Source of the DNA: Chloroflexota bacterium
GTDB lineage: Bacteria > Chloroflexota > Limnocylindria > Limnocylindrales > CSP1-4
Direction of reading: 5' to 3'
Length of the DNA: 64,000 nt
Assembly (NCBI GenBank): GCA_042408535.1
Contig: JBHORA010000076.1
Span: 624 to 64,623 of the forward strand
The notes below the pieces were generated by a model. It did no database searches, was not told the DNA's origin, and worked only from the letters and a program-made list of their open reading frames with translations. The translations under genes were made by a program, and so were the position numbers. Below are positions 1 to 64,000 of the stretch, piece after piece (within the stretch, counting starts at the first letter, position 1; each line of letters begins with the position of its first letter).

Positions 1-1
1 C

Positions 2-919
2 GGATCCTGGTGGTTCACGAAGACGACCAACCTCGGCGCAGCCGCCATCCGTTCTGTGACGGACGCCATCCAGGGCGAAATGTCGGAGGCGGCCACCGGC
101 GGCGTCGGCTTCTTCGTAGCCGCCAACCAGGAAGGCGGCCAGATCCAGGCCCTGGCGGGGCCCGGGTTCGAGACGATCCCGGCCGCCCTCGAGCAGGGGA
201 CCTGGTCCGTGGCGACGCTTCGAGCCCGAGCGACCCGGTGGGGGCGCGAGCTCCTGGCCGCGGGCGTCAACCTCGATTTCGCTCCGGTCGCCGACGTCGT
301 ACCGAGCGAGAACGCCCAGACGAACGCCCCGATCGGTGCCCTCGAGCGGGAGTTCGGCTTCGAGCCGGACCGGGTGGCGAGCCACGTGGCCGCCTTCGCC
401 GGGGGGATGGCCTCAGCGGGCGTCGTGACGACGGTCAAGCACTTCCCGGGACTGGGCAGGGTGGCCGAGAACACCGACTTCGCGGCCGGTGTCGTCGACA
501 CGGTGACGACAGCCGACGATCCCTACCTCGCGCCCTTCCGACGCGGCGTCGAGGCGGGCGTCCCCGCCGTCATGGTCTCCCTCGCGACGTACGAGGCCAT
601 TGACCCGACGGCGATCGCCGCCTTCTCACCGTCGATCATCGGTGGACTCCTCCGAGACGACCTCGGCTTCGAGGGGCTCGTCCTCTCGGACAGCCTATCC
701 GCCGAGGCGGTCGCCTCCATCCCGCCCGGGACCCGTGCCATTCGCTTCCTCGAAGCGGGTGGTGACGTCGTCGTCGTCCGGCCGGTGAGCGTTGCCGTCG
801 AGATGGCGAGGGCGGTGGCGGCTCGGGCTGCGGAGCTGCCTTCGTTCCGGGTGCAGATCGACACCGCCGCCCTGCGCGTCCTGCGGGCGAAAGTGGCGGT
901 CGGCCTCGTAGCGTGTTGA
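2..919 (+). CDS. Glycoside hydrolase family 3 beta-N-acetylhexosaminidase (NagZ-like), 5' end cut by window edge
   Basis: Frame is open from base 2 (track ORF 56..919 starts at an internal GTG). GH3-type motifs VKHFPGLG, FAPVADV, LVLSDSL. High GC3. Confidence 0.8.
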   Translation, partial: GSWWFTKTTNLGAAAIRSVTDAIQGEMSEAATGGVGFFVAANQEGGQIQALAGPGFETIPAALEQGTWSVATLRARATRWGRELLAAGVNLDFAPVADVVPSENAQTNAPIGALEREFGFEPDRVASHVAAFAGGMASAGVVTTVKHFPGLGRVAENTDFAAGVVDTVTTADDPYLAPFRRGVEAGVPAVMVSLATYEAIDPTAIAAFSPSIIGGLLRDDLGFEGLVLSDSLSAEAVASIPPGTRAIRFLEAGGDVVVVRPVSVAVEMARAVAARAAELPSFRVQIDTAALRVLRAKVAVGLVAC

Positions 920-1228
920 GGACGCCATCGGCGGAGCGACCGGGCCGAGAAGCCGAGGATGCGAACGGGGCGGTCGGCCCCGTGGCGCGTCGAGGCAGAC
1001 GCTCGAGGCAGGTTGACGTCGTCGACCGTGCTCGGCGCGCTCCCAGCGTGAGCCGACGGTCATCGCGTGGCCGGAGGCAGACGCTCGGCGACGGCTAACC
1101 CCGTCCCGCCCACGTCCGAGGCTGCGGTCTCGAGGCTGACGGCGCGTCGACGATGACCGTCGAGTCGTGCGGTGCCTGCGAGCCTGCCGGTCGGCGGACG
1201 GCGGTCGTCCGCCGCTTGGGCGAGCCCC

Positions 1229-2389
1229 TCAGCGCAATCTCCGGACGAGGCGCCAAAGGGCGCCGAGCCAGGGACTGCTCGACACCTCCTGGGCAGCAAC
1301 GAAGGAGACCGGCCGCGCCCCGAAGCCCCGCTTGAATAGGTAGAGGTTCCAGAGGGGGTGCTCGGGGCCCTCCGGGATCCCCGGCGCCCTAGGCGTGTCG
1401 ACGCCGCCGAGATCGTAGGCCCGAAAGCCTGCCTCCGCCGCCCACCGGAGGATCGACCACTGGAGGAGGTGGTTCGCGTTCGTCTCGGCGAGGCGAGCGT
1501 CGTCGGCCGAGCCAGCCTGGTAGAGGTGCAGCCGATCCCCGCAGCGGAGGACGACGGCACCGACGTCGCGGCGCCCGTCGGGGCCGGCGAACCAAAGTCG
1601 GGCGTGGCCTGCCGCAAGGAGCGAGCGCCACTGGGCGATCTGGTACTCGCGGGCCCGGAGGACGATCCCCTCGCGGCGCGCCGTGGCGGCGAGGAGGTCC
1701 CACATCCTCGCCAAGGCTGCCTCGAGGGGACCGCCGAGCGTCGAGAGGTTGGCGAGGGTCGAGGAGCCGGCCTCGGCGGTATCGAGGGGGACGAGCTCGA
1801 CGGTGACCCCGGCCCGTCGGGCGCGGTTGATGAGGTTGGCGGTGCTCTTGCGGAGGAGGCGATGCTGCTCGCGCTCGTCGGCCGCCAGGGGAACGAGCAT
1901 CGCCGTCCGCGAGACTTGAATCGGCCGCGGGCTCGGGCGGAAGCCGGCCGAGGCGAGGGCCGCGGCCGCCGGCCCGCCGTCCTCCCAAAGCGGATCGACG
2001 GTCAGGGCGAGGGCACGCCGTCGACGGGCGAGGTCGACGAGGGCCCGGAGGAGGGTCGGCGCGCTCCGGTCGGTGTCGCCGAGGAGGATCGGGCCTCGGG
2101 GAGCATAGAGGATCGACCAGCGGCCGACGCGCCGCTCCTGGAGCGAGACGACCCCCAGCCAGCCGTCCGACGAGCCGGCGGCTCGGATCGCCAGGCGCCG
2201 GATCCGCCAGCCACCTTCGGCCTTCAGTGCACCCCAAGCGTGGGACTGGAAGGCATGGCCGCCTGGAGAGCGGACGGCGAGCTCGTCCCAGGCCGGCGCC
2301 GGCCAGTCCGTCGCGTCGACGACGTCGGCCGGAAGGATGCCGTCGAGCGTGCGAGGAGCCGTCGGTCGGCCTGCGTCCTCGTTCGTCAC
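1229..2389 (-). CDS. FemAB-family peptidoglycan interpeptide-bridge aminoacyltransferase-like protein
   Basis: 386-aa ORF with FemX/FemAB-like two-lobed acyltransferase sequence (HLLQWSILRWAAEAGFRAYDLGG). GTG start overlaps the murJ stop by 4 nt (GTGA at 2386-2389). Confidence 0.75.
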   Translation of the reverse strand: MTNEDAGRPTAPRTLDGILPADVVDATDWPAPAWDELAVRSPGGHAFQSHAWGALKAEGGWRIRRLAIRAAGSSDGWLGVVSLQERRVGRWSILYAPRGPILLGDTDRSAPTLLRALVDLARRRRALALTVDPLWEDGGPAAAALASAGFRPSPRPIQVSRTAMLVPLAADEREQHRLLRKSTANLINRARRAGVTVELVPLDTAEAGSSTLANLSTLGGPLEAALARMWDLLAATARREGIVLRAREYQIAQWRSLLAAGHARLWFAGPDGRRDVGAVVLRCGDRLHLYQAGSADDARLAETNANHLLQWSILRWAAEAGFRAYDLGGVDTPRAPGIPEGPEHPLWNLYLFKRGFGARPVSFVAAQEVSSSPWLGALWRLVRRLR

Positions 2390-3978
2390 GGTCGCGGAGC
2401 GCCGTTCGTCGGCCAGCGGGCCGCAAGACGGCCGGGCAGGAGAGGACCCAGCTCGCCGAGCTCTGGGCTCGAGCGGAGCCGGGCGTAGGCGAGGTAACCG
2501 AGGGCTCCCGCCGCCGACGCGACGAACCCTCGCCCGAGCCAGACGATCGGGCCACCGAGGGCGTCGCCGACGAGGCCGACGAGGATCCGATCGACGGCGA
2601 GGACGATGGCACCTGCGAGGAGGGCGCCGACGGCGTGACCGAGACCCGACCGCAGGATCGGACCTTGGCGGAACCCGGGGGCGAGCCGTGTCATCCAGAT
2701 CACGAGCAAGCCGACCTCGAGCCAGGCCCCGAGACCGATGGCGAGGGCGAGGCCTGGGGTCCCGAGGAGCTGAGCGAGGACGATGGCGGCCGGTACGTCG
2801 AGGGCGACGGCTGCCAATGCGGCGACCACCGGACGCAGGGTGTCGCGCCGAGCGTAGAAGGCCCGGGCGAGGACGGCGACAAGGGCCTCGGGGGTGAGGG
2901 CGAGGAGGAAGGCTTGCAGGGTCACGGCGGTCCGCTCGACGGCTGTCGGATCGAAGCGGCCGTAGCCAACGAGGAGCCGGACGAGGGGCTCGGCGAGGAC
3001 CACCATCGCGACCGACAGCGGCAGCATGACGAAGAGGAGGAGCCGGAGCGAGCGCTCGAGGAGCTCGTGGTAGCGCTCGTTGGCTCCCCGAGCCTGGGCG
3101 GCGGCGAGCGACGGCAGGAGGATGATGCCGAGCGGCAACCCGATGAGCCCGACCGGGATCTGGAGGACCGTGAAGGCGACCGTGTAGACCGACACGGCCC
3201 CGGGCCCGAGGGCCGAGGCGAGGCTCGTGTTGACGAGAAAGACGACCTGGGTTGCCCCGAGGCCAAGGGCCCGGGGGACGAGGAGCCTGACCGTCTCGCC
3301 GACGGCGGGGTCCCCCAGGTCGACAGCGACGAAGCGCCGCGCCCGGCCCACGAGCTGGGGGAGCTGGATCCCTAGGTGAGCCGCCGCTCCGACGACGACG
3401 GCGATGGCGACCCCGACGATCCCGAAGGGACCCGCGAGGAGGATCGCCCCGATGATGATGGCGGTGTTGTAGGCGACCGGCGCGAGACCCGCGGCGAGGA
3501 AGCGTTCCTGGCTATTGAGGACTGCCGTGGCGACGGTCCCGAGGGTGAGGAGGACGGTCGAGAGGAGGAGGATTCGGGTGAGATCGGTGGCCATGGCTTG
3601 CTGCTCGGGCGGAAACCCGGGCCCGACGAGGGGCAGGATCGCCGGCGCAGCGATCGCAGCGCCGAGGGCCAGAAGGCCGACGACCCCAAAGACGAGGGCG
3701 GCGACGGAGCCGGCGACGCGCCAGGCGCGAGCCCCCTGGTCGGTGGCGAAGAGCCCGCTCAGGACTGGAACGAGGGCGGACGAGAGGGCGCCTGCCGCCG
3801 CCAGCTGGAAGACGGCGTCGGGGATCCGAAAGGCTGCGAAGAAGGCGTCGAGTTCCGGGCCGGCTCCGAACAGGGCGCCGATGACGGCGACGCGAACCCA
3901 GCCCGTGAGGCGCGAGGCGAGGAAGGCGAGGGCCAGGCCCAGGCCGGCCCTGGCCAGCGGCCGTCGGGCGGTACTCAT
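2386..3978 (-). CDS. murJ: Lipid II flippase MurJ (MviN family)
   Basis: Real gene is the C-terminal 530 codons of track ORF 2386..4971, starting at ATG 3978 (MSTARRPLARAG...). Polytopic membrane protein with MurJ-like N-terminus (LASRLTGWVRVAVIGALFGAGPELDAFFAAFRIPD). Confidence 0.9.
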   Translation of the reverse strand: MSTARRPLARAGLGLALAFLASRLTGWVRVAVIGALFGAGPELDAFFAAFRIPDAVFQLAAAGALSSALVPVLSGLFATDQGARAWRVAGSVAALVFGVVGLLALGAAIAAPAILPLVGPGFPPEQQAMATDLTRILLLSTVLLTLGTVATAVLNSQERFLAAGLAPVAYNTAIIIGAILLAGPFGIVGVAIAVVVGAAAHLGIQLPQLVGRARRFVAVDLGDPAVGETVRLLVPRALGLGATQVVFLVNTSLASALGPGAVSVYTVAFTVLQIPVGLIGLPLGIILLPSLAAAQARGANERYHELLERSLRLLLFVMLPLSVAMVVLAEPLVRLLVGYGRFDPTAVERTAVTLQAFLLALTPEALVAVLARAFYARRDTLRPVVAALAAVALDVPAAIVLAQLLGTPGLALAIGLGAWLEVGLLVIWMTRLAPGFRQGPILRSGLGHAVGALLAGAIVLAVDRILVGLVGDALGGPIVWLGRGFVASAAGALGYLAYARLRSSPELGELGPLLPGRLAARWPTNGAPRP

Positions 3979-4001
3979 CGGCCGAGCGCTCCTGCGGCCG
4001 G

Positions 4002-6899
4002 CTACGGGCAGCTCGCCTGGTTCGGCTTCTTCACCTGGAGGACGACCGAGCTTCCCGGGGGCACACTCGTCCCCGGTGCCGGCGATTGGCCGACGACCCT
4101 CCAGTCGGCACCCGCCCCCGGCGGATCGAGCACTGGCTGGAGGCCAGCGGCTGCCACCGCCGCAGCGGCCTCGACCGCCGTCAGGCAGGCGTACGAGCCG
4201 ACGCTGACCGGCTCGGCGCTCGCGCCGGGGCTTGGACACGGCCCCAGGTTCGGGTCGCACGATGGTGGCGGGCTCGGCGACGGCAGGACGATCGGGCACG
4301 TCTCGGTCGGCGGCCACGGCGCTCCCCAGGTCGCTCCATAGGGGCGGAAGCTGCCGTTGTAGAAGTAGCTCGTCCGCGTCTTCCTCGGTCCGCCGGCTAC
4401 CCCCGGACCGCGTTCGGCCCGTCGGACCCAGTCCCGATCGTAGCGTTGCCAGGTCGGGAAGGCGGCATCGATCGCCACGAGAGCGTCCGGGTTGAGGAAG
4501 CCCCTCGTCTCCTTCGGGCCCGCGCAGCCGTCTTGCCAGAGGAGGCCCGTGGCGGCGTCGACGTCGACGGCGATCTTCGTGGTATCGACCTGCGTCGGCG
4601 CCGTGCCGGCGATGAAGATCTCCTTGACGGTCTTCGTCGAGAAGGGGCCCGGCAGCATGCCGCTGAAGGCGTCGACGGTGGCCTCGACGATCCCTCGCGG
4701 GCGGCGGAAGTCGACGATCGGTGTCCCCTTCGTGACCGCGTTCATGAACTCCTGCCAGAGGGGCGTCGGTGCCTCGAGGGAGAAGAGGCCCCCGGCTGGC
4801 GAGTTGTCGCTGTTGCCCATCCAGACGAGGGTGGCGATCGCTGGTGCCTTCGGGTCCTCGGGCGGTGCCACGTAGCCGACCGACATGAGGTCCTTCGTGT
4901 CGTTCGTCGTGCCGGTCTTGAGGGCTGCTGGGCGACGCCGCCCGCCGTCGGTGAGGCGCGCCTGGCCCCAATACGGGTTGACGGCCGGGTTCGTGTTCCC
5001 CGCGAGGATGTCGGTGATGATGTAGGCCGCCTGGGGACTGGCGACAGGTTCTCCCGTCGGGGGCCGATCGGTCGTTGGCCAGACGCGGTTCCCGGACGAG
5101 TCGTAGACCTCCAGGATCGTCCGGCGGGGCATGAGGACGCCACCGTTGGCGATGGCGCCGTAAGCGCCCAAGAGGTCGATCGGGTGGACCTCGAGGGTTC
5201 CGATGGCGATCGAGACGCCCGCCGGGTTCCGATCCTGCTGGAACTGGATCCCGAATCGCTGGGCGTTGGCGAAGACGTGATCGGGGCCGATCATGGCGGC
5301 GGCCTTGATGGCCGGGATGTTCAGGGAGAACTGGAGCGCCTGTCGGAGGCGGAGTGGCCCACGCTCGAGCCCGTCAGCGTCGGTCGGCGTGTAGCCGCCG
5401 CCGAAGTCGGTGACGACGTCCATGAAGGCCGTCGCCGCGGTCAGGATCCGGTCGTCGATGCCGGTGATGTAGTTGATCGGCTTGAAGGCCGATCCCGGTT
5501 GGCGCCAGCCGTCGGCGAGGACGTCGAACTTCGGCTGGAACTGCTTCGTCGCCTTCGGGGCGTAGTAGTCGGCGCTGCCGACGTAGGCGAGGACGTCCCC
5601 GGTCCGGTAGTCGATGGCCGCCATCGCCCCGTTGTGGATCGAGGCGCCCCGGAGCTTCGTGATCCACGACCGGTTCGGCACCCCGACGCTCTTGAGGCAG
5701 GCGGGGGTGTCCTTCTGGTGGGGACAGATGACGGCCGCCTTCAGCCAGCGCTCGGCGGTCTGCTGCATGCCGAGGTCGAGGGTCGTCACGACCCGATACC
5801 CGCCGCTGTCGACGGCCGGGCAGCTGTCCGCCTGGGCGGTCCCGCAGAGGATGGCCCCGAGATCGTGACGGACCTGCCACACGAAGTGGGGGGCCTTCCA
5901 GACGGGCACCGTCTGGGGCGCCAGGATGACCGGTTCCAGCTTCGCCCGGTCGTAGTCGCTCGGCGAGTGTCGTGCCCCGGAGAGGACACTGCGGGTCTTC
6001 ATGAGCTCGAGGATGTAGTTCCGGCGCTGGACGATCGGGGTATCGGCCGGCACGACGAGCTGGACCTTGTCGGGAGGGCAGGCGCCCTCGGCGTCGACCG
6101 GGACCGTACACTCTTCGACGGCGTTCTTGACGAGGTCGTACTGGGAGGGAGCCTGGGGAATGCCGGCCAGGATCGCGGCCTGGGCGAGGGTGAGGTCCTT
6201 GAGGTCCTTCCCGAAGTAGCTTCGGGCTGCGGCGGCGACGCCGTAGCTCTGGTTGCCGTAGTAGTTCGTGTTCAGGTAGTAGGTGATGATCCGCTCCTTC
6301 GCCGCCTCGACGGAGCCGTGCTCCTGGGTCAGGAGCTCCTGGGTGAGTCGGACTGCCTGCACGATCTCCTTGACCTTGCGCTCGTAGCGGGAGCCGGCAA
6401 GGACCTCTTCCGGCAGGAGGAGCTGGCGGACAAGCTGCTGGGTGATCGTCGAGGCGCCGCGCTCGTTGCCGCCGATGGTGCTGATCGCGGCCGAGACGAT
6501 CCCGACGACGTCGAAGCCGGCGTTGTCCCAGAAGGTCTTGTCTTCGATGGCGGTCGTGGCGTCGAGGAGCTCCGGCGGAATCTCGTCGAAGGTGACGACC
6601 TCGCGCCGATCGGAGCCGAAGCGGGCCAGCTCGGTCTGGCCCGTCCGGTCGACGACGATCGTCTGCTGGGAGAAGCGGACGTTGTCGAGGGTCGTGACCG
6701 GGTCGGGGAGTCCGGCAACGATGTTGTTGTAGGCGACAGCGGCAACGGCGAGCCCGGCGAGGCCGAGGGTGACGAAGCTGCCGAAGAGCAACAGAGGGAG
6801 ACCGATGGCGAAGGCGCGGAGGGCGCCGCGCCCGCCGCCGGGGTGCCGCAGCGATCCGTTCCGCCGTCGGCGCTGACGCCGCACGAGGCTGGTCTGCAT
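4002..6899 (-). CDS. Class A penicillin-binding protein (glycosyltransferase 51 + transpeptidase) with C-terminal PASTA-like domain
   Basis: Real gene is part of track ORF 4002..8159, starting at ATG 6899 (MQTSLVRRQRRRR, then a TM segment). GT51 motifs EDKTFWDNAGFD and RGASTITQQL. Transpeptidase motifs SAFKP and KTGTT. The last ~65 aa resemble a PASTA repeat. Confidence 0.9.
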   Translation of the reverse strand: MQTSLVRRQRRRRNGSLRHPGGGRGALRAFAIGLPLLLFGSFVTLGLAGLAVAAVAYNNIVAGLPDPVTTLDNVRFSQQTIVVDRTGQTELARFGSDRREVVTFDEIPPELLDATTAIEDKTFWDNAGFDVVGIVSAAISTIGGNERGASTITQQLVRQLLLPEEVLAGSRYERKVKEIVQAVRLTQELLTQEHGSVEAAKERIITYYLNTNYYGNQSYGVAAAARSYFGKDLKDLTLAQAAILAGIPQAPSQYDLVKNAVEECTVPVDAEGACPPDKVQLVVPADTPIVQRRNYILELMKTRSVLSGARHSPSDYDRAKLEPVILAPQTVPVWKAPHFVWQVRHDLGAILCGTAQADSCPAVDSGGYRVVTTLDLGMQQTAERWLKAAVICPHQKDTPACLKSVGVPNRSWITKLRGASIHNGAMAAIDYRTGDVLAYVGSADYYAPKATKQFQPKFDVLADGWRQPGSAFKPINYITGIDDRILTAATAFMDVVTDFGGGYTPTDADGLERGPLRLRQALQFSLNIPAIKAAAMIGPDHVFANAQRFGIQFQQDRNPAGVSIAIGTLEVHPIDLLGAYGAIANGGVLMPRRTILEVYDSSGNRVWPTTDRPPTGEPVASPQAAYIITDILAGNTNPAVNPYWGQARLTDGGRRRPAALKTGTTNDTKDLMSVGYVAPPEDPKAPAIATLVWMGNSDNSPAGGLFSLEAPTPLWQEFMNAVTKGTPIVDFRRPRGIVEATVDAFSGMLPGPFSTKTVKEIFIAGTAPTQVDTTKIAVDVDAATGLLWQDGCAGPKETRGFLNPDALVAIDAAFPTWQRYDRDWVRRAERGPGVAGGPRKTRTSYFYNGSFRPYGATWGAPWPPTETCPIVLPSPSPPPSCDPNLGPCPSPGASAEPVSVGSYACLTAVEAAAAVAAAGLQPVLDPPGAGADWRVVGQSPAPGTSVPPGSSVVLQVKKPNQASCP

Positions 6900-7027
6900 G
6901 CCAAGGAGGGACGATAGCACAGCCCTCGAGACGGCCCTCGATGGTGTCGGGCGGCTCGTGTCCGTCTCCGGGCCGAGCCTGATACGCTCACCGGGTCGGG
7001 GGCGGGCTACGCAGGAAGGAGGCGGCG

Positions 7028-7333
7028 ATGTTCTATACCCACGGCCGGTGGACGGTTCGAGCAGGACGGGAAGATGAGTTCGTCGCGCTGTGGCGGGCGT
7101 TCGCCGAGTGGGCTGCCGCCCACCTCCCGGACGCCCGATGGGCCGTTCTCTCGAGAAACCGCGATCGCCCGAACGAGTTCGTGAGCTTCGGCCCCTGGCC
7201 AACGCTCGAGGCGATCGACGACTTCCGGAGCCGACCCGAATTCGCCGCCGCCCTGGCCGGGATGCGGCCGCTCTTGGACAGCGTTGAGACGGCGACCCTC
7301 GAGGAGGTCGTGGTCGTCGGCGAGCCGGGCTAG
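7028..7333 (+). CDS. Antibiotic-biosynthesis-monooxygenase (ABM/Dabb fold)-like small protein
   Basis: 101-aa ORF preceded by AGGAAGGAGG Shine-Dalgarno. ABM-like length and sequence pattern. Divergent from the PBP gene. Confidence 0.6.
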   Translation: MFYTHGRWTVRAGREDEFVALWRAFAEWAAAHLPDARWAVLSRNRDRPNEFVSFGPWPTLEAIDDFRSRPEFAAALAGMRPLLDSVETATLEEVVVVGEPG

Positions 7334-7454
7334 CCGGGCTCGGAGGGCGGGCAGCGTCGAGCCGGGGAGGTGGCGGGGCCCCGGCACCTCCGGGGGACAG
7401 GACGAATGGGTGGGCCGTCGACAGACCGACCGGTCGGTCGGTAGACTGGTCGCC

Positions 7455-8096
7455 GTGACGGGCCAGTTCTCCGGGCGATCCCTCGCTGAACGCTCCCGCC
7501 GCCGGCGAGAGCGGATCCTCGACGCGGCTGCCCACGTCTTCGGCCGGGCCGGCTACCGCGACGCCGCCGTCGACGACATCGCTCGCGAGGCGGAGACGAG
7601 CAAGGGTGGGATCTACTTCCACTTCCCGACGAAGGAGTCGATCTTCATCGAGCTCATCCGCTCGACGGCCGATCGACTCCTGGCGAAGGTCGAACGCGAG
7701 GTGGCCCGCGAGAGCGACCCGGTCCTTCAGGCCGACGCGGCGATCCACACCGTCCTTCGGACCTTCGCCGGCCACCGCTCGATGGCCCGTCTCCTCCTCG
7801 TCGACGCCCTCGGCGCGGGGCGACCGTTCCGAGCCGAGCTCCTCCGCCTCCACGAACGGTTCGGTGACCTCATCGCCGGCTACCTCGAGCGGGCGGTCGC
7901 CGACGGGGTCATCGCGCCCCTTGACACGAGGGTCGCCGGGGCGGCCTGGTTCGGGGCGATCCACGAAGTCGTCCTCCGCTGGCTCGTCGCTGATCGGCCA
8001 CCGCCTCTCGAGACCGCCTACCCAACCCTCCGTCTCGTCCTGTTGCGGAGCGTCGGCGTGCCCGAGGAACGGCTGGCGCAGCTGCCGGACCGATGA
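7455..8096 (+). CDS. TetR-family transcriptional regulator
   Basis: N-terminal TetR HTH (RERILDAAAHVFGRAGYRDAAVDDIAREAETSKGGIYFHFPTKESIF). GTG 7455 chosen as the first plausible start in the 7284..8096 frame. Stop overlaps the menF ATG (ATGA at 8093-8096). Confidence 0.85.
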   Translation: MTGQFSGRSLAERSRRRRERILDAAAHVFGRAGYRDAAVDDIAREAETSKGGIYFHFPTKESIFIELIRSTADRLLAKVEREVARESDPVLQADAAIHTVLRTFAGHRSMARLLLVDALGAGRPFRAELLRLHERFGDLIAGYLERAVADGVIAPLDTRVAGAAWFGAIHEVVLRWLVADRPPPLETAYPTLRLVLLRSVGVPEERLAQLPDR

Positions 8097-9793
8097 ACGA
8101 CCGCAAGCGCCTCGGGGCTGCCGTCGTCGAGAAGCCGGGCCTCTTCGCCGACGGGGCACCGGCCGAGCCTGGCCCCAGGGAGCCGACCGTCGCGGACGGA
8201 GGACGGACCGACGGCGGTGACGGCTTCGGGGCGAACGTCGCCTCGATCCTGGGGCCTGAACGCGGAGCCCGTCCCGGAGGTACGAGGGGGCCGATCCTCC
8301 CGGCCGAACTCGACGCCGACCTGGTGGCCGAGCTGACCACCCTCCACCGGCAGGCGCCCTCGGCCCGGCTCGTCGTCGCCTCCCTGCCGATCGATGAGGT
8401 CGACCCGATCGAGCTCGTCCGGGCTGCCCTCGCCGCCCGCGAGAGCGTCGCTCTCTGGTCCCAGCCGGCTGGCCAGACGATCGTCGGCATCGGCGCGGCG
8501 ATGGAGATCGCCCTCGAGGGCCCGGATCGGTTCAACGACGCCGCCCGGGCCTGGCGCGCCGTCGCTGCCGACACCGTCGTCGGAGGATCGGCGGCGGCCT
8601 CACCCGGAGCGTGGCCGATTCTCCTCGGCGGGGCCACCTTCGCGCCGACCCCTTCGAAGGATCCCCGCTGGCGGGGCTTCGAGACGGGCTGGCTCCGCCT
8701 CCCACGCCTCATCGTCCGCTCGACCGATGGCGGTTGGTCCGCCGGGGCGTCGATCCTCATCGACGACCCATCGGCGGTCGAGGTGGCCATCGTCGGGCTT
8801 CATGACCTGCTCCGACGGCTCGTGTCCGGTGGGCCGGATGCTCGGCCGCGGGGGACGGCCGAGGCGGCGGAGGCGGCCCTGCCCCTCCTCCGGCGAGCCG
8901 GCGGGCAGCCCGACAGGCGGGCCTGGGAGGCCGCCGTCGCCCGGGCAGCCGGGGCGGTGAGCCGGGGGAGGATCGACAAGCTCGTCCTCGCCCGACGGAT
9001 CGACGTCGCGGCGAGCGATCCGTTCGACGTTCCGGCGACGCTCCGGAGGCTCGCCGCGGTGGCTTCGAGGGCGACGATCTTCGCCTTCAGCCCGACCGAG
9101 GCTCCCGAGCGCGTGTTCATCGGCGCCTCGCCGGAGCGGCTCGTCGAGGTGCGGGGCCGCGCGTTCCGGACGATCGCCCTCGCCGGAACGATCGGCCGGG
9201 GGCGCGACCCCGAGGAGGACGATCGGCTGGCGGCGACGCTCCTCGCCTCGGAGAAGGATCGCGAAGAGCACGCCATCGTCGTGGCGATGCTCCGCTCAAC
9301 CCTCGAGCCCCTCGCCGAGCGACTCGACGTGGGCCGGAGCCCCGAGGTCGTCCGACTTCGGACGGTCCAGCACCTGGCGACGCCGATCGCCGGTCGGCTC
9401 CGGGACGGGGAGGGGATCCTCGGCCTCGTCGGGCGTCTCCATCCGACGCCGGCCGTCGGGGGCTGGCCGCGGGAGGCGGCCCTTGCCCTCCTCGCTGAGG
9501 AGGAGCGCCTCGACCGCGGCTGGTACGCAGGCCCGATTGGCTGGGTCGGTGCCGACGGCGACGGAGAGTTCGTCGTCGGGATCCGGTCGGGGGTCGTGGA
9601 CGGCGACCGGGCGAGCCTCTTCGCCGGCTGCGGGATCGTCGCCGATTCGGAGCCCGAGCGGGAGTGGGAGGAATCCGAGCTGAAGCTGGCGGCCCTGGCC
9701 GAAGCCCTCGGGCGGTTCGATGGCGGGGAACGGGTGGACCGTGAGGAACGGTTCGACCGTGGGGAACGGTCCGAAGGCGAGGAGATTCCATGA
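8093..9793 (+). CDS. menF: Isochorismate synthase
   Basis: Chorismate-binding domain (GIRSGVVDGDRASLFAGCGIVADSEPEREWEESELK). Sits in a men operon. C-terminal tail is built from an 18-bp tandem repeat. True start may be downstream of 8093. Confidence 0.85.
   Translation: MNDRKRLGAAVVEKPGLFADGAPAEPGPREPTVADGGRTDGGDGFGANVASILGPERGARPGGTRGPILPAELDADLVAELTTLHRQAPSARLVVASLPIDEVDPIELVRAALAARESVALWSQPAGQTIVGIGAAMEIALEGPDRFNDAARAWRAVAADTVVGGSAAASPGAWPILLGGATFAPTPSKDPRWRGFETGWLRLPRLIVRSTDGGWSAGASILIDDPSAVEVAIVGLHDLLRRLVSGGPDARPRGTAEAAEAALPLLRRAGGQPDRRAWEAAVARAAGAVSRGRIDKLVLARRIDVAASDPFDVPATLRRLAAVASRATIFAFSPTEAPERVFIGASPERLVEVRGRAFRTIALAGTIGRGRDPEEDDRLAATLLASEKDREEHAIVVAMLRSTLEPLAERLDVGRSPEVVRLRTVQHLATPIAGRLRDGEGILGLVGRLHPTPAVGGWPREAALALLAEEERLDRGWYAGPIGWVGADGDGEFVVGIRSGVVDGDRASLFAGCGIVADSEPEREWEESELKLAALAEALGRFDGGERVDREERFDRGERSEGEEIP
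9725..9778 (+). repeat. 18-bp in-frame tandem repeat x3 at the menF 3' end
   Basis: GGGGAACGGGTGGACCGT / GAGGAACGGTTCGACCGT / GGGGAACGGTCCGAAGGC, encoding GERVDR-EERFDR-GERSEG. Confidence 0.85.
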
Positions 9794-11637
9794 CGGGCGG
9801 GACACCGGCCGAGCCTCTTCGAGCCTTCGCCGAAGCCCTCGTCGGGGCCGGGGTCCGGGAGGCGGTCGTCTGCCCGGGCTCCCGCTCGACCCCGCTTGCC
9901 CTCGCCCTCCGGCTCCAGCCGGCTCTCCGGGTCCTCGTCCACCTCGACGAGCGCGCCGCCGGCTACTTCGGGCTCGGGTTGGCGCGCGCGGTTCGGCGCC
10001 CGGTCGTCCTGCTCGCCACCTCCGGGACAGCCGCGGCGAACTTCGGGCCGGCGGTCGTCGAGGCCCGCCACGGACGGGTCCCGCTTGTCGTCGTGAGCGC
10101 CGATCGGCCTCCGGAGCTTCGGGACCGGGGTGCGAACCAGACGATCGACCAGATCCACCTCTTCGGACGCCAGGTGAAGTGGTTCGTCGAGCTGCCGGTC
10201 CCGGAGGCCGACCCGCTCGCCGAGGCCCACGTCCGGTGGGTCGCCGCTCGAGCCGTGGCGACGGCCGCCGCTCCGCCAGCCGGGCCGGTCCACGTCAACT
10301 GGCCCTTCCGCGAGCCCCTCGTCCCGACGGGGCGTCTCGTCCCGACGGGGCGCCTCGCCGCCGACGAGCTGGCCGAGCCGCACACCCGAGTCGTCGAGGG
10401 GGTGACCCTGCCCGACGAGGCCAGCCTTCGCGAGCTTTCAGATCGCCTGCGGGCCGCCGAACGGCCGCTCGTCGTCTGCGGGCCGATCGACCGCCCGGGC
10501 TTCGCAGAGGTCCTCGTCGACCTCGCCGCCGTCCTCGGGGCCCCGGTCGTCGCCGACGGGCTGGCGAACCTGCGGACAGGGCGCCACCGGCGCGAGAACG
10601 TCATCGCCCACGCCGATCTCGTCCTTCGGTCGGCGGTGGTCCGGGCGGCCCTTCGGCCCGACCTCGTCCTCCGCTTCGGCGGCACGTCAACCTCGAAGAC
10701 CGTCCTCGGCTACCTGACCGAAACGGCGGCGGAGCAGATCGTCGTCGACGACGGCGGCTGGAACGAGCCGACGCTCCTGCCGGGGACGATCGTCCACGCC
10801 GATCCGGTGGCTTTCGCTGGGGCCCTCGGCGAGGCGAGCGGCTCGGCGATGGGGCCGGCTCGCCACCCCGGCTGGCTGGATCGCTGGCGGGAGCTCGACC
10901 GTCGGGCGGCCGCGGCCGTCGGGGCGACCGTTGGCGACCTGGGCGAGGCCTTCGAAGGGGAGGTCTTCGTCGGCCTCGCCGACCGGCTCCCGGAGGGAAC
11001 GATCGTCTACGTCGGGAACTCGATGCCGGTTCGGGATCTTGATGCCTATCTTTCGGGCGGGCCGCGGTCGATCCGCTGGCTCGGCAACCGCGGGGCGAGC
11101 GGGATCGACGGGGTCGTCTCCTCCGCCCTCGGAGCGGCGGCGGGCGGCGATCCCGTCCTCGCCGTCGTCGGGGATCTCTCCTTCCTCCACGATCTCAACG
11201 CCATCGCGACGGCGCCCCTCGACGGCCTGCGGGCGACGATCGTCGTCGTCGACAACGACGGCGGCGGGATCTTCTCGTTCCTGCCCCAGGCGACGACGGA
11301 GCGCCCGGAGGTTGGGCTGCCGGCCCACTTCGAGGAGCTCTTCGGGACGCCCCACGGCGTCGACCTCCTCGGGGTCGCTCGAGCCCTCGGGGCCGAGACC
11401 GAGGAGCTCGTTCCCGGGCGGGTCGGCGAGGCGGTCGCCCGGGCCGTCGCGGCGAGTCTCGAGCGGCCGGCGATCCGGGTCCTTCGGCTGCGGACGGACC
11501 GGACCCGGAACGTCGAGCTCCACCGGCGGATCGCGGATGCGGTGCGGCTGGCGGTCGAGGGGGCCCTGGTCGGGGCGGAGGGATCGCCGCGCGGTGTCGC
11601 CGAGGTGGGTTCCTCTCGTCCATACAGCAAGCAGTGA
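9790..11637 (+). CDS. menD: 2-succinyl-5-enolpyruvyl-6-hydroxy-3-cyclohexene-1-carboxylate (SEPHCHC) synthase
   Basis: 615-aa ThDP enzyme with a MenD-type N-terminus ([28 protein letters not shown]) and a ThDP-binding [10 protein letters not shown] region. ATGA overlap with menF. Confidence 0.9.
10318..10359 (+). repeat. 18-bp in-frame tandem duplication inside menD
   Basis: CTCGTCCCGACGGGGCGT then CTCGTCCCGACGGGGCGC then CTCGCC, encoding [14 protein letters not shown]. Confidence 0.9.
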
Positions 11638-12482
11638 AGGTGCGGTCGATGACAGACGAACGCCAGGTTCGCTGGACGGCGGTCCAGACCTACGAGGACA
11701 TCCGCTACGAGCACTCCGGCACCGGAATCGCCAAGATCACCATCAACCGGCCGGAGGTCCACAACGCCTTCCGGCCGAAGACGGTGCGCGAGCTCATCGA
11801 CGCCTTCCGGCGGGTCCGAGACGACGCCTCGATCGGGGTCGTCCTCTTCACCGGAGCGGGAGAGCAGGCCTTCTGTTCGGGCGGCGATCAGCGTTACAAG
11901 ACGATCGCCGGCTACGCCGACGAGGACGGGATCGCCCGTCTCAACGTCCTCGACCTCCAGCGGCTCATCCGGAGCCTGCCCATTCCGGTCATCGCCCTCG
12001 TGAACGGCTACGCCATCGGGGGCGGGCACGTCCTCCACGTCATCTGCGACCTGACGATCGCCGCCGAGAACGCCATCTTCGGCCAGACGGGTCCGAAGGT
12101 CGGCTCCTTCGACGCCGGCTACGGGGCGACGATGCTGGCCCGGATCGTCGGTCACAAGAAGGCCCGCGAGATCTGGTACCTCTGCCGCCAGTACACGGCC
12201 AGGGAGGCGCTCGAGATGGGGCTCGTCAACGCCGTCGTTCCCCTCGCCGAGCTCGAAGCCGAGGGGATCCGGTGGGCGAACGAGATCCTCGAGAAGAGCC
12301 CGACGGCGATCCGCTTCCTCAAGCGGGCCTTCAACGCCGACGTCGACGGGCTCGCCGGTCTCCAGGAGCTGGCCGGCGACGCCACGATGCTCTTCTACAT
12401 GACCGAAGAATCCCACGAGGGGAGTCGGGCCTTCCTCGAGAAGCGACGGCCCGACTTCTCGAAGTTCCCGCGGCGGCCGTGA
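11634..12482 (+). CDS. menB: 1,4-dihydroxy-2-naphthoyl-CoA synthase
   Basis: Crotonase fold with a MenB signature ([37 protein letters not shown]). GTGA overlap with menD; an alternative ATG lies at 11649. Confidence 0.93.
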
Positions 12483-13399
12483 CGACGGGGGCCGAGGGGG
12501 CCGGGCGCCCGGGCAAGCTCGCCGCCTGGCGGCTCGCCATCCGGCTGCCGACCCTCCCGGCTGCCGTCGGTCCGGTCCTCGTCGGCCTCGGGGTTGGTCT
12601 CGGGGAGGGCGTCTTCCGGCCGGTCCCGGCACTCCTCTGCCTCGTCGTCGCCGTCCTCCTCCAGGTGGCAGCGAACCTGGCGAACGATCTCTTCGATTTC
12701 CGACGGGGGGCCGACACGGCCGATCGGCTCGGCCCGCCCCGGGCGGCGGCCCTCGGCCTCTTGACCGAGCGAGAGCTCCTCGTCGGGACGGGGGTCGTGC
12801 TCGCGGCCGCTGCTGGGGCCGGCCTGGGGCTCGTCGCCATCGGCGGGCCGTTGCTCGCCGCCCTCGGCATTGCCGCGATCGTCGCCACCCTCGCCTACAC
12901 GGGTGGGCCGTTCCCGTACGGCTACCGGGGTCTCGGCGAGGTCTTCGTCTTCGTCTTCTTCGGGCTCGTGGCGGTTGCCGGGACGGCGTACCTCCAACTC
13001 GGTTCCTGGCCATGGTTGGGGTTCGCGGCGGCGGTCCCGGTCGGCTGCCTCGTGACGGCGATCCTCGTCGTGAACAACCTCCGTGACGTCGAGGCGGACG
13101 CTCGGGCGGGGAAGGTGACCCTCGCGGTCCGCTTCGGGGCGTCCTTCGCGCGGGCCGAGTACGTGGCTCTCTGGGTCGTCGCCTTCGTGGTTTCGGTAGG
13201 GCTGGTCGTCGGCGGTGCGGTGGGCTGGCCGGGGCTCCTGCCGCTCCTCGTCGTGCCGCTCGGCTGGCGGCTCGTGCGGGCCGTCCTCGATTTCCGTGAT
13301 CCGCGGCAACTCAACCCGGTACTGCGCCGAACGGCCCAGGCTCAGCTCGTGTTCTCATCCCTCCTCGCCCTCGGGTTGGCGCTCGGTGGTGGCGGGTGA
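12479..13399 (+). CDS. menA: 1,4-dihydroxy-2-naphthoate polyprenyltransferase
   Basis: Last 306 codons of track ORF 10931..13399. UbiA-superfamily membrane protein ([34 protein letters not shown]). GTGA overlap with menB. Confidence 0.9.
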
Positions 13400-13430
13400 G
13401 GATCGGCGTGGCGCGGGGACGGGGCCGGCC

Positions 13431-13807
13431 GTGACACGGTCGGCGAGCAGAACGGGCCTCCGCGCGTTCGCTGTGGCGGCCGTGCCAGTGTCAGCGAACA
13501 AAACGCGCGTCGTCGGGGTGCCCGCTTTCGCGGTGATGCTCTCAGCGAACATGACGGCCCTCGTCCGGGCGCGCGCATTCGCGGTGACGCTCTCAGCGAA
13601 CAAAACGGGCGTTCGGGACGCGCCTGGTCGCGTTCTGTTCGGCCACGGTGTCATAGGAGCGAGCGCCGAGGCCGGGACCGGGGTTCTGTTCGGCCAGGGC
13701 GTCATCCCGGGCGCGGCGGGCGGCAAAACCCGCGTTCTGTTCGCTCGGCGTGTCAACCGAGGGCGTTCGGCGGTCCGGACCGACGTTCCGTTCGGCCTGC
13801 GTGTCAC
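13431..13807. repeat. Phased array of a 23-bp motif: 4 direct copies then 4 inverted copies, 51-bp register
   Basis: Direct copies start at 13431, 13482, 13533, 13584. Inverted copies occupy 13632-13654, 13683-13705, 13734-13756, 13785-13807. Consensus about GTGACaC-N6-7-GCGAACAGAAC. The 28-bp spacers are not conserved. Mirror centre is near 13619. Confidence 0.9.
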
Positions 13808-13844
13808 CGTCAGGGGCCCGGATCCGGGCTGAGGTGCGAGAGCG

Positions 13845-15077
13845 GTGGCCACCATCGTCGACGTCCGGCTGGAGCCGGTTCGCCTGCCCTTCCGCGTTCC
13901 GGTGCGGCTCGGTCCCGACCAGGCGGAGGCCCGAGACCTCCTCCTCGTCGGCGTCGCCAGCGACGAGGGGCCGGCGGGCTGGGGCGAGGTCGTCGCCCTG
14001 GCGCCGATGCGGGACCTCGTCGCGCTCGCCCGGGATCTCCGGGAAGCCCTCCTCCGGCGGCCCGTCGATCCGGGCGCGGAGGGTCTTGAAGCCGGAGGGA
14101 CGCGTGGTGACCGGGGGCCGCATGGCGATCGACGGCCGCACGGCGACCGAGGGCCGCACGGTGACCTGCGCCGGACCGCGTCGTCGGTGACCGCATTCGG
14201 GGACCCAGTGGGGCTCGCCGGCGAGGGCCCGGCCGGGCGGGCCGTCCGGGCCGGGTTCGAGACCGCCCTCCTCGATCTCGTCGGGCGTCTCGCCGGCCGC
14301 CCCCTGGCCGCCCTCTTGGCCGAGTCCGTCCGGGGCGCCGTTCCCGTGAACGGGTTCGTCGACGCGACGGGCCTCGCCCCGGCGGCCGTCGCCGACCGCT
14401 GCCGCGCCATCACCGAGACGGGGATCCGGACGCTGAAGCTGAAGGCGGATCCTCGCCTCGACCGCACCCTCCGTGTTCTCCGTGCCGTGCGAGCTGCCGT
14501 CGGCCCCGACGTCGCCCTCCGGCTCGACCTCAACGGACTGCTCCCGCAAGCCGAGGCGGCGGACTGGCTTCGGGCCCTCGGGTGGGCTGAGCTCGAGTAC
14601 GTCGAGCAGCCGATCGCGCCCGAGGAAGGTCCCGAGGCCCTGGCCAGGCTCCGCCGAACCTCCCCTGTCCCCATCGCCGCCGACGAAGCCGTCACCGACG
14701 CGGACGCGGCCGAGGTCCTTCTCGCCGCCGGCGCCTGCGACGTCCTCGTCGTCAAGCCGAGCCGGGTCGGCGGGCCCCGGGCGGCCCGGGCCATCGCCGC
14801 TGCGGCGGCCGAGCGGGGGATCGACGTCGTCGTATCGACCCTCTACGAGACCGGCATCGGCCTGACGGCCGCCCTCCAGGTCGCGGCCACCCTCCCGGGC
14901 GGGCGAGCCCACGGCCTGGCCACCCTCGAGCTCCTCGCCGACGACCTCATCGAGGAGGGTCCCGACGTGCGCGACGGAGCGATCGCCCTGCCGTCGGGAC
15001 CCGGCCTCGGTGTCGGTGTCGACACGGCGGCCGTCGCTCGATACCGCACCGGTGGGGCCGACGAGGAGGGGCCATGA
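13845..15077 (+). CDS. menC: o-succinylbenzoate synthase (enolase superfamily, MR/MLE type)
   Basis: 410-aa ORF with a GTG start. Enolase-superfamily barrel (LKLKADP, LRLDLNG, YVEQP, IAADEA, VKPSRVGG). Operon context. Carries an 18-bp tandem repeat insert (GDRGPHGDRRPHGDRGPHGD). Confidence 0.85.
   Translation: MATIVDVRLEPVRLPFRVPVRLGPDQAEARDLLLVGVASDEGPAGWGEVVALAPMRDLVALARDLREALLRRPVDPGAEGLEAGGTRGDRGPHGDRRPHGDRGPHGDLRRTASSVTAFGDPVGLAGEGPAGRAVRAGFETALLDLVGRLAGRPLAALLAESVRGAVPVNGFVDATGLAPAAVADRCRAITETGIRTLKLKADPRLDRTLRVLRAVRAAVGPDVALRLDLNGLLPQAEAADWLRALGWAELEYVEQPIAPEEGPEALARLRRTSPVPIAADEAVTDADAAEVLLAAGACDVLVVKPSRVGGPRAARAIAAAAAERGIDVVVSTLYETGIGLTAALQVAATLPGGRAHGLATLELLADDLIEEGPDVRDGAIALPSGPGLGVGVDTAAVARYRTGGADEEGP
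14106..14170 (+). repeat. 18-bp in-frame tandem repeat x3.5 inside menC
   Basis: GGTGACCGGGGGCCGCAT / GGCGATCGACGGCCGCAC / GGCGACCGAGGGCCGCAC / GGTGACCTG..., encoding GDRGPH-GDRRPH-GDRGPH-GD. Confidence 0.9.
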
Positions 15078-17587
15078 GCGAGGACGTCCGTGGCGGCGGA
15101 GCGGCCGTCCGACGCCCCGATCCGCTCCTCGTGGCCGCCCGCCGCTGGCCCACCCGAACGGCCCTCCTCGCCGGCGAGGAACGGATCGACTACCGAAGCC
15201 TCGCTGCCCGGGCGGCGGCCGCCGCCGATGCCCTCCGACGGCTCGGGGTCGAGCCCGGCCACCGCGTCGCCCTCCTCGCCGCCGACAGGGCCGAGACCAT
15301 CGTCCTCATCCACGCCGTGCGGCTCGCGGGGGCCGTCCTCGTTCCCCTCCAGCGGCGGGCTCCGGCCCCCGAACTCGAGCCCCTCGTCCGGCGGGTGCGG
15401 CCGATCCTTCTCGTCCACGACGCGACGACGGCACCCGTCGCCTCGGCCGTGGCTGCGGCGACGGCGATTCGCCTCGTCGACTGGCGCGCCCTCGAGACGG
15501 CGGTCGACGGAGGCGGGCCCGCTCGCCTACCGGCGTCGCCGAGGCTAGTCCTCGACCGCCCGGGCGCCATCCTCTTCACCTCGGGCACGACGGGTCTCCC
15601 CAGGGCCGTTCTCCTCAGCCATCGGGCCCTGATCGCCAGCGCCCACGCCTGGAACGCCTTCCTCGAGCCTCGGGCCGACGACCGATGGCTGGCGACGCTC
15701 CCGCTCGCCCACGTGGCCGGGCTCGGGATCGTCCTTCGGGCGACCCTCGCCGGGCTGTCGATCGTCCTCCACGAGCGCTTCGACCCGACCGCGGTTCTCC
15801 GCGACCTGGCACGGGCGAAGGTCAGCCACGTCTCTCTCGTGCCGACCCAGTTGGAGCGGCTCCTCGAGGCGGCCGGTCCGGGCCCGATCGCCGCACCGGC
15901 CCTCCGAGCGGTCCTCCTCGGCGGGGCGCCGATCCCGCCCGATCTCGTTCGACGGGCCTTGGGGCGGGGATTGCCGATCGTCCCCACCTACGGGTGCACC
16001 GAAGCCGCCTCCGGCGTCACCGCCCTCCCGGTGGCCGAGGCTGCCGCCTTCCCGGGGTCGAGCGGCCGGCCCCTGCCGGGCCTCCGGCTCCGCATCCTCC
16101 GCGACGACGGCGCCGAGGCGCGTCCCGGCGAGGTCGGCGAGATCGTCGTCACCGGGCCGACCCTCTTCGACGGCTACGTCGACGACCCCGAGGCCACCGC
16201 CCGGGTCCTCCGCGGCGGCTGGTTCCACAGCGGCGACCTCGGCAGCCTCGATGTCGACGGGCGGCTCGTCGTCGCTGAACGACGGATCGATCGGATCATC
16301 TCGGGTGGGGAGAACGTCTCGCCGACCGAGGTCGAGCTCGTCCTCGCCGCCCACCCCGAGGTCGCCGAGGTCGTCGTCGTCGGCCGTCGCGACCCGATGT
16401 GGGGGAGCGTCCCCGTCGCCGCGGTCACCCTCCGGCCGGGGAGCCGCCTGGCCGAGGCGCCCGCGGAGACGGTCGAGGCCGAGCTCGTCGCCTTCGCCCG
16501 AGAGCGCCTGGCTCCCTTCAAGGTGCCGAAGCGGATCGTCCGACTCGACGCGATCCCCCGGACCGGGTCGGGCAAGGTCCGCCGTCCCCTCGTCGCCGAG
16601 CTCATCGAGCGGGCCGAGGCGACCAGCAGAACCGGGGCGGGCCGCGCCTCAGGGGCGGGCTCGTCCGGCGGCCGGGTCAGCGGAGGAGGGCCTGGCCCGT
16701 TGGTGGTCGGCGAAGTCACGATCGTCGAGGTCCTCCGACCCGACGGGGCGATCGTCCTCGTTCGACAGTGGGGCAGCGGGCCGCTCCTCCTGCTCCTCCA
16801 CGCCACCCTCTCGAGGGCGGCCGACTACGACGCCCTCGCCGTGCGCCTCGCGACCGACTTCACCGTCCTCGCCGTCGACCGGCGCTCGGCCGGGGCCAGC
16901 CGGGAACGAAGCCAGGCAAACCGCTCGGGGCGAACCGCCGATCGCGACGCCCTCGAGCCCATCGATGTCGGCGTGCACGTCGAGGACCTCGTCGCCGTCC
17001 TGGAGGCCGTCGCCGAGGGCGCGGGCGGGGATGCCGCGGCACACGTGCCGCCGGCCCTCGTCGTCGGGCACTCCTTCGGGGGCGTCGTCGGGCTCGAACT
17101 CGCCGCCCGGCGGCCCGACCTCGTGGCCGGTCTCTGGCTCTTCGAGCCCCCGTACGTGGCCGCCGCTCCGGCGGCCGTTCGGCGGGCCATGGCCGAGATC
17201 GGCGACCGCCTCCGGGCAATCGCTGTTCGCGACGGCATCGAAGCCGCGGGTCCGGCCTTCCTGGCGGCCGTGGCGGGCGTGGATCCGTCCGAGCTGTCCG
17301 AGGGAGCGAGGCGGCGAGCGGCAGCAGAGGCGCGTTCGGCCCTCGCCGATGCCGCCCTCCGGGGGCTCGACCTGGCCGGTCTTCGTCGGATCGCGGCTCC
17401 CGTCACCATCGCCCTCGGTGAGCGGAGCCCGTCCTGGTATCGAGCGACGGCGAAGGGGCTGGCACGGCGCATCGCTGGGGCGACACTCGTGACGCTCCCC
17501 GGCCTCGACCACCTCGGCCCGCTCAGGGCTCCCGGCCTCGTCGCCGAGGCGATCACGGACTGGGTCGCGAGGCTCCGTGCGAGCTGA
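15074..17587 (+). CDS. menE: o-succinylbenzoate-CoA ligase fused to a C-terminal alpha/beta-hydrolase domain (candidate MenH)
   Basis: N-terminal ~510 aa is an adenylate-forming ligase (ILFTSGTTGLPRAV, YGCTEA, GWFHSGDLG, PRTGSGKVRR). A Gly/Ser linker follows, then ~300 aa with the nucleophile elbow GHSFGG and a distal LDHLGP. ATGA overlap with menC. Confidence 0.85.
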   Translation: MSEDVRGGGAAVRRPDPLLVAARRWPTRTALLAGEERIDYRSLAARAAAAADALRRLGVEPGHRVALLAADRAETIVLIHAVRLAGAVLVPLQRRAPAPELEPLVRRVRPILLVHDATTAPVASAVAAATAIRLVDWRALETAVDGGGPARLPASPRLVLDRPGAILFTSGTTGLPRAVLLSHRALIASAHAWNAFLEPRADDRWLATLPLAHVAGLGIVLRATLAGLSIVLHERFDPTAVLRDLARAKVSHVSLVPTQLERLLEAAGPGPIAAPALRAVLLGGAPIPPDLVRRALGRGLPIVPTYGCTEAASGVTALPVAEAAAFPGSSGRPLPGLRLRILRDDGAEARPGEVGEIVVTGPTLFDGYVDDPEATARVLRGGWFHSGDLGSLDVDGRLVVAERRIDRIISGGENVSPTEVELVLAAHPEVAEVVVVGRRDPMWGSVPVAAVTLRPGSRLAEAPAETVEAELVAFARERLAPFKVPKRIVRLDAIPRTGSGKVRRPLVAELIERAEATSRTGAGRASGAGSSGGRVSGGGPGPLVVGEVTIVEVLRPDGAIVLVRQWGSGPLLLLLHATLSRAADYDALAVRLATDFTVLAVDRRSAGASRERSQANRSGRTADRDALEPIDVGVHVEDLVAVLEAVAEGAGGDAAAHVPPALVVGHSFGGVVGLELAARRPDLVAGLWLFEPPYVAAAPAAVRRAMAEIGDRLRAIAVRDGIEAAGPAFLAAVAGVDPSELSEGARRRAAAEARSALADAALRGLDLAGLRRIAAPVTIALGERSPSWYRATAKGLARRIAGATLVTLPGLDHLGPLRAPGLVAEAITDWVARLRAS

Positions 17588-17687
17588 GCCGGCCCGGCGG
17601 CCGTGCATCGGATCAAGCGAGGATCGACGGCGACCATCAGTGCGGTACGATCCCGGCCCGATCGCTGGCACCAGAGGAGGGCGAACG

Positions 17688-18098
17688 ATGCTCCGCGAGT
17701 TCCGTGACTTCCTCATGCGAGGGAACGTCGTCGACCTGGCCGTCGCCGTCGTCATCGGCGGTGCCTTCGGCACGGTCGTCCTAAGCTTCACCCAGGACAT
17801 CCTGACGCCCCTTCTCGGGCTCGTCGGGGTGCCCGACTTCAGCATGCTGAACGTCCCCGTCGGCACCGCCACCGTGCGCGTCGGGGTGTTTCTCAATGCC
17901 GTGGTGAGCTTCGTCCTCGTCGCCGGGGCGATCTACTTCCTCGTCGTGCGCCCGATGGCGGCCATCGAGGCGGCTCGGGGACGCCCGACGCCGCCGGCCC
18001 CGACCATGAAGACGTGCCCGGAGTGCGCCTCCGAGATCCCCATCGCTGCTCGCCGCTGTCCGATGTGCACCCAGCCGCTCCCGGAGACGGTGGCCTGA
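17688..18098 (+). CDS. mscL: Large-conductance mechanosensitive channel with C-terminal zinc-ribbon extension
   Basis: ATG 17688 preceded by AGAGGAGG. MscL N-terminus (MLREFRDFLMRGNVVDLAVAVVIGGAFG). C-terminal CPEC-x11-CPMC motif. Confidence 0.9.
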   Translation: MLREFRDFLMRGNVVDLAVAVVIGGAFGTVVLSFTQDILTPLLGLVGVPDFSMLNVPVGTATVRVGVFLNAVVSFVLVAGAIYFLVVRPMAAIEAARGRPTPPAPTMKTCPECASEIPIAARRCPMCTQPLPETVA

Positions 18099-18181
18099 GC
18101 CCGGTGGCCTGAGCCCCTCAGAGCGGGTTCGCCGCCCGCGCCGCCGGAAGGTGCCCGGGATCCGGAGCCCGGGATCCGGAG
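18088..18181. repeat. Two separate 14-bp tandem duplications in the mscL / histidine-kinase convergent spacer
   Basis: CGGTGGCCTGAGCC x2 (18088-18115, includes the mscL stop codon) and CCCGGGATCCGGAG x2 (18154-18181). Confidence 0.85.
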
Positions 18182-18210
18182 GTCACCCGCCCGCAGCCGC
18201 AGCGAGCCGC

Positions 18211-19809
18211 TCAGGTGCGGCCGAGGGCGCGACGGACCGCCCGGGCCAGGGCGTCGCCGCTGAAGGGCTTGGCGAGGAAAGCGGCGCCGGTGCCGACGAC
18301 GCCGCGACCCACGACGGCGTTCTCGGTGAAGCCCGAGACGTAGAGAACCCGGAGCCCCGGCCGCCCTGTGGCGAGGCGTTCGGCGAGCTGGTGGCCCTGG
18401 AGGCCGGGCATCGTGAGGTCGGTGACGAGGAGGTCGATGGCACCGCCGAAGCTTCGGGCGACGGCGAGGGCCTCGTCCGCATCGGAGGCTTCGAGGACCC
18501 GGTAGCCGAGGCGGTCGAGGGTCCTGGCGGCGAAGCGCCGGACCGCCTCTTCGTCCTCGACGAGGAGGATCGTCTCCGACCCCCCGGGCGCCTGTCTGCC
18601 CGGCGCGGCCGGGACGCTCTCGGCCTCGTCCTCGATTCTCGGCAGGTAGACCTTGAAGCTCGTCCCGTGCCCGGGCTCGCTATAGACGTAGATCGAGCCC
18701 CCCGACTGCTTCACGATCCCGTAGACCGTCGCCAGTCCCATCCCCGTCCCTCGGCCCGGGGGCTTCGTCGTGAAGAAGGGCTCGAAGATCCGGCCCTTCG
18801 TCGCCTCGTCCATCCCGGTCCCCGTGTCCGACACGGTCAGGACGACGTGCGGGCCAACGGTCGCCTCGATGTGTCGAGCGACGTAGTCGGCGTCGAGATC
18901 CACGTTCGCCACCTCGATGTGGAGCCGCCCGCCCTCGGGCATCGCGTCGCGAGCGTTGACGGCGAGGTTGACGATGACCTGCTCGAACTGGGAGGGGTCG
19001 ACCCGGATGCGCCCAACGCCGGGGGCGACGGCCGTGACGACCTCGATGTGCTCGCCAAGGAGCCGCCGGAGGAGGGGAGCGATCCCCTCGACGAGCTCGG
19101 CCGGATCGACGACGGCCGGCCGGAGGAACTGACGCCGACTGAAGGCGAGGAGCTGTCGGGTGAGCCCGGTCGCCCGGTCGGCGGCGGCGACGATCTGCTC
19201 GACGTCGGGGCGGTTCGGGTCGCCGGGCGGGAGGTTGGCGAGGACGAGCTCCGCGTAGCCGCGGATGGCGGTCAGGAGGTTGTTGAAGTCGTGGGCGATC
19301 CCGCCGGCGAGCTGGCCGACGGCCTCGAGGCGCTGGGCCTGACGGAGCTGGGCCTCCAGGAGCCGCTGGTCGGTGACGTCCTGCATCGTGCCCCGGATGC
19401 GGTGGACCCGGCCCGACGGGTCGCGCTCGGCGACCCCGTTGCTGACGACCCAGCCGTGGCTGCCGTCGGGACGGACGAACTCGAGCTCGAGGTGCCATGG
19501 CTCGCCCGTCGCCACGGCCCGCGCCACTGCCTCACCGACGAGGGCGACGCTCTCCGGCGTGAAGATCCGGCCGATGGCGTCGAGGTCGATCGCTGGACCC
19601 GACGGGTCGAGGCCGAGGATCCGGTACATCTCCGTCGACCAGGTCGCCCGGCCCGTCTCGGGGTCGAGGGTCCAGCTCCCGATCCGAGCGATCCGCTCAG
19701 CGAACTCGAGATCCCGGGCGGTCTGCTCGAGGCGGGCGACGAGATCGGGGCCCGGAGGGCCGGGCGCTTCGGGGCTGGGGTCGCGGGGCTCGGTGTCTCG
19801 ATCGGGCAT
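18211..19809 (-). CDS. Hybrid sensor histidine kinase (PAS - HisKA - HATPase - receiver)
   Basis: Starts at ATG 19809 (MPDRDTEP) with GGAGGA upstream. H-box GGIAHDFNNLL, N/G boxes (NLAVNARDAM, DTGTGM, GTGMGLA). C-terminal REC domain (ILLVEDE...LLVTDLTMPG...KPF). The rest of track ORF 18211..20751 is an artefact. Confidence 0.9.
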   Translation of the reverse strand: MPDRDTEPRDPSPEAPGPPGPDLVARLEQTARDLEFAERIARIGSWTLDPETGRATWSTEMYRILGLDPSGPAIDLDAIGRIFTPESVALVGEAVARAVATGEPWHLELEFVRPDGSHGWVVSNGVAERDPSGRVHRIRGTMQDVTDQRLLEAQLRQAQRLEAVGQLAGGIAHDFNNLLTAIRGYAELVLANLPPGDPNRPDVEQIVAAADRATGLTRQLLAFSRRQFLRPAVVDPAELVEGIAPLLRRLLGEHIEVVTAVAPGVGRIRVDPSQFEQVIVNLAVNARDAMPEGGRLHIEVANVDLDADYVARHIEATVGPHVVLTVSDTGTGMDEATKGRIFEPFFTTKPPGRGTGMGLATVYGIVKQSGGSIYVYSEPGHGTSFKVYLPRIEDEAESVPAAPGRQAPGGSETILLVEDEEAVRRFAARTLDRLGYRVLEASDADEALAVARSFGGAIDLLVTDLTMPGLQGHQLAERLATGRPGLRVLYVSGFTENAVVGRGVVGTGAAFLAKPFSGDALARAVRRALGRT

Positions 19810-19940
19810 CGGCGTTCCTCCGGATCGCGGCGGTGCTGCCGGCAGACAGGGTAGATGGCGGGCCTCGGAAGCGTCGCCGGGGCCGGTGCCTCGGAGCAAC
19901 CCGGCGTGGCCCCCAGACGGGCCGGGGCGAGCGCTACCAT

Positions 19941-19993
19941 CCGAGGCTGGGCGTCCCGAGGCTGGACGTCCCGAGGCTGGGCGCCCCGAGGGG
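19941..19993. repeat. 15-bp tandem repeat x3.5 (CCGAGGCTGGGCGTC) in a divergent intergenic region
   Basis: Units at 19941-19955, 19956-19970, 19971-19985, plus a partial unit. Lies between the histidine kinase start (19809) and the LLM oxidoreductase start (20041). Confidence 0.85.
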
Positions 19994-20040
19994 TCGGCCC
20001 CTGTTGAGATCGCGGGCTCAGAAAGGAGCGGCGAACCAGG

Positions 20041-20922
20041 ATGCAGCTCGGCGTCATCGTCCCCCAGGGTTGGACCGGCGAGTACGACGGCTGGGAGCCG
20101 GCACGCGCCTGGGCCCGGACCGTCGAAGTCGCCCGGGCCGCCGAGCAGCTCGGCTTCGAGTCGATCTGGCTCTTCGACCACCTCCACACCGTCCCCGAGC
20201 CGAAGGACGAGCTCACCTTCGAGTCCTTCGTCGCCCTCTCGGCCCTCGCTCGAGAAACCGAGCGGGTCCGACTCGGCCAGATCGTCATCTGCAACGGCTT
20301 CCGGAACCCGGCCCTGACGGCAAAGATGGCCGGGACCCTCGACGTCGTCTCGGGCGGGCGCTACGAGCTCGGCATCGGGGCCGGTTGGAAGGAGGACGAG
20401 TGGCTCGCCTACGGCTACGGCTTCCCGCCGACCCGGGAGCGCCTCGCCGCCCTCGCTGACGGCCTCGAGGTCATCGTCCGGATGCTCACCCCCGGCCGAG
20501 CGACGTACGAGGGCCGCTATGCCCGGGTGGCGGGTGCCATCAACCTGCCCCGGGGGCTCCAGGAGCCCCGGATCCCGATCATCGTCGGCGGCAACGGGCC
20601 GAACGTGACCTGGCGTCTCGCCGCCCGCTTCGCCGACGAGCTGAATCTCGACGGGATGCGGCCCCCGGAGGTCGAGGCTGCCCTGCCGGTCATTCGATCC
20701 CGGTGCGAAGAGATCGGCCGCGACCCGGCCTCCCTCGCCCTCTCGGTCCACGTCTGGTGGGGCCGCCGCGACTGGCGGACGCCCGGCCGGGACCGGCGCG
20801 CTCTGCTCCGCGCCTATGCCGACCTCGGCGTCCGGCGGGTCATCGGCCTCCTCCAGGCGACGGCCACCGACGACCGGGCCCTCGAGGAGCTCGCCGAAGA
20901 CGCTAATGCCGTGGGGCTATGA
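20041..20922 (+). CDS. Luciferase-like monooxygenase family oxidoreductase (F420-dependent class likely)
   Basis: 293-aa ORF with AAAGGAG upstream. LLM-type TIM-barrel sequence (FESIWLFDHL, RLGQIVICNGFRNPALTAKMAGTLDVVSGGRYELGIGAGW). Confidence 0.8.
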   Translation: MQLGVIVPQGWTGEYDGWEPARAWARTVEVARAAEQLGFESIWLFDHLHTVPEPKDELTFESFVALSALARETERVRLGQIVICNGFRNPALTAKMAGTLDVVSGGRYELGIGAGWKEDEWLAYGYGFPPTRERLAALADGLEVIVRMLTPGRATYEGRYARVAGAINLPRGLQEPRIPIIVGGNGPNVTWRLAARFADELNLDGMRPPEVEAALPVIRSRCEEIGRDPASLALSVHVWWGRRDWRTPGRDRRALLRAYADLGVRRVIGLLQATATDDRALEELAEDANAVGL

Positions 20923-20979
20923 GGAGCGGCTGACCCGTCGTCCTCCGCCGGCCCGGCTCGGTCCCGCGGGGGGAGTCAG

Positions 20980-22407
20980 TCATTCGGCGCAGCAGGAGAG
21001 CTTCGAGACGTCCCGGCTGAAGGCCTGAGCCCCGATCTTCAATGCCTCGGCCATCGTCGGGTAGACGTGGACGAGGTCGACGAAGTCGCCGATGGTCGCC
21101 CCGAAGCGGAGCGCCATCGCCGCCTCGTGGAAGACCTCCGGCGCGGCCTCGCCGATCATGTGGACGCCGAGGACTCGCTCGTCGAGGGTCGAGGCGACGA
21201 ACTTCACGAGCCCCTCGGTCCGGTGGATGGCGCCGGCCCGGGGGACGTGCTCGAGGGGCGTGACGGCGACGACGGCCGGCAGGCGGCGGGCGCGGACCTC
21301 GGCCTCGGTGAGACCGACCGTCCCGATCGGCGGGTCGGTGAAGACGGCCCGCGGGACGACCGCCCCGTCGAAGCGACGTCCCGCCCCGGCGAAGGCGTTC
21401 TCGGCGACGATCCGGCCCTGGCGGGCACCGACCGGGGTCGCCATCTGCGATCCGTGCTGGCGCCCGATGACGTCGCCGGCGGCCCAAATGTGGGGCTGGC
21501 TCGTCCGGAGTTCGGGGTCGACGAGGACGAAGCCCTCGGCGTCGGTGGCGACGCCGGCCGCCTCGAGGCCGAGATCGTCGGTGTTCGGCCGCCGCCCGGT
21601 GGCGACGAGGAGCCGCTCGCCGCGGACGATCCGTCCGCCCGTCGCGGTCTCGACGGCGACGGCGACCGAGCCTCCGTCGCCCTGCGCTCGCTCGATGCGG
21701 GCGCCCTCGATGACGTCGATCCCCTCGGCCCGGAAGGCGGCCGCCAGGGCCGCACCAAGCTCGGGTTCGAAATCGCTCAGGAGGCGCGACCGGGCGATGA
21801 CGCTGACCGAGCTCCCGAGACGGGCGAAGAGCTGGGCGAGCTCGGCGGCGATGTAGCCGCCGCCGAGGACGACGAGGGAAGAGGGGATGTCGACGAGACG
21901 ACCGTCCTGGTCGGCGTCGAGGAGGTCGCTCGTCAGGAAGGGAACCTCGGCGAGGCCCGGGATCGGCGGGATCTCCGGTCGGGAGCCGCTGGCGATGAGG
22001 ACCTGGCCCGGGCGGAAGGTCGTCCCGCCGACGGCGATGCTCGTCGGGCCGATGAAGCGGGCCTCGCCGCTGACGACCTCCACACCGTCGAGGGCATCCG
22101 CGACGGCAGCGTACTTCTTGGCCCGGTAGGCGTGGACGACGGCGTCCTTCTGGGCGACGAGGCGCCCGATATCGATCTCGATCCGAGCTGGCGCAAGACC
22201 CTCGTAGCGGGGGTGGGCAGCCTCGTGAACGATGCGGGCCGCCTCGATGAGGTTCTTCGAGGGGAGGCAGCCCCGGTTGGCACAGGTCCCGCCGACGGTC
22301 CGCCGCTCGACCATGACGACCCGAGCCCCGAGGTCATGGGCGGCGATGGCAGCGGCGAAGGCCGTCGAGCCCGAACCGACAACGAGGAGATCGGGATCGG
22401 CGCTCAC
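20980..22407 (-). CDS. merA: Mercuric reductase core (no fused N-terminal HMA domain)
   Basis: GTG 22407 preceded by GAGGAG. FAD site LLVVGSGSTAFAAA, redox-active GGTCANRGCLPSK, C-terminal vicinal cysteines KLSCCAE typical of MerA. The upstream 84 codons of track ORF 20980..22659 overlap the HMA gene and are rejected. Confidence 0.88.
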   Translation of the reverse strand: MSADPDLLVVGSGSTAFAAAIAAHDLGARVVMVERRTVGGTCANRGCLPSKNLIEAARIVHEAAHPRYEGLAPARIEIDIGRLVAQKDAVVHAYRAKKYAAVADALDGVEVVSGEARFIGPTSIAVGGTTFRPGQVLIASGSRPEIPPIPGLAEVPFLTSDLLDADQDGRLVDIPSSLVVLGGGYIAAELAQLFARLGSSVSVIARSRLLSDFEPELGAALAAAFRAEGIDVIEGARIERAQGDGGSVAVAVETATGGRIVRGERLLVATGRRPNTDDLGLEAAGVATDAEGFVLVDPELRTSQPHIWAAGDVIGRQHGSQMATPVGARQGRIVAENAFAGAGRRFDGAVVPRAVFTDPPIGTVGLTEAEVRARRLPAVVAVTPLEHVPRAGAIHRTEGLVKFVASTLDERVLGVHMIGEAAPEVFHEAAMALRFGATIGDFVDLVHVYPTMAEALKIGAQAFSRDVSKLSCCAE

Positions 22408-22411
22408 CGGC

Positions 22412-22717
22412 TCACTCCTCGGGGTCGCCGGCGGGCGACGTCGGGGTGAGGCCGGGCTCCAGCGGGCGACGGCGGCGCTCGAAGGCGTTGTAGCGGTGGC
22501 CGGCGGGTGGCCCGGCCTCGCGAACGGCCGCGGTGAGGCTCGCCCCCGGCACGTCTGCCCGGGCCCGAACGAGGGCGCTCCGCGAGGCGAGGTCAACGAG
22601 GGCGGCCTCGACGCCGGGCACCGCCTCGAGGGCCGTCTTGACCCGGACGACGCAATCATCGCAGGTCATCCCGCCAACGCCGAGCTCGACGAGGACGATC
22701 GGTTTCGTGGCTGACAT
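22412..22717 (-). CDS. Heavy-metal-associated (HMA) domain protein, MerP/NmerA-like
   Basis: ATG 22717 preceded by GGAG. GMTCDDCVVRVKTAL metal-binding loop. Stop is 4 nt upstream of the merA start. Confidence 0.85.
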   Translation of the reverse strand: MSATKPIVLVELGVGGMTCDDCVVRVKTALEAVPGVEAALVDLASRSALVRARADVPGASLTAAVREAGPPAGHRYNAFERRRRPLEPGLTPTSPAGDPEE

Positions 22718-22728
22718 CGTGCCATCTC

Positions 22729-22761
22729 CGTATACGTGAGATCGTATGCTCATGCTAGCAT
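22729..22761. promoter_or_regulatory. AT-richer palindrome cluster in the merA-operon / CBS-gene divergent promoter region
   Basis: CGTATACG (22729-22736); ATACG-N6-CGTAT (22732-22747); ATGCTAGCAT (22752-22761). Shares CGTAT/ATACG half-sites with the dyad at 24084-24096. Confidence 0.5.
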
Positions 22762-22823
22762 CCCGACCATCGATCCGCAGCGCGGCGATAGGTAGTTCGC
22801 CCCGCCTCGTCCTCCGGGAGCAC

Positions 22824-23420
22824 ATGACGGTCGGCCTGGCGCGCGCTCGTTGCGCGGCGGCCGGGGTTCCCGGGGCGCCGGTCGTCGCCGACGACGGCAG
22901 CTATCGGGGCGTCGTTACCGCCGAGAGCCTCGAGGCGGCCGACGAAACGACCGCCGTCGGAGCCCTCGTCATCGACAGTCCGACTGTCTCGGCCGACGAC
23001 GGCCTCGACGACGCCCTCGGGGTCCTCGCCGACCACCGCCTGAGCTGGGTGCCCGTTCTCGACGCGGGGCGGCTCCTCGGCGTCCTCTCTGCCCGGGACA
23101 TCATGACGGCCTACCGGCGAGCGCTCGCGGGGAGCGTCCGTCAGGTCCGCGGCGTCGCTGCCGGCGGCGTTCTCCTCGAGGCGGATCTCGGGCCCAGCTC
23201 GAACCTCGTCGGTCGGTCGATCGCCGACGTGCCCTGGCCGCGGGACGTCATCGTCGTCGCCATCGAACGCGACGGGAGACTCGTCGTGCCGCGCGGCGGG
23301 ATCGTCTTCGAGGTCGGAGACCGGGTGTCGCTCTTCGCGGCATCGACCTCGGCCGAGGCGGCCCGGGTCCTCCTCGGGAGCGATGTGGCCGCGGAGGTCC
23401 CGGAGGCCCCGGCCGGCTGA
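22824..23420 (+). CDS. CBS-pair plus RCK_C (TrkA-C)-like domain protein
   Basis: Two CBS-like segments (YRGVVTAESL..., WVPVLDAGRLLGVLSARDIMTAY), then a TrkA-C-like segment (LLEADLGPSSNLVGRSIADVPWPRDVIVVAIERDGRLVVPRGGIVFEVGDRVSLFA). ATG 22824 preferred over track start 22746. Confidence 0.65.
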   Translation: MTVGLARARCAAAGVPGAPVVADDGSYRGVVTAESLEAADETTAVGALVIDSPTVSADDGLDDALGVLADHRLSWVPVLDAGRLLGVLSARDIMTAYRRALAGSVRQVRGVAAGGVLLEADLGPSSNLVGRSIADVPWPRDVIVVAIERDGRLVVPRGGIVFEVGDRVSLFAASTSAEAARVLLGSDVAAEVPEAPAG

Positions 23421-23446
23421 CTGCGCCGAGCAGTCGCCCCTCGATC

Positions 23447-23653
23447 TCAGTCTGGCCGAATGCGTCGGCGGACGGCCCAGGCTCCCGAGATGGCGGCACC
23501 GATGAGGAGGGCCACCGGCAGAGCGACCCCAATGAAACCGAGAAGCGCTGTCGTCCCGGCGGCCGCGAGGAGCGAGAGGCCGAGGCAGCAGACGAGGGGG
23601 ACCGCAGCCATGGCCAGGGTCGCCTGAGCGCTCTTCACGCAAGCGGCCTTCAT
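23447..23653 (-). CDS. Small two-TM membrane protein with vicinal Cys pair in TM1 (MerT/MerF-like candidate Hg transporter)
   Basis: 68 aa: MKAACVKSAQATLAMAAVPLVCCLGLSLL... ATG overlaps the stop of the upstream ArsR-family gene (ATGA at 23650-23653). Confidence 0.55.
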   Translation of the reverse strand: MKAACVKSAQATLAMAAVPLVCCLGLSLLAAAGTTALLGFIGVALPVALLIGAAISGAWAVRRRIRPD

Positions 23654-24075
23654 CGGTCGGTCCCCGGTTCCGGCTGGCCGGAGTCGCCCTCGGTGGCGAG
23701 GACCAGGCACGAGGAGAGTCGGGCGGCATTGTCGCGGACGATCGCCTCGCCGAGGTCGACGATCGTCCGGACCCGCTCGTCGACGAGGCGGTAGCGGGTG
23801 AAGCGGCCGTCGACCTCGCCGACGACATAGCCGCACCAGCGGAGACAGGAGAGGTGGCTCGAGACCCGGCCCTGGGCGAGCCCGAGCTCGGCGACGAGCT
23901 CGGTCACGGTCCGGGGGCGCTCCCGAAGGAGCTCGATGATCCGGATCCGGGTCGGGTCGGCGAGACCCTGGAAGAAGGCAGCCAGGCCCTTCGAGCGGGA
24001 GAGCGGGCCCCCTTCGCGGGCGGCGGCCGGGAGGTTGCGCTTCAGGATGAGGCCGGTGGTGAGTTCCTTTCGCAT
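23650..24075 (-). CDS. ArsR/SmtB-family metalloregulator (candidate mer regulator)
   Basis: Winged-helix core FFQGLADPTRIRIIELLRERPRTVTELVAELGLAQGRVSSHLSCLRWCG. Two in-frame ATGs at 24081 and 24075; 24075 fits a leaderless transcript from the promoter at 24082-24110. Confidence 0.85.
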   Translation of the reverse strand: MRKELTTGLILKRNLPAAAREGGPLSRSKGLAAFFQGLADPTRIRIIELLRERPRTVTELVAELGLAQGRVSSHLSCLRWCGYVVGEVDGRFTRYRLVDERVRTIVDLGEAIVRDNAARLSSCLVLATEGDSGQPEPGTDR

Positions 24076-24081
24076 GCGCAT

Positions 24082-24110
24082 ACGATACGCCGTATCCGGA
24101 ACGAGGTCAA
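24082..24110 (-). promoter_or_regulatory. Sigma-70-like promoter TTGACC-17-TATCGT with embedded dyad GATACGcCGTATC
   Basis: Minus strand: -35 at 24110-24105, -10 at 24087-24082. The perfect inverted repeat at 24084-24096 spans the spacer and -10. The ArsR ATGs follow immediately. Confidence 0.6.
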
Positions 24111-24156
24111 CCCGACCCCGCCCGCAGCGTCGCCAGGGCGCGCTACGATCGTCGCC

Positions 24157-25062
24157 ATGGCGACCGTCTACGGTGCCGTCGAGGCCGGCGGCACGAAGTT
24201 CGTCTGCCTCGTCGGCTCGGGCCCCGACGACGTCCGCCGGACGACGAGGATTCCGACCGGCGAGCCCGGCCCCACCCTCGCGGCGGTCGTCGACTTCTTC
24301 CGGGCGGCCCTCGCCGCGGGCGAACCGATCGCTGCCATCGGCGTCGGTTCCTTCGGGCCCCTCGAGCTCCGGGCGAGCCACCCAAGCTACGGCCGCATCC
24401 TCCACACCCCGAAGCCCGGCTGGACCGGGGTCGACGTCATCGGCCCCCTCCGGGAGGGGCTCGGTCTGCCCGTCGCCTTGGAGACCGACGTGAACGCGGC
24501 CGCCCTGGCCGAGGGTCGCTGGGGCGCCGCCAGCAGCTGCCGGTCCTTCGTCTACGTCACCGTCGGGACCGGGATCGGGGGCGGGGCCGTCGTCGGCGGC
24601 CGCCTCGTCGGCGGTCTCGGCCACCCGGAGATGGGGCACCTCGGCGTCCCGCGGCTGACCGGGGACGACTTCGCCGGGACGTGTCGCTACCACCCCGACT
24701 GCTGGGAGGGCTTCGCCTGCGGCCCTGCCCTCGCCGCCCGCTTCGGTCAGCCTCCCGAGGCGCTCACCGGTGCCGATCTCGAGGCCGCTGTCCGGCTCGA
24801 GGCGGCCTACCTCGCCCTCGGTCTCCGGGCTCTCGTCTATACCCTCGCCCCCGAACGGATCGTCCTCGGCGGCGGGGTTCCCGAGCTCCCGGGACTCCTC
24901 GAGGCGACCCGGGCGGAGCTCGTCCGATGCCTCGGCGACTACCCCGGGCTCGGCGAGCACGGCAGCCAGGACTTCGTCGTCCGGCCGGCCCTCGGAGCCT
25001 GGGCCGGGGTCCTTGGTGCCCTCCTCGTTGCCGAAGGGGCGACGGCCGGGGGCTCGAGCTGA
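24157..25062 (+). CDS. ROK-family sugar kinase (fructokinase/glucokinase-like)
   Basis: Starts MATVYGAVEAGGTKFVC. ROK motifs DVNAAALAE and VTVGTGIGGG; Cys/His zinc motif GHPEMGH...C..HPDC. Confidence 0.85.
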   Translation: MATVYGAVEAGGTKFVCLVGSGPDDVRRTTRIPTGEPGPTLAAVVDFFRAALAAGEPIAAIGVGSFGPLELRASHPSYGRILHTPKPGWTGVDVIGPLREGLGLPVALETDVNAAALAEGRWGAASSCRSFVYVTVGTGIGGGAVVGGRLVGGLGHPEMGHLGVPRLTGDDFAGTCRYHPDCWEGFACGPALAARFGQPPEALTGADLEAAVRLEAAYLALGLRALVYTLAPERIVLGGGVPELPGLLEATRAELVRCLGDYPGLGEHGSQDFVVRPALGAWAGVLGALLVAEGATAGGSS

Positions 25063-25155
25063 CCGACGCCGCGGGGTAGCCGCCTCGGGTCGCCGCGTCG
25101 GCTCGTGGCCAGCCCGGCGGCGCTGGAACCGGCCTCACCCGGCTGCGCGATCCCG

Positions 25156-25545
25156 TCAGCTGTTCGCGTCCGAGCCGACGCGGAGGGAGGCGAGGACGAG
25201 GGCGAGGCCGAGGGCGATCGACCCGTAGGGCCAGACGTCGCCGAGCCCGAGGCCGGGGACGAGCCGTTCGAGGAGGAGGCCGAGGCCGAGAAGGATGAGG
25301 ACGATCCCGAGGATCGGGAGGCCACGCTGGTCGCGGCGCCGGCGTCCGGGCTCGTGCGGACCCGAGGGCGGTGGGCCGGCCTCGGCGGTGGTCGGCGGTG
25401 CGGGTGGCGGCGTCTCTGGCGGCTCGCGATCGGGAGCCGTCGCTGGGCGGGGCGAGGTGGCCGGCTCGTCGGCGGTCGGGGCACCCCGGCCGACCGGGCC
25501 CGCGCCCTCGTCTTGGGGTCGGTCGATGGGTGCGCGTTCGGTCAT
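25156..25545 (-). CDS. Small membrane protein with a Pro-rich N-terminus and C-terminal TM hairpin (hypothetical)
   Basis: 129-aa ORF with good GC3. ATGA overlap with the upstream gene at 25542-25545. Confidence 0.5.
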   Translation of the reverse strand: MTERAPIDRPQDEGAGPVGRGAPTADEPATSPRPATAPDREPPETPPPAPPTTAEAGPPPSGPHEPGRRRRDQRGLPILGIVLILLGLGLLLERLVPGLGLGDVWPYGSIALGLALVLASLRVGSDANS

Positions 25546-26534
25546 CGGCAGGCCGGGTCGGTGTCGAGGGAGATCGAGCCGGCGTTCGCCGTCGTCGAGA
25601 GCTCGATCCGGACGCGAGCGGTCGCGTATTCGGCGTTCGTCCAGACGTTGCCACTCCGCGTCAGGCCCGGCAAGTCGAAGCCCCCGGTCGGGTTCTCGTT
25701 CGTCGTCAGCCGGAGACCGACTCCGGGCGGCGCGCAGAGGGCGATGGAGCCGGCGTTCACCGTCAGGCTGCCGGTCAGATCCGCGGCCGGAAGCCGGATG
25801 ACGAGGGAGCCCGCGTTCACCGTTCCCGACAGGGAGCCGACGGTCGCCGCCTCGAGGTCGAGGGTCGCCGAGCCGGCCTTCAGGGTGAGGGAGGCCCGGT
25901 CGAGCCGGCTGGAGCCGGGATCGATGGTCGCCTCACCAGCGTTCAGGGTCACCGACAGATCGAGTGCCACCTCGGTCGGCAGGTCCACCTGCCAGCGCTC
26001 GGAGTCGCCGATGAGCCAGAAGACGCCCCGCCCCTCGTCCGTCGAGCGCACGGCGAGCCGCCCGGCGTCGGCCGAGATGGTCGGCCCTCGGCCGCCTGGA
26101 GCGGTCCCCGAGACCGACCAGCCCCTTCCTGGCCGGCCGGAGACGGTGAGCTCGCCGCAGGTGAGATTGAGGCTGACGGCAGCTCGGGGTTCGGCGAAGA
26201 GGCCGCTCTGGCTGGCGAAGGCGTCACCCCCCGGCCGGCCGCAGGCGAGCCCGATCCGCCCGATGTCGAAGCCCGCGCTCAGGACGCCGCCGAGGATGGC
26301 GCCGAGGGTCATCGCCACGAGGAGCCCCCCGATGGCCCGAGCCGGCGTCCCGCGGAGGAGGAGCGAGATCCCCCAGCCGATGAGGAGGAGGGGCCAGAGG
26401 TCGAACCAGGGGAGCTTGGCGGCGAGGAGGTTCGAGCGGATGGCGACGGGGACGAGCCCGAGGGTGACGAAGAAGACACCCCAGGCGAGGAGACGACCGT
26501 CGACGCGGATCACGACGTCCTCTGCTCCAGACAA
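25542..26534 (-). CDS. Membrane protein with C-terminal beta-rich repeat domain (LiaF/DUF4097-like)
   Basis: N-terminal TM helices, then a repetitive T(L/V)(N/K)AG(E/S) strand pattern: VTLNAGEATI, LTLKAGSATL, GTVNAGSLVI, LTVNAGSIAL. Confidence 0.55.
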   Translation of the reverse strand: MSGAEDVVIRVDGRLLAWGVFFVTLGLVPVAIRSNLLAAKLPWFDLWPLLLIGWGISLLLRGTPARAIGGLLVAMTLGAILGGVLSAGFDIGRIGLACGRPGGDAFASQSGLFAEPRAAVSLNLTCGELTVSGRPGRGWSVSGTAPGGRGPTISADAGRLAVRSTDEGRGVFWLIGDSERWQVDLPTEVALDLSVTLNAGEATIDPGSSRLDRASLTLKAGSATLDLEAATVGSLSGTVNAGSLVIRLPAADLTGSLTVNAGSIALCAPPGVGLRLTTNENPTGGFDLPGLTRSGNVWTNAEYATARVRIELSTTANAGSISLDTDPACR

Positions 26535-26707
26535 CCCGGATCGCCCTCCAGGGTGGGCGCTTCGGCCGGGTCACGCCAGATGATCGCCGATCGGGCGGCG
26601 GACCTCAAATCGAGGTGAGGTCCGACGGGGCGACTCGATCGGCGGCCGGTCGGCGTGGTAGCCTCCATCGGCGATCGGCGTCGAGGATGGGAAGGAGCGG
26701 CGCGGCG

Positions 26708-27190
26708 ATGCGGTTCAGCGAATGGCGGGCGACGGCGCCCAGGAGGGAGGCGGTCTCGCCGACGGTCATGGCTGTCCTCGAGCCGGTTCTCGAGAGTCTC
26801 GGAGCCGGCCGCGACCCAGAGTGCTGGGTGAGCTGGGGGGACGACCCCGGTCTCCGCTGGACCCTCCTCGCCCCGACCCCGGCCGGTCTCGTCGAAGCGA
26901 GCGTTCGGGTGAACGTCCCGGGGGAGGGGCCCCGGGCGGCGGCGAAGCTCGTCCGCTGGCCGCGGGTCCAGATCGGCGACCTCACCGTCGAGAGTCAGGG
27001 TGGCCACCGCTTCGTCAGCCTCCAGGTCGAGGGGCTCGTTCTCCGGGGCGTCGATGGGGAGGCGGACCGGATCGCGGCCTTCGTCCGGCGGCTCCTGGAC
27101 GCGGCCGACGGCCGGGCCGCAGCCGAGGCCAGCGCCGCGGCCCGCCCAGGCCGGGGCCGCCGCCATCGCTCGGCGTCCGGCGGCGATTGA
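26708..27190 (+). CDS. Hypothetical protein
   Basis: ATG 26708 preceded by GAAGGAG, within track ORF 26615..27190. Coding-like GC3. No recognisable domain. Confidence 0.5.
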   Translation: MRFSEWRATAPRREAVSPTVMAVLEPVLESLGAGRDPECWVSWGDDPGLRWTLLAPTPAGLVEASVRVNVPGEGPRAAAKLVRWPRVQIGDLTVESQGGHRFVSLQVEGLVLRGVDGEADRIAAFVRRLLDAADGRAAAEASAAARPGRGRRHRSASGGD

Positions 27191-27205
27191 GGCGGTCCGC
27201 GTCGA

Positions 27206-27889
27206 GTGTCTGGGGCGGGCCTCCGTCAGGCCCTCGCCCGCTTCGTCGCTCGCCTCCTCGTTCGCTCGTACCTGCGGGTTCGAGTCGAGGGGCTCGAGGA
27301 CCTGCCGCCGGGTGCTGCCGTCCTCTGCTTCAGCCATGCGAACTGGGCCGACCCGATCGTCCTCCTCGCCGTCCTGCCGTCGCGGCCGACGACGTTCTTC
27401 TTTGGACCCCTCGAGGCCGACATGCGACGCGGGATCCGGAACCGCCTCATCAGTCTGTCGGCCCTGGCCGTCCCGGCGCCACCCGGTCGCCCGCACGGTG
27501 CACTCCGACGAGCCGAAGCAATCCTCGCCCGAGGGGAGCGGCTCGCCATCGCCGGCGAAGGCCGGATCCACGCCCGCGAACGAGAGATCCTGCCGCTCCT
27601 TCCCGGACCGGCCTATCTCGCCCTTCGAACCGGGGCCCCCCTCGTCCCGGTCGCCGTCGTCGGGACGACCTGGCTCGCTTTCGGCCGACGGGTTCGGATC
27701 CGGATCGGGCGGCCGATCGAGCCGCCCGGCGGAGGGAAGCGGCGAGTCGCCATCACCGAGCTGAGCGAAGCCTGCCGGGCCCGCCTCCTGGCCCTCGTCG
27801 CCGATGCCCCCGAGCTGTCGCCCCCGGGCCCGTTCGGTCGCTGGCTGACCGACCTCTTCAACGACTGGCCCGGAGGACGGCGGCCGTAA
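27206..27889 (+). CDS. Lysophospholipid (1-acyl-sn-glycerol-3-phosphate) acyltransferase family protein
   Basis: HX4D motif (FSHANWAD) and a downstream AGEGR-type block (IAGEGRIH). 227 aa, GTG start. Confidence 0.75.
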   Translation: MSGAGLRQALARFVARLLVRSYLRVRVEGLEDLPPGAAVLCFSHANWADPIVLLAVLPSRPTTFFFGPLEADMRRGIRNRLISLSALAVPAPPGRPHGALRRAEAILARGERLAIAGEGRIHAREREILPLLPGPAYLALRTGAPLVPVAVVGTTWLAFGRRVRIRIGRPIEPPGGGKRRVAITELSEACRARLLALVADAPELSPPGPFGRWLTDLFNDWPGGRRP

Positions 27890-28112
27890 GGCGGGATCCT
27901 CGGACGATGGGCCGGGCCCGGAGGGTTCGCTGGGTTCGGGCTGAGCTCGGCGGTGCGTCGGGTTCTTGACCGGGCCCGGAGGGTTCGCTCGGCGCTCGGA
28001 GGGTCGCGAGTTCGTCGGCGACGCCGGCCTGGAGGCCCGTCGGTTCACCGCGCCGGAGCGGACGGAGGACTGGCATACTCCGGGGAGCAGCATCGTCCGC
28101 AGGGAGGAATCT

Positions 28113-28478
28113 GTGACCGTCACCGGACTCTCCGCCAGCCCCGAGGAATACCGCGCTCGCCTCGCCGAGCAGCCGGACGCCCAGATCGACGCCTGGGCCG
28201 CGGAGCTCATGCGCGACGTCGCCATCAGGCGCGGCGTCGTCCGCGTCGTCGAGGACGTCCTCCGAACGGCACAGCTCGACGAGGCGACGTTCGAACGGGT
28301 GTTCGCAGCCGGCGGTGGACCACCGGCGACGATCGGTCGCGACCCGGCCGGCCGGCTCGTCGTGCCGGCCATCACCCTCCATGCCCTCGTGCCAGGCCTC
28401 CGGTCCCTCTTCCCGGACGCTCGGGAGCGGCTCATCGACTACCTCGTCGCCAACTTCGAGGAACTCGTGTACGTCTAG
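28113..28478 (+). CDS. Hypothetical protein
   Basis: GTG 28113 preceded by GGGAGG, inside track ORF 27966..28478. Coding-like GC3. Confidence 0.45.
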   Translation: MTVTGLSASPEEYRARLAEQPDAQIDAWAAELMRDVAIRRGVVRVVEDVLRTAQLDEATFERVFAAGGGPPATIGRDPAGRLVVPAITLHALVPGLRSLFPDARERLIDYLVANFEELVYV

Positions 28479-28569
28479 CTCGGAGCCCCTCGGGGCGTCG
28501 CCCTCGCCAGCGTCGCCCTCGCCAGGGTCGCCCCAGGCCGATCGGGCGTTCCTCCGGCAAGCGCCGTGG

Positions 28570-29394
28570 GTGCTCCGGCGGCTCCTCGGGCTCGTCTGGG
28601 TTGGCCATCCCTGGCCGTCGCTCCTCGACGGGCTCGTGGCGAGTTCGATCGCCCTCTTCGCCGGAGCCGACGGCGATGTCGCCCTTCGGCTCGGGGTCGG
28701 GATGACCGCCCTTCAGCTCGCCATCGGCGCCACGAACGATCTCGTCGACGCCGAACGCGACGCCGCGACCGGACGCCGAAAGCCGCTCCCCCTCGGCCTC
28801 GTCGGACGGGGGACCGCGGCGGCCGTCGCCCTCGGGGCCGGTCTCGTTGGCCTCGTTTTGGCAGCCTCCGTCGACCTCTTCCTCTTCGGGATCGCGGCGG
28901 TCGGTCTTGGCCTCGGCCTCGCCTACGACCTCCGTCTCCGCGCCCTCGATCTTGGTTGGCTCGCCTTCGTCGCCGGCCTTCCCCTCCTCGTCCTCTACGG
29001 CTGGCTCGGCGGCGCGGAAACCCTGGGCGGGCCGATCCTCCTCCTGGCGGTCGCCTCCGGTCCAGCCGGCTTCGGACTGGCCATCGCGAACGCTCGCCGC
29101 GATGTCGCGAGCGATCGCTCCGTCGGAGCCCGGAACCTCGCCATCCGCCTCGGACCGTCCGCCGGCCGGGTGACGGTCCTCGCCTACGGGCTCGCCCTCC
29201 TTCTCGCCGTCCTCGGTCTCCTCGCCTGGGGTGGGGGAGGGCTCGGTCTCGGGCTCGTCGGGGCGGGGGCCGGGACCATCGTCGTCGGCCTCCTCCTGCC
29301 CGTCCGAGCCCGGGCCTGGGAGGTCCAGGCGGTGGGGCTCGCCATCGTCGCCGTCGGCTGGCTCGCCGCACTCCGGGCGAACGGAGCGCTCTGA
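28570..29394 (+). CDS. UbiA-superfamily prenyltransferase
   Basis: Polytopic membrane protein with an Asp-rich motif (ATNDLVDAERD). Start uncertain: GTG 28570 is the first canonical start after the upstream gene in the 28315..29394 frame. Confidence 0.65.
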   Translation: MLRRLLGLVWVGHPWPSLLDGLVASSIALFAGADGDVALRLGVGMTALQLAIGATNDLVDAERDAATGRRKPLPLGLVGRGTAAAVALGAGLVGLVLAASVDLFLFGIAAVGLGLGLAYDLRLRALDLGWLAFVAGLPLLVLYGWLGGAETLGGPILLLAVASGPAGFGLAIANARRDVASDRSVGARNLAIRLGPSAGRVTVLAYGLALLLAVLGLLAWGGGGLGLGLVGAGAGTIVVGLLLPVRARAWEVQAVGLAIVAVGWLAALRANGAL

Positions 29395-29570
29395 AGCTTC
29401 TCGTCGGCCGTGGCGGTGCCAGGGAGCGCCGCCGATGGCTGTCCGGTCCCTCGGAAGCCCAACGGGCGCCTAACGGATGCGCCCCCGGTTCGTTTCCGCC
29501 AGTGAGGCGGCATCCCGGTGCCGCGGAATGACCCGTCTGGTGTCGAATCAGCTTGGAAGGAACGCCGATC

Positions 29571-29978
29571 GTGTACCGACCACGACCGATCCTCGCCGCC
29601 CTCGCCGCCCTCGCCCTTTCGGCCGGGGTCGTCCTGGGCGCCAATCCGCCATCTGCCGCCGACCACGGCCTGTCCACGGCCGCCAAGGCGTCGGGCACGA
29701 CCGTGCCGCCGGCGGCGCCTCAGGCGTCCGAGGCGCCGGAGCCGTCCGAGGCGCCGGAGCACCCGGACAACCACGGCGCCGTCGTCTCCCAGGCGGCGCA
29801 GGGCGAGACGCCCGCGGGCTGGGCGAACCACGGTGCCTACGTCTCGGCGGTGGCGCGTGGCCTCGTCGAACCCGGGGCGGTCGCTCCAGCGGAGGCGGTC
29901 GCCAACGGCGGTCGCCTGAAGCCGCACAAGCCGGCGCATCCGACCGGAGGCAAGCCCGACGGAGTCGGCCGGCCGTGA
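29571..29978 (+). CDS. Small secreted protein (signal peptide, Pro/Ala-rich), hypothetical
   Basis: GTG 29571 preceded by GGAAGGAA. Signal-like N-terminus RPRPILAALAALALSAGVVLGA. Confidence 0.5.
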   Translation: MYRPRPILAALAALALSAGVVLGANPPSAADHGLSTAAKASGTTVPPAAPQASEAPEPSEAPEHPDNHGAVVSQAAQGETPAGWANHGAYVSAVARGLVEPGAVAPAEAVANGGRLKPHKPAHPTGGKPDGVGRP

Positions 29979-30059
29979 GCTGACCGGGCTCGGCCCGGCT
30001 TCGACCAGGGGCCATCGCTTCGTCGCCGGTCCCGGACCCGGCGGCGCGCGGTACAACAA

Positions 30060-30089
30060 GAGCGGCCGGCGCGAAGGCGCCGGCCGCTC
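30060..30089. terminator. Perfect 13-bp stem / GAAG loop hairpin, likely bidirectional terminator
   Basis: GAGCGGCCGGCGC-GAAG-GCGCCGGCCGCTC between convergent genes (29978 end, 30324 end). Flanked by ATTGT on the + strand and TTGTTGT on the - strand. Confidence 0.7.
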
Positions 30090-30323
30090 ATTGTCGGTCG
30101 CCAATCGGCAGCCCGTTCGGTCGTGGGTTCTGCCGGCCCGGGTTCGTCGGCTCATCGGTCGCCGTCGTCCCGCGAGTCCGGTGCTCCCTCCCGCCCTCGG
30201 CCAGAAACTCGGCCGCCTGCGATCCTCCCGCGTGCCCTCCGCCGCGGTGTCGACCGTCGGGAGGTCGACGGTCGCCGGTTTGAGCCCCGAGGGAGCCGTC
30301 TTGCCGCCGACCCGGACGCTGGC

Positions 30324-31349
30324 TTAGGCGGATCGATCCTCGCTCCGGGTCGCGCTTCGGACGAGGGCGATGGCGTTCTCGAGCTTCAGCTTGGCGATGG
30401 TCAGGTACTTGGCGAGGTTCGTCCGGTCGACCTCTCCGATCTCGGCCAGGACGGCCGGGTTCTGGAGGACGCCGACGAGCTCCTCGACGGCCTCCGCCAG
30501 CTGTCGCTTCGCGGCCACGAGGGAGTCGTCCCGGAGCTCGGTCGCCGAAGAGGGGCGCGCTGCCCAGTCGGCCTCGTCGGGCGAACCACCATCAGTGGGA
30601 GGCGAGGCTTCGGCTGGCCCCTCGCCCTCGCCAGCGGCTGCCCGGCGGCGCCGGATCCCCTCGATCCGCTCCTTGAGCTTGACGAGGCTCAACTCGCCCC
30701 GGGCGACCTGTTCGGCAAGGCGCCGCCGTCGCTTCGGGTCCTCGACCTTCAGGAGCTCATAGGCATGGGAGAGGGTGTCTTTGCGTACGGACACGAGTTC
30801 CTTGATCTCGGGCGGCGCGTCGGCGAGACGGAGCCGGTTCTCGAGGTAGCCCTTGTCCTTGCCGAGCTTCTGGGCGAGGCGGCGGATGGAATAGCCGTGC
30901 TCGCGGACCATCCGGTCGTAGAGCATCGCCTCCTCGAGGGGCGACAGGTCTTCGCGCTGAAGGTTCTCGATGATGGCAATCTCGAGGGCGGTATCGTCGT
31001 CGATCTCCTCGATGAGGGCCGGAATCGTCTCGAGGCCGGCTCGCTTCGAGGCGCGCCAGCGGCGCTCCCCGGCGACGAGCTGGTAGCGCCCCTGCTCGCG
31101 GGGCCGAACGAGGATGGGCTGGAGGACGCCGTGCTCGCGGATCGAGGCGGCGAGCTCCTCGAGGGCGGCTTCGTCGAACTCCATCCGGGGCTGGTCCGGG
31201 TTCGGCTCGATCCGATCGAGGGGGATGAGGCGGACGCCCTGCTTGCGGCCGGTGCCTTCGGGCGAGAGAAGGCTGACGATGGCGGGGGAGAGCTCGCGCT
31301 CCTCGGAGAGGCGCCGCGCGGCGGCGGCCCGAAAGTCAGGGCGTGGCAA
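30324..31349 (-). CDS. parB: Chromosome partitioning protein ParB/Spo0J
   Basis: ParB box (IEPNPDQPRMEFDEAALEELAASIREHGVLQPILVR, LVAGERRWRA) and an HTH region. TTG start overlaps the parA 3' end by 14 nt. Confidence 0.92.
   Translation of the reverse strand: MPRPDFRAAAARRLSEERELSPAIVSLLSPEGTGRKQGVRLIPLDRIEPNPDQPRMEFDEAALEELAASIREHGVLQPILVRPREQGRYQLVAGERRWRASKRAGLETIPALIEEIDDDTALEIAIIENLQREDLSPLEEAMLYDRMVREHGYSIRRLAQKLGKDKGYLENRLRLADAPPEIKELVSVRKDTLSHAYELLKVEDPKRRRRLAEQVARGELSLVKLKERIEGIRRRRAAAGEGEGPAEASPPTDGGSPDEADWAARPSSATELRDDSLVAAKRQLAEAVEELVGVLQNPAVLAEIGEVDRTNLAKYLTIAKLKLENAIALVRSATRSEDRSA
30776..30796. promoter_or_regulatory. Copy A of the 21-nt motif TGTCTTTGCGTACGGACACGA (inside parB)
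   Basis: Identical 21-mer to 32446-32466. Encodes VSVRKDT on the parB strand. Confidence 0.7.
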
Positions 31350-32106
31350 GGTCGATCACCTCCCGAGCCAGGTCACGGTACGTCTTCGCCGCCTCGGACA
31401 GGGCGGCGTAGGTCGTGATCGGGCGTCCGGCGAGGGGCGCCTCGCCGAGCTTCACCGTGTTCCGAACGATGGTGTTGAAGACGTGGTGGTTGCCGACGAC
31501 CCGGAGCTCCTCGAGCATGTCTCGGGCGAGGTTCGTCCGGCTGTCGAAGAAGGTCGGCAGAAGACCGAGGATGCGGAGGTCCCGGTTCAGCTTCGTCCGG
31601 ATCGTGTTGATGACCTTGACGAGGTTGTTCAGGCCCTTCATCGCGTAGTACTGGGTCTGAACCGGGATGATGACGCTGTCGGCGGCGACGAGGCCGTTTA
31701 CCGTCAGGAGGCCGAGGTTCGGCGGGCAGTCGATGAGGACGTAGTCGTACTTGGCAACGCGGCCGGCGATGGCGTCCCGGAGGATCGACTCGCGGCCGAG
31801 CATGGTAAAGAGCTCGCCCTCGGTGCTGGCGAGGTCGATGTGGGCCGGGGCCACGTCGATCCCCTCGACCTCGGTGGGGAGGATGACCTCGTCGAGGCTC
31901 GCCCGCCCGTCGGACAGGACGTCGGCCATCGAGCGCTCGACGGTGTTCAGGTTGATCCCGAGGCCAGCGGTGAGGTTTGCCTGGGGATCCATGTCGATGC
32001 AGAGGACCCGATAACCGGCTTCGGCGAGGGCGCCGGCGAGATTGATCGCTGTCGTCGTCTTGCCGACTCCACCCTTCTGGTTCGCGATCGCGATGACCTG
32101 TGTCAC
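31336..32106 (-). CDS. parA: Chromosome partitioning ATPase ParA/Soj
   Basis: GTG 32106 preceded by GAGGTGAG. Deviant Walker A (IANQKGGVGKTTT). The upstream part of track ORF 31336..32229 is rejected. Confidence 0.92.
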   Translation of the reverse strand: MTQVIAIANQKGGVGKTTTAINLAGALAEAGYRVLCIDMDPQANLTAGLGINLNTVERSMADVLSDGRASLDEVILPTEVEGIDVAPAHIDLASTEGELFTMLGRESILRDAIAGRVAKYDYVLIDCPPNLGLLTVNGLVAADSVIIPVQTQYYAMKGLNNLVKVINTIRTKLNRDLRILGLLPTFFDSRTNLARDMLEELRVVGNHHVFNTIVRNTVKLGEAPLAGRPITTYAALSEAAKTYRDLAREVIDLATP

Positions 32107-32262
32107 CCGGGACTCACCTCGTGGCTCGTAGGTTGACGTCGCTGCCCCGCTCCGGCGCTCCAGCACTCCGTGGCGGGGCTCGCGAGTTCGTCGACACCGC
32201 CGCCGACCGAACGTCGCCTGGGGCCTCATCCTACCGCAGCCGGGTTGGGCCGGGCAGCACGG

Positions 32263-32305
32263 TTATCCACAGGTTCGTCGAGTTGTGCACCGTCGTTGTG
32301 GATAT
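32263..32305. promoter_or_regulatory. Pair of inverted DnaA-box-like 9-mers
   Basis: TTATCCACA (32263-32271, perfect consensus) and TGTGGATAT (32297-32305, 8/9 on the opposite strand). Located in the parA / carboxyltransferase divergent intergenic region. Confidence 0.6.
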
Positions 32306-32445
32306 CTCGCGGACGTTCGCCTCGCTCCTTCGGCGCTGATGGCTGGTCCGGCTGCGGCCCCGAACGGGGACGGCAGCTGCCATTGTCGCCGTCCCGCCAC
32401 CCCGGGCGGAGCCAGGTGGGAGCGTCGGCCTCTATGATGTCGGCC

Positions 32446-32466
32446 TGTCTTTGCGTACGGACACGA
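32446..32466. promoter_or_regulatory. Copy B of the 21-nt motif TGTCTTTGCGTACGGACACGA
   Basis: Located 27 nt upstream of the carboxyltransferase GTG start. Identical to copy A. Confidence 0.7.
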
Positions 32467-32492
32467 CGAAGCCGAGACGAGGGAGGACGGCG

Positions 32493-34040
32493 GTGCCGAC
32501 GAACCGGGAGCGACTCGAACGCCTCGAGCGACTGCGAGCCCAGGCGCGGCTCGGCGGGGGTCAAGAGCGGATCGATCGCCAACACGCGGCTGGGAAGCTG
32601 ACCGCCCGAGAGCGGCTCGACCTCCTCCTCGATCCGGGCTCCTTCGTCGAGCTCGACGCCTTCGTCACCCACCGGACGACGTCCTTCGACATGGAGCGGA
32701 TCCTCGGCGATGGGGTCGTGACCGGCCACGGGACGATCGACGGCCGCCTCGTCTTCGTCTTCAGCCAGGACTTCACCGTCTTCGGCGGGTCCCTCTCTGA
32801 GGCCTATGCCGAGAAAATCTGCAAGATCATGGATTTGGCCATGAAGGTCGGGGCGCCGATCATCGGCCTCAACGACTCCGGCGGGGCGCGGATCCAGGAG
32901 GGGGTCGCCTCGCTCGGGGGCTATGCGGAGATCTTCCTCCGCAATGTCCTCGCCTCGGGGGTCGTTCCCCAGCTCTCGGTCATCATGGGTCCTTGTGCCG
33001 GTGGAGCCGTCTACTCCCCGGCGATGACCGACTTCACGATCATGGTCGAAGGGACGAGCTACATGTTCGTCACCGGTCCGAACGTCGTCCGGACCGTCAC
33101 CCACGAGGACGTCGACAGCGAGTTCCTCGGCGGCGCGACGACCCACACGACGAAGAGCGGTGTCGCCCACCTCGCCGCCCCCGACGAGGCGAGCGCCCTC
33201 GACCTCGTTCGCCGACTTCTCTCCTACTTGCCCCAGAACAACCTCGACGATCCGCCCGTCGTCGCCAGCGACGATCCGCCCGACCGGGCCGACCCCCTCC
33301 TCGACGAGATCGTCCCCGAGGATCCGCGGAAGCCCTACGACATGCGGACCGTCATCGAGCGGGTCGTCGACGACGGCGTCTTCCTCGAGATCCAGCCTGC
33401 CTGGGCGCAGAACATCATCGTCGGCTTCGCGCGCCTCGGAGGGCGGAGCGTCGGCGTTGTCGCCCAGCAGCCCTCGGTCCTGGCCGGTGCCCTCGACATC
33501 GACGCCTCGGTGAAGGCGGCCCGCTTCGTTCGCACCTGTGATTGCTTCAACGTCCCCCTCGTCACCTTCGTCGACGTGCCGGGTTTCCTGCCGGGTGTCG
33601 CCCAGGAGCACGGTGGGATCATCAGACACGGTGCGAAGCTTCTCTACGCCTACTGCGAGGCGACGGTCCCGAAGGTGACCGTCATCACCCGGAAGGCGTA
33701 CGGCGGCGCCTACGACGTCATGAGCAGCAAGCACATCCGCGGCGATCTCAACTTCGCCTGGCCGACGGCCGAGATCGCGGTCATGGGTGCCGAGGGGGCC
33801 GTGAACATCATCTTCCGTGACGAGATCGCCCGCTCGCCTGATCCCGAGGCGACCCGGGCGAGGCTCGTGGCGGAGTACGAAGCCGAGTTCAACAACCCGT
33901 ACGTGGCGGCCGCCCGGGGCTACATCGACGAGGTCATCCCACCCTCCGAGACCCGAAGCCGCCTCGTTCGGTCCCTCGAGGTCCTCGCCGACAAGCGCGA
34001 CACGAATCCCCGCAAGAAGCATGGCAACATCCCCCTGTGA
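32493..34040 (+). CDS. pccB: Acyl-CoA (propionyl-CoA) carboxylase carboxyltransferase beta subunit
   Basis: GTG 32493 preceded by GGGAGGA. AccD5/PccB-type sequence ([57 protein letters not shown]). Confidence 0.92.
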
Positions 34041-34127
34041 GCCGCCCGTTTCGGTACAGGATGCTCCGGCCCCACCGGAGGTGGACCGAGCGGGAGACGT
34101 CCTCCCGGCGGCGAGGACAGCTTCGGT

Positions 34128-34148
34128 GTCGTGTCTTTACGCAAAGAC
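34128..34148. promoter_or_regulatory. Copy C of the motif (inverted orientation; near-perfect palindrome TGTCTTTACGCAAAGACA-like)
   Basis: The reverse complement GTCTTTGCGTAAAGACACGAC matches copies A and B at 19 of 21 positions. Located ~40-60 nt upstream of the biotin carboxylase start. Confidence 0.65.
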
Positions 34149-34204
34149 GAGCGCTTCGGGAGGTTCCGATGTGACTGGCGAGGATGCGCGATGAGGAGGT
34201 TCTC

Positions 34205-35841
34205 GTGAGGACGGGCGTCGGGCCCTCGGGCGGTCGCCCGGCAGGCCGTCGCGCTCCTCCCTTCCGGCGGGTTCTTGTCGCCAACCGCGGGGAGATCGCC
34301 GTCCGGATCATTCGGGCCTGTCGGGAGCTCGGGGTCGAGACGGTCGCCGTCTACAGTGACGCCGACGCCGCCGCCCTCCACGTTCGACTTGCCGATACCG
34401 CCGTCCGGATCGGCCTGCCGCCGCCGACGGAGAGCTACCTCCGGATCGACACGATCGTCGAGGCCGCCCTCCGGACGGGAGCCGAGGCGATCCACCCAGG
34501 CTACGGCTTCCTCTCCGAACGGGCCGCCTTCGCCCGGGCCGTCGAAGCGGCCGGGCTCGTCTTTGTTGGCCCCCCGGTGGCGACCATCGAGGCCCTCGGC
34601 GACAAGCTCGCCGCCCGGCGCCTCGCCCGCTCGGTGGGCGTCGACCCGGTCCCCGGTACCCTCGATCCCGCCCCGGCCGACGCGGCCGCAGACCTCGAGG
34701 CGCTCCTGGCCGCCGCGGAGGCGATCGGCTTCCCGCTCCTCGTCAAGGCAGCCGCCGGGGGCGGTGGCCGGGGGATGCGGCGCGTCGGCGGCCCGAAGGA
34801 GCTGCCGGCGGCCCTGGCAGCGGGTTCGGCTGAAGCCCGCTCGGCCTTCGGCGATGGCGCGGTCTACCTCGAGCGAGAGATCCGGCCCGCTCGCCACATC
34901 GAGGTCCAGCTCCTCGGCGACCGCTTCGGGGCCGTCGTCGCCCTCGGCGAGCGGGACTGCTCGATCCAGCGGCGGCACCAGAAGCTCGTCGAGGAGGCTC
35001 CCGCTCCGGGCCTGAGCCCCGACGAGCGACGCGCCCTCCACGAGCGGGCGGTCGCCCTCGGGCGGGCGGCCGGGCTCGAGAATGCGGCGACCGTCGAGTT
35101 CCTCCGCGACGAGGCGGGGCGCTTCTGGTTCCTCGAGGTGAACACCCGGCTCCAGGTCGAGCACCCGGTCACCGAGCTCGTGACCGGGATCGACCTCGTC
35201 CACGAGCAGCTCTGGCTCGCCGCCGGGGCCCCGCTCTCGGAGCAGGTCCTGGAGGTGGCCGCGAGGGCCGCCCAGCCCGACCGGCACGCCATCGAGGTCC
35301 GGATCGCGGCCGAGGACCCGGGCCGCGACTTCGTCCCGACCCCGGGCCGGATTGGTCGCTGGCGGATGCCAGCCGGCCCGGGCGTCCGGGTCGACACGGC
35401 GGTCGAGGCCGGCGAGCGGGTTCCGCCCGAATACGACAACCTCATCGCCAAGTGCATCGTCGTCGGTCCCGACCGGCCGACGGCCATTGCCCGGCTCCGA
35501 CGCGCCCTCGCCGAAACCGAGATCAGCGGGATCCAGACGACGCTGCCCTTCCACCGGGCCGTCGCCGCCGACCCCGCCTTCCTCGCGGGGGAGCTCTCGA
35601 CCGATTGGGTCGCCGACCGCTACGACCCGACGGGCGATCGACTCCGGGCGGCGAGGGCGGCTGCCATCGCCGCCGGCCTGGCTGCCACGGGACCTGCCAT
35701 GGCTGCCCCGGGTCCTCGACTGGGCCTGGGCGCGGGGGTGGGCGGGGGAGAGCCGGTCGGCTCGGCGGCTGCCCGTTCCGTCGGTCCGGGCCGCGATGCG
35801 AACTCCTGGCGACGGGCGGCCCGCGAGGCCGCCGTCGACCG

Positions 35842-35854
<13 letters not shown>
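34205..35854 (+). CDS. accC: Biotin carboxylase subunit (no fused BCCP domain)
   Basis: VLVANRGEIAVRIIRA, ATP-grasp region (GFPLLVKAAAGGGGRGMR), EVNTRLQVEHPVTE. GTG 34205 follows GAGGAGG; the track start ATG 34184 is an alternative. Ends before any biotinyl domain. Confidence 0.9.
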
Positions 35855-36834
<980 letters not shown>

Positions 36835-36904
36835 GGGGACCGGGAGCGACGAAGGCCCTGGAAGCCCGCTTCACAGGCGAGTCCGTCGGGTAGGCTTGGG
36901 GGCG

Positions 36905-38593
36905 ATGAAACCCTCTGACTCCCCGGCCTCCCCGCGACCCGATCCGGGTCGCGAGCGGTGGCGGGCGACGACCCGGGCGAAGGCCCTCGCTTCAACCCCC
37001 GAACGACGCCCCCGCTTCGAGACCTCGTCGGGGATCGAGATCGCCGACCTCTACACGCCGGCCGACATCGCCGACCTCGACGAGGAGCGGGACCTCGGCC
37101 GGCCCGGTGAGTTCCCCTTCACCCGGGGGGTCCAGGCGACGATGTACCGGGGCCGCCTCTGGACGATGCGCCAGTACGCCGGCTTCGCCACGGCCGAGGA
37201 GACGAACCGGCGCTTCCGCTACCTCCTCGAGCACGGTCAGACGGGCCTCTCGGTCGCCTTCGACCTGCCGACCCAGATGGGCTACGACTCGGACGCTCCC
37301 CAGGCGGAGGGCGAAGTCGGCCGGGTCGGGGTGCCCATCGATTCCCTCGCCGACATGGAGGTCCTCTTCGACGGCATCCCCCTCGGCGAGGTGAGCACGT
37401 CGATGACGATCAACGCGACGGCGCCGATCCTCCTCGCCCTCTACGTCGCCGTCGCCGAACGCCAGGGGGTGGCCCGCGACCGGATCGCCGGGACCGACCA
37501 GAACGACATCCTCAAGGAGTACATCGCCCGGGGGACGTACATCTACCCGCCCCGGCCGTCGATGCGCCTCGTCACCGACGTCTTCGAGTTCTGCGCCCGG
37601 GAGCTCCCCCGCTTCAACACGATCAGCATCAGCGGCTACCACATGCGAGAGGCCGGGGCGACCGCGGCCCAGGAGCTCGCCTTCACCCTCGCCAACGGGA
37701 TCGCCTACGTCGAAGCGGCTCTCGCACGGGGCCTCGACGTCGACGAGTTCGCCGGTCGCCTCTCCTTCTTCTTCGCCGCCTGGAGCGAGCTCCTCGAAGA
37801 GGTCGCCAAGTTCCGGGCCGCGCGTCGGATGTGGGCCCGGATCATGCGCGACCGTTTTGGTGCATCGAACATCCGTTCGATGATGTGTCGCTTCCACGTC
37901 CAGACGGCCGGCTCGTCCCTCACTGCCCAGTCGATCGACAACAACGTCGTCCGGACGACCATCCAAGCCCTCGCCGCCGTCCTCGGCGGCGCCCAGAGCC
38001 TTCACACGAACGCCCGCGATGAAGCCCTCGCCCTGCCGACCGAGGCCTCGGCCCGGCTCGCCCTCCGGACCCAGCAGATCATCGCCTACGAGACCGGTGT
38101 CGCCGACACCCCCGACCCCCTCGCCGGCTCCTACTACGTCGAGTCGCTCACGAACGCTCTCGAGCGGGCGGCCCTCGCCTACCTGGCGGAGATCGAGGGC
38201 CTCGGCGGCACCCTCGCTGCCATCGAGGCTGGCTTCCAGCAGCGCGAGATCGCCGAGGCCGCCTACCGCGTCCAGCGCGAGATCGAGCGCGGGGACCGGA
38301 TCGTCGTCGGTGTCAACCGGTTCCGGGACCCCGACAGCGAGGCCCCGCCGCCGATCCAGCGGATCGATCCCGAGGCCGAGCGCCGCCAGGTCGAGCGCGT
38401 CCGGCGGGTCCGCGCCGAGCGCGACCCAGGCGCTTGGGCTCGCGCCCTCGATCGTCTCGAGGACTGTGCCCGGGGCGGTGAGAACCTCCTGCCGGCCATC
38501 CTCGAGGCCGTTCGGGCCTACGCCACCGTCGGCGAGATCAGCGATCGCCTTCGGCGGGTCTGGGGCGAGCACCGCGAGCTCGTCGCGCTCTGA
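36905..38593 (+). CDS. Methylmalonyl-CoA mutase, catalytic (substrate-binding barrel) chain without B12-binding domain
   Basis: [64 protein letters not shown]. About 562 aa, ending before the cobalamin-binding module. TTG 36896 is an alternative start. Confidence 0.9.
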
Positions 38594-38673
38594 CCGGGGC
38601 GACCGATGGCAAGGATGGCGGAGATCGCGTGGCCCCGCGAGGGAACGAACGAAAACGACCGAGGAGGAAGCCG

Positions 38674-39150
38674 ATGCCCGAGCTCCCGATGGTTCCCGAC
38701 ACCGTCCGGCGGGTCGGCCGGATCCACCATGTCGCCGTCGTCGTTCGGAACCTGGAGGCCGCTCTGCCCCTTTGGCGCGACGTCCTCGGTCTACCACTGG
38801 AGAGCGTCGCCGAGATTCCGTCCGACCGGGTTCGGATCGCCTTCCTCCCCGTCGGCGAGGCGAGGATCGAGCTCGTCGAGCCAACCGACGCGACGACCGG
38901 CGTCGCCCGCTACCTGGCCAAGCACGGCGAGGGGGTCCACCACGTCTGCTTCGAGGTGCCGAATGTCGCCGAGGCCCTGACGAGGCTTGCCATCGAGGGG
39001 ATCGAGCTCATCGACACCGCCCCCCGCCGGGGCGCCGAGGGACCTGTTGCCTTCCTCCATCCTCGTTCCTGCCACGGCGTCCTCGTCGAGCTCATCGAGG
39101 CGCCGGGCGGCCCGGCTTGGGCGGCCCTCGGCTACGATCGGCGCGGCTGA
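38674..39150 (+). CDS. Methylmalonyl-CoA epimerase (VOC/glyoxalase fold)
   Basis: ATG 38674 preceded by GAGGAGGA. IHHVAVVVRNLEAALPLWRDVLGL...GEGVHHVCFEV...HPRSCHGVLVELIE. Confidence 0.85.
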   Translation: MPELPMVPDTVRRVGRIHHVAVVVRNLEAALPLWRDVLGLPLESVAEIPSDRVRIAFLPVGEARIELVEPTDATTGVARYLAKHGEGVHHVCFEVPNVAEALTRLAIEGIELIDTAPRRGAEGPVAFLHPRSCHGVLVELIEAPGGPAWAALGYDRRG

Positions 39151-39296
39151 GCGCGGCGCTCGCTGCGGCCGCCGTCGACCTTGGCGCCATCGCGGTCGTC
39201 AGCATCGACATCGACAACGTCGGCGGCTCGACGCTCATGCTCACGGCCTCGAGAACCGCAGTCCGGCTCCTGGGCCCGCCTCGCCGATCAGCGAGG

Positions 39297-40115
39297 TCAG
39301 AGGATCTTCGAGAGGAACCCCCTCGTTCGCTCGTGTTGCGGGTTGCGGAAGAGCTCCTCTGGCGGCCCCTCCTCGATGATCCGCCCCTCGTCCATCATGA
39401 CCACCCGATTGGCTACCTCACGGGCGAACCCCATCTCATGGGTGACGACGATCATCGTCATCCCTTCCCGGGCCAGCTCCTTCATGACTTCGAGGACCTC
39501 GCCGATCATCTCCGGGTCGAGGGCCGAGGTGGGCTCGTCGAAGAGCATGAGGGCCGGCTTCATGGCCAGTGCTCGGCAGATGGCGACCCGTTGCTGCTGA
39601 CCGCCCGAGAGCTCGATCGGGTACGCGGTGGCCTTGTGCTCGAGACCGACCCGGGCCAGGAGCGCCCGGGCTGTCGCCTCGGCCTCCGCTCGCGGTACCC
39701 CGCGGACCCGGACCGGAGCTTCGATGATGTTCTCGAGGGCCGTGAGGTGGGGGAACAGGTTGAAGCGCTGGAAGACCATTCCGATCTCCTGGCGCTGTCG
39801 GGCGATGTTCCGCTCCTTGTCCTCGACGAGCTGGCCGTTCAGCTCTCGGTAGCCGATCAGGTGGCCGTTCACGAAGATCCGCCCTCGCTGGATCTTCTCC
39901 AGGTGGTTCAGGCAGCGGATGAACGTTGTCTTCCCCGATCCCGACGGACCGATGATGACCACGACCTCTTGGCGGCGAACGGTCAGCGACACGCCGCGCA
40001 GGACGTGGAGGCGGCCGAACCACTTGTGGACGTCCCTCGCCTCGACCACGACGTCGGCGGCCGGGCGGGGGACCCCGCCGATGGCGTCGAGGAGGTCGTG
40101 GCCGACGCCGGGCAT
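39297..40115 (-). CDS. Polar amino-acid ABC transporter ATP-binding protein
   Basis: Walker [10 protein letters not shown], signature LSGGQQQRV, Walker [13 protein letters not shown]. GlnQ/HisP-like. Confidence 0.92.
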
Positions 40116-40996
40116 CAGCGTCCTCCACTCACGAGGCTCGGCTCGACCTCGGCTCGGCCGAAGAGGCGCTCGCGCCAGCCTGGTCCGGCGGTCGTCGCCG
40201 TGCCGCGTCCGAGCCGTCGCTCGATCCAGCCCTGGACGAAGCCCCAGATGGTCGTTAGCAGAAGGAACCAGACGGCCGCCGCGAGGAAGAACTCGAAGGG
40301 AGCGAAGAACTGGCCCTGCTTCCGGTTGAAGATCGTGTAGAGCTCGGGAACGCTGATGAGGACGAGAAGGGAGGTCGTCTTCAGCATGTTGTTGAACTCA
40401 TTGCCAAGGGGCGGGACGATGACCCGGGCGGCCTGGGGGAGAATAATCCGGCGCATGGCGAGCCCGTACGTCATCCCCAGGCTCTTGGCCGCCTCCATCT
40501 GTCCCGGGTCGATGGAGAGGATCCCGGCGCGGACGATCTCCGCCATGTAGGCGCCTTCGTTGACCCCGAGGGCGAAAATCCCGGCCTGGATCTCGCCCGG
40601 AAGCGTGACGAGGCCGAAGAGGTCGATGTCCGGCCAGGTGTAGATCTTGGCCACGCTGAGGCCGAAGAAGAAGAAGACGATCTGGACGACAAGAGGGGTG
40701 CCACGGAAGAGCCAGATGTAGAGGTTCGCCGCGACCCGGAAGGGGACGATGCGGGACAGCTTGCCGAGGGCAGCCAGGACGCCCAGGACGACCCCAATGA
40801 TCTGGCTGACGACGGCGATGGAGACGGTGAGCCAGAGGCCGCCGACGATTTGGGCGTCGGGGTGGAAGAGGGAGTCGAAGAAGTAGGACCAGTGGTACTG
40901 GTACGTGCTCGCACAGCCGGCGACGACGACCGGCAGGAGCAGGACGCTGAGCAGGGTCCCGGCCGAGCGGATCGGCCGGGACCGTGCCTCGAACAT
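40115..40996 (-). CDS. Polar amino-acid ABC transporter permease
   Basis: His/Glu/Gln/Arg/opine-family permease pattern ([22 protein letters not shown]). Abuts the ATPase gene. Confidence 0.88.
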
Positions 40997-41018
40997 CGCC
41001 TCGGGCGATCCGGTCGGG

Positions 41019-41996
41019 TCAGGAGCGAACGGTCACCTGATCGGCCGTGATCGCACCGCTCTCGATCCCGTACTTTTTGAGGATCTGAAGGTACGTTCCG
41101 TCCTCGATCATCGAGACGAGTGCCGCCTTCACGGCGTCCTGGAGGGCTGTCTTCGTTTTGACGACGCTGATCCCCTCCAGCGCCGGCTCGAGGGGCGGGA
41201 TCGGCGAGAGCTCAAACTGGTCGGGGTGCTGGACGGTGTAATAGCCGGCCACCGGCGAGTCGGCGAAGTAGGCGTCCACCTGCCCGCTCTGGAGGGCGAG
41301 GAGCGCGTCGCTGTCTTTCTGGAACTCCTTGACGTTGATCCCGGCCTTGCCCTTATCCGTGCAGGCCTTCGAGAGACCGTCGCCCTTGTAGTCGCCGGTC
41401 CCGTTCAGGTAATCGACCTCGGTAGTCCCCGTCTCCGCCGCGATCGACTTGCCGCACAGATCGTCGGTCGTCTTGATCCCGGACGGGTTCCCCTTGGCGA
41501 CGACGAAGGATTGCCCGGCCTGGTAGTAGGGGATCATGTTGACCTGCTTGAGGCGATCGGCGGTGATGTTCTGCTCGGAGACGATGATGTCGCACTTGCC
41601 GGCGACGAGGGCCGGGATGATCGTGTCGAAGACGGAGTTCTCGACTTGGAGAGTCAGACCGAGGCGGGTGGCGAGCTCCTGGGCGAGCTCGACGTCGGCG
41701 CCCGTCGGATTGCCCTGCTCGTCGAAGAAGACCTGAGGCGGGTAGGGGATGTCGGAGCAGACGACGAGCTTGCCGGGGAAGATGAGCTGGTCGGTCGGGA
41801 CGGTGGCGACGAGACTGGGTGCCGGGGACGGCGATGGGGCCGTGCTCGGCGGCGCCGACGGTGACGCGGCGGTGGATGGCGAGGCGGCTGCCGACGGCGG
41901 CGCGGTTGGGGTCGGGCTCGCCCCGCTGCTGCAGGCCGCTGCGACGAGGGCCGTCCCCGCGACGAGGATCGACCAGCGGAACAGGGCACGATTCAT
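41019..41996 (-). CDS. Amino-acid ABC transporter substrate-binding lipoprotein
   Basis: ATG 41996 preceded by GGAGGAGG. Lipobox LVAAAC, Pro/Ser-rich linker, type-3 SBP body. The upstream part of track ORF 41019..42299 is rejected. Confidence 0.88.
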   Translation of the reverse strand: MNRALFRWSILVAGTALVAAACSSGASPTPTAPPSAAASPSTAASPSAPPSTAPSPSPAPSLVATVPTDQLIFPGKLVVCSDIPYPPQVFFDEQGNPTGADVELAQELATRLGLTLQVENSVFDTIIPALVAGKCDIIVSEQNITADRLKQVNMIPYYQAGQSFVVAKGNPSGIKTTDDLCGKSIAAETGTTEVDYLNGTGDYKGDGLSKACTDKGKAGINVKEFQKDSDALLALQSGQVDAYFADSPVAGYYTVQHPDQFELSPIPPLEPALEGISVVKTKTALQDAVKAALVSMIEDGTYLQILKKYGIESGAITADQVTVRS

Positions 41997-42127
41997 CTGC
42001 ACCTCCTCCGGTACTTCGATCGTTGAGGCCGTCGCCTTGGGCGCGGCATCTCGTGTGGCGGGCAGCATACGCCACGAGCGGAACGGCCGTGGCGCCGCGC
42101 GGGTGGCACCGCCGAGGGCCGGCTGTC

Positions 42128-42448
42128 TCAGCCTCCGCCGGAGGCGGGCAAAAGATCCCCGAGCGGGAGCCCCGCGACACAGAGGACGGCGGTGGCTGCG
42201 TTGGCTCGGCGAGCGAAACGGACGATGGCGGCGAGGAGCTCGGCGGCAAGGGCCACGTCGAGCCTTGTCGGTGTGAGGCCCCTCGTTCCGGAGAGCCACG
42301 CCGTCGCGATCGGCTCGAGGTCACCCTCGTCGAGGCCGGCGAACGCTTCCAGCCAGGTCCGATCGACGAGATGAACCTCCTCCTCGAGGGCGTGAGCGAC
42401 CCGGTCGGGGAGAGGATGGAGGGCCGCCCGAAAGCTCGGCGGGCCCAT
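42128..42448 (-). CDS. Hypothetical protein; real 5' end uncertain (coding-like frame continues upstream to 42724 without a canonical start)
   Basis: 106-aa ORF from ATG 42448. The same frame stays open with high GC3 back to the sucD stop codon at 42725-42727. Confidence 0.5.
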   Translation of the reverse strand: MGPPSFRAALHPLPDRVAHALEEEVHLVDRTWLEAFAGLDEGDLEPIATAWLSGTRGLTPTRLDVALAAELLAAIVRFARRANAATAVLCVAGLPLGDLLPASGGG

Positions 42449-42724
42449 GCCGCGGTGCTCACCGACAACCCGCGTCAGGGCGTCGAGCCAGCCGGGATCG
42501 AGGGCGCCGAGGGGGAGGTGGGCGACGACGCGATCGGGGTCGTCGAGGCCGGCCCGGTCGCCGACGGCGACGGCGAGGAGAATCTCGCGAATCTCGCCGG
42601 CGACGAGGTCGAGGTTCGACCCGCCAGCCTCGTCGCCCGTCGCCTCGAGCGAGTCGGTGGACCGGCCTCGGGCTCCGGCACGGCTCCTGCGATGGCTCGT
42701 CCCTCGGCCGTTGGCGCCGGGCCG

Positions 42725-43609
42725 CTAGTCCCGAACGCCCGCTGCCAGGAGAAGGGCCGGGATCTCGCTCGGCGAGCCAGCGACGAGGAAGCCGGCCGCC
42801 TCGAGGGCGGCGATCTTCGAGGCTGCGGTCCCCCGGCCACCGGAGATGATCGCCCCGGCATGCCCCATCCGGCGACCCTCGGGCGCCGTCCGACCGGCGA
42901 CGAAAGCGACCTTCGGTCGGTCGGCGAGGTGGTCGGCTGCCCAGGCCGCTGCTTCCTCCTCGGCGGAACCGCCGATCTCGCCGATGAGGACGATGGCCTC
43001 GGTCTCCGGATCGGCGGCGAAAAGGCGGAGGATGTCGACGAAGGTCGAGCCGACGATCGGGTCGCCACCGATGCCGACACAGGTGCTCTGGCCGATCCCG
43101 GCGTCGGTCATGGCTTGGACGGCCTCGTAGGTGAGGGTCCCCGAGCGGGAGACGACGCCGACCCGGCCGGGGCGGTGGATGGCGCCCGGGATGATGCCGA
43201 CCTTCGCCTGGCCGGGCGAGGTGGCCCCCGGGCAGTTGGGGCCGATGAGGCGGGCGCCGGCGGCCTCGACGGCGGCGACGACAGGGATCATGTCGAGGGC
43301 TGGGATGCCTTCGGTGATGCAGAACACCGTCCCGATCCCGGCAGCGACCGCCTCGAGGATGGCATCCGGCGCCGCCGGGGCAGGGACGAAGATGCAGGAC
43401 GTGTTGGCGCCCGTCGCCTCGACGGCCTCGGCGACGCTATCGAAGACGGGGACCCGGCCATCGACGGCCCGCTGGCCGCCCTTGCCGGGCGTGACGCCGG
43501 CGACGAGGGGGGTCCCGTAGTCGAGCATCGCCCGAGCGTGGAACTCGCCCTCGCGGCCGGTGATGCCCTGGACGACGAGGCGGGTCGAGCGCCCGACGAG
43601 GATGCTCAT
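42725..43609 (-). CDS. sucD: Succinyl-CoA ligase alpha subunit
   Basis: [24 protein letters not shown]..., phosphohistidine loop [14 protein letters not shown] overlap with sucC. Confidence 0.95.
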
Positions 43610-44832
43610 CGGCTCGTCTCCGAAGGCTCGCCCGTCGCCAGCGGTGCCCCCGGCGCGGCGGCGGCAACGGCTTTGGCGGCGGCAACGGCTTTGGCGGCCG
43701 CCTCGTCGAGGCTCGTCGCCGTCTCGATCTCCGCCGCTTCCAGGATCCGCCGGGCTTCGTCGGCGTTCGTGCCGACGATCCGGACGACCATCGGGACGCT
43801 GCGCGCCTGGGCAGCCCGGGCCTCGAGGAGTCCACGAGCGACCTCGTCGCCGCGGGTGATGCCGCCGAAGATGTTGACGAGGATCGCCCGGACGTTCGGG
43901 TCGGCGAGGATGAGCCGCATCGCCGCTGCGACCCGGTCGGCCCGCGCTCCACCGCCGATGTCGAGGAAGTTCGCCGGCTCGCCGCCGGCTCGTTTCACGA
44001 GGTCCATCGTCGTCATCGCCAAGCCGGCCCCGTTCACCATGCAGCCGATCGTCCCGTCGAGGCGGATGTAGCTGATGTCGTGCCGTCGGGCCTCCAGATC
44101 GACCGGATCCTCCTCGTCGAGGTCGCGCATCGCCTCGAGCTCGGGGTGACGAGGGAGAGCCGAGTCGTCGAGGGTGACCTTCGCGTCGAGACAGACGAGG
44201 CGCTCGGTCGGCGCGCCGTCGGAGCCGGTCTCGCGAACGAGGGCGAGGGGGTTCACCTCGACGAGGTCGGCATCGTTCGCCCGCATCGTGACGACGAGCC
44301 CCTTGGCGATGGCCGTGGCCTCTCGGAGATGGGCGCCGAGGCCGAGGGCGAAGGCGATCCGGCGAGCCTGCCAGTCGAGGAGCCCGAGGTACGGGTCGGC
44401 GTGGATGCGGACGATGGCAGCTGGGTTCCGGGCAGCGACCTCCTCGATCTCGATGCCGCCCTCGGCCGAGCCCATGACGAGAATCCGGCGGGCCGACCGA
44501 TCGACGAGGGCGGCCAGGTAGTACTCGGCGACGATGTCCGCCGCCGGCGAGACGAGGACCTTCCGGACGGGGATCCCTTTGATCGTCAGGCCGAAGATGG
44601 TCCGGGCGACCGCTTCTGCCTCGTCGGGGTTCGCCGCCAGCCGAACGCCGCCGGCCTTGCCCCGCCCGCCGACGAGGACCTGGGCCTTGACGACGACCCG
44701 CTCGGCGCCCGAGGCAAAGAAGCGCTCGGCGACGATCCGGGCCGCCGCCGGATCCCTGGCGACCTGCCAGGGTGGGACCGGCAACCCCTGGGCGGCAAGG
44801 AGCGACTTGGCATCGGCTTCTTGGATCTTCAC
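43606..44832 (-). CDS. sucC: Succinyl-CoA ligase beta subunit
   Basis: GTG 44832 preceded by [26 protein letters not shown]..., ATP-grasp, [14 protein letters not shown]-terminal [14 protein letters not shown] tail from an 18-bp duplication. Confidence 0.93.
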
Positions 44833-45340
44833 GAAGGTCGAACCTCCCGTTCCTGGCGGCCCTCCGGGAGGGCTGGGGCGATCGGGTGCATCTCGTCGAG
44901 GCCGGCCCGACGACGGGACCGCAGCGGGCTGACGAGACGAGCGTCGGGCGTCGGGTCGGCCAGAGCGATGGCTCCGTCCCTCGATGGTACCGGAGCCGAG
45001 GCGACGCCGGCGACCCCTCCCGCCTCGGGGCGGTCCGGTCCCGGGGTCGGTCTCGGAGAGGCTCGTCCGCCGGGCCCCCGAGCTCCCTGGCGAGGGCATA
45101 GAATGCGGACTGTCCCACTCGCCCCGTCGCCGCTGCGGGTCGCCGGGCCACCGGCCGTGCCCCTCGGCGGTTGGGCGAGGATCCGGGTCAACCAGGCCCG
45201 GCGGTGAGGCCGTCGGCCGCCTGCCCGGACGTCGTTCGAACGAGGCCGGAGGCCGGGCCCCGACGCGCCGACCACCCGGTCCGCCAGATAGGCTCCGCCG
45301 CCCGACACCTCGGGCCGATACAAGCGGGCAAGGAGGGTCG

Positions 45341-45703
45341 ATGCTGTTCCGGTATCGGGGGAGCGAAGGGATGCTCGCCTGGGCGTTCCACCGGATCTCC
45401 GGGGTCGCCATCTGGCTCTTCGTCGTCCTCCACGTCGTCGACATCTACCTCGTCGGCGGCGACCCAAAGGCGTACGACGAGCTCCTCGCCATCTACGCCA
45501 GCCCAGCCGGTCGGGTCGGTGAGGTCCTCCTCGGCGGCGCCCTCCTCTACCACGCCCTCAACGGGCTCCGGATCATTCTCATGGACTTCTGGCCGGCCCT
45601 GACCCGCTACCACCGTCAGCTCTGGTACGCGTCCTGGATCGTCTTCGCCGCCGTCGGTCTGCCGGGGGCGTACATCATCCTCCGGCCGATCTTCGGTCAG
45701 TGA
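45341..45703 (+). CDS. sdhC: Succinate dehydrogenase cytochrome b subunit
   Basis: ATG 45341 preceded by AAGGAGGG. 120-aa three-TM protein with conserved His residues (HRISGV, LHVVD). First gene upstream of sdhDAB. Confidence 0.85.
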   Translation: MLFRYRGSEGMLAWAFHRISGVAIWLFVVLHVVDIYLVGGDPKAYDELLAIYASPAGRVGEVLLGGALLYHALNGLRIILMDFWPALTRYHRQLWYASWIVFAAVGLPGAYIILRPIFGQ

Positions 45704-45713
45704 GGTCGCGACG

Positions 45714-46106
45714 ATGACGCTTTGGACCCGATCCGGCCGGCCCCGCCCCCAGAGCGGCGGCTTCGAGCTCGCCGTCTGGTACCTCATGCGCCTCTCGGGG
45801 CTCGCCCTCTTCGTCCTCGCCCTCGCCCACTTTGCCATCCTCCACTTCATCTTCGATCCCGCCGAGCAGACGAGCGAGTTCATCATCAACGAGCGCTGGA
45901 GCAGCCTCTTCTGGCGGGCCTTCGACTGGCTTCTCCTCCAGATGGTCCTCTTCCACAGTTTCATGGGTGTCCGGACGGTCGTCCTCGATTACGCCCAACG
46001 CGGCTTGCGGACCGTGCTCGTGACCGGGCTCTACCTGCTCGCGGCGATCCTCTTCGTCCTCGGCACGATCGTCGTCATGACCCTCCCCCTGCCGGGCACG
46101 CGCTGA
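45714..46106 (+). CDS. sdhD: Succinate dehydrogenase hydrophobic membrane anchor subunit
   Basis: 130-aa three-TM protein lying between sdhC and sdhA. Confidence 0.8.
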   Translation: MTLWTRSGRPRPQSGGFELAVWYLMRLSGLALFVLALAHFAILHFIFDPAEQTSEFIINERWSSLFWRAFDWLLLQMVLFHSFMGVRTVVLDYAQRGLRTVLVTGLYLLAAILFVLGTIVVMTLPLPGTR

Positions 46107-46116
46107 GGAGGCGACG

Positions 46117-47871
46117 GTGGAGATCCAGCACGATGCCCTCATCGTCGGCGCCGGCGGGGCCGGCCTCTGGGCGGCCCTCGAGCTCGCCCGGGCCGGGATC
46201 GATGCGGCCGTCCTGACGAAGCTCTATCCGACCCGCTCCCACACCGGGGCTGCCCAGGGTGGTGTCTGTGCCGCCCTCGGCAATCTCGAAGAGGACCACT
46301 GGGAGTGGCACATGTTCGACACCGTAAAGGGCGGCGACTACCTCGTCGACCAGGATGCGGCCGAGGTCCTCGCCCGAGAGGCGATCGAGACCGTCATCGA
46401 GCTCGAGCACATGGGCCTGCCCTTCAATCGGACCCCCGACGGCCGGATCGACCAGCGGCGCTTCGGCGGTCACACCCGGAACTTCGGCGAGGCGCCCGTC
46501 CGACGCTCCTGTTACGCCGCCGACCGGACCGGTCACATGATCCTCCAGACGCTCTACCAGCAGTGCATCAAGCACGGGGTCCGCTTCTACGACGAGTACC
46601 ATGTCGTCGATCTCCTCTTCGAGGGCGGCGACGGAGGCGACGGAGGACGGGCGGCTGGCGTCGTCGCCTATCGGATCGCCGATGGCGAGCTCCACACCTT
46701 CCGCTCGAAGGCGGTCATGCTCGCTACCGGCGGCTTCGGCCGGATGTACCGAGTGACCTCGAATGCCTGGTCGTTGACCGGCGACGGCGTCGCTCTCGTC
46801 TACCGGCACGGGATCCCGATCGAGGACATGGAGTTCTACCAGTTCCATCCGACCGGGATCTACAAGCTCGGCATCCTCCTCTCGGAAGCGGCCCGCGGCG
46901 AGGGTGGGATCCTCTTGAACGACGCCGGCGAGCGCTTCATGGAGCGGTACGCCCCGACGCTCAAAGACCTCGCGCCCCGCGACCTCGTCAGCCGGGCCAT
47001 CTACCAGGAGATTCGGGCCGGGCGCGGGATCGGCGGGCGCGACTACGTCTACCTCGACGTCCGTCACCTCGGCCGGGCAGTCATCGAGGAGAAGCTGCCT
47101 GACATCACCGAGTTCGCCCGCATCTACCTCGGGGTCGAGCCGCTCAGCGAACCGGTTCCGATCCAGCCGACGGCTCACTACGCCATGGGCGGGATCCCGA
47201 CCGACCTCGACGCCCGTGTCGTTCGTGACGACCGGGGGACGATCGTCCCCGGTCTCTACGCCGCTGGCGAGTGCGCCTGCGTCTCGGTCCACGGGGCGAA
47301 CCGGCTGGGGACGAATTCCCTTGTCGACCTCCTCGTCTTCGGTCGGCGGGCTGGCCGGCGGATGGCCCGCGACGTCCGTGGCTTCGATCTCCCCGACCTC
47401 CCCGGCGATGCGGCCGAGCCGGTTCGGGCCGAGCTCGCCGCCCTCCGCGACGGCCCACCGTCGGGGGCTGCCGAGTCGGCCCCGAGGCTCCGCCGGGAGC
47501 TCGCCGACGTCATGATGGACAACGTCGGCGTCTTCCGAGACGAAACGCTCCTGAGGGCGGCGGTGGCGAAGATCCGGGAGATCCGGGAGCGCTACCGCTG
47601 CGTTCGGGTGAGCGATCGCTCGAAGGTCTTCAACACCGAGCTCCTCGAGGCCCGCGAGCTCGGCTACCTCCTCGATTGCGCCCAAACGACGGCCGTCGCC
47701 GCCCTGACCCGAACCGAGAGTCGGGGCGCCCACTTCCGCGAGGACTACCCGGAGCGCGACGACGCCCGCTGGCTCGTCCATAGCCTCGCCTATCGGGGAC
47801 CCGGGGGGCCGATCATGCGGACGAAGCCGGTGACGATCACCCGCTTCGAGCCGAAGCCGCGGACGTACTAG
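46117..47871 (+). CDS. sdhA: Succinate dehydrogenase flavoprotein subunit
   Basis: GTG 46117 preceded by GAGGAGG. DALIVGAGGAGLWAA, RSHTGAAQGG (FAD-histidyl site), HPTG, HGANRLGTNSL. Confidence 0.96.
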   Translation: MEIQHDALIVGAGGAGLWAALELARAGIDAAVLTKLYPTRSHTGAAQGGVCAALGNLEEDHWEWHMFDTVKGGDYLVDQDAAEVLAREAIETVIELEHMGLPFNRTPDGRIDQRRFGGHTRNFGEAPVRRSCYAADRTGHMILQTLYQQCIKHGVRFYDEYHVVDLLFEGGDGGDGGRAAGVVAYRIADGELHTFRSKAVMLATGGFGRMYRVTSNAWSLTGDGVALVYRHGIPIEDMEFYQFHPTGIYKLGILLSEAARGEGGILLNDAGERFMERYAPTLKDLAPRDLVSRAIYQEIRAGRGIGGRDYVYLDVRHLGRAVIEEKLPDITEFARIYLGVEPLSEPVPIQPTAHYAMGGIPTDLDARVVRDDRGTIVPGLYAAGECACVSVHGANRLGTNSLVDLLVFGRRAGRRMARDVRGFDLPDLPGDAAEPVRAELAALRDGPPSGAAESAPRLRRELADVMMDNVGVFRDETLLRAAVAKIREIRERYRCVRVSDRSKVFNTELLEARELGYLLDCAQTTAVAALTRTESRGAHFREDYPERDDARWLVHSLAYRGPGGPIMRTKPVTITRFEPKPRTY

Positions 47872-47892
47872 CCCCGAGGGAGCGAACGAGCG

Positions 47893-48594
47893 ATGCAGGT
47901 CGACCTCCGAATCCTTCGCTATGACCCCGAGCGGGACAGCCGGCCGCACTGGGAGCGCTACAGCGTCGAGGCCGAACCGACAGACCGGGTCCTCGACCTC
48001 CTCCACAAGGTGAAGTACGAGCAGGACGGAAGCCTCACCTTCCGACGGTCCTGCGCCCACGGCATCTGCGGCTCCGATGCCATGCTCATCAACGGCCGGA
48101 ACCGGCTTGCCTGCAAGATCCGTCTCGACCAGCTCGGCCGGGGCCCCGTGAGCGTCGCCCCGCTGCCCGGTCTGCCGGTCGTCAAGGACCTTGTCGTCGA
48201 CATGGAGGGCTTCTTCGCCAAGTACCGACGGGTCATGCCCTTCCTCGTCGCCGAGGGCCCGGCCCCCGAGCGGGAGCGTCGCCAGTCGCCGGCGGAGCGA
48301 GCTCGCTACGACGACACGACGAAGTGCATCCTTTGTGCCGCCTGTACCTCCTCCTGCCCGTCCTTCTGGGCCCAGCCGCGGTACATTGGACCGGCGGCGA
48401 TCGTGAATGCCCACCGGTTCATCTTCGACTCCCGGGACGAGGCCGCCGACGAGCGGCTCGAAATCCTCGCCGAGCGGGACGGGGTCTGGCACTGCCGGAC
48501 GATCTTCAACTGCGTCGACGCCTGTCCGCGGGGGATCAAGATCACCCAAGCGATCCTCGAGGTGAGCGGGGCGATCGTCGAGCGGCGGACGTGA
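47893..48594 (+). CDS. sdhB: Succinate dehydrogenase iron-sulfur subunit
   Basis: 2Fe-2S motif (RRSCAHGICGSDAMLINGRNRLAC), then CILCAACTSSCP and CRTIFNCVDACP clusters. Confidence 0.96.
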   Translation: MQVDLRILRYDPERDSRPHWERYSVEAEPTDRVLDLLHKVKYEQDGSLTFRRSCAHGICGSDAMLINGRNRLACKIRLDQLGRGPVSVAPLPGLPVVKDLVVDMEGFFAKYRRVMPFLVAEGPAPERERRQSPAERARYDDTTKCILCAACTSSCPSFWAQPRYIGPAAIVNAHRFIFDSRDEAADERLEILAERDGVWHCRTIFNCVDACPRGIKITQAILEVSGAIVERRT

Positions 48595-48706
48595 CGGCCG
48601 CCGGCTCGACCGCCCGTCCACCGGGGAGCGCTGACCGGGTTGAAGCGCGGCGATCCGTTCGGATGGCCGCAGGACCGAAGCCGCCCGCTGGAACGCGGCG
48701 CCCAGG

Positions 48707-49201
48707 ATGACGACCCCGGATGGTCGTCGGCTCCTCCTCCGGGCCGACGGCGCGGCTCGGGGCAACCCGGGACCCGCGGCCATCGGGGTCGTCCTCGTCG
48801 ACGCGAGCGTTCCCGGGGCATTCTCGCCCGACGCCGAGCCCCTGGCGACGATCTCGGCAGCCCTCGGCCGAACGACGAACAACGTCGCCGAGTACACCGC
48901 CGTCATTCGCGGCCTCGAGCTCGCCCACGAGCTTGGGGCCCGGGAGGTCGAGCTCCTCCTCGATTCCCAGCTCGTCGTCGAGCAGCTCCTCGGCCGCTGG
49001 CGGGTCCGGGATCCGAAGCTCGTCCCGCTCTGGACGGCGGCCCGGCGGGCCCTCGCTGCCTTCGACCGCTGGTCCGCCCGTCACGTCCGGCGGGCCGAGA
49101 ACCGCGCGGCCGACGCCCTCGCGAACGCTGCCCTCGACCGGATCGCTCGGGGTGGGCCGGCCTCCGTCGTCCGTCGGCCTGGGGGCGCGGGTGGGTCCTG
49201 A
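48707..49201 (+). CDS. Ribonuclease H (type 1) family protein
   Basis: ADGAARGNPGPAAIGVVL, NNVAEYTAVIRGLE, LLLDSQLVVEQL, ENRAADALANAA (DEDD-type catalytic pattern). Confidence 0.85.
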   Translation: MTTPDGRRLLLRADGAARGNPGPAAIGVVLVDASVPGAFSPDAEPLATISAALGRTTNNVAEYTAVIRGLELAHELGAREVELLLDSQLVVEQLLGRWRVRDPKLVPLWTAARRALAAFDRWSARHVRRAENRAADALANAALDRIARGGPASVVRRPGGAGGS

Positions 49202-49226
49202 CCTGGAAGAGGCCGCGGGGTAGAAT
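49198..49226 (+). promoter_or_regulatory. Candidate rnpB promoter CTGACC-17-TAGAAT
   Basis: -10 TAGAAT at 49221-49226. The predicted RNase P RNA 5' end (49233) is 7 nt downstream. Confidence 0.55.
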
Positions 49227-49232
49227 CGCGAG

Positions 49233-49590
49233 CGCCAGCGAGGCGATCGGACGGTCGCGCGCTCGCTCCCTGAAAAGGGGCGGAGCGTGAGGAAAGTCCG
49301 AGCTCCCCAGCGCAGGGTGGCGGGTAACGCCCGTCCGCCGTGAGGCGAGGACGAGTGCCACAGTGACGATGCCGGCCTCTCGGCCGGAGTGAAACGCGGC
49401 AAACTCCACCCGGAGCAAGGCCAAGTAGGAGGGCGCAACCCGGTGCCCCAGCACCGGGGGACGAGGTCGCGCTGCCCAGCCCTCGGGTCGGCCGCTCGAG
49501 CCGTCGGGTAACCGGCGGCCTAGATGGATGACCGTCGCCGCACCGTGGGGTGCGGTACAGAACTCGGCTTACAGATCGCGCTCGCTGGCG
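49233..49590 (+). ncRNA. rnpB: RNase P RNA, bacterial type A
   Basis: Universal elements GAGGAAAGTCCG (49289-49300), GGGTAACGCC, AGTGCCACAG, GTGAAAC...AAACTCCACC, CCTAGATGGATGAC and ACAGAACTCGGCTTAC. P1 pairing: 49233-49242 with 49581-49590. A T-run follows. Confidence 0.95.
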
Positions 49591-49691
49591 TTTTTCGCGC
49601 CGCGCATCCTCGTGCGGGGCGACGCCACTCGGTCCTTCGTCCGTCGGTCAGGCTTCGTCCGGGCGCCCGTCAGGCTTCGCCCGGCTTTCCG

Positions 49692-49934
49692 TCAGTCTTC
49701 GTCGGGGCGGAAGATGTGGGCGGCTGTGCAGGCATTGCAGATCGGCGTCGCTGAATCGAGGTTGCCGAGGGGGAGCGGCCGGCGTCGGTCCGGATAGAGG
49801 CACTCGACGACATAGAGGCCCTCCCCGGCGCGCCCGAGGTTGCTCATCCGCCGGAACGTGCAGCGGCGGATTCGCTGGGGTGCCAGGGTCTGCGGTTTGG
49901 CGTCGGGAGAGGCGACGGGAAGGGGGAGGGCCAC
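49692..49934 (-). CDS. Small Cys-rich hypothetical protein (C-x19-C-x19-CxxC)
   Basis: 80-aa ORF (GTG start) with good GC3. An internal ATG would give a 51-aa alternative. Confidence 0.4.
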   Translation of the reverse strand: MALPLPVASPDAKPQTLAPQRIRRCTFRRMSNLGRAGEGLYVVECLYPDRRRPLPLGNLDSATPICNACTAAHIFRPDED

Positions 49935-50212
49935 GATTGAGCCTCGGGGGTTTCGAGGGCGACGGATGGCGAGCGGGTGATCGTCGAGGCGAGCCTAGCA
50001 CTTCGGTCTCGCACCGAGCAAGGCGAGAAAGGTCGTTCGATCTCGCCGAAGGTACTACCTCCGGACCCTCTCTCGCTCCCGACGTCGCCCCGGTGGGCGG
50101 AGGCGAGGGCCCGAGCCGGCTAGACTGGCGGGGCGATGCCGAGCCCGGTTGAACGTTCCGCCCGCAGCCAGCGACGGGGCAGCGGAGCAGGCTGCCCGAT
50201 CCACGGCGACGG

Positions 50213-51247
50213 ATGAGCGGCAGCAGCCCGCCGTTCGACCCTCCGGCCGGTGGCGACGGGATCGCTCCCGACACGCATCCGGCCTGTCCGTTCCTGTCAC
50301 CGGGCGGTCTCCAGGAGGCGGCAGCCCGAGCTGATCTGTGCCTCGCCGGTGATCGCCAGCTTGCCCTCAGCCCCCTCCAGGTGGCCCTCGTCTGTCGGGG
50401 CGAACTCCAGGGCGACTGCCCTCGCTTCCTCGGCGCCGTGCGACGCGGGCGGCGAGCCCCGATGCCACCGGCGTCGGCGACGAGCGGCACGCCGGCGACG
50501 GCGAGGGGAGCGGCTTCGGAAGCGGTGGCTGAGGGTCCAGCAACGCCTGCGTCCGCCGCCACGACCAGCTCGCCCCTGCCCTCGAGGGAGGTGGGCGCGG
50601 AGGGGGAGAGCGCGGCCGAGACCGAGGTGAAGGCAGCGAGGGTCGAAACGGCGAGGGCCCGCGAGCCGAGGGCCCGGGCAGCGAAGCTCCGGGCAGCGAA
50701 GCTCACGGCGGCAAAGCTCCGGGCAGCGAACGATCTCGTCGTCGGCTTCGGGTCGACCCTGGCCGAGCTACCGCGAGCCCGCGTCCTTGCCCTGGCTGTC
50801 CTCCTCGTCGCCGTCCTCCTCGCCGCCGTTGGGTCCCTTCGGCCGGGAGGGTTGACGATCGCTCGTCTCGGCCTCTCGCCGACAGCGACGAAGATCCCCG
50901 AGGCGACGCCCGCACCGAGCGAGCCGCCGGCGCCCTCGCCGTCGCCTTCGGTCGGAGTGAGTCCCTCGTCGAGTCCGATCCCGTCGCCATCCCCGTCGCC
51001 CTCGCTTTCGCCGTCGCCTTCGGCTTCGGTCGCGCCGAGCCCGACGAGCGATCGGTACGCCCTCCTCGAGCCCTGCCCGGACCGGCCGGACTGCTATGTC
51101 TACACGGTCCGACAGGGCGACAGCCTCTGGGGCATCAGCCGCTACTTCGGTGTCCCCTTGGCGACCATCGACGAGCTCAACCCCTGGGTCCGGACGACGG
51201 GACTCCGGGCCGGCCAGAAGCTCGTCCTGCCCCCTCCGACCCGCTAG
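50213..51247 (+). CDS. LysM-domain membrane protein (Cys-rich cytoplasmic N-terminus, TM segment, Pro/Ser linker, C-terminal LysM)
   Basis: C-terminal LysM (YTVRQGDSLWGISRYFGVPLATIDELNPWVRTTGLRAGQKLVLP). TM segment VLALAVLLVAVLLAAV. AAKLRAAKLTAAKLRAA from a 15-bp repeat at 50678-50731. Confidence 0.75.
   Translation: MSGSSPPFDPPAGGDGIAPDTHPACPFLSPGGLQEAAARADLCLAGDRQLALSPLQVALVCRGELQGDCPRFLGAVRRGRRAPMPPASATSGTPATARGAASEAVAEGPATPASAATTSSPLPSREVGAEGESAAETEVKAARVETARAREPRARAAKLRAAKLTAAKLRAANDLVVGFGSTLAELPRARVLALAVLLVAVLLAAVGSLRPGGLTIARLGLSPTATKIPEATPAPSEPPAPSPSPSVGVSPSSSPIPSPSPSPSLSPSPSASVAPSPTSDRYALLEPCPDRPDCYVYTVRQGDSLWGISRYFGVPLATIDELNPWVRTTGLRAGQKLVLPPPTR
50678..50731 (+). repeat. 15-bp in-frame tandem repeat x3.6 inside the LysM protein gene
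   Basis: GCAGCGAAGCTCCGG / GCAGCGAAGCTCACG / GCGGCAAAGCTCCGG / GCAGCGAAC. Confidence 0.9.
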
Positions 51248-51492
51248 TCGACGTCCCCACCGGCTTCGGGGCACGAAGGGCTGCCCTGATCGGGCCGGCC
51301 AGGCTCCTCGGCGCCGCCGGCGGGCTCCTCGGCGCCGCCGCCAGGCCTGCGGTCGGGCTCCCCGCGGCAGCGCCCCTGCTCCTCTGCCGTCCTTCGGCGA
51401 CCGACAGGGCCACGGCAGCCGCGCTTCCTCTCGGACGGCATCGTGGTCCGCCCGACGCTCCGCGGACGAGCGTCGATCGCGCGATTTCGGGG

Positions 51493-51520
51493 TTGACGGG
51501 GCGCCCCGACGGGCTAGAAT
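51493..51520 (+). promoter_or_regulatory. dcw/mraZ promoter TTGACG-16-TAGAAT
   Basis: -35 at 51493-51498, -10 at 51515-51520, about 100 nt upstream of the mraZ start. Confidence 0.65.
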
Positions 51521-51526
51521 GCAGCG

Positions 51527-51552
51527 AAGTGGCACCAAGTGGTGCCAAGTGG
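51527..51552 (+). promoter_or_regulatory. Three direct AAGTGG repeats at 10-bp spacing (candidate MraZ operator)
   Basis: AAGTGG at 51527, 51537 and 51547, immediately downstream of the -10 element. Confidence 0.6.
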
Positions 51553-51617
51553 GGCATCCGCCCATCCCTCCGGCGGCCAGGGCGCCGTCGCCAGCCCGGA
51601 CGAGGACAACCAGCAAG

Positions 51618-52046
51618 GTGTTCACCGGCGAGTACCGGCACTCGGTGGACGAGAAGGGACGGATCGCCGTCCCGGCCCGCTTCCGCTCGCAGCTCGCGGG
51701 CGGTGCCTACCTCTCGCGCTGGATCGACGGCTGCCTCGCGATCTTCCCGGGTCAGGCCTGGGAAGAGCTCGCGTCGAAGGTCGCCGCCCTCCCGATCTCC
51801 GACCCCGGCTCCCGGGCCTTCGCCCGCTTCCTCTTCGGCGGCGCGGTCGAGCTCGAGCTCGACCGCCAGGGTCGGGTCCTCGTTCCCGCCTATCTCCGCG
51901 AGTGGGCGGGCCTCGCCACCGAGGCCGTCGTCCTCGGCGCCCGCGATCACGCCGAGATCTGGGCGCCGGACCGCTGGGACGCGGCGCGCCGGGAGCTGAC
52001 CGATCCCGCCGCCCTCGCCGGAAGGCTCGAAGGACTCGGGATCTAG
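51618..52046 (+). CDS. mraZ: Transcriptional regulator MraZ
   Basis: GTG 51618. VFTGEYRHSVDEKGRIAVPARFR ... LDRQGRVLVPAYLR (duplicated SpoVT/AbrB-like DxxGR motifs). The rest of track ORF 51096..52046 is rejected. Confidence 0.93.
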   Translation: MFTGEYRHSVDEKGRIAVPARFRSQLAGGAYLSRWIDGCLAIFPGQAWEELASKVAALPISDPGSRAFARFLFGGAVELELDRQGRVLVPAYLREWAGLATEAVVLGARDHAEIWAPDRWDAARRELTDPAALAGRLEGLGI

Positions 52047-52103
52047 GGGGGACCAGATGCGCTTCCAGGGTCCGCTCGGGTACCGACCACCGGGGGTGGC
52101 ACG

Positions 52104-53051
52104 ATGGTGACGGATGGGCACCTGCCGGTCATGGCGAACGAGGTCATCGAGATGCTCGCGCCGACCCCCGGCAGCCGGCACATCGACGCCACCGTCGGTG
52201 GCGGTGGGCACACCGAGCGGATCCTGGAGGCGAGCAGCCCCGACGGGCGGGTCCTCGGCCTCGACGCCGATCCGGCGGCGATCGAGCGCGCCCGGGTCCG
52301 CCTCGCCCGCTTCGGGGAGCGGGTCGTCCTCCGGCAGGCGAACTTCCGGGAGCTCGGACGGGTCGCGCCGGAGGCCGGCTTCGAGGCCGTCGAAGGCTGC
52401 CTCTTCGACCTCGGGCTCTCGTCCGAGCAGCTCGCCGACCGGCGTCGTGGCTTCGGGATCCGGACCGGCGGCCCCCTCGATCTTCGCTTCGACCCGAGCG
52501 GCGGGAGGCCTGCGGCCGAGCTCCTGGCGAGTCTCGGCCAGCGCGAGCTCCGGACGCTCTTCCGGCGGTACGGCGAGGAGCCCTTCGCCGACCGGATCGC
52601 GCGCGCCATCGTCGAGGCCCGGAAGGTAGGACCGATCGAGCGGGCCGAGGACCTGGCGAGCCTCGTCGAGGCGACCGTCCCGACCCCCCTCCGCGGCCGG
52701 CGCCGGATCCACCCGGCGACGCGGGTCTTCCAGGCCCTCCGGATCGCCGTCAACGACGAGCTCGAGGCGCTCCGGGAGGGACTCGTCAGCGCCGTCGACC
52801 TCCTCCGGCCCGGTGGGCGCCTCGTCGTCCTCTCGTATCACTCCCTCGAGGACCGGATCGTGAAGCGCTTCATCGCCGGCGAGCGGCGCGGCTGTACGTG
52901 TCCGCCGGAAGCACCGGTCTGCGTCTGCGGTCGCCAGCCGCGACTCCGCCCCCTCACCCGGCGTCCGCTCCGGCCCGGCGCCGTCGAGGTTCTGAGGAAC
53001 CCTCGGGCCCGAAGCGCCCGCCTTCGGGCTGCCGAGCGTCTGGCCGCCTAG
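52104..53051 (+). CDS. rsmH: 16S rRNA (cytosine1402-N4)-methyltransferase
   Basis: HLPVMANEVIEML, DATVGGGGHTERIL, FDLGLSSEQL, SYHSLEDRIVKRF. Confidence 0.95.
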   Translation: MVTDGHLPVMANEVIEMLAPTPGSRHIDATVGGGGHTERILEASSPDGRVLGLDADPAAIERARVRLARFGERVVLRQANFRELGRVAPEAGFEAVEGCLFDLGLSSEQLADRRRGFGIRTGGPLDLRFDPSGGRPAAELLASLGQRELRTLFRRYGEEPFADRIARAIVEARKVGPIERAEDLASLVEATVPTPLRGRRRIHPATRVFQALRIAVNDELEALREGLVSAVDLLRPGGRLVVLSYHSLEDRIVKRFIAGERRGCTCPPEAPVCVCGRQPRLRPLTRRPLRPGAVEVLRNPRARSARLRAAERLAA

Positions 53052-53117
53052 GCGACAAGGGAGGTTTCGACCGGCCGGCGGGCGGCCGGGCGAGACGCAC
53101 CAGGGAGGAGCAAGACG

Positions 53118-53336
53118 ATGGCCAAGCGTCACCAGAGCCGCCGCCGTCGGGCGTACGGTCCGCGCGTGCACGAGCTCCACGAGCGCCGGAGCCGACAGCG
53201 GGGCGAGGACGTCCGGAGGTGGCTCGCCCTCGCCCGCGGCAGCCAGGACGTTTTCGTCGACCAAGCCACTGAGTCCGTCGGAGCACCGGTCCGGCCTGGC
53301 GGCCACGAGGCCGTCGGCGTGCGGGTAGCCGACTGA
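53118..53336 (+). CDS. Small basic hypothetical protein between rsmH and ftsL
   Basis: 72-aa ORF preceded by GGGAGGAG. Good GC3. Its stop overlaps the ftsL-like ATG (TGATG at 53334-53338). Confidence 0.45.
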   Translation: MAKRHQSRRRRAYGPRVHELHERRSRQRGEDVRRWLALARGSQDVFVDQATESVGAPVRPGGHEAVGVRVAD

Positions 53337-53716
53337 TGGCTGTCTACGAGGGAGCGCGTCCACGACCCGGTCTCGTCCTCCCTCGACGGCAGGGCATCGG
53401 CGTCGGAGCCGTTCCCCGTCGTCGACTCCGGGGCGTCGTTCGAGCCGAGCGTCGCCCGCGGCGGCTCGGCCTCGTCCTCGGCGGGATCGTCGTTGGTTTC
53501 CTGCTCGCCTTCTTCTCCCTCGCCCAGACGGTCCGGGTCGCGGCGACCGGCTACGAAGCCGAGCGCTTCGCAACGGAGCTCGAGCAGCTCGACGCGCGGG
53601 CGCGCGACCTCCGGTCCGACCTCAACCGCCTCGGCCGGGAGCCGGCCGTCCGCAAGCAGGCGACGGACCTCGGTCTCGTCCCCCTCGGCGATCCCCTCGT
53701 TCTGCCGGCCCGCTGA
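53336..53716 (+). CDS. ftsL: Cell division protein FtsL-like (single TM + coiled coil)
   Basis: 126 aa with a basic N-terminus, TM segment LGLVLGGIVVGFLLAFFSL, then a coiled segment (ELEQLDARARDLRSDLNRL). In the canonical position upstream of ftsI. Confidence 0.7.
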   Translation: MAVYEGARPRPGLVLPRRQGIGVGAVPRRRLRGVVRAERRPRRLGLVLGGIVVGFLLAFFSLAQTVRVAATGYEAERFATELEQLDARARDLRSDLNRLGREPAVRKQATDLGLVPLGDPLVLPAR

Positions 53717-53737
53717 GCTCCTTCCGATCGTCCGTCG

Positions 53738-55537
53738 ATGCTCGGTCGGACCGATTCCCGCCCGCGCCACCTCCTCGTCCTCGCCGTCCTCCTCGCCCTG
53801 GCGGCGAGCCTCGTTCTTCGCCTCGGCTACTGGCAAGTGGTCGAGGCCGGCAGCCTCGCCGCCCGGGCCCGCGAGCAGACGACGATGCGGATCGAGGAGG
53901 CCCCGCGACGGGGTGAGATCTACGATCGGAGCGGGACGGTCGTCCTGGCGACGACGGTCGATCGCTACACCGTCGCCGTCGCCGCCGATCGGCTCGATCC
54001 CGAGGCGCAGGCAACCCTCACCGACCGACTCGCCGAGCTCCTCGACCTTGACGCGGCCGGCCGGGCGACCCTCGTCGACCGCCTCGCCACGAGGCGGCCC
54101 TACGTCGTCGTCGCCCGCGACCTCGACGAGGCGGCGGCCTCTCGGATCCGCGCCGCCGTCGCGGACGGGCGGCTCTCGAACGTGAGCCTCGAGGCGACCC
54201 CCGTTCGGGTCTATCCCCAGCCGGGCGGGGCCCCCGAGACGTCCCTCGCCTCGCAGATCCTCGGCTTCGTGAACCGCGACGGCGTCGGTCAATACGGGGT
54301 TGAGCAGCGCTACCAGGAGGTCCTCGCCGGGACGCCGCGGGTCGTCCTTGCCCAGCGCGACTCGGCGTCGCGGCCGATCCCGGACACCGAACAGGTCATC
54401 GACCCTGGGACGCCAGCCCTCGATCTCCGCCTGACGATCGATGCCGGCCTGCAGCTCAGCGTGGAGCAGGAGGTCCTTGCCGCCTGGGTCGCCGACCGGG
54501 CGGCAAGCGTCTCGGCGCTTGTCATGGATCCGGCGACGGGGGCGATCTATGCCTCGGCGTCCATCCCAGCCTACGACGCCAACGCCTTCGCCCAGGTGGC
54601 GGCTCGCGACCCCGCTCGCTTCGTCGATCCCGTCGTCGGCCAGGTCTACGAGCCGGGCTCGGTCATGAAGATGCTCACCGCCGTGGCCGCCCTCGAGCGC
54701 GGCGTCGTCGGCCTCAAGACGCCGATCCAGGACACCGCCTCCCTCATCCTCGACGGGGGTCGGACCTCGGTCAGCAACGCCGACCGGAAGGGGATGGGGA
54801 GGATCCCCTTCGAGGACGTCATCGCCTACTCGAGGAACGTCGGGGCGGCGCGGGTCGCGCGACTCCTCGGTCCGACCGTCCGCGATGCCGCCGTCGCCCT
54901 CTATGACACCTGGTCGCGCTTCGGGATCGGCTCGCCGACGGGGATCGATGTCGCCGGCGAGGTGCCCGGTCTCGCTCGCGACCCGCGGATCAGCGCCTGG
55001 CGCGAGATCGACCTGGCGAACGCCGCCTTCGGCCAGGGGGTCGCCGTCACCCTCGTCCAACTCGCGACGGCCTACGCGGCAATGGTGAACGGCGGGACCC
55101 TCGTGACGCCCCACGTCGTCGCCGCCATCGGCGAACGGGAGACGGCTCCCGCGCCTCGTGCCACTGGCCTCGTCGGTCCGGCCCTCCGCGACGAGCTCGT
55201 CGGGCTCATGGCCCACGTCGTCGAGAGAGTCCCGTTCTACCGTGACCGAACCCTCGTCCCGGGCTACGTCGTGGGCGGCAAGACGGGAACGGCCCAGATC
55301 TGGGATCCCACCCTCAACGAGGGCGCTGGCGGCTGGATCCCAAACATGTACAACTACACCTTCGTCGGTTACATCGGGCGGACCGAGCCCGAGCTCATCG
55401 TCGCCGTCCGCATCGCCCGCGCCGAACCGAAAGCCCCGCGCGCCGGCTACCAGGTCTTGCCCATCTACTCCTTCGAGCTCTTCCGCCGAATCGCGACCGA
55501 CGCCATGACAAGCCTCGACCGGGGGGGCCGCCAGTGA
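53738..55537 (+). CDS. ftsI: Peptidoglycan D,D-transpeptidase (class B PBP, FtsI)
   Basis: N-terminal TM and PBP dimerisation domain. Motifs SVMK (SxxK), SRN (SxN), KTGTA. Confidence 0.92.
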   Translation: MLGRTDSRPRHLLVLAVLLALAASLVLRLGYWQVVEAGSLAARAREQTTMRIEEAPRRGEIYDRSGTVVLATTVDRYTVAVAADRLDPEAQATLTDRLAELLDLDAAGRATLVDRLATRRPYVVVARDLDEAAASRIRAAVADGRLSNVSLEATPVRVYPQPGGAPETSLASQILGFVNRDGVGQYGVEQRYQEVLAGTPRVVLAQRDSASRPIPDTEQVIDPGTPALDLRLTIDAGLQLSVEQEVLAAWVADRAASVSALVMDPATGAIYASASIPAYDANAFAQVAARDPARFVDPVVGQVYEPGSVMKMLTAVAALERGVVGLKTPIQDTASLILDGGRTSVSNADRKGMGRIPFEDVIAYSRNVGAARVARLLGPTVRDAAVALYDTWSRFGIGSPTGIDVAGEVPGLARDPRISAWREIDLANAAFGQGVAVTLVQLATAYAAMVNGGTLVTPHVVAAIGERETAPAPRATGLVGPALRDELVGLMAHVVERVPFYRDRTLVPGYVVGGKTGTAQIWDPTLNEGAGGWIPNMYNYTFVGYIGRTEPELIVAVRIARAEPKAPRAGYQVLPIYSFELFRRIATDAMTSLDRGGRQ

Positions 55538-57063
55538 TCGGCGCCACCGGGGCCGCGTGCCGGGCGAGGCGCGGCGAAGCCTATGCGACACTAAAAACCG
55601 TGAATGCCCTCTCACCATCCGACGCCGGGACCCGGCCCGCTCTGGCTCCCGAGGACCTGGCGCGGCTGACGAGCGGGCGCCTCGTCATTCGGGGCCACCG
55701 CGCGATCCGCGGCGCGGCCGTCGATTCGCGTCGCGTCGACCAGGGCCGCCTCTTCGTGGCCCTCGCCGGTGAGCGTACCGATGGGCACCGTTTCCTCGGC
55801 GAGGCCCTGAGCCGGGGTGCAGCGGGACTCCTCGTTCGGACCGACTGGCCCCTCGACGCCGAGACCGTCGAGTCGGCCGAGGCGGCAGGGGCGACGATCT
55901 GCGCCGTGCCCGACCCGCTCCGCGGCCTCCACGCCCTCGCCGGGGCCTGGCGGCGCCGCTTCCAGCCCCTTGTCGTCGGTGTCACCGGGAGCATCGCCAA
56001 GACCTCGACGAAGGAGGCGATCGCCGCCGTCCTCGGTGCCCGCCTTCGGACGCTCAAGAACCCGGGCAACCTCAACAACGAGATCGGCCTCCCGCTCACC
56101 GTCCTCGACCTCGGTCCCGAGCACGAGGCCGCCGTTCTCGAGATGGGGATGTACGTCGGCGGCGAGATCGCCGAGCTGGCTCGGATCGCCCGCCCCCGGA
56201 TCGGGGTCGTCACCGCCGTCCAGGAAGTCCACCTGTCGCGGATCGGCTCCCTCGATGCCATCGAGGCGGCCAAGGCCGAGCTCGTCGAGGCGCTCCCCCC
56301 GGGCGCCGACGGTGGCCTCGCGGTCCTCAACGCCGACGACCCACGGGTGGTCCGGATGGCGGACCGGACGGACGCCGCGGTCCGAACGTACGGCTTCGAT
56401 CCCGGCGCGGCGGTGACCGCCCGTGCCGTCCGCTCCCTCGGGTTCGACGGGATGGCCTTCGATCTCGTCGTCGACGGCCGCGCCACCTCGGTCCGGCTGC
56501 CGGTCCTCGGTCGCCTCGCCGTCCACAACGCCCTCGCCGCAGCAGCCGTCGCGTCGGCCGTCGGCCTCGGGCTCGACGAGATCGCAGCGGCCCTCGGCGC
56601 GGGCTGGTCCGTCGAGCGCCGCGGGGCCGTCGTCCAAGCCGCCGGCGTCGCCATCGTCGACGATAGCTACAACGCCTCGCCGGGCTCGGTCCGGGCCGCC
56701 CTCGATCTCCTCGCGGGCCTCCCCGGCCGCCGGATCGCCGTCCTTGGCGAGATGCTCGAGCTCGGGCCTGCCCACGAGCGCGGCCACCGATCGGTCGGCG
56801 AGGCGGCGGCGACCGTCGTCGATTGGCTCGTCGTCGTCGGCGACGGGGCTCGCGGCATCGCCGAGGGGGCGCAAGCGGCGGGCCTGCCGGTCGATCGGCT
56901 CTTCCATGTTGCCGATCGGGACGGCGCCGCTCGCGTCCTCCTCGACCTCCTCCGGCCGGGGGACGTCGTCCTCGTCAAGGCATCGCGCGGCGTCGCCCTC
57001 GATGTCCTCGTCGACGAGCTCGTGCGGCGTCTCGGCGGCGGTTGCTCGGGGACGCAGCCGTGA
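55534..57063 (+). CDS. murF: UDP-N-acetylmuramoyl-tripeptide--D-alanyl-D-alanine ligase
   Basis: VDSRRVDQGRLFVALAGERTDGHRF, GVTGSIAKTSTKE, NNEIGLPLT. GTGA overlap with ftsI at 55534. Low-GC3 codons over 55570-55620 make GTG 55600 a plausible alternative start. Confidence 0.88.
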   Translation: MIGATGAACRARRGEAYATLKTVNALSPSDAGTRPALAPEDLARLTSGRLVIRGHRAIRGAAVDSRRVDQGRLFVALAGERTDGHRFLGEALSRGAAGLLVRTDWPLDAETVESAEAAGATICAVPDPLRGLHALAGAWRRRFQPLVVGVTGSIAKTSTKEAIAAVLGARLRTLKNPGNLNNEIGLPLTVLDLGPEHEAAVLEMGMYVGGEIAELARIARPRIGVVTAVQEVHLSRIGSLDAIEAAKAELVEALPPGADGGLAVLNADDPRVVRMADRTDAAVRTYGFDPGAAVTARAVRSLGFDGMAFDLVVDGRATSVRLPVLGRLAVHNALAAAAVASAVGLGLDEIAAALGAGWSVERRGAVVQAAGVAIVDDSYNASPGSVRAALDLLAGLPGRRIAVLGEMLELGPAHERGHRSVGEAAATVVDWLVVVGDGARGIAEGAQAAGLPVDRLFHVADRDGAARVLLDLLRPGDVVLVKASRGVALDVLVDELVRRLGGGCSGTQP

Positions 57064-58061
57064 CGATCGAGCTCATCCAGGGGGTCCTGCTCGCCTTCGC
57101 TCTCGTCGTCATCCTCACGCCGCCCTACATCCGGCTCCTGCGCTTCCTCGGCTTCGGCAAGCAGATCCGGATCGAGGGACCCCAGAGCCACCTCGTCAAG
57201 GAAGGGACGCCGACCCTCGGTGGTCTCCTCGTCATCGCGGTCGTCCTCGGCCTCTACCTCCTCCTCGGTCGGGTCGAGGGCGGCATCATCGCCGCTCTCG
57301 CGGCTCTGGCGGGGATCGGGCTTCTGGGCGCCGTCGACGATGTCCTGAACGCTCGTACCGGCGAGGGGATCCGAGCCCGCCAGAAGCTCCTCTGGCAAAC
57401 GGTCTTTGCCCTCTTCTTCGCTTGGCAGATCCGACAGACGTACGGCCTCAGCGGATTCCGCGTTCCCTTCGTCGGCGACGTGACCATCGACCCGACCCTC
57501 TGGGTCCTCTTCGCCGCCTTCGCCATCGTCGCTGCCAGCAATGGGGTGAACATTACCGACGGGCTCGACGGGCTCGCCGGGGGGACGCTCGTCATCGCCT
57601 ACGTCTCCTTCCTCATCATCGCCCTCCTCAACCCGGTCCCCCTGCCCGGCGGTGGGATCGGGAATCAGCCGAGCGTTGCCTTTCTCTGCGCCCTCCTCAT
57701 CGGCGCCCTCCTCGGCTTCCTCTGGTTCAACGTCCACCCGGCCCAGATCTTCATGGGCGACTCGGGCTCGCTCTCGCTCGGAGCGACGCTGGCGGTCATC
57801 GCCATCATCACCGGCCAGCTCCTCGTCCTCCCCCTCATCGGCTTCGTCTTCGTCATCGAAACGGGCTCGGTCATCCTCCAGGTCGGCTACTACAAGCTCA
57901 CCCGCGGCCGTCGTCTCTTCCGGATGAGCCCCCTCCACCACCACTTCGAGCTCGCTGGCTGGGACGAGGAGAAGATCACCCTTCGGTTCTGGATCGTCGC
58001 CGTCCTGGCCGGACTCCTCGGTGTCACCCTCTTTCTCGCCTCCATCGATGCGATCCGCTAG
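57060..58061 (+). CDS. mraY: Phospho-N-acetylmuramoyl-pentapeptide transferase
   Basis: GTG 57060 overlaps the murF stop. KEGTPTLGG, NGVNITDGLDGLA, MGDSGSLSLG, SPLHHHFE. Confidence 0.95.
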   Translation: MTIELIQGVLLAFALVVILTPPYIRLLRFLGFGKQIRIEGPQSHLVKEGTPTLGGLLVIAVVLGLYLLLGRVEGGIIAALAALAGIGLLGAVDDVLNARTGEGIRARQKLLWQTVFALFFAWQIRQTYGLSGFRVPFVGDVTIDPTLWVLFAAFAIVAASNGVNITDGLDGLAGGTLVIAYVSFLIIALLNPVPLPGGGIGNQPSVAFLCALLIGALLGFLWFNVHPAQIFMGDSGSLSLGATLAVIAIITGQLLVLPLIGFVFVIETGSVILQVGYYKLTRGRRLFRMSPLHHHFELAGWDEEKITLRFWIVAVLAGLLGVTLFLASIDAIR

Positions 58062-58077
58062 CGGGGGCGCGAGACCG

Positions 58078-59787
58078 ATGACGGTGCCGACGACGAGCCA
58101 GCGAGGCCGCAGGGGAGAGCCGATCGACCTCGACCGGCTCACCCTCGACGCCGTCCGGGCTGGGGCGCTCGAAGGGCGACCGGTGACCGTCCTCGGCCTG
58201 GCCCGGAGCGGTCTCGCCCTCGCCCGCTTCTTCTCGGCGGCCGGGGCCAGGGTGACGGTCTACGATCGCCGTCCGGCCGACGAGCTCCGGATGGCGATCG
58301 AGGCCATCGCCGACCGGGGGATCCGCTTTTGCCTCGGGCCCGACGTCGATCCAGCGACGACCTGGGCTCGGGCAGCCCTCGTGGCGACTTCGCCCTCCAT
58401 CCAGCCCGACTACCCGACCGCCGAGCCGCGCCTCCGGTCGGCCCTCGGGGACCTCGTCCGCCGACGGGCGGCCGGCGACCCGACGGCCCCGGCCCTCGTC
58501 TCCGAGCTCGACCTCTTCCTCCGCCTCTGCCCGGCGCCGACCGTTGGCGTCACCGGGACGAAGGGCAAGACAACGACGGCCGCCCTCGCCGCTGCCATCC
58601 TCGGCGCCGATCCGAGCCACCGGGTCGTCCTCGGGGGGAACATCGGCCGGCCCCTCGTCGACGAGCTCCACAGCCTCGCTCCCGAGGACCGGGTCGTCGT
58701 CGAGATCTCGGAGCTCCAACTGCCGACCCTCTCGCGGGGGACGACGGTCGCCGTCTACACGAACGTCACCGCCGACCACCTCGACCGTCACGGCACGGTC
58801 GAAGCGTATCGTCGGGTGAAGCAGCGGCTGGCCGAGCTCGTCGATCCGAGGGGTGCCCTCGTCCTCAACGCCGAGGACCCGGTAACGGCCGCCCTCGCCG
58901 GCCTCGGTGGCGCCCCGACCGTCACGTATCGCCGGGGCGTTCCGGTCCCGGGCGGGGTCGGGATCGTCGACGATTGGATCGTGGCCGCCGGGATCGAGCG
59001 GCTCGCCCTCGTCGGCGGTGGCAGGGCGAAGGTCGGACCCGGGGGCCGGATCCTGCCCCTTGGCGAGCTCCGCTTGCCGGGAGCCCACAACGTCTCGAAC
59101 GCTCTCGCCGCCGTCGCCGTCGGCCTCCTCTTCGGACTCGCTCCCGACGCGATCCGGCGGGGGGTGGCCGGCTTTGCCGGGGTCGAGCACCGTCTCGAGG
59201 TCGTCGCCGTCATCGACGGGGTCCGGTTCGTGAACGACTCCCAGGGGACGCAACCCGATGCGGTCATCGCTGCCCTTCGAGCCTTCGAGCCGCCGATCGT
59301 CCTCGTCGCCGGGGGCCGCGACAAGGGCGTCGACCTCGCGCCCCTGGGACCGGTCGTCGCCGAGCGAGCCGTCGCCGCCGTCCTCATCGGCGAGAACGCC
59401 CCGCAGCTGGAGGCAATCTTCCGGGGGGCTGGGCTCCGGCGGGTCGAACGGGCGCCCGACCTCGCTTCGGCCGTCCGCTCGGCCGACGCCATCGCCCGGG
59501 CTGCGCTGGCGGCGCTCGGGGGGGCCCAGGGGGATGGCGGGCTGAGCAAGGCCCAGGTCGTCGGTCGAGAGGCGACGGTCCTCCTCAGCCCGGCGGCGGC
59601 CTCCTTCGACATGTTCGTCGACTACGCCGACCGCGGCCGGGCCTTCAAGGCGGCCGTCGCCGAGATCGCCCGCGAACGGGGCATGCCGGCCGCATCGAGC
59701 CCCGGCGGCGCTGCCGATGCCGGCCGGGGGGTGACGTCGACGCCGGTCGGCCGGCCAGGCTCCGGAGGGGAGGTGCCGGAGCGATGA
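58078..59787 (+). CDS. murD: UDP-N-acetylmuramoylalanine--D-glutamate ligase
   Basis: VLGLARSGLALARFF, GVTGTKGKTTT, GAHNVSNALAA, NDSQGTQPDA. Extended C-terminal tail. Confidence 0.9.
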   Translation: MTVPTTSQRGRRGEPIDLDRLTLDAVRAGALEGRPVTVLGLARSGLALARFFSAAGARVTVYDRRPADELRMAIEAIADRGIRFCLGPDVDPATTWARAALVATSPSIQPDYPTAEPRLRSALGDLVRRRAAGDPTAPALVSELDLFLRLCPAPTVGVTGTKGKTTTAALAAAILGADPSHRVVLGGNIGRPLVDELHSLAPEDRVVVEISELQLPTLSRGTTVAVYTNVTADHLDRHGTVEAYRRVKQRLAELVDPRGALVLNAEDPVTAALAGLGGAPTVTYRRGVPVPGGVGIVDDWIVAAGIERLALVGGGRAKVGPGGRILPLGELRLPGAHNVSNALAAVAVGLLFGLAPDAIRRGVAGFAGVEHRLEVVAVIDGVRFVNDSQGTQPDAVIAALRAFEPPIVLVAGGRDKGVDLAPLGPVVAERAVAAVLIGENAPQLEAIFRGAGLRRVERAPDLASAVRSADAIARAALAALGGAQGDGGLSKAQVVGREATVLLSPAAASFDMFVDYADRGRAFKAAVAEIARERGMPAASSPGGAADAGRGVTSTPVGRPGSGGEVPER

Positions 59788-61064
59788 CAACGACGACCTC
59801 TCGCCTCGGGCACGTCCGCCCCCTCCAGGCGACCCGAACGAGGGTCCTCCGTCGGGAGCGCCACGAGATCGATTCGGCCATCCTCGTCGCGGTCGTCGCC
59901 CTGGCCTCGATCGGGATCCTCATGGTCTACAGCTCCTCGGCGATGAAGGCCTATCTCGCCACCGACGACCCCTTCCGCGTCGTCGGACCGCAGATCGTCT
60001 GGGCCGCCATCGGCCTCGTGGCGATGATCGTCGCCAGTCGGATCGACTACCGGTACCTGCGGCTCGTCTCCGTCCCCCTCTTCGGGGTCGCCGTCCTCCT
60101 CCTCATCCTCGTCCTCTTGCCGCCCCTCGGGCCCCTCCAGCCGACTCGGGTCGGCGGTTCGGCCCGTTGGCTCCAGCTCGGCCCTCTGCCGGCGATCCAC
60201 CCGGCCGAGGTCGCCAAGCTCGCCCTCGTCGTCTACCTCGCCCACTGGCTCGCTCGGCGGGGGGGCGAGGTGCGGGGTCTTCGAAGCGGGCTCCTGCCGT
60301 TCCTCGCTATCGCCGGTCCCGTCGTCGTCCTCGTCCTCCGGGAGCCCGACCTCGGGACGGGGATGGTCATCGGCCTGACGGCTCTCGTCATGCTCTTCGT
60401 CGCCGGGGCGAGCCTCCTCGGGCTCGCCGGCTTCGCCGTCGGGGCGGTCCCGGCCGTCGGCCTCCTCTTCCTCCGCGACTACCAACTCGACCGGATCCGG
60501 GCCTGGCTCGACCCCTGGGCCTATCCGGACACGATCGGCTTCCACACCATCCAGGGGCTCCTCGCCCTCGGTCTCGGAGGGCTCTTCGGAGCCGGCCTCG
60601 GCGAGAGCCGGCTGGCCGGCGGTCTCTTCCTGCCGAACGCAAGCAACGACTTCGTCTTCGCCGTCATCGGCGAGGAGTTTGGCTTCCTCGGCGGCCTCGT
60701 CGTCATCTTCCTGTTCGGCGTCCTCGCCTACCAGGGGATCCGAATCGCCCTCGGCGCCCCGGACACCTTCGGGGCCCTCCTGGCGACGGGGATCACGGCC
60801 TGGCTGACGATCCAGGCCTTCGTGAACATCGGGGTCGTCGTCGCCCTCTTCCCGATCACCGGCATCACCCTCCCCTTCATTTCGGCCGGTGGGTCGTCCC
60901 TCATCGTCAGCTTCACGGCGGTCGGCATCCTCCTGTCGATCAGCCGCGAGACCGTGGAACGAGGTACCTGGAACGATGCGTCTCCTCTTGGCGGGCGGCG
61001 GTACGGGCGGGCACATCTACCCGGCCCTCGCCGTGGCCCGCGCCCTCAGAGCCCGATCGCCTGA
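59784..61064 (+). CDS. ftsW: Peptidoglycan glycosyltransferase FtsW (SEDS family)
   Basis: ATGA overlap with murD. SEDS motifs (PAEVAKLALVVYLA, EPDLGT, NDFVFAVIGEEFG, LPFISAGGSS). The 3' end overlaps murG by 89 nt. Confidence 0.9.
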   Translation: MTTTTSRLGHVRPLQATRTRVLRRERHEIDSAILVAVVALASIGILMVYSSSAMKAYLATDDPFRVVGPQIVWAAIGLVAMIVASRIDYRYLRLVSVPLFGVAVLLLILVLLPPLGPLQPTRVGGSARWLQLGPLPAIHPAEVAKLALVVYLAHWLARRGGEVRGLRSGLLPFLAIAGPVVVLVLREPDLGTGMVIGLTALVMLFVAGASLLGLAGFAVGAVPAVGLLFLRDYQLDRIRAWLDPWAYPDTIGFHTIQGLLALGLGGLFGAGLGESRLAGGLFLPNASNDFVFAVIGEEFGFLGGLVVIFLFGVLAYQGIRIALGAPDTFGALLATGITAWLTIQAFVNIGVVVALFPITGITLPFISAGGSSLIVSFTAVGILLSISRETVERGTWNDASPLGGRRYGRAHLPGPRRGPRPQSPIA

Positions 61065-62127
61065 ACTCGACCTCGTCTGGGTCGGCGGCCACCGGGGCCT
61101 CGAGGCACGCCTCGTCCCGGCGGCCGGGATCCGGCTCCGTCGGCTCCTCCTCCGGTCCCTCCGGACGGTGGAGCGCGATCTCCACCTCGTCCTCGATCCC
61201 CTGAGGCTCCTCGCCTCGCTCCCCCAGGCGGCTGCCCTCCTCCTCGCCGAACGACCGGCGGCGGTCGTCGCCACCGGTGGCTACGCGAGCATCCCCGTCC
61301 TCGTCGCCGCCCGGCTCCTCGGCGTCCCGGCGCTCCTCTGGGAGGGGAACGTCGTCCCCGGGCGGAGTGTCCGGGCGACGGCTCGCCTCGCCCGTGTCGT
61401 CGCCGTCGCCGACCCGGCGACCTGCGGCGCCCTCGCCCGGTCCGACCGCTGCTACGTGACCGGGACGCCGATCCGCGACGTCCGGAGGGTCGATCGCGAC
61501 GCGGCCCGCCGGCGCTTCGAGATCCCGCCCGGTGGGCGGGCCATCCTCGTCTTCGGGGGGTCCCAGGCCGCCCGCCGCTTGAACGAGGCTGTCCTCGCCG
61601 CCCTCCCCGAACTCATCGAGCGGGCCTGGGTCCTGCACGTCACCGGGACCGAGGGGTACGCCGCGGCCCTCGCCGCCCGAGAGCGGCTCCCAGCCGAGCG
61701 GCGCGAGCGCTATCGCCCGTACCCCTTCCTTCACGAGGAGATGACCGACGCCCTCGGCGCTGCCGATCTCCTCGTCGGCCGGGCCGGCGCCTCGACCCTC
61801 GCCGAGGCAGCCGCCTTCGGCCTCCCCGTCGTCATCGTTCCCTATCCCCACGCCGCCGGCCACCAGCTGGCGAACGCAGAACGCGTCGTCGCCGCCGGGG
61901 CCGGACGCCTCATCCGAGACGAGGCGTTCGATGCCGCCGCCCTCCTCGATGCCGCCGCCCTCCTCGAACGGCCGGCCGAGCACGCCCGGATGGCTGCGGC
62001 GGCCCGGAGCCTCGCCCGGCCGGGTGCCGCCGATGCCGTCGCCGAGCTCGTCCTCGCCCTCGCCCTTCGGCGACCGCTGCCCGAGCCGGCGGCCGTTGAG
62101 CGCTTGGCCACGGGCGCCGTCGGCTGA
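60976..62127 (+). CDS. murG: UDP-N-acetylglucosamine--N-acetylmuramyl-(pentapeptide) pyrophosphoryl-undecaprenol GlcNAc transferase
   Basis: MRLLLAGGGTGGHIYPALAVA; GT28 C-terminal region (LVGRAGASTLAEAAAFGLPVVIVPYPHAAGHQLANA). Confidence 0.93.
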   Translation: MRLLLAGGGTGGHIYPALAVARALRARSPELDLVWVGGHRGLEARLVPAAGIRLRRLLLRSLRTVERDLHLVLDPLRLLASLPQAAALLLAERPAAVVATGGYASIPVLVAARLLGVPALLWEGNVVPGRSVRATARLARVVAVADPATCGALARSDRCYVTGTPIRDVRRVDRDAARRRFEIPPGGRAILVFGGSQAARRLNEAVLAALPELIERAWVLHVTGTEGYAAALAARERLPAERRERYRPYPFLHEEMTDALGAADLLVGRAGASTLAEAAAFGLPVVIVPYPHAAGHQLANAERVVAAGAGRLIRDEAFDAAALLDAAALLERPAEHARMAAAARSLARPGAADAVAELVLALALRRPLPEPAAVERLATGAVG

Positions 62128-62175
62128 ACGAGGTGAAGGCCGCGATGGAGGACGCCGAGGTGCCGGACGGGCAGG

Positions 62176-63237
62176 GTGGACGAGATGCCAGCGGTGTTTG
62201 ATCCGGTCGCCGTCGCCACCGACATCGGCCGCCGGCTCGGGGTCAAGGTCGTCCGGAACCAGCCCCTCGCCCGTCTGACGACCCTCCGGGTCGGCGGGCC
62301 CGCCGACCTCTACGCCGTCGCCCGGAACGCCTTCGAGCTCCGGGCCCTCGTCCGCTACGCCCGGAGCCGGGACATCCCCCACGTCCTCCTCGGTCGGGGG
62401 AGCAACGTCGTCGTTGCCGACGCCGGCATCCGAGGCCTCGTCATCGCCGTCCGGGCCGAGGGGAGCCGGATCGAGGGGGAGCGCTACGTCGCCGAGGCCG
62501 GCGTCCCCATGGCCCGAGCCGCGACCGAGACGAGTGGCGCCGGTCTCGCCGGGCTCGAGTTCGGCCTCGCCATCCCGGGCACCGTCGGCGGGGCCGTCTG
62601 GGCGAACGCCGGCGCCCACGGCAGCGACGTCGCCGCCGTCCTCGAGTCGGCGACGATCCTCGCCGCCGACGGGCGGGAGCTCCGCCTGGGACCCTCGGAG
62701 CTCGGCCTTGCCTACCGGACGAGCCGTCTCAAGATCCCCCCCGGCGTTGCCGACGTCACCCCGCCGGGACGGGCCGCGGCGCCGACGGAGGTCGTCCTCG
62801 CCGCCGCCTTCCGCCTCCGCCCGGACGACCCAGCCGCCATCCGGGCCCGCCTCGACGACATCCGCCGCTGGCGGCGGGAGCACCAGCCCCTCGGGCTTCC
62901 GTCGGCCGGGAGCGTCTTCCGGAACCCGCCGGGCGATGCCGCCGGGCGCCTCGGCGAAGCCGCCGGCTGCAAGGGCTGGCAGGTCGGCGGGGCGAGGGTC
63001 TCGGAGCGCCACGCGAACTTCATCGTCACCGACGGCCGGGCCCGGGCGGCCGACGTCCGCCGCCTCGCCGAGCGGGTCCGAGCAGCCGTCGCCGACCGCT
63101 TCGGGATCCGGCTCGAGTACGAGGTCGTCTTCCTCGGCGACTGGCCGGCCGGCCACGAGCCCGACGGCCAGGGCGAGAGCCCCGGGGACCCGCCACCGAG
63201 CCCCCTCCCGAAGCGCCCATCGGAGGTCGATCGATGA
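62176..63237 (+). CDS. murB: UDP-N-acetylenolpyruvoylglucosamine reductase
   Basis: LARLTTLRVGGPADLY, LLGRGSNVVV, GLEFGLAIPGTVGGAVWANAGAHG, GSVFRNP. ATG 62185 is an alternative start. Confidence 0.92.
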   Translation: MDEMPAVFDPVAVATDIGRRLGVKVVRNQPLARLTTLRVGGPADLYAVARNAFELRALVRYARSRDIPHVLLGRGSNVVVADAGIRGLVIAVRAEGSRIEGERYVAEAGVPMARAATETSGAGLAGLEFGLAIPGTVGGAVWANAGAHGSDVAAVLESATILAADGRELRLGPSELGLAYRTSRLKIPPGVADVTPPGRAAAPTEVVLAAAFRLRPDDPAAIRARLDDIRRWRREHQPLGLPSAGSVFRNPPGDAAGRLGEAAGCKGWQVGGARVSERHANFIVTDGRARAADVRRLAERVRAAVADRFGIRLEYEVVFLGDWPAGHEPDGQGESPGDPPPSPLPKRPSEVDR

Positions 63238-64000
63238 CCCCTCCGCCTGCAGCCGCGAACGGCCGTCCGGACAGTGACCCCGTCGCCGTCGTCTTCGGCG
63301 GGCCGTCGGCCGAGCACGACGTCTCCATCGTCTCCGGCCTCGCCATCGCCCGGGCCCTCGCCGAGGGAGGCCGGCCGGTGGAACTCGTCCTCGTCGACCT
63401 CGACCGCCGCTGGTGGTGGATCCCGACCGACGTGATCGCGGGGCCGCCCGACCCGGCCCGCTACGACGAGCCCGCCGGACTCGGGGCCGAGGGACCGTTC
63501 ACCGCCGGGGCGGCCCTCGACCGGCTCGTTGGACGAACGCCGCCGCCGGTGGTCTTCGTCGCCCTCCACGGTCCCTTCGGCGAGGACGGGACGATCCAGG
63601 GTCTCCTCGAGGCCGCGGATCTCGCCTACACGGGCTCCGGTGTCGGCGCCTCGGCGATCGGCATGGACAAGGCCCTCTTCAAGCGCCTCGTGCGAGGAGC
63701 CGGTCTGCCCGTCGTCGACTGGCTCGAGATCTCCCGCCGCCGCTGGCTCGCCGAGCCGACGGCCGTCCTCGCCGAGCTCGAGGACTTCGCCGCCGCCCAC
63801 GGCGAGCCCCGCCTCATGGTCAAGCCCGCCGCCCTCGGGAGCTCGGTCGGGATGACCCTCGCCCACGGTCCGGCCGAGCGGGGCCCCGCCCTCGAGGTCG
63901 CCTTCCGCTTCGACGAGCGAGCCATCGTTGAGCGCTACCTGGCCGGCGCCCGGGAGCTCGAGGTCGCCGTCATCGGCAACGAGCCGAGCCGCCTCGAGGC
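63234..64000 (+). CDS. ddl: D-alanine--D-alanine ligase (3' end beyond window)
   Basis: Not in the ORF track because it has no stop inside the window. ATGA overlap with murB. VAVVFGGPSAEHDVSIVSG, FVALHGPFGEDGTIQGLLE, MDKALFK, VKPAALGSSVG. Confidence 0.9.
   Translation, partial: MTPPPAAANGRPDSDPVAVVFGGPSAEHDVSIVSGLAIARALAEGGRPVELVLVDLDRRWWWIPTDVIAGPPDPARYDEPAGLGAEGPFTAGAALDRLVGRTPPPVVFVALHGPFGEDGTIQGLLEAADLAYTGSGVGASAIGMDKALFKRLVRGAGLPVVDWLEISRRRWLAEPTAVLAELEDFAAAHGEPRLMVKPAALGSSVGMTLAHGPAERGPALEVAFRFDERAIVERYLAGARELEVAVIGNEPSRLE

Follow-up and report, generated by a model that had tools for sequence, protein, structure and literature searches.

The window analysed here, a 64-kb stretch of a Chloroflexota genome of the class Limnocylindria, carries a menaquinone (men) operon in which Pfam matches and coordinates place tetR (ending at 8096), menF (8093–9793), menD (9790–11637), menB (11634–12482), menA (gene model 12479–13399, forward strand; a UbiA prenyltransferase, PF01040, E = 2e-35), menC (gene model 13845–15077, forward strand; of the MR_MLE enolase superfamily, PF13378, E = 6e-52) and a menE-hydrolase fusion (15074–17587) one after the other. 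All junctions in this series are 4-nt overlaps except that between menA and menC, where a gap of 445 bp is found, and the initial annotation was therefore right in describing the repeat array that lies here as the single interruption of an otherwise overlap-joined operon. The menA stop codon (13397–13399) is 31 bp ahead of the first repeat copy. menC begins with a GTG, 10 nt upstream of which there is a GAGG (13831–13834) that is possibly the gene's own ribosome-binding site.

The array consists of four direct copies followed by four inverted copies of the motif TGAC-N8-CGAACAGAAC, held in an exact 51-bp register from 13431 to 13807. The left arm, on the forward strand, runs from F1 (outermost, 13431–13453, core GTGACACGGTCGGCGAGCAGAAC, one mismatch to the motif) through F2 (13482–13504, 51 bp past F1, core GTGCCAGTGTCAGCGAACAAAAC, two mismatches) and F3 (13533–13555, core GTGATGCTCTCAGCGAACATGAC, the weakest copy with three mismatches) to F4 (innermost, 13584–13606, core GTGACGCTCTCAGCGAACAAAAC, one mismatch). 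The right arm, on the reverse strand, comprises R1 (innermost, 13632–13654, core GTTCTGTTCGGCCACGGTGTCAT as read on the top strand), R2 (13683–13705, core GTTCTGTTCGGCCAGGGCGTCAT) and R3 (13734–13756, core GTTCTGTTCGCTCGGCGTGTCAA), none of which has a mismatch, and R4 (outermost, 13785–13807, core GTTCCGTTCGGCCTGCGTGTCAC, one mismatch). The two opposed arms mirror each other about a strandless 25-bp centre (13607–13631, midpoint 13619; 27 such centres were aligned), and they differ in type, F4 belonging to a C-type arm (TTCGC.. in R orientation) and R1 to a G-type arm (TTCGGCC). The 51-bp spacing within both halves is seen in three repeat families and as a TRF period of 51.

The eight copies, their positions, their spacing and the mirror at about 13619 were thus confirmed from the sequence as first reported. 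The motif had been given as 23 bp long with 28-bp spacers of little conservation; the copies are real and the spacers are indeed variable, but the conserved unit is longer, reading C-GTTCTGTTCG-SY-CAS-GGCGAC-RCG-NCG-RGC in R orientation (~30 nt), which leaves ~21 free nt. Units of the window open with GTGAC, ATGAC or TTGAC, and their GTC(A) core is shared with the nearest relatives, other arrays having GAC at that place. When TGAC-N8-CGAACAGAAC was searched with up to 3 mismatches, 12 matches were found in the 64 kb, as opposed to 3.45 ± 2.0 in shuffles, and 8 of them fall inside the 377-bp array; a search for the 10-mer core that allowed at most 1 mismatch gave 10 matches (2.5 expected), 7 of them in the array. 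No second cluster of the motif exists in the window, in line with its having gone unseen elsewhere by eye.

Arrays in related genomes

The same architecture is present on 12 contigs of the metagenome-assembled genome DAOTYQ01, in BPIH01, and in ~30 further arrays on metagenome contigs with a GC content of 0.70–0.76. Together the arrays occupy at least 22 distinct, unrelated loci of related Limnocylindria-like Chloroflexota genomes and metagenome contigs, most of the arrays being supplied by one species-level population, while the window's own genome is represented by the menA|menC array alone. All arrays are intergenic. Their neighbours are functionally unrelated (PEP carboxylase, LigD/Ku, LeuRS, polyphosphate kinase and SSB among them), and no dedicated neighbour gene or regulon was found among the genes flanking arrays. 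The arrays of the window, L058, L016 and L152 lie between co-directional genes, and others lie 5′ of genes or between divergent genes. Spacers of convergent genes are enriched (6 of 15 arrays against a background of 10–13%), which would fit a host role at gene ends too and to that extent tells against a repeat that is simply carried along. Transposase genes of the ISNCY and IS256 families stand 77–85 bp from two arrays; they are of different families and outside the arrays. The motif hardly ever stands alone, away from an array, in the 411 kb of related sequence that was scanned, so that ordinary operator sites can be rejected, and no real match to the array was found in viral contigs or plasmids. 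Tandem arrays of CGAACAGAAC in unrelated phyla (L001, L027, L076) proved to be plain one-orientation repeats outside the family. The GTC(A) core variant (window, L158, L168 and part of the clade) is seen at the menA|menC locus only.

The family has a strict design, in which n direct and then m inverted 51-bp modules are joined by a fixed 25-bp centre. The order is always F then R with a single switch of orientation per array; the inter-arm offset is 46 in most arrays and 45 or 47 in three; and 26 of 29 arrays have heterotypic arms, with TTCGGCCAGG-type cores in one and TTCGCCCACG-type cores in the other. None of these properties, nor the lack of cargo between the arms, was built into the search pattern. 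The length of the centre is fixed and its sequence is free in almost all arrays, and the arms abut, with no cargo between them, in every array with both sides visible. Each module, opening with CGTC or TGTC in the relatives, is made up of a bipartite core (G-T/A-C, 8 nt, CGAACAGAAC and a few more bases; ~24–30 bp) and a free spacer of ~21 bp. Arms can be unequal in module number (7+5, 7+2, 1+5). L015 shows a super-period of 102 bp, and neighbouring units of L058 are identical, indicating that spacers are duplicated along with units. We found no leader, tail, shared terminus or target-site duplication in ~80 array ends, where the outer units fade into locus-specific sequence, and no terminal inverted repeat beyond the modules.

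Only the ~24–30-bp core is conserved between loci, the spacers being random. Between loci the core is 77% identical, a value inflated by the choice of units by core score, whereas the tail is 35% identical, as opposed to 33% expected from base composition. In orthologous arrays core positions have changed at a rate of 9.4%, compared with 16% elsewhere (p = 0.005).

At menA|menC itself some relatives have the array and others do not. Those that are complete there have 3+3, 3+3, 4+2 and 7+5 modules; the last is that of L058, which is syntenic with the window at 71–81% nucleotide identity (7F+5R). The arrays of the window and L158 align with two clean 51-bp indels, L158 lacking the F2-spacer/F3 region and the R1 unit and having orthologues of R2, R3 and R4. 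Module number differs even between orthologous arrays whose flanking proteins are 95–100% identical (6F+5R versus 1F+5R; 7F+2R versus 3F+3R). Three close relatives (L164, L159, L160) have no array and a gap of 12 or 64 bp, and the outgroups L162 and L167 have no array and keep the ATGA overlap; the empty sites are too diverged for alignment. In a MenA tree, the lineages without an array are surrounded by lineages that carry one. Had there been a single gain, the array would have been kept across a clade with MenA proteins down to ~70–77% identical, which might mean that it serves the host and is more than a passenger. The initial annotation had named dispersed copies elsewhere and absence from close relatives with otherwise identical operons as signs against a special operon device, and both were found, the former at no fewer than 22 unrelated loci and the latter in L164, L159 and L160.

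Function of the array

Coding capacity, action as RNA and the more familiar kinds of repeat array were each weighed against these data. An open frame (13431–13832; VLFGxGVI... repeats) spans the array, its period is a multiple of three (51 = 3 × 17 residues) and GC by codon phase is weakly gene-like, as might be expected of a repeat protein with a 17-residue period. Open frames are, however, expected anyway at 72% GC. Variability along the array is not 3-periodic, the position that would be third in the codon varies least and spacer composition is aperiodic. The frame (120 codons) has a codon-usage score of 16 as opposed to 127–259 in the neighbour genes (ORFs over arrays in general score 16–23, real genes 120–400), and it has neither a homologue among 5.8 billion protein sequences nor a Pfam match. 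Reverse-complement arms are, moreover, beyond explanation by a single protein. A protein product is thus very improbable, and the earlier statement that the block is not a gene is borne out by the entropy at each codon phase, by codon usage and by the searches for homologues. Action as RNA, either as an F:R rod that cuts or stabilises the transcript halves or as a single-stranded RNA-binding platform, has somewhat more in its favour and is still distinctly improbable. The minimum-energy fold pairs both arms globally, with the innermost units 79.6% paired owing to their shared cores, and there is a precedent in REP and BIME elements, which act on mRNA (PMC3733652). Yet the fold energy of −229.1 kcal/mol does not differ from that of shuffles (−231.8 ± 6.5; z = +0.41; 68 of 100 shuffles fold as well), and over 27 arrays the arms pair slightly less than the average shuffle does (the observed value is reached or exceeded in 481 of 500) and the covariation score is below shuffled. 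The arms are also unlike at variable positions and unequal in number, and Rfam has no match to the array, the sole gathering-score match in the window being RNase P RNA, 35 kb off; three array-bearing loci, scanned with E values of up to 1 allowed, yielded a single weak and unrelated match. With folding no better than shuffles, no covariation and unequal arms, the RNA rod originally suggested (F4:R1, F3:R2 and so on) is not supported; a single-stranded RNA platform is compatible with these results. We attach hardly any credence to a degenerate CRISPR-like array or to the iteron set of a replication origin or partition site. The geometry is superficially suggestive (a repeat of ~23–30 bp with a spacer of ~21–28 bp) and phased direct repeats are iteron-like, but neither reading survives the change of orientation within each array, the copying of spacers together with their units and the presence at many loci. 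The repeats are degenerate, orthologous arrays differ by internal unit indels rather than at one end, and no cas domains were found in the men-locus gene tables or the scanned array neighbours, all in agreement with the initial dismissal of a CRISPR. An iteron origin or parC-like site would be expected at a single locus by a rep or par gene; here there are at least 22 chromosomal loci with unrelated neighbours, no rep or par gene among the genes, annotated or predicted, that flank array loci, and no plasmid match.

The arrays could instead be cis elements selected by the host. A host protein bound to the repeated cores would then make gene ends into symmetric roadblocks, insulators or bidirectional terminators, and in the men operon it would fix how strongly the menA side is expressed relative to the menC side. 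The convergent-gene enrichment, the conservation of cores amid random spacers and the persistence of the array at menA|menC in most of the clade all speak for such a role, as does the fact that transcripts from either side meet the same motif-sense order because the two arms are opposed. On the other hand, the operon runs without an array in three close relatives and all outgroups, the module number varies between near-identical strains, which would be odd for a tuned regulator, arrays are also found 5′ of genes and between divergent genes, and the flanking genes have no common function. Nor does a hairpin occupy a constant phase ahead of the U-rich core, and sites resembling terminators are no commoner than background, so that a simple terminator, discounted from the start, remains discounted. 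No phase-specific hairpin was detected along the 51-bp unit, where energies are −8.8 to −11.1 kcal/mol at all phases (147 units), and the GTCGCC/GGCGAAC half-sites pair in some variants only. The idea that each module is itself a minor intrinsic terminator, with a hairpin followed by GUUCUGUUCG, was rejected: one site was flagged, but hairpin stability is not phased with the unit. On balance we regard host selection as unlikely, though its probability is not negligible.

Dispersed, patchy at this junction, subject to whole-module indels, conserved in its core only and devoid of a coding or RNA-structure signal, the block is best explained, with a probability of roughly 0.68, as one copy of an interspersed repeat, non-coding and confined to Limnocylindria-like Chloroflexota, that is here a tolerated passenger and not a regulator made for the men operon. 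A role specific to that operon is ruled out by the dispersal at unrelated loci together with the absence in close relatives. The element would work as double-stranded DNA, its core being kept through a sequence-specific protein reader, and it would be mobile; we infer both mobility and protein recognition, as no binding protein, transposase partner, extra terminal inverted repeat or target-site duplication was found. The multi-locus spread and the two-arm polarity shared in 26 of 29 arrays point to a possible copying of whole elements, and are the sole signs of it. Loading of a protein on an iteron-like array, one of the roles first proposed for the block, is retained as the most plausible way in which the core would be read and loses its specificity for the men operon.

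In the history that this interspersed repeat suggests, a copy would have entered the menA|menC junction in an ancestor of the clade and split the ATGA stop/start overlap that outgroups retain, so that menC now starts with GTG and has a putative ribosome-binding site to itself. Thereafter the arms would have changed in length by complete 51-bp modules, added or removed, with slippage during replication or unequal recombination as the likeliest mechanism, and two lineages would have lost the array. The reader of the core might be a recombinase or transposase that spreads the element, or a host DNA-binding protein.

These results remove a tempting reading, that of a special regulator built into a menaquinone operon, and document a repeat family of unusual and strictly kept design in an uncultured Chloroflexota class. 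They pose the question of which protein reads a bipartite core that is kept while its surroundings randomise; if a binding protein or transposition mechanism is found, the family would be a new architecture among the few bacterial interspersed repeats. The arrays also matter in practice, because they disrupt metagenome assemblies (many contigs end within arrays), and they could be used as strain markers, since module number varies between near-identical strains.

Comparison with known repeat families

A search of the literature found no description of such elements for Limnocylindria-like Chloroflexota. Their resemblance to REP/BIME elements, of which the GTAG- and CGTC-tagged REP super-families have been described (Di Nocera et al. 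2013, PMC3733652), is considerable: units are short and conserved, intergenic sites are many and often lie within operons and 3′ of genes, clusters vary in unit number, and partners of opposite orientation are usually unlike (‘heterodimers’). REP units have an unpaired tetranucleotide tag at one end (GTAG, or CGTC/TGTC); units of the relatives start with CGTC or TGTC in the manner of the CGTC tag, those of the window with GTGAC, ATGAC or TTGAC, and the tag-like bases are not beside a stem. A REP unit is an imperfect palindrome that forms its own hairpin, with an 8–9 bp stem and a 4–5 nt loop in CGTC REPs (PMC3733652), whereas the array units have no conserved hairpin. Orientation in BIMEs alternates with every unit and head-to-tail pairs are negligible, whereas here long head-to-tail blocks have one tail-to-tail meeting. 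No Pfam match to a RAYT (Y1) transposase, the type associated with REPs, was obtained among 42 proteins flanking arrays, and the family is not known to have one. The initial suggestion of a lineage-specific REP/BIME-like element is therefore supported by the dispersal at 22 or more loci, but formal membership of REP fails because the units are not hairpins.

Mycobacterial interspersed repetitive units (MIRUs), reportedly described by Supply et al. in 1997, are tandem units of ~51–77 bp in operon intergenic gaps, present at dozens of loci and variable between strains (VNTR). The arrays are like them in their 51-bp tandem units, which fall within the 40–100 bp of MIRU-type VNTRs, their occurrence in co-directional gene gaps and their whole-unit indels between strains. 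MIRU arrays have one orientation, and their small frames overlap the stop and start of the flanking genes. The present family, compared by description, differs in its two opposed arms, in an open frame (13431–13832) that does not start at the menA stop and ends 12 nt before the menC start, and in belonging to another phylum. Among modular MITE-like repeats built from tandem modules, pneumococcal BOX elements have three distinct kinds of module, A, B and C. The BrickBuilt repeat of Porphyromonas gingivalis has 23-nt modules without spacers, all pointing the same way between an invariable leader and tail, with small inverted ends (PMC4596501). With both of these the arrays share a strictly intergenic, species-restricted occurrence at ~20 copies per genome and tandem modules that vary in number between strains, but they have no leader or tail, and the whole element is two opposed module blocks. 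In Neisseria intergenic mosaic elements a conserved repeat of ~20 bp alternates with variable 50–150 bp repeat-family segments bounded by inverted dRS3. These elements (dRS3/NIME; mentioned in PMC3733652) are similar in gathering a conserved repeat and variable segments into large intergenic clusters and in having insertion sequences and phages land alongside (here ISNCY and IS256 near two arrays), but lack both the constant 51-bp register and the two-block polarity.

Judged as a MITE, the element has inverted arms but no terminus shared in ~80 ends, and no autonomous, transposase-bearing relative with the same ends was seen in what was a limited sampling. Eukaryotic foldback (FB) transposons have long inverted arms of tandem sub-repeats, arm length is variable, and many copies are arms only; some carry a transposase and make target-site duplications. 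The arrays differ from these in that neither transposase nor target-site duplication was found, and in having a fixed 25-bp centre and heterotypic arms, which are not FB features; they share with them inverted arms built from tandem sub-repeats, variable arm length and abutting arms. Tentatively, then, arrays of unlike arms of 51-bp modules, a 25-bp centre and a dedicated reader might form an undescribed class of prokaryotic cis elements, being either a foldback-type mobile element, which would be the first in bacteria, or a host gene-end marker (insulator or roadblock) in Limnocylindria, with module number as a fast-evolving dial.

The array in the men operon

Rereading of window positions 13300-13950 placed the direct motif copies on the plus strand, starting at 13431, 13482, 13533 and 13584, and the inverted copies on the minus strand at 13632-13654, 13683-13705, 13734-13756 and 13785-13807. 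Repeat finding gave a unit spacing of exactly 51 bp inside either half, the opposed halves being separated by 25 bp (13607-13631). At a tolerance of up to 3 mismatches, the pattern TGAC-N8-CGAACAGAAC matched 12 times in the 64-kb window, shuffled sequences giving 3.45 ± 2.0; eight of the 12 are the reported copies, and the pattern revealed no further motif cluster in the window. The initial annotation was thus right about the eight copies (four direct and four inverted, in exact 51-bp register).

Pfam matches and ORF coordinates agree on the order tetR (ending at 8096), menF (8093-9793), menD (9790-11637), menB (11634-12482), menA (12479-13399), menC (13845-15077) and a menE-hydrolase fusion (15074-17587). 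All junctions other than menA-menC are 4-nt overlaps, and the 445-bp gap that holds the array is, as described initially, the sole break in the overlap-joined operon. The domain fused to menE is an alpha/beta-hydrolase (menH-like), as it also is in the related contigs L159, L160, L162 and L167; the outgroup L162 has an extra stand-alone hydrolase gene between menD and menB. The window has a GC content of 72%, and its bacterial origin is confirmed by a bacterial class A RNase P RNA at 49239-49588 on the plus strand (Rfam RF00010, 186.7 bits). A 15-bp tandem repeat, TCGACCCGACGAGGA, at 36266-36369 (6.9 copies, 95% match) may be a pentapeptide repeat within a gene.

A dispersed family with a two-arm design

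The block belongs to a non-coding family that is dispersed in related genomes and keeps strictly to a two-arm design. Most matches in a scan of one genome per species, with two cores about 51 bp apart as the criterion, were due to chance; true arrays lay on at least 12 contigs of the Chloroflexota MAG DAOTYQ01 (isolate H27_376) and at least one contig of Chloroflexota KatS3mg065, a taxonomic breadth that is a lower bound. These contigs repeat the design seen in the window, that is, a direct run followed by an inverted run, a 51-bp period and a constant offset between the arms, with module numbers (left + right arm) from 1+5 to 7+5. A complete metagenome scan added about 30 arrays, all on contigs of 70-76% GC. 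The direct block always comes first in them, the offset is 46 except for three arrays with 45 or 47, and neither a reversed block order nor sequence cargo between the arms occurred in any. A pair of adjacent cores was all that the search pattern demanded, so the existence of two arms, the order in which they come and the constant length of the centre are findings and not search artefacts. Clustering of flanking proteins distinguished at least 22 loci, and the same architecture at all of them, across both scans, bears out the proposal of a dispersed lineage-specific element; most arrays derive from a single population at the species level. No real match came from viral contigs or plasmids. Tandem repeats of 49-52 bp period in L001 (Litchfieldia, 4324-4708), L027 (an Acidobacteriaceae MAG, 6342-6606) and L076 (a Phycisphaerales MAG, 865-1094), which contain CGAACAGAAC by happenstance, were rejected as family members, being plain one-orientation repeats.

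All arrays are intergenic, and their neighbours are unrelated (P-type ATPase, rhodanese, PEP carboxylase, ABC transporters, LigD, Ku, polyphosphate kinase, SSB, LeuRS and others). Among the 15 loci with both neighbours visible, 7 were co-directional, 6 convergent and 2 divergent, the convergent setting accounting for 10-13% of background junctions (p = 0.002-0.01). Local array density can be high: the 13.7-kb contig L137 has two separate arrays (761-1129 and 13623-13692), and in the L054/L156 region two neighbouring arrays flank a pair of genes, one of them for a P-type ATPase. On contig L125, an unrelated tandem repeat (unit ~45 bp, GAGGTGGACAGCGACAAGGTCCG...) lies about 100 bp outside the left arm, directly beside the array. 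Transposase genes lie 85 bp (ISNCY family, L120 3089-4411) and 77 bp (IS256 family, L008 6952-7998) from arrays; these look like insertion sequences landing by the repeats and not a dedicated partner, and arrays may be places where such insertions are favoured or tolerated. About 80 array ends showed no shared leader, tail or target-site duplication.

Module anatomy and turnover

Comparison of 97 units from 14 arrays, in right-arm orientation, gave a conserved part of ~30 nt, C-GTTCTGTTCG-SY-CAS-GGCGAC-RCG-NCG-RGC, followed by ~21 nt of free sequence; the conserved unit is longer than the 23-bp motif annotated initially. Once the centres of 27 arrays are aligned, invariant bases fall into two patches about 12 bp apart (G.C, 8 nt, CGAACA). 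Identity across loci was 77% in the core against 28% expected from composition, a value inflated by the selection of units on core score, and 35% in the tail against 33% expected. Between orthologous arrays of diverged species, 9.4% of core positions had changed against 16% of the remainder (p = 0.005), and across 411 kb of related sequence of high GC the motif was almost confined to arrays. Three lineages, L168 (1901-1946), L158 and the window, have G-T-G-A-C / GTC(A) where other cores have CGTCGCC / GAC, a variant known at the men locus only.

The arms were heterotypic in 26 of 29 arrays (19 of 22 loci), one with TTCGGCCAGG-type and the other with TTCGCCCACG-type cores; the window array has a C-type left and a G-type right arm. 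Arm-mates are 82% alike in the variable middle, and units of opposite arms 67%, no more than units of other arrays (69%). The recurrence of the same unlike-arm pair at almost every locus suggests that arrays descend from copies of the whole element and not from independent origins. Since spacers are random between loci and the core is kept equally in the two arms, irrespective of which way transcription runs, the core would be read sequence-specifically, most simply by a predicted protein on double-stranded DNA. Such a reader might be a recombinase spreading the element or a host protein using it.

Arrays change by whole modules, and conservation is limited to the core. Orthologous arrays with 95-100% identical flanking proteins often had unequal module numbers (6F+5R in L138 versus 1F+5R in L017; 7F+2R in L131 versus 3F+3R in L115; 4F+5R in L145 versus 1F+5R in L054; 3F+5R in L109 versus 2F+3R in L124; F, direct; R, inverted), and three orthologous pairs had the same number. 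Adjacent units are often duplicated with their spacers, as in the 102-bp super-period of L015 and the identical neighbours in L058, a pattern that reads as the signature of slippage or unequal recombination and not of polar addition.

History of the menA-menC junction

A MenA homologue search found relatives at 79-82% identity, and a wide shell at 60-71% includes several proteins named Candidatus Limnocylindrales by their sources, suggesting that the window belongs in or near the class of that order. Contig L058, from DAOTYQ01, is syntenic with the window operon at 71-81% nucleotide identity. As read from contigs encoding MenA homologues, the junction carries a complete array in L158 (3+3), L165 (3+3), L166 (4+2), L058 (7+5) and the window (4+4), and an array running off the contig end in L168 and L169. 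It lacks an array in L164 and L159 (12-bp gap) and in L160/L161 (64-bp gap with a possible GTCGCC...GACGCG remnant), and is an ATGA overlap in the outgroups L162 and L167. The array at the men locus is an insertion into an ancestral stop/start overlap. The array-less L160 spacer (4934-4997) contains GTCGCC...GACGCGCGACC, which resembles the two outer ends of an array joined after its deletion; the spacer's flanking sequence is common to array-bearing loci of the same clade.

In a home-made neighbour-joining tree of MenA, array-less lineages are nested among array-bearing ones, for which the simplest history would be a single gain after the outgroup split and then two losses, a single-protein tree being weak evidence. 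Apart from two clean 51-bp indels, the array of L158 can be aligned over its full length with that of the window, at ~85% identity, a value similar to that of the flanking genes (87-90%). L058 and L166 have MenA proteins 97% identical, yet their arrays are 7+5 and 4+2.

Alternative readings

The close relatives L164, L159 and L160/L161, which lack the array at the same junction, speak against a special device of the men operon. Since their operon evidently works without it, the array is probably best seen as a tolerated passenger. Its insertion would have uncoupled menA and menC translation, leaving menC to start at a GTG, 10 nt downstream of a GAGG.

A repeat-protein gene is contradicted by variability that is not three-periodic, the would-be third codon position being the least variable. 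A home-made gene finder based on codon usage, with the window as its training set, recovers all men genes at their annotated stops (all starts but one match); real genes score 120-400, and ORFs over arrays only 16-23. The 133-residue frame that spans the array matched nothing in Pfam and had no homologue among 5.8 billion proteins. The RNA rod suggested initially, in which opposed units pair, fares no better. The 445-nt gap folds at -229.1 kcal/mol against -231.8 ± 6.5 in shuffles (z = +0.41), and across 27 arrays a hairpin of the innermost units pairs at 79.6%, below the shuffled mean of 81.2%, with covariation absent. Nor does each unit form a hairpin, predicted stability being flat along it, which agrees with the earlier view that the array is no simple hairpin terminator; a promoter or terminator cluster is likewise ruled out, and no array scanned matched Rfam. 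Degenerate repeats, duplicated spacers, the flip in orientation and the many loci exclude a CRISPR, as already annotated, and equally an iteron origin; the genes annotated or predicted beside arrays include no cas, rep or par gene.

Comparison with known elements

The closest counterparts are BIME/REP clusters, MIRU VNTRs, Neisseria NIMEs, and BOX and BrickBuilt (PMC4596501), which are modular MITE-like repeats; eukaryotic foldback elements are similar in arm architecture. The proposed REP/BIME likeness stands as far as a dispersed lineage repeat goes, but these are not formal REPs. REP units, including those of the CGTC-tagged family, whose tag is superficially common to array units, are defined by a stem-loop that array units lack, and head-to-tail arrangement, negligible among REPs (PMC3733652), is the rule in the arrays. 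Literature searches for such an element in Chloroflexota yielded no published description. Each known kind shares some traits and none the full combination of head-to-tail 51-bp modules, two opposed unlike arms and a fixed 25-bp centre. The family belongs among the bacterial interspersed intergenic repeats, and its combined architecture is the new part.
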